In this document: in pieces, positions 1 through 24,000 of the stretch
How positions within the stretch are numbered: the stretch's first letter is position 1
How the letters are laid out: each line of letters begins with the position of its first letter
From: an uncultured Flavipsychrobacter sp.
Lineage (GTDB): Bacteria > Bacteroidota > Bacteroidia > Chitinophagales > Chitinophagaceae
DNA: 24,000 nt
NCBI GenBank assembly: GCA_964621795.1
Contig: CAZUMM010000002.1
Location: 176,773-200,772 of the forward strand
Direction: 5' to 3'
Program-made: the position numbers and the translations under genes
Notes under the pieces: generated by a model
The model's input: the letters and a program-made list of their open reading frames with translations, nothing else
What the model was told of the DNA's origin: nothing
Database searches by the model: none

Positions 1-130
1 TAACCGTATGTGTGATTTTTCTCAGGAAGGGTATGGAATATTTCTTTCCATAATGACGGGCAATTATTCCAAGACAAGCCGGGCCGCAGTCCATTGCATT
101 ATGCTGTATCAGCTTTGGGAATCCTTTCAT
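1..130 (-). CDS. Peptidase C39 domain-containing ABC transporter (double-glycine leader-cleaving RiPP/bacteriocin exporter), N-terminal fragment; continues beyond the left edge
   Basis: The reverse complement of 1-130 translates to MKGFPKLIQHNAMDCGPACLGIIARHYGKKYSIPFLRKITHTV. This is the textbook N-terminus of the C39 papain-like peptidase domain, with the catalytic Cys in the DCGPxCL motif. The ATG at 130 overlaps the SPASM gene 3' end by 32 nt. The ORF is absent from the supplied track because it is truncated by the window edge. Confidence 0.8.
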   Translation of the reverse strand, partial: MKGFPKLIQHNAMDCGPACLGIIARHYGKKYSIPFLRKITHTV

Positions 131-1205
131 GGTGATTTTCTGTAAATGCTTTATAATATTGTATTGCCTTTTGCTTCAATGGGTTTGAAGCCCAGTCGTC
201 CCATTCGCAGTTTTCGGGGTTGTACCCGCACTTTAGCGGTTGGCTGTAATCGTCGTCGGGATTGGAAAGGTAAGCCCTGCAATCAGTGCAGATATACCTG
301 AATTCGCAATCCCGGCAGTTGTTTATTTCATCTTTATTAATATCCCAGTATTTACGAAAGTCCGGAGTCGATACTACATCAGCGAGCGAAATGTTAGCAA
401 TGTTTCCAAAGCTCTGTTGCATAGAAGGGCAATTTTTTATATTACCATATTTATCAAGCGATACCTTTTTATTGAGGCAGCTATTGTGTTTTAAAGACTC
501 CGTATAATGATAAATATTGGTAGTGAAATATTTGTCGTTAACTAATCCGCAGGCGAACTCATTATCTAAACTCTTGGTAAAAAAAACAATCTTGGTAATT
601 AACCCGTCTATCACATCAGTAACAGACTGGTATGGCGCACTATGAATATATATTGACTGGATGCGACTATCTTTTGCTGCAAGCGCATGAAGCCCGGTTT
701 CTGTCCATACGGCATATTTCAGGATAAACTCAATAGACCGTATTTGTGAATGACGCATAGCAGCAAGCATAAGGTATAAGCTTTCAACGTCAACATCGTC
801 GTATGCTTTTACTTGTATAGCCTGGCAGCCTAGTTTATCAAGCTGATTGATAAATTTGATACAAGGATGAATGTCCGTGTGTTTATCAATGTCAATAATG
901 GCGTTAGATATAATACCTGGAAAATAATAGTCTAATGGCATAGGAGGAAACCTGTCTGTATCGTCAGGATGCATAAAGAATATCAAATCGTTTTCCAGCA
1001 AAAAATGAATGTATTCGTTTATGATTTCTTCAGCACCGGTGTAGGTGCTATAAATATCTTCCAGCTTGCATCCGTCAAAACGTTGCAGGATATCATACAA
1101 AGTATTTGGTATCAGGAAGTACCGGTCTCGAGTTAAATCCATTATCAATGCCCTCGCTTTTCCTTTTACAGGAATGCAATTAGCGTATAGTTTTATCAAA
1201 TTCAT
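99..1205 (-). CDS. SPASM-domain peptide maturase ('grasp-with-SPASM' type), lacking the radical-SAM CX3CX2C cluster motif
   Basis: 368-aa ORF. The C-terminal region carries C243-X10-G-X4-C259, C297-X2-C300-X5-C306-X2-C309 and C326, which is the SPASM twin auxiliary 4Fe-4S signature. The only N-terminal Cys are C10, C46, C115 and C127, and no CxxxCxxC occurs anywhere. The gene is co-operonic with an ATP-grasp gene and a GG-leader precursor. Confidence 0.85.
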   Translation of the reverse strand: MNLIKLYANCIPVKGKARALIMDLTRDRYFLIPNTLYDILQRFDGCKLEDIYSTYTGAEEIINEYIHFLLENDLIFFMHPDDTDRFPPMPLDYYFPGIISNAIIDIDKHTDIHPCIKFINQLDKLGCQAIQVKAYDDVDVESLYLMLAAMRHSQIRSIEFILKYAVWTETGLHALAAKDSRIQSIYIHSAPYQSVTDVIDGLITKIVFFTKSLDNEFACGLVNDKYFTTNIYHYTESLKHNSCLNKKVSLDKYGNIKNCPSMQQSFGNIANISLADVVSTPDFRKYWDINKDEINNCRDCEFRYICTDCRAYLSNPDDDYSQPLKCGYNPENCEWDDWASNPLKQKAIQYYKAFTENHHERIPKADTA

Positions 1206-1211
1206 GGTGCA

Positions 1212-1406
1212 TTACAGGTTTATGCTCCGGGAAATATGCTTATAAAATTCAATTGCATTTGCCGTTCGCGTATTAAATATTGCTACAGGAAAAGTTTTTG
1301 GCTTTTTGAAGTCGCCGGACGAATCTTTAATAGCATGGATTTTCCAGACTCTTGCTGTAAGCGGCAAATATTTCAGGATATCTTCAGGCAGCCGGTTGTT
1401 TTTCAT
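1212..1406 (-). CDS. Small hypothetical protein (64 aa) nested between the ATP-grasp and SPASM genes; possible accessory or recognition subunit
   Basis: The ATG at 1406 overlaps the ATP-grasp 3' end (stop at 1384-1386) by 23 nt. Its stop lies 6 nt upstream of the SPASM ATG (1205). This is a translational-coupling geometry. I recognise no domain, so the call rests on operon context only. Confidence 0.5.
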   Translation of the reverse strand: MKNNRLPEDILKYLPLTARVWKIHAIKDSSGDFKKPKTFPVAIFNTRTANAIEFYKHISRSINL

Positions 1407-2391
1407 GAGATAAGTGTGTTGCTAATAGTTTTTCAAGATAATAGTTGCAAGGTTTGGATACCTGTTCAAATTGGCCAATGGGGTTGATTTCAAAAAATAC
1501 TTCTTTCCCCGATGGAGTGACGGCCATATCAATAGACCCGCTATTCATCTTAAGCTTTCGCATAAGCCTGTCCAGTTTTAATGTTGTCTGCGGGGAAAGT
1601 TGGTAAGGTACTACGCGGTTGGGCACCTCATGATTATATCGCCTGAAATCAACCTTTGTTTTTTCATCCTGTTGGGAAAAGATGGCTGATGCATAAAAAT
1701 TTCCGTCTAAATAGAATATTCTCAGTTCATAACGTTTGTCTATGTACTCCTGGAATAATGTGGGTATAAAGCGGTCCGGAATTTCATGGAATATGTTTTC
1801 ATGAAAAATATGCGTCATGCAATCAAAAAATACCTTTTCATCTACATGCCCAAAAGCATTATGCACTGCCTTGCTGATGATTGTTTTATGTTTATGCATG
1901 AAATGCTGCAATGCCGTTCTTTCAGAAGTGATAATAGTGTCAGGTATGTCTATCCCTTCCTCCTGCGCCAGGTATATATTTTCCAGTTTATTGGTGTCAT
2001 TGTCATTAAAGCTGTTGACGTGTGACAGGGTAGATAAAAGTTTATGTAATGATTGTGTCGTATAGCTAGCTTCATTTTTTATATAAGTGTTCAGGCGGGA
2101 AAATAATTTATTGCCTTCTTCAAACACGTTGCGGAATGCATTATTGTTGCCAAATACAAACATTCCTCTCCTGTACCAGTAAATAGTATGGTGATTGATA
2201 GCAACAACCTTGTCAATAAATTCGTTCTTTATGCGAAACATGAAATTGAATCCTTCTGCCCCGATAGCATAGGTCTGAAACTCCAGTATGTCAGAATCGT
2301 TTATTCGTATAAAATCTACCTGTTCATGCAGCAGCCAGCTTATTATCTGGTTGGTACTGTGGTCGTTTTCAGTAGATAATATGATTACCAT
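1384..2391 (-). CDS. ATP-grasp ribosomal peptide maturase (graspetide / omega-ester peptide ligase family, 'grasp-with-SPASM' type)
   Basis: 335 aa. The N-terminus MVIILSTENDHSTNQIISWL is typical of RiPP ATP-grasp maturases. The C-terminal ATP-grasp fold motifs are ELRIFYLDGNFYASAIFSQ..DFRRYN and SIDMAVTPSGKEVFFEINPIGQF. The start overlaps the upstream gene stop (ATGGTAA). Confidence 0.85.
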   Translation of the reverse strand: MVIILSTENDHSTNQIISWLLHEQVDFIRINDSDILEFQTYAIGAEGFNFMFRIKNEFIDKVVAINHHTIYWYRRGMFVFGNNNAFRNVFEEGNKLFSRLNTYIKNEASYTTQSLHKLLSTLSHVNSFNDNDTNKLENIYLAQEEGIDIPDTIITSERTALQHFMHKHKTIISKAVHNAFGHVDEKVFFDCMTHIFHENIFHEIPDRFIPTLFQEYIDKRYELRIFYLDGNFYASAIFSQQDEKTKVDFRRYNHEVPNRVVPYQLSPQTTLKLDRLMRKLKMNSGSIDMAVTPSGKEVFFEINPIGQFEQVSKPCNYYLEKLLATHLSHEKQPAA

Positions 2392-3317
2392 ATTACTGTG
2401 TTTTTGTCGTATTTCGCAGGCAGGGGTACGCCATAAATTTCCGCATCAATATATAGCGGGTACATATACAGGTGCTCTCTTCTTTTATCAACCATTGATA
2501 TGGAGTCAATTTCCAGGTAATTTGGGCCGTTATATATAGTGCCGTATAGTGAATGCTTATTTTTATTCAACTGCATCTTGTCCATAAAATTCGCCAGGAA
2601 ATAATTCGATATGTTACCGTTATTCATTTGTTTGTCTAACTCGTTAAGCAATAGCTCTCTGTCAAAATAGGTGTACAGGTGGGTAAGCATGAAGTAAAAC
2701 TTTTCTGTATTGGCAAAACCAATATTGTTGATGCCCGGGAAAGGAAGTTCTTTTGTGACGATTATCTTTTTTAATATCGCAACATTGGCAGTATCGGCTT
2801 GTCCGATGATTTTGCAGGAATAGATATTGTCTTTATTAAAGAGCTCGCAAAAATTACGGGCTGCCTGGTCAAGCGAAAACATGGTATTGATAGTATTAAC
2901 CATTTTTTCATCCATGTCTTTTTGCTGCAGGTTATTCAACGAGTCGTACTGTGCCAGTAAACTGGTATATTCCGGGTCGGCCTGGTTGATATATCTTCTA
3001 AAGTTGAAAGCCATATTGCCCGGTTCTGAAAATATACCGCTTGCAATAGCCTTTCTCAGCCACTTATAGCCTTCCTGTTTTTCATTATTACGAAAGTGTA
3101 TTTTGGCTACAGTGCTGTATATCGTTGCCTGTAATTTGCCCTTATATTGTAAAGCCCTTTTGGCATACATCATGGCTGAATCGTACTGCTGCTTATGCAT
3201 ATAATACTCCATGTGATTGGAGTTGTTATAAAAAGAAGCAATGTCGGATGTATTGCTTTGCGCAAAACAACGAAATGAAAAGGTAATGGCAGTAATAAGA
3301 AAAAGAATGCGCTTCAT
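2385..3317 (-). CDS. Exported protein of unknown function (signal peptide; TPR-like N-terminal helices; uncharacterised C-terminal domain)
   Basis: 310 aa. MKRILFLITAITFSFRCFAQ is a Sec signal with the Bacteroidota-style AQ end. The helical-repeat-like segment is YYMHKQQYDSAMMYAKRALQY..EGYKWLRKAIASG. The C-terminal half resembles an uncharacterised Bacteroidota domain family (possibly DUF6624-like, from unverified memory). The stop overlaps the ATP-grasp start. Confidence 0.75.
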   Translation of the reverse strand: MKRILFLITAITFSFRCFAQSNTSDIASFYNNSNHMEYYMHKQQYDSAMMYAKRALQYKGKLQATIYSTVAKIHFRNNEKQEGYKWLRKAIASGIFSEPGNMAFNFRRYINQADPEYTSLLAQYDSLNNLQQKDMDEKMVNTINTMFSLDQAARNFCELFNKDNIYSCKIIGQADTANVAILKKIIVTKELPFPGINNIGFANTEKFYFMLTHLYTYFDRELLLNELDKQMNNGNISNYFLANFMDKMQLNKNKHSLYGTIYNGPNYLEIDSISMVDKRREHLYMYPLYIDAEIYGVPLPAKYDKNTVIW

Positions 3318-3332
3318 TGTATATATAGATTA

Positions 3333-3372
3333 GTGAAAAAGGCGTCTTCCCGTACTAACCACGGGAAGACGC
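3333..3372 (-). terminator. Rho-independent terminator/attenuator immediately downstream of the precursor gene
   Basis: A perfect 12-bp stem (3342-3353 gcgtcttcccgt / 3361-3372 acgggaagacgc) has a 7-nt loop. On the minus strand it is followed by CTTTTTCAC. It sits between the precursor stop (3386) and the next gene start (3317). Confidence 0.65.
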
Positions 3373-3385
3373 TTTGTGACTGATG

Positions 3386-3700
3386 TTATCCTTGCCAATC
3401 CCAGATTGGTGCGCTGGGAGGATTAGCCGGATCAATAACACACCAGCAAGTTCCCAGTTCAGGATCACCCGGATCGATTGGATGTGGTGGAGTGCCTGCC
3501 ATCATCTGCGTACAGGTATTAAAATCGGAGGGGTTGGCATGTCCATTGTCATACGTGGAGCACGTATCGTATGTGTCGGTTGTATTTTCAATTTCGTTTA
3601 CTGATTTAATACAGCCGCCTCCGCGTATCTGTAGCGGATTGTCAATTTGATGAGATTTAAAACCATCAAATTTGGAAGATTTTAGACTTTCAAGTTTCAT
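3386..3700 (-). CDS. RiPP precursor peptide: Bacteroidota double-glycine leader plus 75-aa acidic Thr/Ser/Cys/Pro-rich core (candidate graspetide substrate)
   Basis: The leader MKLESLKSSKFDGFKSHQIDNPLQIRGGG (29 aa) matches the MKLxxLK...I(K/R)GG leader class processed by C39 exporters. The core is CIKSVNEIENTTDTYDTCSTYDNGHANPSDFNTCTQMMAGTPPHPIDPGDPELGTCWCVIDPANPPSAPIWDWQG, with 5 Cys, 13 Ser/Thr, 11 Asp/Glu and 10 Pro. It is the first gene of the maturase operon. Confidence 0.8.
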   Translation of the reverse strand: MKLESLKSSKFDGFKSHQIDNPLQIRGGGCIKSVNEIENTTDTYDTCSTYDNGHANPSDFNTCTQMMAGTPPHPIDPGDPELGTCWCVIDPANPPSAPIWDWQG

Positions 3701-3709
3701 AGCATTTTA

Positions 3710-3726
3710 CCCGTTTAAGAAACGGG
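3710..3726 (-). promoter_or_regulatory. 7-bp stem-loop in the 5' leader of the precursor gene
   Basis: cccgttt-aag-aaacggg is a perfect 7-bp stem about 10 nt upstream of the precursor ATG (3700). Its function is unknown. Confidence 0.3.
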
Positions 3727-3859
3727 ACAAAAATTTAGGTTGATAATAGCTTACTCTTTTATACAGGTTTTCAGTTCCCCTGGGTTTATGTCAGGATAAA
3801 CCAGCCTTGAAATGCATTTCATATCAAATGTAATTAAGGCTACTGCCATTAAATGTCAG

Positions 3860-4108
3860 TTATAACAATTTCATTTCATCAACACGGATGTTCATTTCTA
3901 TTTTCACTTTTTTTGAGTAGTAGTAAGATTGTTTATTACGGCAGTAGCAGATGGGAAAGCCGGTGTCTTTTAAGTCTTCAATCAAGCGGTAAACCTGCCG
4001 TTCAGACAGCCCCAGTCTATCTGAAAGTTGTACCGGTGTGCCTGTTGAGGAGGTTCTGATAAGATAATCAAGGCGGATTAAAACGTGAATTGCTTTGAAT
4101 AGGCTCAT
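3860..4108 (-). CDS. Small HTH DNA-binding protein (HTH_11/DeoR-N-like), putative cluster regulator
   Basis: 82 aa. The winged-helix HTH segment is TGTPVQLSDRLGLSERQVYRLIEDLKDTGFPI. It lies directly upstream of, and co-oriented with, the precursor gene. Confidence 0.75.
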   Translation of the reverse strand: MSLFKAIHVLIRLDYLIRTSSTGTPVQLSDRLGLSERQVYRLIEDLKDTGFPICYCRNKQSYYYSKKVKIEMNIRVDEMKLL

Positions 4109-4123
4109 GGTGCTGATATTAGG

Positions 4124-4170
4124 TTTTACATGGAAATTATTTCTAATTAAGTAAATTTTACATGAAAAAT
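4124..4170. promoter_or_regulatory. Direct repeat pair TTTTACATG(G/A)AAA upstream of the HTH regulator gene; candidate operator
   Basis: ttttacatggaaatt (4124-4138) and ttttacatgaaaaat (4156-4170) are 32 bp apart (about three helical turns). They sit in the AT-rich divergent intergenic region between the regulator (start 4108, minus) and the TonB receptor (start 4268, plus). Confidence 0.3.
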
Positions 4171-4267
4171 CAAGTAAAAAATTAACTTTTTTGTAATTGT
4201 AAAAAGTTTAATGTGTATAGAGGTCATTCTTAATAATTAAGTATGTTTATAATGGAATTTCTTTGAA

Positions 4268-6688
4268 ATGCGTTCAATACTGCTTTTTATTATATACTTC
4301 TTTTTGCCAGCAGTTTTACGGGCACAATACACCCAGCGCATACGCGGCACTGTGACTGACAAAGAATCGCACTACCCGTTAACAGGTGTTACCGTTGCTG
4401 TGACGGATGTGGCCGGGGCTGCGGGTACGGCTACCGATGAGAACGGCACCTTTGTGATAGCGGGTATTCCCGTAGGTAAACATACCATACAGGTTTCGTA
4501 TACAGGATATGAAACAGTTACTATGGGCAATGTACTGGTGACGAGCGGTAAAGAGGTGCTGTTACAAATAGAACTGGAAGAGCTAGCCCGGAAAATGGGC
4601 GAAGTGGTGGTGAGCGCGAAAAAAGAGCACATCAACGAGATGGCAGTTGTCAGTGCCAAAACCTTTGACGTGCAGGAAACGGAACGCTATGCAGGCAGCC
4701 GCTCCGACCCTGCGCGTATGGCCTCCAACTTTGCGGGTGTGCAGGGTGCCGATGATTCGCGCAATGATATTATCATCCGCGGCAATTCGCCTTCAGGGTT
4801 GTTGTGGCGGCTTGAAGATATTGATATACCGAACCCCAACCACTTTGCCATACCCGGCACCAGCGGCGGCCCTGTAAGTATGCTAAACAATAAGGTGCTG
4901 GGCAATAGCGATTTCTTTACCGGGGCGTTCCCTGCCGAGTATGGCAACTCTATAGCGGGCGCTTTCGATTTGAAGATGCGTAACGGCAATAACCAGCGGC
5001 ACGAGTACAGCGCACAGATTGGCTTCCTGGGCACAGAACTGGCAGGGGAGGGGCCGATATCGAAGAAAAACGGTTCGTCTTACCTGTTTACTTACCGTTA
5101 CTCCACGCTTAAGCTGTTTGAAAGTTTTAATTTCAAAATAGGCACCAATTCGGTACCGAACTACCAGGATGCGTCATTCAGGCTGAATTTCCCTTTTGGC
5201 AAAAAAGCCAATTTATCGTTTTTCGGCATCGGCGGGTTGAGCCATATAGATTTAATTGTGAGCAACCAGGCCGAACCGCCTACGGAACTATACGGCGAAT
5301 CAGATCGCGACCAGTATTTCACTTCCAACACGGGCGTGGTGGGAGCTTCGTTCAGCTATACCATCAACCCCAATACTTATACAAAACTCACCGTGGGGCA
5401 AACGGGTAACAACATCAATGCCCGCCATGATAAGGTGTTTCGTAATGCAGCTTACGAGGTAGACTCGCTGAAAAGCATACTGGACTATACCACCATTACC
5501 AACAGCACGGTAGCGCATTGGTACATCAATAAAAAAATATCGGCAAGGCAAACGGTGAAAGCGGGCATCATCAACAACCTGTACGAGCTGGATATGACAG
5601 ATAGCAGCCGCCAATACCCGCCTACCAAACAGATTTGGGACCACCGGCAGGATTTCAAAGGAACTACTGACCTGCTGCAGGCTTATGTACAATACAAATA
5701 CCGCCCTACCGATGCACTGACCATCACCGCGGGGCTGCACAGCCAGTACCTGACGCATAACGGCAGTACTGCCATTGAGCCACGTGCGGCTATGCGCTAC
5801 CGGCTGAGTAGTGCCGATGCTGTTAGTCTTGGCTATGGACTGCACAGCCAGATACAACCGCTGTACCAGTACTTTACTCACCTGCCGCAAAACCCGTCAA
5901 CGGCTTTGCACAATTATGATATGGGCTTTACCCGCAGCCACCATATAGTGGCAGGGTACGAGCATTTGTTTAAAGGGGTGCGCCTGCGCAGCGAAGCATA
6001 CTATCAATACCTGTTCAATGTGCCGATAGAAACACGGGCAGGCTCATCTTTCTCGCTACTGAATCAGGGCAGCAATTTCAGCCGCCTCTTCCCCGATACA
6101 TTGGTGAACAAGGGGACGGGTTATAATTATGGATTGGAACTGACGATAGAAAAGCCGTTCAGTCATGGGTATTATGTGTTGTTCACAGCTTCGGTGTTCA
6201 ACTCGAAAGCGAAGGGTAATGATGGGGTGTACCGCAATACGGATTATAACGGGCAGTTTGCTACCAACCTGCTGGCAGGCTATGAATACAAGACAGGTAA
6301 AAACACAACGCTGATATCGGGGCTGAAAATCACTTATGCGGGTGGCAAACTTTACTCCCCGCCCGATGTGGCTGCCTCGGAAGCATTGGGTGACTTTGTA
6401 GTAATTGATTCGCTGCGCAATACGTTGCGCTTTCCTGATTACTTCCGCGCCGATGTGAAGCTGGGCATCCGCATCAACCGCCCTAAAGTGACACACGAGA
6501 TAGCCCTCGACCTGGTAAATGTCTTCGGTATCAAAAACCTGCTCTCACTCACCTACAACCCCGACCTTGCAGCACAGGGTGTGGCCTATCCTTTCAACAA
6601 AAACTACCAACTGGGATTTTTGCCGCTATTTTATTACAGGGTGGATTTTGGAATTAATAGTCGAAAGTCAAAAGTCGAAAGTCGTTAG
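4268..6688 (+). CDS. TonB-dependent receptor with N-terminal carboxypeptidase-regulatory-like domain
   Basis: 806 aa. The signal peptide is MRSILLFIIYFFLPAVLRAQ. The CarboxypepD_reg-like segment is RIRGTVTDKESHYPLTGVTVAV..TDENGTFVIAGIPVGKHTIQVSYTGYE. The plug-like segment is RGNSPSGLLWRLEDIDIPNPNHF, followed by a long beta-barrel ending ..LFYYRVDF plus a 12-aa tail. Confidence 0.9.
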   Translation: MRSILLFIIYFFLPAVLRAQYTQRIRGTVTDKESHYPLTGVTVAVTDVAGAAGTATDENGTFVIAGIPVGKHTIQVSYTGYETVTMGNVLVTSGKEVLLQIELEELARKMGEVVVSAKKEHINEMAVVSAKTFDVQETERYAGSRSDPARMASNFAGVQGADDSRNDIIIRGNSPSGLLWRLEDIDIPNPNHFAIPGTSGGPVSMLNNKVLGNSDFFTGAFPAEYGNSIAGAFDLKMRNGNNQRHEYSAQIGFLGTELAGEGPISKKNGSSYLFTYRYSTLKLFESFNFKIGTNSVPNYQDASFRLNFPFGKKANLSFFGIGGLSHIDLIVSNQAEPPTELYGESDRDQYFTSNTGVVGASFSYTINPNTYTKLTVGQTGNNINARHDKVFRNAAYEVDSLKSILDYTTITNSTVAHWYINKKISARQTVKAGIINNLYELDMTDSSRQYPPTKQIWDHRQDFKGTTDLLQAYVQYKYRPTDALTITAGLHSQYLTHNGSTAIEPRAAMRYRLSSADAVSLGYGLHSQIQPLYQYFTHLPQNPSTALHNYDMGFTRSHHIVAGYEHLFKGVRLRSEAYYQYLFNVPIETRAGSSFSLLNQGSNFSRLFPDTLVNKGTGYNYGLELTIEKPFSHGYYVLFTASVFNSKAKGNDGVYRNTDYNGQFATNLLAGYEYKTGKNTTLISGLKITYAGGKLYSPPDVAASEALGDFVVIDSLRNTLRFPDYFRADVKLGIRINRPKVTHEIALDLVNVFGIKNLLSLTYNPDLAAQGVAYPFNKNYQLGFLPLFYYRVDFGINSRKSKVESR
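6659..6684 (+). repeat. Heptanucleotide tandem repeat (agtcgaa / agtcaaa / agtcgaa / agtcg) at the 3' end of the receptor gene
   Basis: Read directly from the sequence. It encodes most of the SRKSKVESR tail that follows the barrel-terminal ..RVDF. Confidence 0.6.
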
Positions 6689-6770
6689 TTAATAATCAAC
6701 TGGAAACTTCGTTCGAGAACAAAAGTACCTAAGTGTCAATCCTATGCTATATTTACATAAATAAAAAAAT

Positions 6771-8090
6771 ATGAAAATAGCCTTCCTAAACCTATCCATA
6801 GTACTTATATGCGGTATCAATGCGTTTGCGCAACAATCTCAAGTACCCGGCAATAGTACTGAACCCGGAAAGACCACGGCACTCGCATCACGATTAGTAG
6901 GTCACAGTATTTATGGCAACTATATTCTTCCAATACCCGGATGGGGATTATTGGACTCCACGCATTTTACCTATTCTCCCTATCATGGATATGACACAGC
7001 GGTAGGCGAATGGGAGTTTGATACAGATTCAGTAGTTGGCTATGTGGGGACACCTAGCTTTAAAGTAATAGCCCGCCAAACGCAAACCTTTGCATCTAAC
7101 AATCACATCGCCATGCAATTTCACGAGTCAGCTGACGGAGCCGGAAACTGGAGCAGTGATGAGTGGCACCGGTATACATGGAATACAGACAGCACAATGG
7201 CTGTGCATGAGTATGCAAAACATATTTCAGGTTGGGATTCTGTAAGGTTGACCTATACTTACAATACCTCCGGAAAGGCAATACTCGAATACAAGGAAGT
7301 GAAAGGAGTTAATTCGTGGAGGAATGCAGCAAAAACATTTACTACCTATAATATAGATGGCACGCAGGCGGGCACGGTACAATTAATTTGGGATGTATCT
7401 ACGTCATCCTGGGATTCGACACGCCGTGTTATCAATACCTATAATGGAGCAGGCCTATTGACTAAAAAGCTGTTCCAGTCGTATTCCGTCAATCATTGGG
7501 TAACTGACCAGGATCAGAACTATACTTATGACAGCAAAGGTAATCTTACCCAACACGAAACTCTCGATCTGTTTAATTCTTCTGCATATAAATATAATTA
7601 CACCTATGATGCTAATAATGATCTTATTTGGGAAGATAAATCCTCTTACGGTGGCATCATTAAAAATTATACGAATGAATATCGGAATATATATACTTAC
7701 AACAACTTCCACCAGGTACTGACTACGGAATATTGGGCATGGGATCTTGCAACTGCACAATATAATAAGCTTAATAACATAGATTATTATTACTATGAAT
7801 CTTATGATGACGGAGTAGTGGTAGGAGTAAAAAATATGATTGAACCGGATGTAATCGCTACACTGTTCCCTGTCCCTGCTTCCAATGAATTGCACGTAAA
7901 GCTAAATGGCAGCAGCGAAGCGGATATCATGTTATTTGACCTTCGTGGCAGGCTCGTGAAATACACAACGATTCCCAGTGGCAACACAATACAGCGCATT
8001 GATGTAAGCAATTTATCTGCTGGCACCTATATTTTTAAAGCCCTCATAAATGGCAAAACATCTGTACGCAATATAAGTCTGATAAAATAA
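6771..8090 (+). CDS. T9SS type A sorting domain-containing secreted protein with YD-repeat-like motifs
   Basis: 439 aa. The signal peptide is MKIAFLNLSIVLICGINAFAQ. Repeated YTY(D/N)xxGN-like motifs occur (NYTYDSKGNLTQ, YNYTYDANNDL, LTYTYNTSGKA). The C-terminal T9SS CTD is LFPVPASNELHVKL..MLFDLRGRLV..IDVSNLSAGTYIFKA. Confidence 0.85.
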   Translation: MKIAFLNLSIVLICGINAFAQQSQVPGNSTEPGKTTALASRLVGHSIYGNYILPIPGWGLLDSTHFTYSPYHGYDTAVGEWEFDTDSVVGYVGTPSFKVIARQTQTFASNNHIAMQFHESADGAGNWSSDEWHRYTWNTDSTMAVHEYAKHISGWDSVRLTYTYNTSGKAILEYKEVKGVNSWRNAAKTFTTYNIDGTQAGTVQLIWDVSTSSWDSTRRVINTYNGAGLLTKKLFQSYSVNHWVTDQDQNYTYDSKGNLTQHETLDLFNSSAYKYNYTYDANNDLIWEDKSSYGGIIKNYTNEYRNIYTYNNFHQVLTTEYWAWDLATAQYNKLNNIDYYYYESYDDGVVVGVKNMIEPDVIATLFPVPASNELHVKLNGSSEADIMLFDLRGRLVKYTTIPSGNTIQRIDVSNLSAGTYIFKALINGKTSVRNISLIK

Positions 8091-8108
8091 TCACAAGATT
8101 CCGATTTC

Positions 8109-8190
8109 ACACTGGCGCAAGAGTTAGCGAAGCGCTCTTGTGACTAAAAGAAACCTGCCGGACTCTGTCCGGAAACAGAAGTACAAAAGC
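8109..8190 (+). repeat. Left REP-like inverted-repeat arm of the RAYT
   Basis: Sequence: acactggcgcaagagttagcgaagcgctcttgtgactaaaagaaacctgccggactctgtccggaaacagaagtacaaaagc. It contains hairpins caagag/ctcttg and ccggac-tct-gtccgg. Its reverse complement recurs at 8765-8846. Confidence 0.8.
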
Positions 8191-8212
8191 AAAATGATAT
8201 ATTCGTTGTATC

Positions 8213-8764
8213 ATGTCGACTAAGTACAAGGTCTATAATCACCACCAGCCTCATTTTATTACCAGTACAGTTGTAGGTTGGGCAGATGTCTTAAGCAGGG
8301 AGGAGTATAAAGAAATAATACTAGATAGCCTGCGGTTTTGCCAGCAAGATAAAGGTTTATTGATACATGCATGGGTTATCATGAATAACCATATACACCT
8401 AATAGTAAGTGCGGAAGGTAATGAAGAACTTCCTGCAATCATCAGGGATTTCAAGAAATTCACCAGCAGGCACCTTATCGCTGCAATTGAAGCTCATCCA
8501 CAGGAAAGCAGGAAAGGTTGGTTGCTCAATATGTTCCGCTTTGTGGGTGGCAACAATAATAAGAATGAAACTTACCAGTTTTGGCAACAGGAATACCACC
8601 CTATAGAACTGGACACTACCGAAAAGTACAACCAACGCTTGCACTACCTGCACGAAAACCCTGTCAAGGCGGGTATTGTATGGAGTCCACCTCAGTATAA
8701 ATATAGCAGTGCTATTGATTATTACGAGCAAAATCAGGGGCTGCTTACCTTGAATATACTTTGA
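8213..8764 (+). CDS. REP-associated tyrosine transposase (RAYT) / IS200-like Y1 HUH transposase
   Basis: 183 aa. The HUH motif lies in VIMNNHIHLIVS, and the C-terminal Tyr region is SPPQYKYSSAIDYY, as in RAYT/Y1_Tnp proteins. The gene is flanked by inverted hairpin-containing repeats rather than classical IS ends. Confidence 0.85.
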   Translation: MSTKYKVYNHHQPHFITSTVVGWADVLSREEYKEIILDSLRFCQQDKGLLIHAWVIMNNHIHLIVSAEGNEELPAIIRDFKKFTSRHLIAAIEAHPQESRKGWLLNMFRFVGGNNNKNETYQFWQQEYHPIELDTTEKYNQRLHYLHENPVKAGIVWSPPQYKYSSAIDYYEQNQGLLTLNIL

Positions 8765-8846
8765 GCTTTTGTACTTCTGTTTCCGGACAGAGTCCGGCAG
8801 ATTTCGTTTAGTCACAAGTCATTCCTGCGGAAGACTTGCGCCAGTG
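8765..8846 (-). repeat. Right REP-like inverted-repeat arm of the RAYT
   Basis: Sequence: gcttttgtacttctgtttccggacagagtccggcagatttcgtttagtcacaagtcattcctgcggaagacttgcgccagtg. It is the reverse complement of the left arm, except that the internal hairpin stem is caagtc/gacttg instead of caagag/ctcttg. Confidence 0.8.
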
Positions 8847-9044
8847 AGTATTTTTACACTTACACAAAGTTAACGTAGCGCTCTTATTAGTGATGAAATA
8901 CGACAGCCAATAGTCTCTTATTTACACTGGAAGCACATGGTTTTGTCATAGTTTGTGTGTATTCTGTTGTTTTTTAATTCTTTAACAGTAAAAATTCATT
9001 TTATATCCTTATCTTACATATTTCCAACAATAAATTATATCATA

Positions 9045-10151
9045 TTGTCTTCAAATGCCGCTGCAAAGCCCCTGGTGAAATTTGCCCCTAAAGGAAAGGA
9101 AAGTTTTTACGATGCCGTTAAGAAAAGCGTGGATGAGTATTTCCGCACCCATAATATAACCGAGCAGGCTAATAATACGATGCGGGTAAAGACCGCTGTT
9201 ATGTTATCCCTGTATTTTGTTCCTTACCTGCTGGTAGTAACAGGTATGTGTGCCGGGTACCCTTTCCTGTTTTACCTGTTCTCTCTTATAATGGGCCTGG
9301 GTATAGTTGGTATTGGTGCCTCTGTTATGCACGATTCCAATCACGGCTCTTATTCTAAGAATAAAATAGTGAACAGCCTGCTGGGCAATATACTGAATGT
9401 GATAGGTGGTTATTCCCCTAACTGGCGCATACAGCACAACATATTGCACCATACCTATACCAACCTGCATGGGCTGGACGAGGATATTGCAGGTACGGTG
9501 CTGATACGTATGCACCCGGAAAGTCCCCGCATGAAGATACACCGCTACCAGCACATCTATTCATGGGGGCTTTACTCGCTGATGAACCTGATGTGGGTCA
9601 TTGTCAAAGATTATAAGCTGCTGTTCAGGTACGAGAAACAAGGGCTGCTGCGTAAGGAGAAGCTGACTTTAAAACGTGGCCTTACAGAGCTGTCGCTTAT
9701 CAAAGTGTTTTACATAGCCTATATGTTTGTGTTGCCGCTGCTGTTCTCCGGGCTGGCATGGTACCATATTTTCCTCGGCTTTCTGCTGATGCAAATGGTG
9801 GCAGGGCTGGCGCTGGCCTGCATCTTCCAGCCTGCGCACGTAATGGAAACATCTGAATACCCCAAGCCGGACGAAGACCTGAAAATGGAAAACAACTGGG
9901 CGGTACACCAACTGCTGAATACCACCAATTTTGCACCTTCCAGCCGTATCACATCATGGTTTATAGGCGGGCTTAATTACCAGATAGAGCACCACCTTTT
10001 CCCGCATGTGTGCCATGTGCATTACCCGCGGCTCTCTGCTATAGTTAAGAATATTGCCGAAAAGTATAACCTGCCGTACAATGTACAGCCTACGGTATTT
10101 GCAGCGTTGACACAGCACGGTAAAATGCTGCGTGTGCTGGGCAGGCAATAG
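9045..10151 (+). CDS. Membrane fatty acid desaturase (acyl-lipid/acyl-CoA desaturase family, three His boxes)
   Basis: The His boxes are HDSNHG, HNILHH and QIEHHLFPH, with multiple TM segments. The start is uncertain. The track ORF begins at GTG 8955, but the first 30 codons are an AT-rich, low-information extension. TTG at 9045 (LSSNAAAKPLVKF..) gives about 368 aa, typical for the family. No in-frame ATG occurs before residue 76 of the track ORF. Confidence 0.85.
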   Translation: MSSNAAAKPLVKFAPKGKESFYDAVKKSVDEYFRTHNITEQANNTMRVKTAVMLSLYFVPYLLVVTGMCAGYPFLFYLFSLIMGLGIVGIGASVMHDSNHGSYSKNKIVNSLLGNILNVIGGYSPNWRIQHNILHHTYTNLHGLDEDIAGTVLIRMHPESPRMKIHRYQHIYSWGLYSLMNLMWVIVKDYKLLFRYEKQGLLRKEKLTLKRGLTELSLIKVFYIAYMFVLPLLFSGLAWYHIFLGFLLMQMVAGLALACIFQPAHVMETSEYPKPDEDLKMENNWAVHQLLNTTNFAPSSRITSWFIGGLNYQIEHHLFPHVCHVHYPRLSAIVKNIAEKYNLPYNVQPTVFAALTQHGKMLRVLGRQ

Positions 10152-10181
10152 GCTTCGCTCGTGCAGTAAAGAGTAATCTTA

Positions 10182-10628
10182 CTATATCCGCTCATACACC
10201 AGTTGCAGGTCATTTTCCCAATTTTTGCCATCGCGGCATAGTTGTCCATTGCCGGTCATGGTATTACCGTCGGGCGATAGGGTAACTGTAAACCTTTGCG
10301 CAAATGCAGGTGAGTCGCGCCACCACTTCCAAATATTGTCGTGAAAAGAAAACATATATCTTCTCGATACTTTACGTTCGTCGAAGTAGAGCATATAACA
10401 TTCGCCTGTATCATCATCGGTGCCGAAGATAGCTATGCCTGCCGGTATGCGCGGGTCGTCCATTGAGGTATGCATGATGATGAATGCACCACCCTCCAGC
10501 CATTGAAAAGAAGCATGTCCCTGCAATGCCGCACCGGGCAGCATAGGGTGCCTGCCCGATGTTTTCCACTCACCGATTAAAATTTGCATATCCTGCAATC
10601 TTGGGTTGAGAACAGATGCTTTGCCCAT
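10182..10628 (-). CDS. Hypothetical small soluble protein (beta-rich, possibly DUF1579/lipocalin-like)
   Basis: The track ORF (10182-10997) extends upstream into the preceding membrane-protein gene in another frame. The internal ATG at 10628 (MGKASVLNPRLQDMQILIGEWKTSG...) leaves a 32-nt gap after the upstream gene (ORF end 10661). The family name is a guess. Confidence 0.6.
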   Translation of the reverse strand: MGKASVLNPRLQDMQILIGEWKTSGRHPMLPGAALQGHASFQWLEGGAFIIMHTSMDDPRIPAGIAIFGTDDDTGECYMLYFDERKVSRRYMFSFHDNIWKWWRDSPAFAQRFTVTLSPDGNTMTGNGQLCRDGKNWENDLQLVYERI

Positions 10629-10660
10629 AAAAGATGTTTTTACAAATTTACGTACACGTG

Positions 10661-11359
10661 TTATGCTGTTTTTATTTGTTTGGATTTCTTGAGGGTAAAA
10701 CCGGCTATAATCATCCATATCATCCCTAAAAACCTTCCTGCGGGCAGCATCAGTGATAAGGCAGGAAACACCATGTTCAGCATGGAAAGAACAGATATTG
10801 CCGCAAGTATTAATCCTGTCACCATTACCCACTTCGGTATAAGGCCGTCGAGCCCCGCGGCAACAGATATGCCTGCTATTAATAAACCGGATAGTACTAC
10901 GTTGCCCGTACCGCCCGCTGCAAAGCTCAATAGCTGTATGGCCCTTGTTGCCCCTGCATTTTCTGCAATGCCCGGCTGCGACAATACCCATGTGCAAAGC
11001 CCCGATAGGGCAATGAACAATGCTGCACCGTACCCGCCGAACAGGACAATATTGGTGCCGCCCCTGTGTATGTTAAGTGCGCGCAGCCAGGCTGCTACCG
11101 TGGCTGTAAAAATGCCCAAGGGTAGTGCCGACCAAAATATAAAAAACGAATAAGCGCGTGTTGTGCCGGCAAAGTGTACGTAGTAACCCATAGCTTTCTC
11201 TACAGGCTGGTAAGGTGTGGGGAAAGCTGCCGGGCCGCCGATGCTGGCCATATTGTAGGCAAAGCCACCTACAAAAAGCAGGAAATAAAGGAGTGCAAGG
11301 ATACCGGGCGAGGGGCCGCGTTCTTTTACCTCCAGTATAGTTGTTTCGGTATGTTCCAT
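10661..11359 (-). CDS. Multi-pass integral membrane protein, unknown function
   Basis: 232 aa with about 6 hydrophobic Gly/Ala-rich segments (e.g. GILALLYFLLFVGGFAY, YSFFIFWSALPLGIFTATVAAWL, VMVTGLILAAISVLSML). It is co-operonic with the hydrolase and SnoaL-like genes. Confidence 0.7.
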   Translation of the reverse strand: MEHTETTILEVKERGPSPGILALLYFLLFVGGFAYNMASIGGPAAFPTPYQPVEKAMGYYVHFAGTTRAYSFFIFWSALPLGIFTATVAAWLRALNIHRGGTNIVLFGGYGAALFIALSGLCTWVLSQPGIAENAGATRAIQLLSFAAGGTGNVVLSGLLIAGISVAAGLDGLIPKWVMVTGLILAAISVLSMLNMVFPALSLMLPAGRFLGMIWMIIAGFTLKKSKQIKTA

Positions 11360-11375
11360 AGTATATCTATTTTCT

Positions 11376-11765
11376 TTATTGCTGCGGCCTGCCGGGTATG
11401 TTCATATCGATAGTGCTGTATTGCAATGCAGCCAGTTTCCAGGTGCCGCTATCCTCCACCCATGTCTGCATCATTCTCAGTTCCGCATCTGCCCTGTTGT
11501 CGTTGAAGGTGGCCTTCTGCGATTGTCGTGCTACTGCAATGGCAGCTTTGTCGTAACAGGTTGCCTGTACATCATTCACTGTAATACTTTCATATTTCAG
11601 CCCGCCTGAAAACCGTTGCAGCCATTGCTGCCTTGTCAAGACAAACCCTTTAGGGCCAATGCCAATAAAATCGTTCGTAAGCAATTCATCCAGCTTTGAT
11701 GTGTCTCCGGTTTCTTCTGTTTTGGCCCATTGCTGTACAAGCCCTGTTATATACTGTATATTCAT
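11376..11765 (-). CDS. SnoaL-like / NTF2-fold (DUF4440-like) protein
   Basis: 129 aa. It has the pattern typical of the NTF2-like family: ..WAKTEETGDTSKLDELLTNDFIGIGPKGFVLTRQQWLQRF .. WVEDSGTWKLAALQYS. Its start abuts the hydrolase stop (11767). Confidence 0.7.
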   Translation of the reverse strand: MNIQYITGLVQQWAKTEETGDTSKLDELLTNDFIGIGPKGFVLTRQQWLQRFSGGLKYESITVNDVQATCYDKAAIAVARQSQKATFNDNRADAELRMMQTWVEDSGTWKLAALQYSTIDMNIPGRPQQ

Positions 11766-11766
11766 G

Positions 11767-12768
11767 TTATTGTATCATTTTGTTGAGATTACTGTTTTTA
11801 TATTCGGTATCCAGGAAAGAAATAATTTCCCTGTTAACTGCTTCGGGCTTTTCCTGCTGCAGCCAGTGCCCGCAGTGTTCCAGTACCACGGTTTTACGCA
11901 GGTTGGGCAGAGCTTGCTTCATAGGTTCCATACTGCCGAAACGCACTGCTGCCTCGTTGGCGCCGCCAATAAACAATACAGGCTGGCTGATGCCCTTTTT
12001 ATAAATCTCTTTCTGGTTAAGATAATCCTCATCGTTCCGGTAAAAATTAAGGGCAGGGGTAAGCCCTGTTTTCTTAAACGCCGTAACATAATAGTCAAGG
12101 TCATTTTGTGAGAGCCATGCGGGCAGGCGTTCCGGTTCGCGGAAATCGTCGAGCACATGGTCATTGTCCGGCTTTTTTGTATACAGTGTATCTATCATTT
12201 CCTTTGGCGCCTCACCTGAAAGGCCGTAAAAGAACAGCCGGAAAAACCGTTCAGGGTCTTCATTGAATTCAGCTTCGGTAGCACCTTTTTTATGAAAATT
12301 GGTGAAGGCGTTCGGCCACTTCTCCCTAATTTCCGCAGGGTCGCGCGGCTGGGGATAAAATGGTATGCTGAGGGACACGACACCCTTTACCACATCGGGG
12401 TACAACATCGGCATAATCCACATCAGGTTAGCGCCCCAGTCATGGCCAATGATGAATACCTCTGTGGCACCCAGGTGGTCAATCAATGCTTTTATATCCT
12501 TTGCATGATTGGTGAGGCTATAATCCGCTACCTGTTCTGTGACTTGCGATTCCCCGAACCCCCGTAAGTCGGGCGCTACGGCATGATATCCTGCGCTGCG
12601 CAGTGCAGGTAACTGGTGCCGCCACGAGTACCACAGCTCCGGAAAGCCGTGTAGCAGAATAACGAGCGGCCCTTCTCCAGCTTCGGCATAGTGGTAACGT
12701 ATGCCGTTTACGGAGGTGTATTGATGTTTTATCGTGGTTGTTTCAGCGACGCCGGTTATATTTTTCAT
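11767..12768 (-). CDS. Alpha/beta hydrolase, epoxide hydrolase-like
   Basis: 333 aa. It carries VILLHGFPELWYSWRHQLPAL (the HGxP oxyanion motif and WYSWRHQ typical of soluble epoxide hydrolases), the nucleophile elbow IIGHDWGA and the C-terminal CGHWLQQEKPEAVN. Confidence 0.9.
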   Translation of the reverse strand: MKNITGVAETTTIKHQYTSVNGIRYHYAEAGEGPLVILLHGFPELWYSWRHQLPALRSAGYHAVAPDLRGFGESQVTEQVADYSLTNHAKDIKALIDHLGATEVFIIGHDWGANLMWIMPMLYPDVVKGVVSLSIPFYPQPRDPAEIREKWPNAFTNFHKKGATEAEFNEDPERFFRLFFYGLSGEAPKEMIDTLYTKKPDNDHVLDDFREPERLPAWLSQNDLDYYVTAFKKTGLTPALNFYRNDEDYLNQKEIYKKGISQPVLFIGGANEAAVRFGSMEPMKQALPNLRKTVVLEHCGHWLQQEKPEAVNREIISFLDTEYKNSNLNKMIQ

Positions 12769-12907
12769 GGGCTTCTTTTTTTATTTGCCAGTACAAAAAT
12801 TCATTCTTGTAATAATTTCTGTTTCGTAATAATTTATTCAAAATTAAAACGATTTCGTAGTGAAAAAAGAATAATTATTTCGCAAATTGTTAGAAATTTG
12901 ATACTCA

Positions 12908-20280: not shown

Positions 20281-22257
20281 ATGAGACAGATCATGCAACA
20301 GGAAACCACTGTAAAAATTATACCCTTGCCCGACGATGCCAATTTATTAATGTCTGCCGGCGGCAGGCCGTTCCTGATGAAACTGCCTGTAGCCGTGTTC
20401 GTAATTAGCGGGCCTTCCTTTTCAATAGAGCTGGCCAACGAACGTGCGCAGTCCCTTTTGGGAAAACATGCGCGGGAGTTGGTAAATAAGTCTTTTAGAG
20501 ACTTATTACCGACAGAAGAGCAGCAGAGTATAGGGGATATACTACTGTACGTATTTGCTTCAGGTCGCGAGGCTGCCTGTAATGACGTACCGGTGTATGT
20601 ATCAAAAGAGATACGTTATTTCCATCTTAATTTTCAGCCTGTAAAAAATGACAAAGACCTGGTAGAAAGTGTCATGATAGTGGCTGTAGATGTAACGGCC
20701 AATAAACGGGAAAAGGAAGAGCTGGCCCGTCATGCACAACGCTACCGTTCACTGATAGAGGCGGGCAAATCGGTAATTTGGGTAACCGATGCCATGGGGG
20801 CTTATATCACACCGCAGCACTCCTGGGAAGCCTATACGGGGCAACCCTTTGAACAACATAAAGGTTTTGGCTGGATTGAGATGATACATCCGGACGACAG
20901 GGAGCGCATCGGCAGGCAGTGGCAGGTATCGCTGGAGCATAAATCGGTACACAACTGCTGGGGACAAATGTGGTCGAAAGCGCATAACGGCTACCGGCAC
21001 TTCACGGCAAGGGCGGTGCCTATACTGGACGAAGAAGGGAATGTAAAAGAGTGGATAGGGATGGATATTGACATCCACGACCAGAAGATGGCAGAAATGG
21101 CCCTGGTTAAAAGCGAACAGACTTTCCGCGAACTGGCCGATGCCATACCGCAAATGATATGGACCATCACGCCCGGCGGCATTATCAGTTACGGTAATAA
21201 AAAATGGACGGAATACCAGGGGCCGGATACTATCAATACCCCGCTGGTTTGGGAAGATATATTGTATGCAGGAGATGCGGTAAAGGTAAAGGAACTGTGG
21301 GATACGATGATACCTGCAGGGCAGGGTTTTACGGCTGAATGCCGCTTTCTGCACCCCGGGGGCGAAGCCTGCTGGCACCTGTTGCGTATTGCCCCTGTTA
21401 AAAGCCCTTCGGGTGATATTACAGCATGGCTGGGCGCAGCTACAGATATACACCGGCAAAAAACCTTTGCCGAAGAACTGGAGCGTAAAGTGCAGGACCG
21501 TACCCGCTCCCTCCAGGAAGTAAACCGGAAGCTGGAAGACAGCAACCATGAGCTGGAACAGTTTGCATACATAGCCAGCCACGACCTGCAGGAGCCGCTA
21601 CGGAAAATAAAAGCCTTTGGCGATATACTGAAGGGCAGGTACCATGACCTGCTTGGCGACAACGGCGCCGATATGATCGACCGTATGCAATCGGCATCAT
21701 ACCGGATGAAAGTATTTATCGACAACCTGCTGACTTATTCAAGAGTATCGGCCAATGCAAAGCCACACGAGCCTGTAAACCTGAATGAACTGCTGCGTGA
21801 AGTGACTTTTGACCTGGAAACATTGATAACAGAAAAGAAGGGCAGGGTTGAAGTGTCTGAACTGCCTGTAGTAACAGGCGACAGGCTGCAACTGGGGCAA
21901 TTGTTCCAGAACCTGTTGAGCAATGCCATCAAATTCAATAAACCGGGTGAGCCGCCTCGGGTTGTTATCACAGGTAAAGTAGTGAGGGGCAATGAATGTG
22001 CCGTTATTTTCCCGCCACAGGATGCTTCAAAACAATTTCTCTATATAGAAGTGCAGGATAACGGTATTGGTTTTGAGCCGGAGTATGCCGAAAAGATATT
22101 CCAGATATTTCAGCGCCTGCACAGCCGTAGCGAATATGAGGGGACCGGTATCGGCCTTTCTATCGTGAAAAAGGTAATAGAGAATCATAAAGGCTATATC
22201 ACTGCCGAAAGCGTATACGGGCAAGGTGCCTTATTCAGGATATTGCTGCCCTTATAA
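20281..22257 (+). CDS. Multi-PAS sensor histidine kinase (PAS x3, HisKA, HATPase_c)
   Basis: The H-box is FAYIASHDLQEPLRKI, the N-box LFQNLLSNAIKFN, the G-boxes VQDNGIGFEPEY and GTGIGLSIVKKV. PAS-like blocks occur upstream (e.g. WIEMIHPDDRERI). I prefer the ATG at 20281 (MRQIMQQ) over the GTG at 20266. Confidence 0.9.
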   Translation: MRQIMQQETTVKIIPLPDDANLLMSAGGRPFLMKLPVAVFVISGPSFSIELANERAQSLLGKHARELVNKSFRDLLPTEEQQSIGDILLYVFASGREAACNDVPVYVSKEIRYFHLNFQPVKNDKDLVESVMIVAVDVTANKREKEELARHAQRYRSLIEAGKSVIWVTDAMGAYITPQHSWEAYTGQPFEQHKGFGWIEMIHPDDRERIGRQWQVSLEHKSVHNCWGQMWSKAHNGYRHFTARAVPILDEEGNVKEWIGMDIDIHDQKMAEMALVKSEQTFRELADAIPQMIWTITPGGIISYGNKKWTEYQGPDTINTPLVWEDILYAGDAVKVKELWDTMIPAGQGFTAECRFLHPGGEACWHLLRIAPVKSPSGDITAWLGAATDIHRQKTFAEELERKVQDRTRSLQEVNRKLEDSNHELEQFAYIASHDLQEPLRKIKAFGDILKGRYHDLLGDNGADMIDRMQSASYRMKVFIDNLLTYSRVSANAKPHEPVNLNELLREVTFDLETLITEKKGRVEVSELPVVTGDRLQLGQLFQNLLSNAIKFNKPGEPPRVVITGKVVRGNECAVIFPPQDASKQFLYIEVQDNGIGFEPEYAEKIFQIFQRLHSRSEYEGTGIGLSIVKKVIENHKGYITAESVYGQGALFRILLPL

Positions 22258-22287
22258 ACAGGGGTGTTGTTCCTTTCCTGTTTTTTT
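22256..22287 (+). terminator. Possible weak intrinsic terminator after the histidine kinase gene
   Basis: aaacagg (22256-22262) pairs with cctgttt (22277-22283) around a 14-nt loop, followed by a T7 run. The stem is short and the loop large. Confidence 0.35.
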
Positions 22288-22371
22288 AACATTCATACCG
22301 CAGGTGGTGGCATAATCTTTACACCTGTAACAGCGATAAACTTATTACGGGCACTTCTAAAACAATAACTT

Positions 22372-22812
22372 ATGAATGACGATAAAAGCAAGAAAACAGG
22401 TGTAGGGCAGGAACATTTTGAAGAAAGAAGCAGGGAAGATGCTGCAAAAATGAGTCCGCTTGACCCTGACATGAATGCAACTAAAAAGGATGACCAGGGT
22501 GAAGATGCCACTAAAGAACATAAAGAATTAAAACATAGCAGCGCAGCCTCTATTGATGCTATCATCAGCAGCCCAACGGATGCCGTGCGTAGCCGCAGGC
22601 ACCATGATAACCTGGGCAACACAGGCAATAATACATCTTATGAAGGCGCTACATCTAATGCGCCGGGCGGTACAGGGTACAACTCCGGCCAGCCTGCCAC
22701 GGGCGAATCGATAAATACTACCGATGCGTATGACGAAGCTGGTATAGGCCACCGCAAACATCAGGAAGAAAAGAATAAAGACAACGAAGACGAAGAGAAA
22801 GACATTATTTAG
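22372..22812 (+). CDS. Hypothetical hydrophilic, probably intrinsically disordered protein (146 aa)
   Basis: It has no hydrophobic core and is rich in D/E/K/N/G/T (..KHQEEKNKDNEDEEKDII). A hairpin terminator follows. A 111-aa antisense ORF exists, but it is Ser/Leu/Cys-rich and looks spurious. Confidence 0.5.
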   Translation: MNDDKSKKTGVGQEHFEERSREDAAKMSPLDPDMNATKKDDQGEDATKEHKELKHSSAASIDAIISSPTDAVRSRRHHDNLGNTGNNTSYEGATSNAPGGTGYNSGQPATGESINTTDAYDEAGIGHRKHQEEKNKDNEDEEKDII

Positions 22813-22839
22813 GGCAAATGGTCTTTTTCATAATAATAG

Positions 22840-22870
22840 CCACTCCATGTGTATGGGGTGGTTTATTTTA
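22840..22870 (+). terminator. Intrinsic terminator after 22372-22812
   Basis: ccactccat-gtgt-atggggtgg is a 9-bp stem with one G-U position, followed by tttatttta. Confidence 0.5.
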
Positions 22871-23629
22871 TTACCTGTTCAGCCAGTGCTTGAAATCGCT
22901 GACACGCTGGCGGCTTACGAAGATGTCATTATCGTCGCAGTGTTTCAGTTCTATCTTCAGCCTGCCGTTGAAGTGGGTATGTATGCGGCCTATGGACTGT
23001 ATATGGGCTATATAGCTGCGGTTGATACGAAAGAATACCTGCGGGTCCAGTATTTTCTCCAGTTCGTCCAGCGTTTCATCTATGATGTATTTCTGTTGCT
23101 GCATGGTGTGCAGGAAGATGACCTTGTCATCGGCACGCATATAGGCCACATCGGCTACGGGTACATAGCTCAGCCTGTCGCCCTGCTTTACCAGGAAGCG
23201 CGACTTATGCGATGTGCCGCCTTGTTGCAGTTGTTGCAGCAGGCGGGAGAAATCGGGGGGGACGTTATCCTGCTGCAGCCCCCGGTATTTATCGAAGGCG
23301 GCTTTCAGCTCTTCTTTGTCTATGGGTTTCAGCAGGTAGTCTATGCTGTTCAGCTTGAAGGCGCGGAGGGTATAAGCATCGTAGGCGGTGGTAAAGATGA
23401 TGGGAATCTTCACCTGCACCTGTTCAAATATCTCGAAACTTAGCCCGTCTGCCAGTTGTATATCCGAGAGGATGATGTCTACTTCGCTACCGGATGTGCT
23501 GAGCCATTGTATGCCTTCCTGCACCGTTTCAATAGTAGACGCAATCTCTGCTCCCGGCATTACTTCAGCCAGTAATTGTTTCAGCCTGCGGGCGGCTGCT
23601 TTTTCATCTTCCAGCAATAGTATCCTCAT
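22871..23629 (-). CDS. LytTR-family two-component response regulator
   Basis: 252 aa. The receiver is MRILLLEDEKAAARRLKQLL..DIILSDIQLADGLSFEI..IIFTTAYD. The C-terminal LytTR DNA-binding domain is FLVKQGDRLSYVPVADVAYMRADDKVIFLHT..FFRINRSYIAHIQSI. Confidence 0.9.
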   Translation of the reverse strand: MRILLLEDEKAAARRLKQLLAEVMPGAEIASTIETVQEGIQWLSTSGSEVDIILSDIQLADGLSFEIFEQVQVKIPIIFTTAYDAYTLRAFKLNSIDYLLKPIDKEELKAAFDKYRGLQQDNVPPDFSRLLQQLQQGGTSHKSRFLVKQGDRLSYVPVADVAYMRADDKVIFLHTMQQQKYIIDETLDELEKILDPQVFFRINRSYIAHIQSIGRIHTHFNGRLKIELKHCDDNDIFVSRQRVSDFKHWLNR

Positions 23630-23631
23630 GT

Positions 23632-24000
23632 TTACAGCAGGGGTATTTTTACGATAAAGTAATTGTTTTCTTCCGTTATTTCAACCACATGGCTGGTCAG
23701 CAGTGCATACCGCCTGCGTATGTTTTCAAGGCCGATGCCTGTAGAGGGCTCCGGTATACGTTTGCGTTGCAGGTTATTCTTTACTACCAGCATTCCGCCT
23801 GTTGTATATATGCTGATGTCGAGCGGTTTTGATTCTGATATTTCATTGTGTTTAATGGCATTCTCTACCAGCATCAGCACACACTGGGGCACTATGCGCA
23901 AGGCGGCAGCACCGGGGGCGATATCAAAATTTGTCTGCAACTTGCCGTCAAAACGCTGCACATTCAGGAACAGGTAGGATGAAACGATTTTTATTTCTTC
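23632..24000 (-). CDS. LytS/His_kinase-type sensor histidine kinase, C-terminal part (gene continues beyond the right edge)
   Basis: The frame stays open upstream of the track's GTG at 23961 (..EEIKIVSSYLFLNVQRFDGKLQ..), which is the His_kinase domain consensus region. The GHKL ATPase motifs are LVENAIKHN and STGIGLENIRRRY. The stop lies 2 nt from the response regulator start. Confidence 0.85.
   Translation of the reverse strand, partial: EEIKIVSSYLFLNVQRFDGKLQTNFDIAPGAAALRIVPQCVLMLVENAIKHNEISESKPLDISIYTTGGMLVVKNNLQRKRIPEPSTGIGLENIRRRYALLTSHVVEITEENNYFIVKIPLL

What the first reader, a model, noticed from the sequence alone, without database searches (positions are those of the whole stretch)
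1..4108. Compact 'grasp-with-SPASM' RiPP operon: GG-leader precursor, ATP-grasp ligase, radical-SAM-less SPASM protein and C39 exporter, with no characterised product class
Seven co-oriented minus-strand genes form what looks like a self-contained peptide natural-product system. They are an HTH regulator (3860-4108), a precursor (3386-3700), an exported unknown protein (2385-3317), an ATP-grasp (1384-2391), a 64-aa ORF (1212-1406), a SPASM protein (99-1205) and a C39-ABC exporter (130 to beyond the edge). Four junctions are overlapping or nearly abutting: ATGGTAA at 2385/2391, a 23-nt overlap at 1384/1406, a 6-nt gap at 1205/1212 and a 32-nt overlap at 99/130. This is seen directly in the sequence and argues for stoichiometric co-translation. 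Established knowledge: RiPP ATP-grasp ligases make side-chain ester or amide macrocycles (graspetides such as microviridins and plesiocin). SPASM domains normally accompany radical-SAM peptide crosslinkers. C39 exporters cleave after GG. The ATP-grasp plus SPASM pairing was named by comparative genomics ('grasp-with-spasm system' protein families). As far as I know no product structure, SPASM chemistry or biological activity has been reported, so this is a candidate new hybrid RiPP class.
Basis: partly seen in the sequence, partly recalled or inferred. Interest (0 to 1): 0.9.

Follow-up and report, generated by a model that had tools for sequence, protein, structure and literature searches.

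The report
Known grasp-with-SPASM peptide gene cluster
This is an intact, typical copy of a widespread Bacteroidota gene cluster that makes a cross-linked ribosomal peptide with an ATP-grasp ligase and an iron-sulfur 'SPASM' protein lacking its radical-SAM half. The cluster type is already catalogued, but its product and the SPASM protein's job are still unknown.

Summary
The ATP-grasp and SPASM proteins pass the curated equivalog models TIGR04192 (273 vs 230 bits) and TIGR04193 (334 vs 175 bits). This is therefore a bona fide grasp-with-SPASM (GwsG/GwsS) graspetide cluster.

The two 'unknowns' are also family components. The 64-aa ORF is an 'LPL-family' protein (39.7 bits vs at most 8.9 for shuffles). 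The 310-aa exported protein is a divergent DUF6624/'cluster 23' protein. The GwsG-LPL-GwsS core recurs in 72-76 of 80 sampled loci (57 also carry the DUF6624-like gene), out of at least 578 species genomes. Makarova 2022 (branch 5) and Carter 2026 (group 14) already described it. I found no product or SPASM chemistry in the literature.

Added here:
- 0 of 120 GwsS homologues have a radical-SAM Cys triad.
- GwsS still keeps eight invariant SPASM cysteines and a CteB/SuiB-like fold, and is the most conserved cassette protein.
- 12 of 59 loci have only Cys-free cores, so its conserved role is unlikely to be Cys cross-linking.
- A terminator-like hairpin separates the precursor from the maturase block.

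Verdict: a correct identification of a catalogued, biochemically unsolved system. It is a new member, not a new class.

The parts
1..130 (-). 5' end of the peptidase-containing ABC exporter (PCAT). It starts at 130 and runs off the left edge of the window. The catalytic Cys lies in the motif 'NAMDCGPACL'.
   Evidence: Translation. Pfam Peptidase_C39 scores 3.7e-8 on 43 aa and 8.3e-33 on the 185 aa recovered from contig L001. NCBIfam NHLM/bacteriocin ABC N-terminus scores 3e-25. The full-length homologue in L017 is C39 + ABC_membrane + ABC_tran, 735 aa.
99..1205 (-). GwsS, the grasp-with-SPASM system SPASM-domain protein. It has an RRE-like N-domain (about residues 1-78), a shortened beta/alpha barrel without a radical-SAM cluster (about 99-210), and a SPASM domain with 8 invariant Cys (219-340).
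   Evidence: TIGR04193 scores 333.9 bits against a cutoff of 175. Invariant Cys are C219, C243, C259, C297, C300, C306, C309 and C326. 0 of 120 homologues have CxxxCxxC and 0 of 25 hit Pfam Radical_SAM. The AF2 model has pLDDT 89. The best PDB folds are CteB, SuiB and anSME.
1212..1406 (-). 'LPL-family' small protein (64 aa) with an N-terminal 'YLPLTARVWKI' motif and a C-terminal 'EFYKHISRS' motif (family consensus FYKPISKI). It overlaps the ATP-grasp 3' end by 23 nt.
   Evidence: It scores 39.7 bits (E 3e-14) against a profile of slot ORFs from 67 loci, while the best of 500 shuffles scores 8.9 bits. An ORF occupies this slot in 72 of 74 loci. The family was described by Makarova et al. 2022. 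The exact sequence is absent from the 15-billion-protein collection, so it was never called as a gene.
1384..2391 (-). GwsG, the grasp-with-SPASM system ATP-grasp peptide maturase (graspetide synthetase).
   Evidence: TIGR04192 scores 273 bits against a cutoff of 230, aligned end to end. It is related to the MvdC/MvdD models but far below their cutoffs. It lies directly upstream of GwsS in 76 of 80 loci.
2385..3317 (-). Exported all-helical accessory protein: signal peptide 'MKRILFLITAITFSFRCFA|Q', weak TPR region at residues 42-92, and a divergent DUF6624-like domain with the conserved D150-Q151, H213 and R280. It corresponds to Makarova's 'cluster 23'.
   Evidence: An iterative profile finds the family in 57 of 80 loci, nearly always abutting the ATP-grasp start. 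A leave-one-out profile scores 77.4 bits (E 6e-26) against 7.3 for the best shuffle. 8 of 25 members hit Pfam DUF6624, best 3e-19.
3342..3372 (-). Terminator-like (attenuator) hairpin between the precursor stop and the maturase block: GCGTCTTCCCGTG-GTTAG-TACGGGAAGACGC followed by CTTTTTCACT.
   Evidence: Found by the scan. The MFE of the 90 nt downstream of the precursor is -24.7 kcal/mol. Family-wide, regions downstream of precursors fold more stably than controls (-18.4 vs -12.6, p = 2e-10), and terminator-like sites occur in 31 of 78 vs 7 of 154.
3386..3700 (-). Precursor peptide (104 aa). The leader is M1-G28, 'MKLESLKSSKFDGFKSHQIDNPLQIRGG' (nt 3617-3700). The core is about 75 aa, rich in Thr/Ser (13) and Asp/Glu (11), with 5 Cys and a Pro-rich C-terminal half.
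   Evidence: ORF. The leader profile scores 41.1 bits (E 3e-12), and it is the only such ORF in the window. Homologous leaders occur on 78 precursors in 59 loci.
3705..3731 (-). Small hairpin (CCCGTTT-ctt-AAACGGG core) ending 4 nt upstream of the precursor ATG. It is a possible translational or stability element.
   Evidence: Inverted repeat I2; sequence. Its function was not tested.
3825..3832 (-). Candidate Bacteroidetes-type -7 promoter box, TACATTTG (consensus TAnnTTTG), between the HTH stop and the precursor.
   Evidence: It is the only TAnnTTTG match on the minus strand of 3300-4300. This is a consensus match only. The TAnnTTTG consensus is established knowledge for Bacteroidetes sigma-A promoters.
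3860..4108 (-). Small HTH_11-type DNA-binding protein, the putative cluster regulator.
   Evidence: Pfam HTH_11 scores 1.5e-5, 25.3 bits against a cutoff of 25. Homologues lie next to the precursor or exporter in 14 of 80 loci, all Saprospiraceae/Chitinophagales or unclassified Bacteroidota MAGs.
4124..4166 (-). Two direct copies of T[CT]CATGTAAAA, 32 nt apart, 16-58 nt upstream of the HTH start codon. They are a candidate operator.
   Evidence: Direct repeat D1. These are the only two exact matches in the 24-kb window. Function is inferred only.

Best explanation
The locus is a complete member of the grasp-with-SPASM (GwsG/GwsS) graspetide gene-cluster family of Bacteroidota, also known as Makarova 'branch 5' and Mitchell-lab 'group 14'. 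I put this identity at about 0.95.

Proposed working, marking what is shown and what is inferred:
1. The precursor is transcribed from its own promoter, possibly under the adjacent HTH protein. A hairpin after it attenuates read-through, so precursor mRNA exceeds maturase mRNA. The hairpin is shown; its effect is inferred.
2. Five tightly packed genes are expressed together: the DUF6624-like protein, GwsG, LPL, GwsS and the exporter. The packing is shown.
3. GwsG uses ATP to join Thr/Ser hydroxyls (or Lys amines) to Asp/Glu carboxylates in the core, making omega-ester or omega-amide macrocycles. This is inferred from family membership and from the T/S + D/E-rich cores.
4. GwsS cannot do radical-SAM chemistry, because the SAM-cluster cysteines are absent family-wide (shown). 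My preferred reading, at about 0.45, is that it is an Fe-S-containing, leader-binding partner subunit of GwsG. In this reading its RRE-like N-domain recognises the conserved GG leader, which is of the type used by Bacteroidetes rSAM/SPASM systems, and the LPL protein acts as a two-motif adaptor or trans-acting leader element bridging GwsG and GwsS.
5. The C39-ABC exporter, with a HlyD partner expected just beyond the window, cleaves after Gly27-Gly28 and exports the product.
6. The exported DUF6624-like protein acts outside the cytoplasm, in processing or self-protection. This role is unknown.
For: Identity: TIGR04192 scores 273 against a cutoff of 230 and TIGR04193 scores 333.9 against 175. 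The cassette order is conserved in 72-76 of 80 loci. LPL and DUF6624-like membership are shown by profiles with shuffle controls. The leader is conserved on 78 precursors in 59 loci, and 77 of 78 cores have at least 2 T/S and at least 2 D/E. The C39 domain scores 8e-33. HlyD follows the ABC gene in 5 of 6 tested loci with the same layout. Published descriptions match.

GwsS is not a radical-SAM enzyme: 0 of 120 homologues have CxxxCxxC or any looser N-terminal Cys triad. 0 of 25 hit Pfam Radical_SAM. The barrel is about 110 aa and is the least conserved region (0.40 vs 0.77 for SPASM).

GwsS is functional, not a relic: it has eight invariant Cys matching two fully ligated auxiliary clusters. 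It is the most conserved cassette protein, at 46% mean pairwise identity against 34% for GwsG.

Leader-binding partner idea: the N-terminal topology is a beta-sheet plus three helices, and the whole-chain fold matches CteB and SuiB, which carry N-terminal RREs (RRE presence in those two is established knowledge). Sister leaders weakly hit TIGR04149, the Bacteroidetes rSAM-target GG leader. Makarova et al. note that branch-5 leaders lack the usual graspetide leader motif while the LPL motif resembles it. Partner-protein-dependent graspetide synthetases now have a precedent in MirB/MirC. 16 of 78 cores, and all detected cores in 12 of 59 loci, lack Cys, so the universal role of GwsS cannot require core cysteines.
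Against: No experiment exists for any member. The crosslinks, complex formation and leader binding are all inferred. The RRE assignment rests on predicted topology and low-TM Foldseek matches (TM 0.3-0.4), and no member hits Pfam PqqD. The strongest constraint is on the Fe-S domain rather than the putative leader-binding domain, and Cys is enriched 3.5-fold in cores (3.8% vs 1.1%). Both points fit a redox or catalytic role better than a pure scaffold. My precursor detection may have missed Cys-containing peptides in the 'Cys-free' loci. The exporter, the HlyD partner and the source taxon could not be recovered for this contig.
Confidence: 0.6

Rival explanations
1. GwsS is a catalytic, SAM-independent Fe-S enzyme that uses its two SPASM clusters to install a second kind of modification on the graspetide, such as oxidative Cys chemistry (disulfide or thioether) or another 2-electron oxidation.
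For: The SPASM domain is the most conserved part of the most conserved protein. All eight cluster ligands are invariant. Further invariant non-Cys residues surround them: W287, K291, E301-F302-R303, D308, R310, K325, Y328, W335 and W338. Cys is enriched 3.5-fold in cores, and the window core has 5 Cys. Makarova et al. proposed thioether formation on conserved core cysteines.
Against: I know of no precedent for SPASM-cluster catalysis without the radical-SAM cluster (own knowledge). 16 of 78 cores, and all detected cores in 12 of 59 loci, have no Cys, yet those loci keep GwsS. The barrel that forms the active site in CteB and SuiB is halved and poorly conserved.
Confidence: 0.25
2. The small LPL protein is itself a substrate: a second precursor modified by GwsS at its conserved C-terminal FYKPISK motif. 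This would be analogous to PqqA/PqqE or MftA/MftC, where a short peptide with a conserved C-terminal motif sits next to a SPASM enzyme.
For: It is always encoded immediately upstream of GwsS, is 50-80 aa long, and has a variable middle with a highly conserved C-terminal motif that is often at the very C-terminus. Its gene overlaps or abuts both neighbours.
Against: It has no GG cleavage motif, while the cluster's exporter is a GG-specific C39 PCAT. GwsS lacks the radical-SAM machinery that PqqE and MftC use. A second conserved motif (LPL) at the N-terminus suggests a two-site binding protein rather than a leader plus core. Makarova et al. also judged it not to be a precursor.
Confidence: 0.07
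3. GwsS is a decaying remnant of a former radical-SAM maturase with no present function, and the cluster is an ordinary graspetide cluster.
For: The radical-SAM motif is lost and the barrel is shortened.
Against: GwsS is more conserved than the ATP-grasp (46% vs 34%). It has eight invariant Cys across sequences only 40-48% identical. It is present with an intact ORF in at least 578 species and strictly co-occurs with group 14 synthetases.
Confidence: 0.03

Closest known systems
Grasp-with-SPASM system (NCBIfam TIGR04192 GwsG + TIGR04193 GwsS); Makarova et al. 2022 ATP-grasp 'branch 5'; Mitchell-lab graspetide 'group 14'
   Same: Both signature proteins score above the curated cutoffs. The gene order is the same: DUF6624-like/'cluster 23', then ATP-grasp, LPL, SPASM, and C39-ABC (then HlyD). 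It shares the conserved GG leader, the hypervariable T/S/D/E/G/C-rich core and the Bacteroidota host.
   Different: Nothing differs in kind. This copy is divergent: at most 48% identity for GwsS, and the accessory protein has no word-level homologue. Its core is unusually long (about 75 aa) and Pro-rich with 5 Cys. It carries the HTH regulator seen in only 14 of 80 loci.
Microviridin / plesiocin-type graspetide clusters (MdnA-MdnC/MvdC/MvdD)
   Same: It has an ATP-grasp peptide ligase of the same superfamily (sub-threshold hits to TIGR04185 and TIGR04184), a T/S + D/E core and a leader-guided RiPP logic.
   Different: It scores far below the MvdC/MvdD cutoffs (120 and 106 bits against 425 and 475). 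The leader lacks the PFFARFL-type motif. It has obligatory co-occurring SPASM and LPL proteins, and GG-PCAT export.
RRE-containing radical-SAM/SPASM RiPP maturases CteB (5WGG) and SuiB (5V1S)
   Same: These are the best structural matches to the GwsS model (Foldseek E 1e-6 to 1e-5). They share the N-domain + barrel + SPASM order and the full set of auxiliary-cluster cysteines.
   Different: GwsS has no CxxxCxxC and no Radical_SAM Pfam hit. Its barrel is about half the length. TM-scores are only 0.3-0.4, and there is no detectable sequence similarity to any PDB chain outside SPASM. It cannot work by 5'-deoxyadenosyl radical chemistry.
Partner-protein-dependent graspetide synthetase MirB/MirC (rosaritide; Carter et al. 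2026, PMC13097080)
   Same: It is a precedent for a graspetide ATP-grasp that needs a strictly co-occurring, non-ligase partner to be active and stable.
   Different: The partner there is a PpiC-type chaperone-domain protein in Actinomycetota, not an Fe-S SPASM protein plus a small LPL protein. Dependence has not been tested for Gws.
PqqD/PqqE (peptide chaperone + SPASM enzyme)
   Same: Makarova et al. proposed LPL as a PqqD-like chaperone because a small gene always sits directly upstream of the SPASM gene.
   Different: LPL shows no PqqD similarity. It looks like two short motifs joined by a variable linker. GwsS already has its own RRE-like N-domain.

Membership tests
Grasp-with-SPASM system (GwsG/GwsS) | ATP-grasp protein scoring above the TIGR04192 equivalog cutoff | tested here: met
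   273 bits against a cutoff of 230, aligned over residues 2-327 of the protein and 1-318 of 318 in the model.
Grasp-with-SPASM system (GwsG/GwsS) | SPASM-domain protein scoring above the TIGR04193 equivalog cutoff | tested here: met
   333.9 bits against a cutoff of 175, aligned over residues 5-345 of the protein and 3-342 of 342 in the model.
Grasp-with-SPASM system (GwsG/GwsS) | The two genes are adjacent and co-oriented, with a small 'LPL-family' ORF directly upstream of the SPASM gene | tested here: met
   The arrangement is seen in 76 of 80 and 72 of 74 loci. The window ORF scores 39.7 bits against the LPL profile, compared with at most 8.9 for 500 shuffles.
Grasp-with-SPASM system (GwsG/GwsS) | Secreted 'cluster 23'-type accessory protein with conserved His and Arg | tested here: met
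   It has a signal peptide. It scores 77.4 bits against a leave-one-out profile. Q151, H213 and R280 are invariant. 8 of 25 members hit DUF6624. The equation with Makarova's cluster 23 rests on their description, not on their sequences.
Grasp-with-SPASM system (GwsG/GwsS) | GG-leader precursor plus C39 peptidase-ABC exporter | tested here: met
   The leader profile scores 41.1 bits. The C39 domain scores 8.3e-33 on the extended contig. The transporter body lies outside the window.
Graspetides (RiPP class) | Side-chain omega-ester or omega-amide macrocycles installed by the ATP-grasp on the core | not testable with these tools
   This needs co-expression and HR-MS/MS. Only the substrate potential is seen: 13 T/S and 11 D/E in the core.
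Microviridin-type ligases (MvdC/MvdD equivalogs) | Score above the TIGR04185 or TIGR04184 cutoffs | tested here: not met
   120.3 bits against 425 and 106.2 bits against 475. It is a related superfamily member, not a member of these families.
Radical SAM/SPASM peptide maturases (CteB/SuiB/anSME type) | CxxxCxxC (or equivalent) triad binding the SAM-cleaving [4Fe-4S] cluster; Pfam Radical_SAM domain | tested here: not met
   0 of 120 homologues have CxxxCxxC or a looser triad. 0 of 25 hit PF04055 at E<=1. The corresponding strand reads 'ITNAIID'.
Radical SAM/SPASM peptide maturases (CteB/SuiB/anSME type) | SPASM domain with the 7-Cys motif plus an upstream Cys (two auxiliary clusters) | tested here: met
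   C219; C243-x15-C259 with G254; C297-x2-C300-x5-C306-x2-C309; C326. All are invariant in 81 sequences. TIGR04085 and PF13186 are above cutoff. Actual cluster binding was not tested.
Radical SAM/SPASM peptide maturases (CteB/SuiB/anSME type) | Overall fold: RRE, then a (beta/alpha)6 partial TIM barrel, then SPASM | tested here: inconclusive
   The top Foldseek hits are CteB, SuiB and anSME (E 1e-6 to 4e-3), but TM is only 0.30-0.41. The barrel has only about 4 beta/alpha units over about 110 residues.
DUF6624 (PF20329) | Score above the Pfam gathering threshold | tested here: not met
   The window protein gives no DUF6624 hit even at E<=10. The link is transitive, through a family profile of which 8 of 25 members hit DUF6624.

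The most novel reading that the evidence does not exclude
GwsS represents an uncharacterised functional class: a SPASM [4Fe-4S] protein that has discarded radical-SAM chemistry yet is the most constrained component of a peptide-maturation machine. It would act either as a SAM-independent redox catalyst installing a second crosslink type, or as an obligate Fe-S, leader-recognising subunit that, with the LPL adaptor, licenses one ATP-grasp to process hypervariable cores.
Probability: 0.25. Interest if true: 0.85.

Novelty: new member of a known kind. Interest (0 to 1): 0.4.

Why it matters
The instance itself is ordinary. It is one divergent copy of a cluster type that curated HMMs already name and that two comparative-genomics papers have dissected. 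The value lies in the class. It is one of the largest graspetide groups, with thousands of protein clusters in at least 578 species, yet it has no known product, activity or biochemical role for three of its four conserved proteins.

The family-wide results here sharpen the question. The SPASM protein is not a radical-SAM enzyme, is not decaying, and cannot depend on core cysteines. If the partner-subunit or SAM-independent-catalyst idea is right, it would explain how one conserved machine handles hypervariable cores. It would also extend what SPASM domains are known to do.

Tried and rejected
1. Recovering the rest of the exporter and the source taxon failed. Exact look-ups returned only short metagenome contigs of 1.2-4.9 kb. 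The 262-kb NCBI contig that carries these proteins could not be fetched.
2. A word-seeded homologue search with the 310-aa protein found only itself. An alignment-seeded search found 11 proteins.
3. The structure of the 310-aa protein was a poor model (pLDDT 53.8, all-helical). Its PDB fold search gave nothing below E = 0.5, so no functional inference was drawn.
4. A profile of 81 GwsS sequences against PDB sequences gave no meaningful hit.
6. I tested whether the DUF6624-like protein is a one-per-peptide immunity protein. Its copy number does not track precursor number (Spearman 0.03, p = 0.85), so this idea has no support.
7. The sigma-70 promoter scan was uninformative: 17 sites found against 15.4 expected.
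8. The literature search with gwsS/gwsG and TIGR accessions returned almost only unrelated acronym hits.
9. I rejected the idea that the small ORF is a chance ORF inside the ATP-grasp/SPASM junction, because of the profile score and the conserved slot.

Full report
OBSERVATION.
- HTH, 3860-4108
- 104-aa peptide, 3386-3700
- 310-aa protein, 2385-3317
- ATP-grasp, 1384-2391
- 64-aa ORF, 1212-1406
- SPASM protein, 99-1205
- an ORF starting at 130 that leaves the window (43 codons)

The four junctions are as described: a 7-nt overlap, a 23-nt overlap, a 6-nt gap and a 32-nt overlap. Only these five downstream genes are tightly packed. The precursor is followed by 68 nt containing a strong terminator-like hairpin (3372-3342; 13-bp stem, 8 G-C pairs, T run). 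The HTH gene lies 159 nt further upstream.

IDENTITY OF THE CORE ENZYMES. The ATP-grasp scores 273 bits on NCBIfam TIGR04192, 'grasp-with-spasm system ATP-grasp peptide maturase' (cutoff 230). The SPASM protein scores 333.9 bits on TIGR04193 (cutoff 175). Both alignments run end to end. Microviridin-type models are hit far below threshold, so this is a sister group rather than a microviridin ligase. The left-edge ORF hits Peptidase_C39 at 3.7e-8. A metagenome contig identical over the SPASM gene extends it to 185 aa, raising the score to 8.3e-33.

THE TWO 'UNKNOWN' GENES ARE FAMILY COMPONENTS. I fetched 80 loci from reference genomes that encode a GwsS relative. They are almost all Bacteroidota, such as Flavobacterium, Chryseobacterium, Tenacibaculum, Saprospiraceae and Chitinophagales.
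- The ATP-grasp lies directly upstream of GwsS in 76 of 80 loci. The other four are mostly truncated contigs.
- A 50-80-aa ORF fills the 130-250-nt slot between them in 72 of 74 loci. These ORFs share an N-terminal LP[LVI] motif and a C-terminal [FY]YKPISK motif.
- The window's 64-aa ORF (YLPLTARVWKI ... EFYKHISRS) scores 39.7 bits against a profile of those ORFs, while the best of 500 shuffles scores 8.9. This is the 'LPL family' of Makarova et al. 2022.
- Its exact sequence is absent from a 15-billion-protein collection, so gene callers missed it.
- The 310-aa protein has no Pfam hit and no word-level homologue. An iterative profile nevertheless finds its family in 57 of 80 loci, nearly always abutting the ATP-grasp start.
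- A leave-one-out profile scores the window protein at 77.4 bits against 7.3 for shuffles.
- The family has invariant Q151, H213 and R280 and near-invariant D150. 8 of 25 members hit Pfam DUF6624.
- With its signal peptide, this matches Makarova's secreted 'cluster 23' with conserved His and Arg. It also matches the DUF6624 that Carter et al. 2026 flag as a recurrent uncharacterised graspetide-associated protein.

PRECURSOR. An iterative leader profile recovers 78 precursors in 59 loci. The leader is clearly conserved. Compare the window's MKLESLKSSKFDGFKSHQIDNPLQIRGG with MKLESLKSSKFEALSKSELNKITGG in Taibaiella and MKLESLKSKKFKKLESHQMTEIKGG in Chryseobacterium. The cores are hypervariable.

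Cores are enriched relative to background in Gly (12% vs 5.9%), Thr (11.2% vs 5.2%), Asp (10.1% vs 5.3%) and Cys (3.8% vs 1.1%). 77 of 78 have at least 2 T/S and at least 2 D/E, the substrate signature of graspetide ligases. The window core is about 75 aa, with 13 T/S, 11 D/E, 5 Cys and a Pro-rich C-terminal half. It is longer than most. It is the only precursor-like ORF in the 24-kb window.

Sister leaders weakly hit TIGR04149, the Bacteroidetes GG leader of rSAM-modified peptides, at 18-21 bits against a cutoff of 25.

WHAT GwsS IS.
- Across 81 aligned homologues only 40-48% identical to the window protein, eight Cys are invariant: C219; C243-x15-C259; C297-x2-C300-x5-C306-x2-C309; C326. This is the SPASM pattern for two fully ligated auxiliary [4Fe-4S] clusters (established knowledge from anSME, CteB and SuiB).
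- None of 120 homologues has CxxxCxxC or any looser Cys triad upstream of the SPASM domain. None of 25 hits Pfam Radical_SAM or PqqD.
- An AlphaFold2 model (pLDDT 89.3) shows four short strands plus three helices (residues 1-78, an RRE/winged-helix-like topology). It then shows a short beta/alpha barrel segment (about 101-208, roughly four units) and the SPASM domain.
- Foldseek against the PDB ranks CteB (5WGG, E 1.3e-6), SuiB and anSME first, though with TM only 0.3-0.4. A sequence profile finds nothing in the PDB.
- Conservation is highest in the SPASM domain (0.77), intermediate in the N-domain (0.56) and lowest in the remnant barrel (0.40).
- On 20 loci with all four proteins, mean pairwise identity is 46% for GwsS, 34% for GwsG, 26% for LPL and 19% for the DUF6624-like protein.

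GwsS is therefore a derived relative of RRE-rSAM-SPASM peptide maturases. It has lost SAM-radical chemistry but is under stronger constraint than the ligase itself.

WHAT GwsS PROBABLY DOES. Makarova et al. suggested thioether formation on core cysteines. Against this as the universal role, 16 of 78 cores, and every detected core in 12 of 59 loci, contain no Cys. The caveat is that I may have missed some precursors.

I favour, at about 0.45, a partner-subunit role. In this model the RRE-like N-domain recognises the conserved leader, which is of the kind used by genuine Bacteroidetes rSAM/SPASM systems. The LPL protein, two short conserved motifs joined by a variable linker, bridges or activates GwsG. 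Three points support this:
- Makarova's remark that branch-5 leaders lack the usual ligase-binding motif while the LPL motif resembles it.
- The new precedent of partner-dependent graspetide synthetases.
- The need to explain how one conserved machine serves hypervariable cores.

The rival, at about 0.25, is a SAM-independent Fe-S catalyst that adds a second modification. It is favoured by the extreme conservation of the Fe-S domain and by the Cys enrichment. LPL as a second substrate (0.07) and GwsS as a relic (0.03) are unlikely.

OPERON ANATOMY.
- The hairpin after the precursor is a family trait. The 90 nt downstream of precursors fold at -18.4 kcal/mol on average, against -12.6 downstream of GwsG or GwsS (p = 2e-10). 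Terminator-like sites occur in 31 of 78 against 7 of 154. This fits the common RiPP design of excess precursor transcript, not stoichiometric co-translation of all seven genes.
- A Bacteroidetes-type -7 box (TACATTTG, 3832-3825) lies between the HTH gene and the precursor.
- A small hairpin ends 4 nt before the precursor ATG.
- Two copies of T[CT]CATGTAAAA sit upstream of the HTH gene.
- HTH homologues accompany 14 of 80 loci.
- In 19 of 23 loci with the same SPASM-then-exporter layout, a roughly 430-aa ORF follows the transporter, and 5 of the 6 I tested are HlyD-family. That is the expected content beyond the window's edge.

COMPARISON WITH WHAT IS KNOWN. The architecture was described for 190 loci as ATP-grasp 'branch 5' (PMC8939145). 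[quoted passage not shown] A 2026 preprint names the genes gwsG and gwsS and finds them on P. gingivalis conjugative elements.

Five full-text searches found no product structure, activity or biochemical study. The library covers open-access papers only, so this absence is not absolute. To my own knowledge none exists either.

VERDICT. It is a new, divergent member of a catalogued cluster type, not a new class. The class remains an open biochemical problem. The family-wide observations here narrow what the SPASM protein can be doing:
- there is no SAM cluster anywhere in the family;
- GwsS is the most conserved cassette protein;
- Cys-free cores exist;
- LPL has a two-motif anatomy;
- a hairpin follows the precursor.

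Noticed in passing
window 15669-16280 (-), with neighbours 15195-15599 (-) and 16307-16873 (-): A 203-aa protein carries a C-terminal RebB 'killing trait' (R-body) domain (Pfam 1.4e-8). The adjacent co-oriented ORFs have no Pfam hit. This may be a small reb-like cluster.
   Followed up: no
window 8213-8764 (+): There is an IS200-like Y1 transposase (Pfam Y1_Tnp, 6.6e-8) about 4 kb from the cluster. The cluster itself has lower GC (0.375-0.396 over 1-4000) than the adjoining 4001-7000 (0.45-0.50). That would fit horizontal acquisition, and gws clusters ride on conjugative elements in P. gingivalis.
   Followed up: partly
window 1212-1406 (-): The 64-aa LPL-family ORF is absent, as an exact sequence, from a 15-billion-protein collection, although its five neighbours in the cluster are present. 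Gene callers appear to skip it because it overlaps the ATP-grasp by 23 nt.
   Followed up: yes
window 99-1205 (-), residues C10 and C127: Two further near-invariant cysteines (at least 90% of 81 sequences) lie outside the SPASM domain, one in the N-domain and one in the barrel.
   Followed up: partly
L040 (Longimicrobiaceae MAG) and L067 (Thermoanaerobaculia MAG): Two non-Bacteroidota loci encode GwsG and GwsS but give no LPL-profile hit, whereas 73 of 80 loci do. In L067 the ATP-grasp ORF runs 154 nt into the SPASM ORF. In L040 a Pro-rich 135-aa ORF fills the slot.
   Followed up: partly
L016, L021, L028, L035, L049, L050, L060: These loci carry a second ATP-grasp homologue within 10 kb, often with its own DUF6624-like gene. 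L050 has a tandem run of near-identical precursors. This indicates cassette duplication.
   Followed up: no
window 4124-4134 and 4156-4166 (-): These are the only two exact copies of T[CT]CATGTAAAA in the 24-kb window. They lie 32 nt apart, just upstream of the HTH start codon, and are a candidate autoregulatory operator.
   Followed up: partly
window 6771-8090 (+), 13688-15076 (+), 17263-18459 (+): Three proteins carry a type IX secretion C-terminal sorting domain (Por_Secre_tail). One also has FG-GAP repeats and one an Omp28 domain. This places the window in Bacteroidota.
   Followed up: no
window 20266-22257 (+) and 22871-23629 (-): A PAS-PAS-HisKA-HATPase sensor kinase lies close to a convergent LytTR-type response regulator. 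LytTR regulators often control peptide or bacteriocin systems, but no link to this cluster was examined.
   Followed up: no
window 3705-3731 (-): A 7-bp G+C-rich hairpin (CCCGTTT/AAACGGG) ends 4 nt before the precursor start codon. It might affect translation initiation or mRNA stability.
   Followed up: no

Follow-up and report, generated by a model that had tools for sequence, protein, structure and literature searches.

A probable grasp-with-spasm graspetide precursor with a long, nearly base-free core in a Bacteroidota-type gene cluster

Grasp-with-spasm systems are represented in NCBIfam by TIGR04192, TIGR04193 (gwsG/gwsS), and TIGR04194. They have been described as 'Branch 5' by Makarova 2022 (PMC8939145) and as 'group 14' graspetides, which always co-occur with a SPASM protein, in the Mitchell-lab study of Carter et al. 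2026 (PMC13097080). Branch 5 was reported to comprise 190 loci with hypervariable precursors, and its architecture consists of an MKKL leader, a GG motif, hypervariable cores, an LPL protein, and a 'cluster 23' protein, the cores containing a conserved pair of Thr/Ser and Asp/Glu; 8 of the 87 precursor clusters in that study matched curated precursor models (PMC8939145). These clusters are abundant in Bacteroidota (~1,700 ATP-grasp and ~4,300 SPASM homologues in our searches) and extend to mobile elements in Porphyromonas gingivalis, where gwsG/gwsS were found to be carried on ICEs (2026 preprint). No experimentally characterised product of any grasp-with-spasm member was found in the open-access literature.

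The window, i.e., the whole stretch of 24,000 nt analysed here, contains a locus of this known system (Table 1). Seven genes are arranged on the minus strand in the order of HTH protein, precursor, 310-aa protein, ATP-grasp, LPL protein, SPASM protein, and C39-ABC exporter, with a hairpin between the precursor and the 310-aa gene. In line with the described architecture, both maturases scored above the curated equivalog cutoffs, the precursor combines an MKKL-type GG leader with a hypervariable core rich in Thr, Ser, Asp, and Cys, the small LPL protein is encoded directly 5' of the SPASM gene, and a C39-ABC exporter is present. An apparently secreted protein of ~300 aa occupies the slot of cluster 23 (its signal peptide was recognised by eye, and its links to DUF6624 are weak), and the surroundings are of the Bacteroidota type, with T9SS-tailed neighbour genes. 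The locus differs from the described members in that its precursor matches no curated model and its ATP-grasp is only 45–46% identical to the nearest homologues among the ~1,700 with E <= 1e-10. Overall, the small ORF of this operon is very likely the precursor peptide of a grasp-with-spasm graspetide cluster in a Bacteroidota-type organism; direct observations are the gene itself, the conserved double-glycine leader of 28 aa, the partner genes of the operon, and the conserved synteny. The initial annotation, which assigned a RiPP precursor with a double-glycine leader to an ATP-grasp/SPASM pair and a C39 exporter, is supported in this respect.

Table 1. Features in the window and their positions (counted from the first nucleotide of the window)
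Feature	Position	Strand	Basis or remark
C39-peptidase ABC exporter, first 43 codons, running past the left window edge	2..130	-	translation MKGFPKLIQHNAMDCGPACL...
SPASM-domain partner (GwsS)	99..1205	-	TIGR04193, 334 bits vs cutoff 175
64-aa small protein of the 'LPL family', immediately 5' of the SPASM gene	1212..1406	-	YLPL + FYKHISR
ATP-grasp peptide maturase (GwsG)	1384..2391	-	TIGR04192, 273 bits vs cutoff 230
310-aa protein, apparent N-terminal signal peptide (by eye)	2385..3317	-	
Intrinsic-terminator-like hairpin between the precursor and the 310-aa gene	3332..3372	-	terminator scan
Precursor gene, 104 aa + stop	3386..3700	-	ATG at 3700, stop 3386-3388
Precursor leader, aa 1-28	3617-3700	-	
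Precursor core, aa 29-104	3389-3616	-	
Conserved core module, aa 42-60, DTYDTCSTYDNGHANPSDF	3521..3577	-	alignment A2
C-terminal extension, aa 64-104, Pro/Trp-rich	3389..3511	-	contains CWC
TACATTTG, match to the Bacteroidota -7 promoter consensus TAnnTTTG	3825..3832	-	regex scan
82-aa helix-turn-helix protein, candidate regulator, upstream of the precursor	3860..4108	-	PF08279 HTH_11
806-aa protein with CarboxypepD_reg domain	4268-6688		
T9SS C-terminal sorting-domain proteins (three)	6771-8090, 13688-15076, 17263-18459	+	
REP-associated tyrosine transposase (RAYT)	8213-8764	+	NF047646, 105.6 bits vs cutoff 80
203-aa protein with C-terminal RebB 'killing trait' (R-body) domain	15669-16280	-	PF11747, E = 1.4e-8

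The ORF at the annotated position is a genuine gene; it lies on the minus strand and runs from ATG to stop. An identical 104-aa ORF is encoded by three other, independent metagenome contigs, which rules out an assembly artefact. The peptide had initially been divided into a leader of 29 aa and a core of 75 aa; the GG leader was confirmed, but the boundary was not, since the conserved GG in the alignment of the relatives corresponds to G27-G28 and the homology-consistent division is 28 + 76, with the core starting at 'GC'. The composition given for the 75-aa core proved exact on recounting (13 S/T, 11 D/E, 5 C, 10 P, 3 W, 1 K, and 0 R), with a net charge of approximately -10. The Cys of the precursor are residues 30, 47, 63, 85, and 87. 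A second internal cleavage site between MMAG and T was considered and set aside as speculation, with no leader-like context upstream of it.

To place the precursor among its relatives, 80 genomic loci with ATP-grasp homologues were gathered, almost all from Bacteroidota and a few from Acidobacteriota, and all small ORFs of the collected loci were used to build a leader HMM by iteration. The genome scan with a single ATP-grasp sequence as the query returned no loci, whereas the query with an alignment did find them. [quoted passage not shown] The distance between precursor and ATP-grasp was bimodal (0–170 nt or about 930–1180 nt), with the window (941 nt) in the second mode, where a gene of ~300 aa lies between the two; such an intervening gene was found in many loci. 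An equivalent small ORF is therefore present in many homologous clusters, including L004, L085, and L087, which carry a leader-type small precursor at the same position. The first refuting condition named with the initial annotation, homologous clusters without such an ORF, thus does not apply. L004, the locus with the nearest ATP-grasp, shows the same gene order and encodes a 63-aa precursor with a similar leader.

Close orthologues of the whole precursor were not retrieved by a word-indexed search of 5.8 billion proteins, which returned only the query itself, and an exhaustive phmmer search of 1.84 billion representatives yielded only three small relatives (P0123, P0124, and P0126; E = 1e-5 to 1e-4). 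The first two of these have the gene order of the window, i.e., precursor, ~300-aa protein, ATP-grasp, ~74-aa protein, and SPASM. A scan of metagenomic DNA added five further precursors with a near-identical leader start, MKLESLKSSKF(E/D)AFK, and unrelated cores; four were complete, with cores of 50–66 aa, and the fifth ran off the contig end. The leader pattern common to the relatives is MKLESLKSSKF..FK…GG. In an alignment of the six closest precursors (A2; window, P0123, P0124, P0126, L004, and L015), the invariant leader residues were K2, L3, E4, L6, K7, S8, K10, F11, F14, K15, G27, and G28. None of the curated precursor models (TIGR04194 grasp_w_spasm_A, TIGR04149, and PF14406) matched the window precursor, nor did any other model of NCBIfam, even at E <= 10, or Pfam; most of the relatives likewise fail the curated models. 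On one contig of L015, a Chitinophagaceae MAG, two loci with MKLESLKSSKF-type precursors were observed (392-661 and 4642-4941), each ~1.1 kb upstream of an ATP-grasp gene and with unrelated cores of 61 and 71 aa.

Regarding the other operon members, the 82-aa HTH protein matched PF08279 HTH_11 just above the cutoff (E = 1.5e-5, 25.3 bits vs cutoff 25) and was called as a gene on contig L001. The candidate -7 element TACATTTG, located 124 nt upstream of the precursor ATG, is a consensus match only and constitutes weak evidence for a promoter. A hairpin in the 5'-UTR directly upstream of the ATG was not significant (z = -1.07). The terminator-like hairpin behind the precursor (3372-3342) has a 13-bp stem with 8 GC pairs followed by CTTTTTC; its folding energy was -24.7 kcal/mol (z = -5.5), and 0 of 200 shuffles were as stable. 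The 310-aa protein is 29% identical (E = 1e-37) to the equivalent L004 gene product and weakly resembles a DUF6624 protein (E = 0.012, and 0.007 for the L085 equivalent), which suggests a distantly DUF6624-like protein in the slot of Makarova's 'cluster 23'. The SPASM gene follows the ATP-grasp gene at a distance of 179 nt, separated from it by the LPL gene. The 64-aa LPL protein aligned with equivalent small ORFs of L004, L086, and L087; its exact sequence was absent from a collection of 15 billion proteins, and the source assemblies apparently lack a gene call for it. The exporter gene, which continues beyond the window on contig L091, matched PF03412 Peptidase_C39 with E = 8e-33.

Within the core, only one module of 19 residues (aa 42-60) aligned among the closest relatives, and the remainder was hypervariable. 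Its pattern is D42-[T/S/C]43-[Y/W]44-D45-T46-x47-S48 … G53 … N56 … D59-[aromatic]60, in which Asp59 is invariant (n=6), position 43 is T, S, or C, position 60 is F, Y, or W, and Asp45 and Thr46 are mostly kept. This module agrees with the Thr/Ser and Asp/Glu pair of the Branch 5 cores, and judging from the alignment it is likely the ATP-grasp crosslinking region. The proposal that the N-terminal part of the core is ester-forming was accordingly borne out as far as conservation goes, in that the only module kept in the relatives has Thr/Ser and Asp at the expected positions; the expected conservation of Thr, Asp, and Cys held for Asp59 and Thr/Ser in the alignment with the five relatives and failed for Cys47.

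What further sets the window apart from other grasp-with-spasm members is a core of unusual length with almost no basic residues and a unique tail of 41 aa rich in Pro, Trp, and Cys. At 76 aa, the core is the second longest of 50 (median 43; maximum 89 in L018/L019), and the relatives closest in the leader have cores of 50–71 aa. The term 'unusually long' applies in comparison with microviridins; among the family members, lengths are distributed continuously, and the core lies at the extreme without forming a separate class. The description 'strongly acidic' was likewise correct for the net charge (-10, tied for the most negative of the 50 cores) and not for the fraction of D/E (0.14), which is below the family median of 0.17; the near absence of K/R (fraction 0.01, close to the minimum of the 50 cores) accounts for the negative charge. 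Pro and Trp ranked fourth and fifth of the 50 cores, respectively (fractions 0.13 and 0.04).

Residues 64-104 aligned with no relative in A2, and no homologue of the tail was obtained from either the word search of 5.8 billion proteins or the phmmer search of 1.84 billion representatives, which upholds the annotation of a C-terminal part without counterpart. The possibility that the tail arose by duplication and divergence from the first module (TC…ANPSDF vs TC…ANPPS…DW) was rejected, as their local alignment did not exceed that of shuffled sequences (protein, p = 0.45; DNA, p = 0.94). We regard the five Cys and the tail of 41 residues as probable lineage-specific additions to a hypervariable core and not as conserved recognition motifs of the family.

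The SPASM partner was compared with 72 homologues. The radical-SAM motif CxxxCxxC was absent from the window protein and from all 72, a relaxed Cx(2-7)Cx2C was found in the N-terminal region of none of the 72, and the Radical_SAM Pfam model PF04055 did not match the window protein. Cys 297, 300, 306, and 326 of the SPASM domain are invariant and Cys 219, 243, 259, and 309 mostly conserved. Makarova 2022 (PMC8939145) calls this protein a radical SAM enzyme, a label that is unsupported by the 72 homologue sequences. An AF2 model built from 44 sequences (mean pLDDT 84) shows an N-terminal domain of beta3-alpha3 type (aa 1-85), followed by four to five beta/alpha units and the SPASM domain. The N-terminal domain matched the leader-bound TbiB1 RRE (5v1v; TM 0.68, rmsd 3.0) and may be the part that reads the conserved leader. 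As modelled, the protein is built like the radical-SAM/SPASM maturases of RiPPs but has lost the SAM-cluster motif. Its N-terminal part also contains two conserved lone Cys (Cys10 and Cys127). In L004, the SPASM gene (4225-5301) is split into ORFs of 45 and 288 aa, by either a frameshift or an assembly error.

Two groups of known systems are comparable to the window maturases. The microviridin and chryseoviridin systems (MdnA with MdnB/MdnC; CdnA with CdnC) share a homologous ATP-grasp ligase: the family profile matched MdnC (5ig9) at 3e-46, in addition to AMdnB, CdnC, and MdnB (E = 1e-35 to 3e-46 over 5ig9, 7m4s, 7mgv, and 5ig8). By analogy, the window ligase probably uses microviridin-type side-chain esterification on a leader-bearing precursor. 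However, the PFFARFL leader motif and the TxKxPSDx(E/D)(D/E) core of microviridins are both absent from the window precursor, the ATP-grasp scored far under the MvdC/MvdD equivalog cutoffs (TIGR04185, 120 vs 425; TIGR04184, 106 vs 475), the core is approximately five times longer, and there are additional SPASM, LPL, and secreted-protein partners. The other group is that of CteB (sactipeptides) and SuiB (streptide), which were the best whole-chain folds for the SPASM model (E about 2e-6) and with which it shares the RRE-like domain, a beta/alpha barrel segment, and the Cys-rich SPASM domain. The family differs from these enzymes in its missing CxxxCxxC, its shorter barrel, the lack of a match to any chain in a sequence-level PDB search, and the many cognate cores without Cys. 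Neither the radical-SAM motif nor a conserved core Cys (counts range from 0 to 6), as would be expected for sactipeptides or ranthipeptides, was found.

From the families involved, we infer the following maturation. The precursor would be transcribed in excess, because a strong terminator-like hairpin lies behind the gene. The leader, with its pattern MKLESLKSSKF..FK…GG, would then dock the peptide onto the maturases; it could bind to the ATP-grasp ligase, to the RRE-like domain at the N-terminus of the SPASM partner, or possibly to the LPL protein. The ATP-grasp would form side-chain esters from Thr/Ser to Asp/Glu, or amides through the single Lys; the ring would most likely lie within aa 42-60, with Thr43 or Thr46 linked to the invariant Asp59 as the best candidate. 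The SPASM partner may add a further modification. Finally, the C39-ABC exporter would cut after G27-G28 and export a very acidic, Pro/Trp-rich product of 76 residues.

The initial annotation took the Thr-Cys dipeptides for a second recognition motif and possibly the target of the SPASM partner; in such a model, the SPASM partner would crosslink the Cys through sactipeptide- or ranthipeptide-like thioethers to yield a hybrid of graspetide and thioether peptide. The statement that Thr precedes every internal Cys holds for three of the five; Cys87 comes after a Trp, and Cys30 coincides with the cleavage site or adjoins it. Three TC dipeptides are more than expected from shuffled cores (p = 0.011), the five Cys rank second of 50 cores, the SPASM partner is present with a fold closest to the thioether-forming CteB and to SuiB, and a Cys occurs 2–4 residues past the invariant Asp59 in four of the six A2 sequences (preceded by T, D, D, or W); thioethers were also speculated on by Makarova et al. 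(PMC8939145). However, the p value rises to 0.08 when the test is widened to any residue adjacent to Cys, before or after it, and the Cys47 column reads S, A, S, C, and A in the five relatives, i.e., Cys is replaced in four of them. In the 49 other non-redundant cores (L004-L090), Thr precedes 13 of 91 Cys, or 1.18x background, whereas Asp precedes 27 of 91 (2.4x). At least nine loci with a SPASM gene carry only Cys-free leader-type cores, and both precursors adjoining the closest SPASM homologue (48% identity, in L090) are Cys-free. Known Cys-thioether chemistry needs the radical-SAM cluster motif, and since the SPASM partner lacks it, classical radical formation of Cys-thioethers is unlikely. 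From these lines of evidence, Thr-Cys is not a motif of the family and Cys is not an obligate SPASM substrate; neither the separate recognition motif nor the SPASM target was retained, and we consider the thioether hybrid very unlikely. A two-part hybrid RiPP, in which the ATP-grasp would act on aa 42-60 and the SPASM partner on a C-terminal Cys/Trp/Pro module (…GTCWCVIDPANPPSAPIWDWQG), is itself quite doubtful; the SPASM protein would read the leader through its own RRE-like domain and perform a chemistry new to SPASM proteins.

The Cys might instead form disulfides after export, outside enzymatic maturation, with the tail being a passive, Pro-rich, and probably disordered segment or one that is later trimmed. 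The hypervariable number (0 to 6) and position of Cys, the export by a C39-ABC system, and the occurrence of Pro-rich C-terminal tails in other members (L045, P0124, L009, and L025) are consistent with this possibility, which we hold to be real though the less probable one, as Cys counts in the family are often odd (1, 3, or 5), the window included, and the enrichment of Asp before Cys suggests some selective constraint around Cys. For the ester-forming part, it is compatible with the graspetide reading. An unmodified GG-leader peptide resembling class II bacteriocins, or a spurious ORF beside maturase genes, would fit the missing curated family match and the word-indexed search that recovered the ORF alone. 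Such readings are largely refuted by the conserved synteny and appear extremely improbable: small ORFs with homologous leaders occupy the equivalent position beside homologous ATP-grasp/SPASM pairs in many genomes, the Thr/Asp module is common to the nearest relatives, and the operon genes are co-oriented, with the hairpin behind the precursor.

Taken alone, the window precursor is one more hypervariable core in a family known for hypervariable cores. Being large, Cys-rich, and nearly free of basic residues, it is a possible test substrate for the residues that the ATP-grasp links, and for the function of SPASM proteins that lack a radical-SAM cluster. A Bacteroidota host is indicated by the three T9SS-sorted proteins, one of which has FG-GAP repeats and another of which is Omp28-like, together with the 806-aa protein. 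Two small minus-strand ORFs without family matches (16284-16676 and 16307-16873) lie beside the RebB gene, and the RAYT gene is located ~4.5 kb from the precursor cluster.
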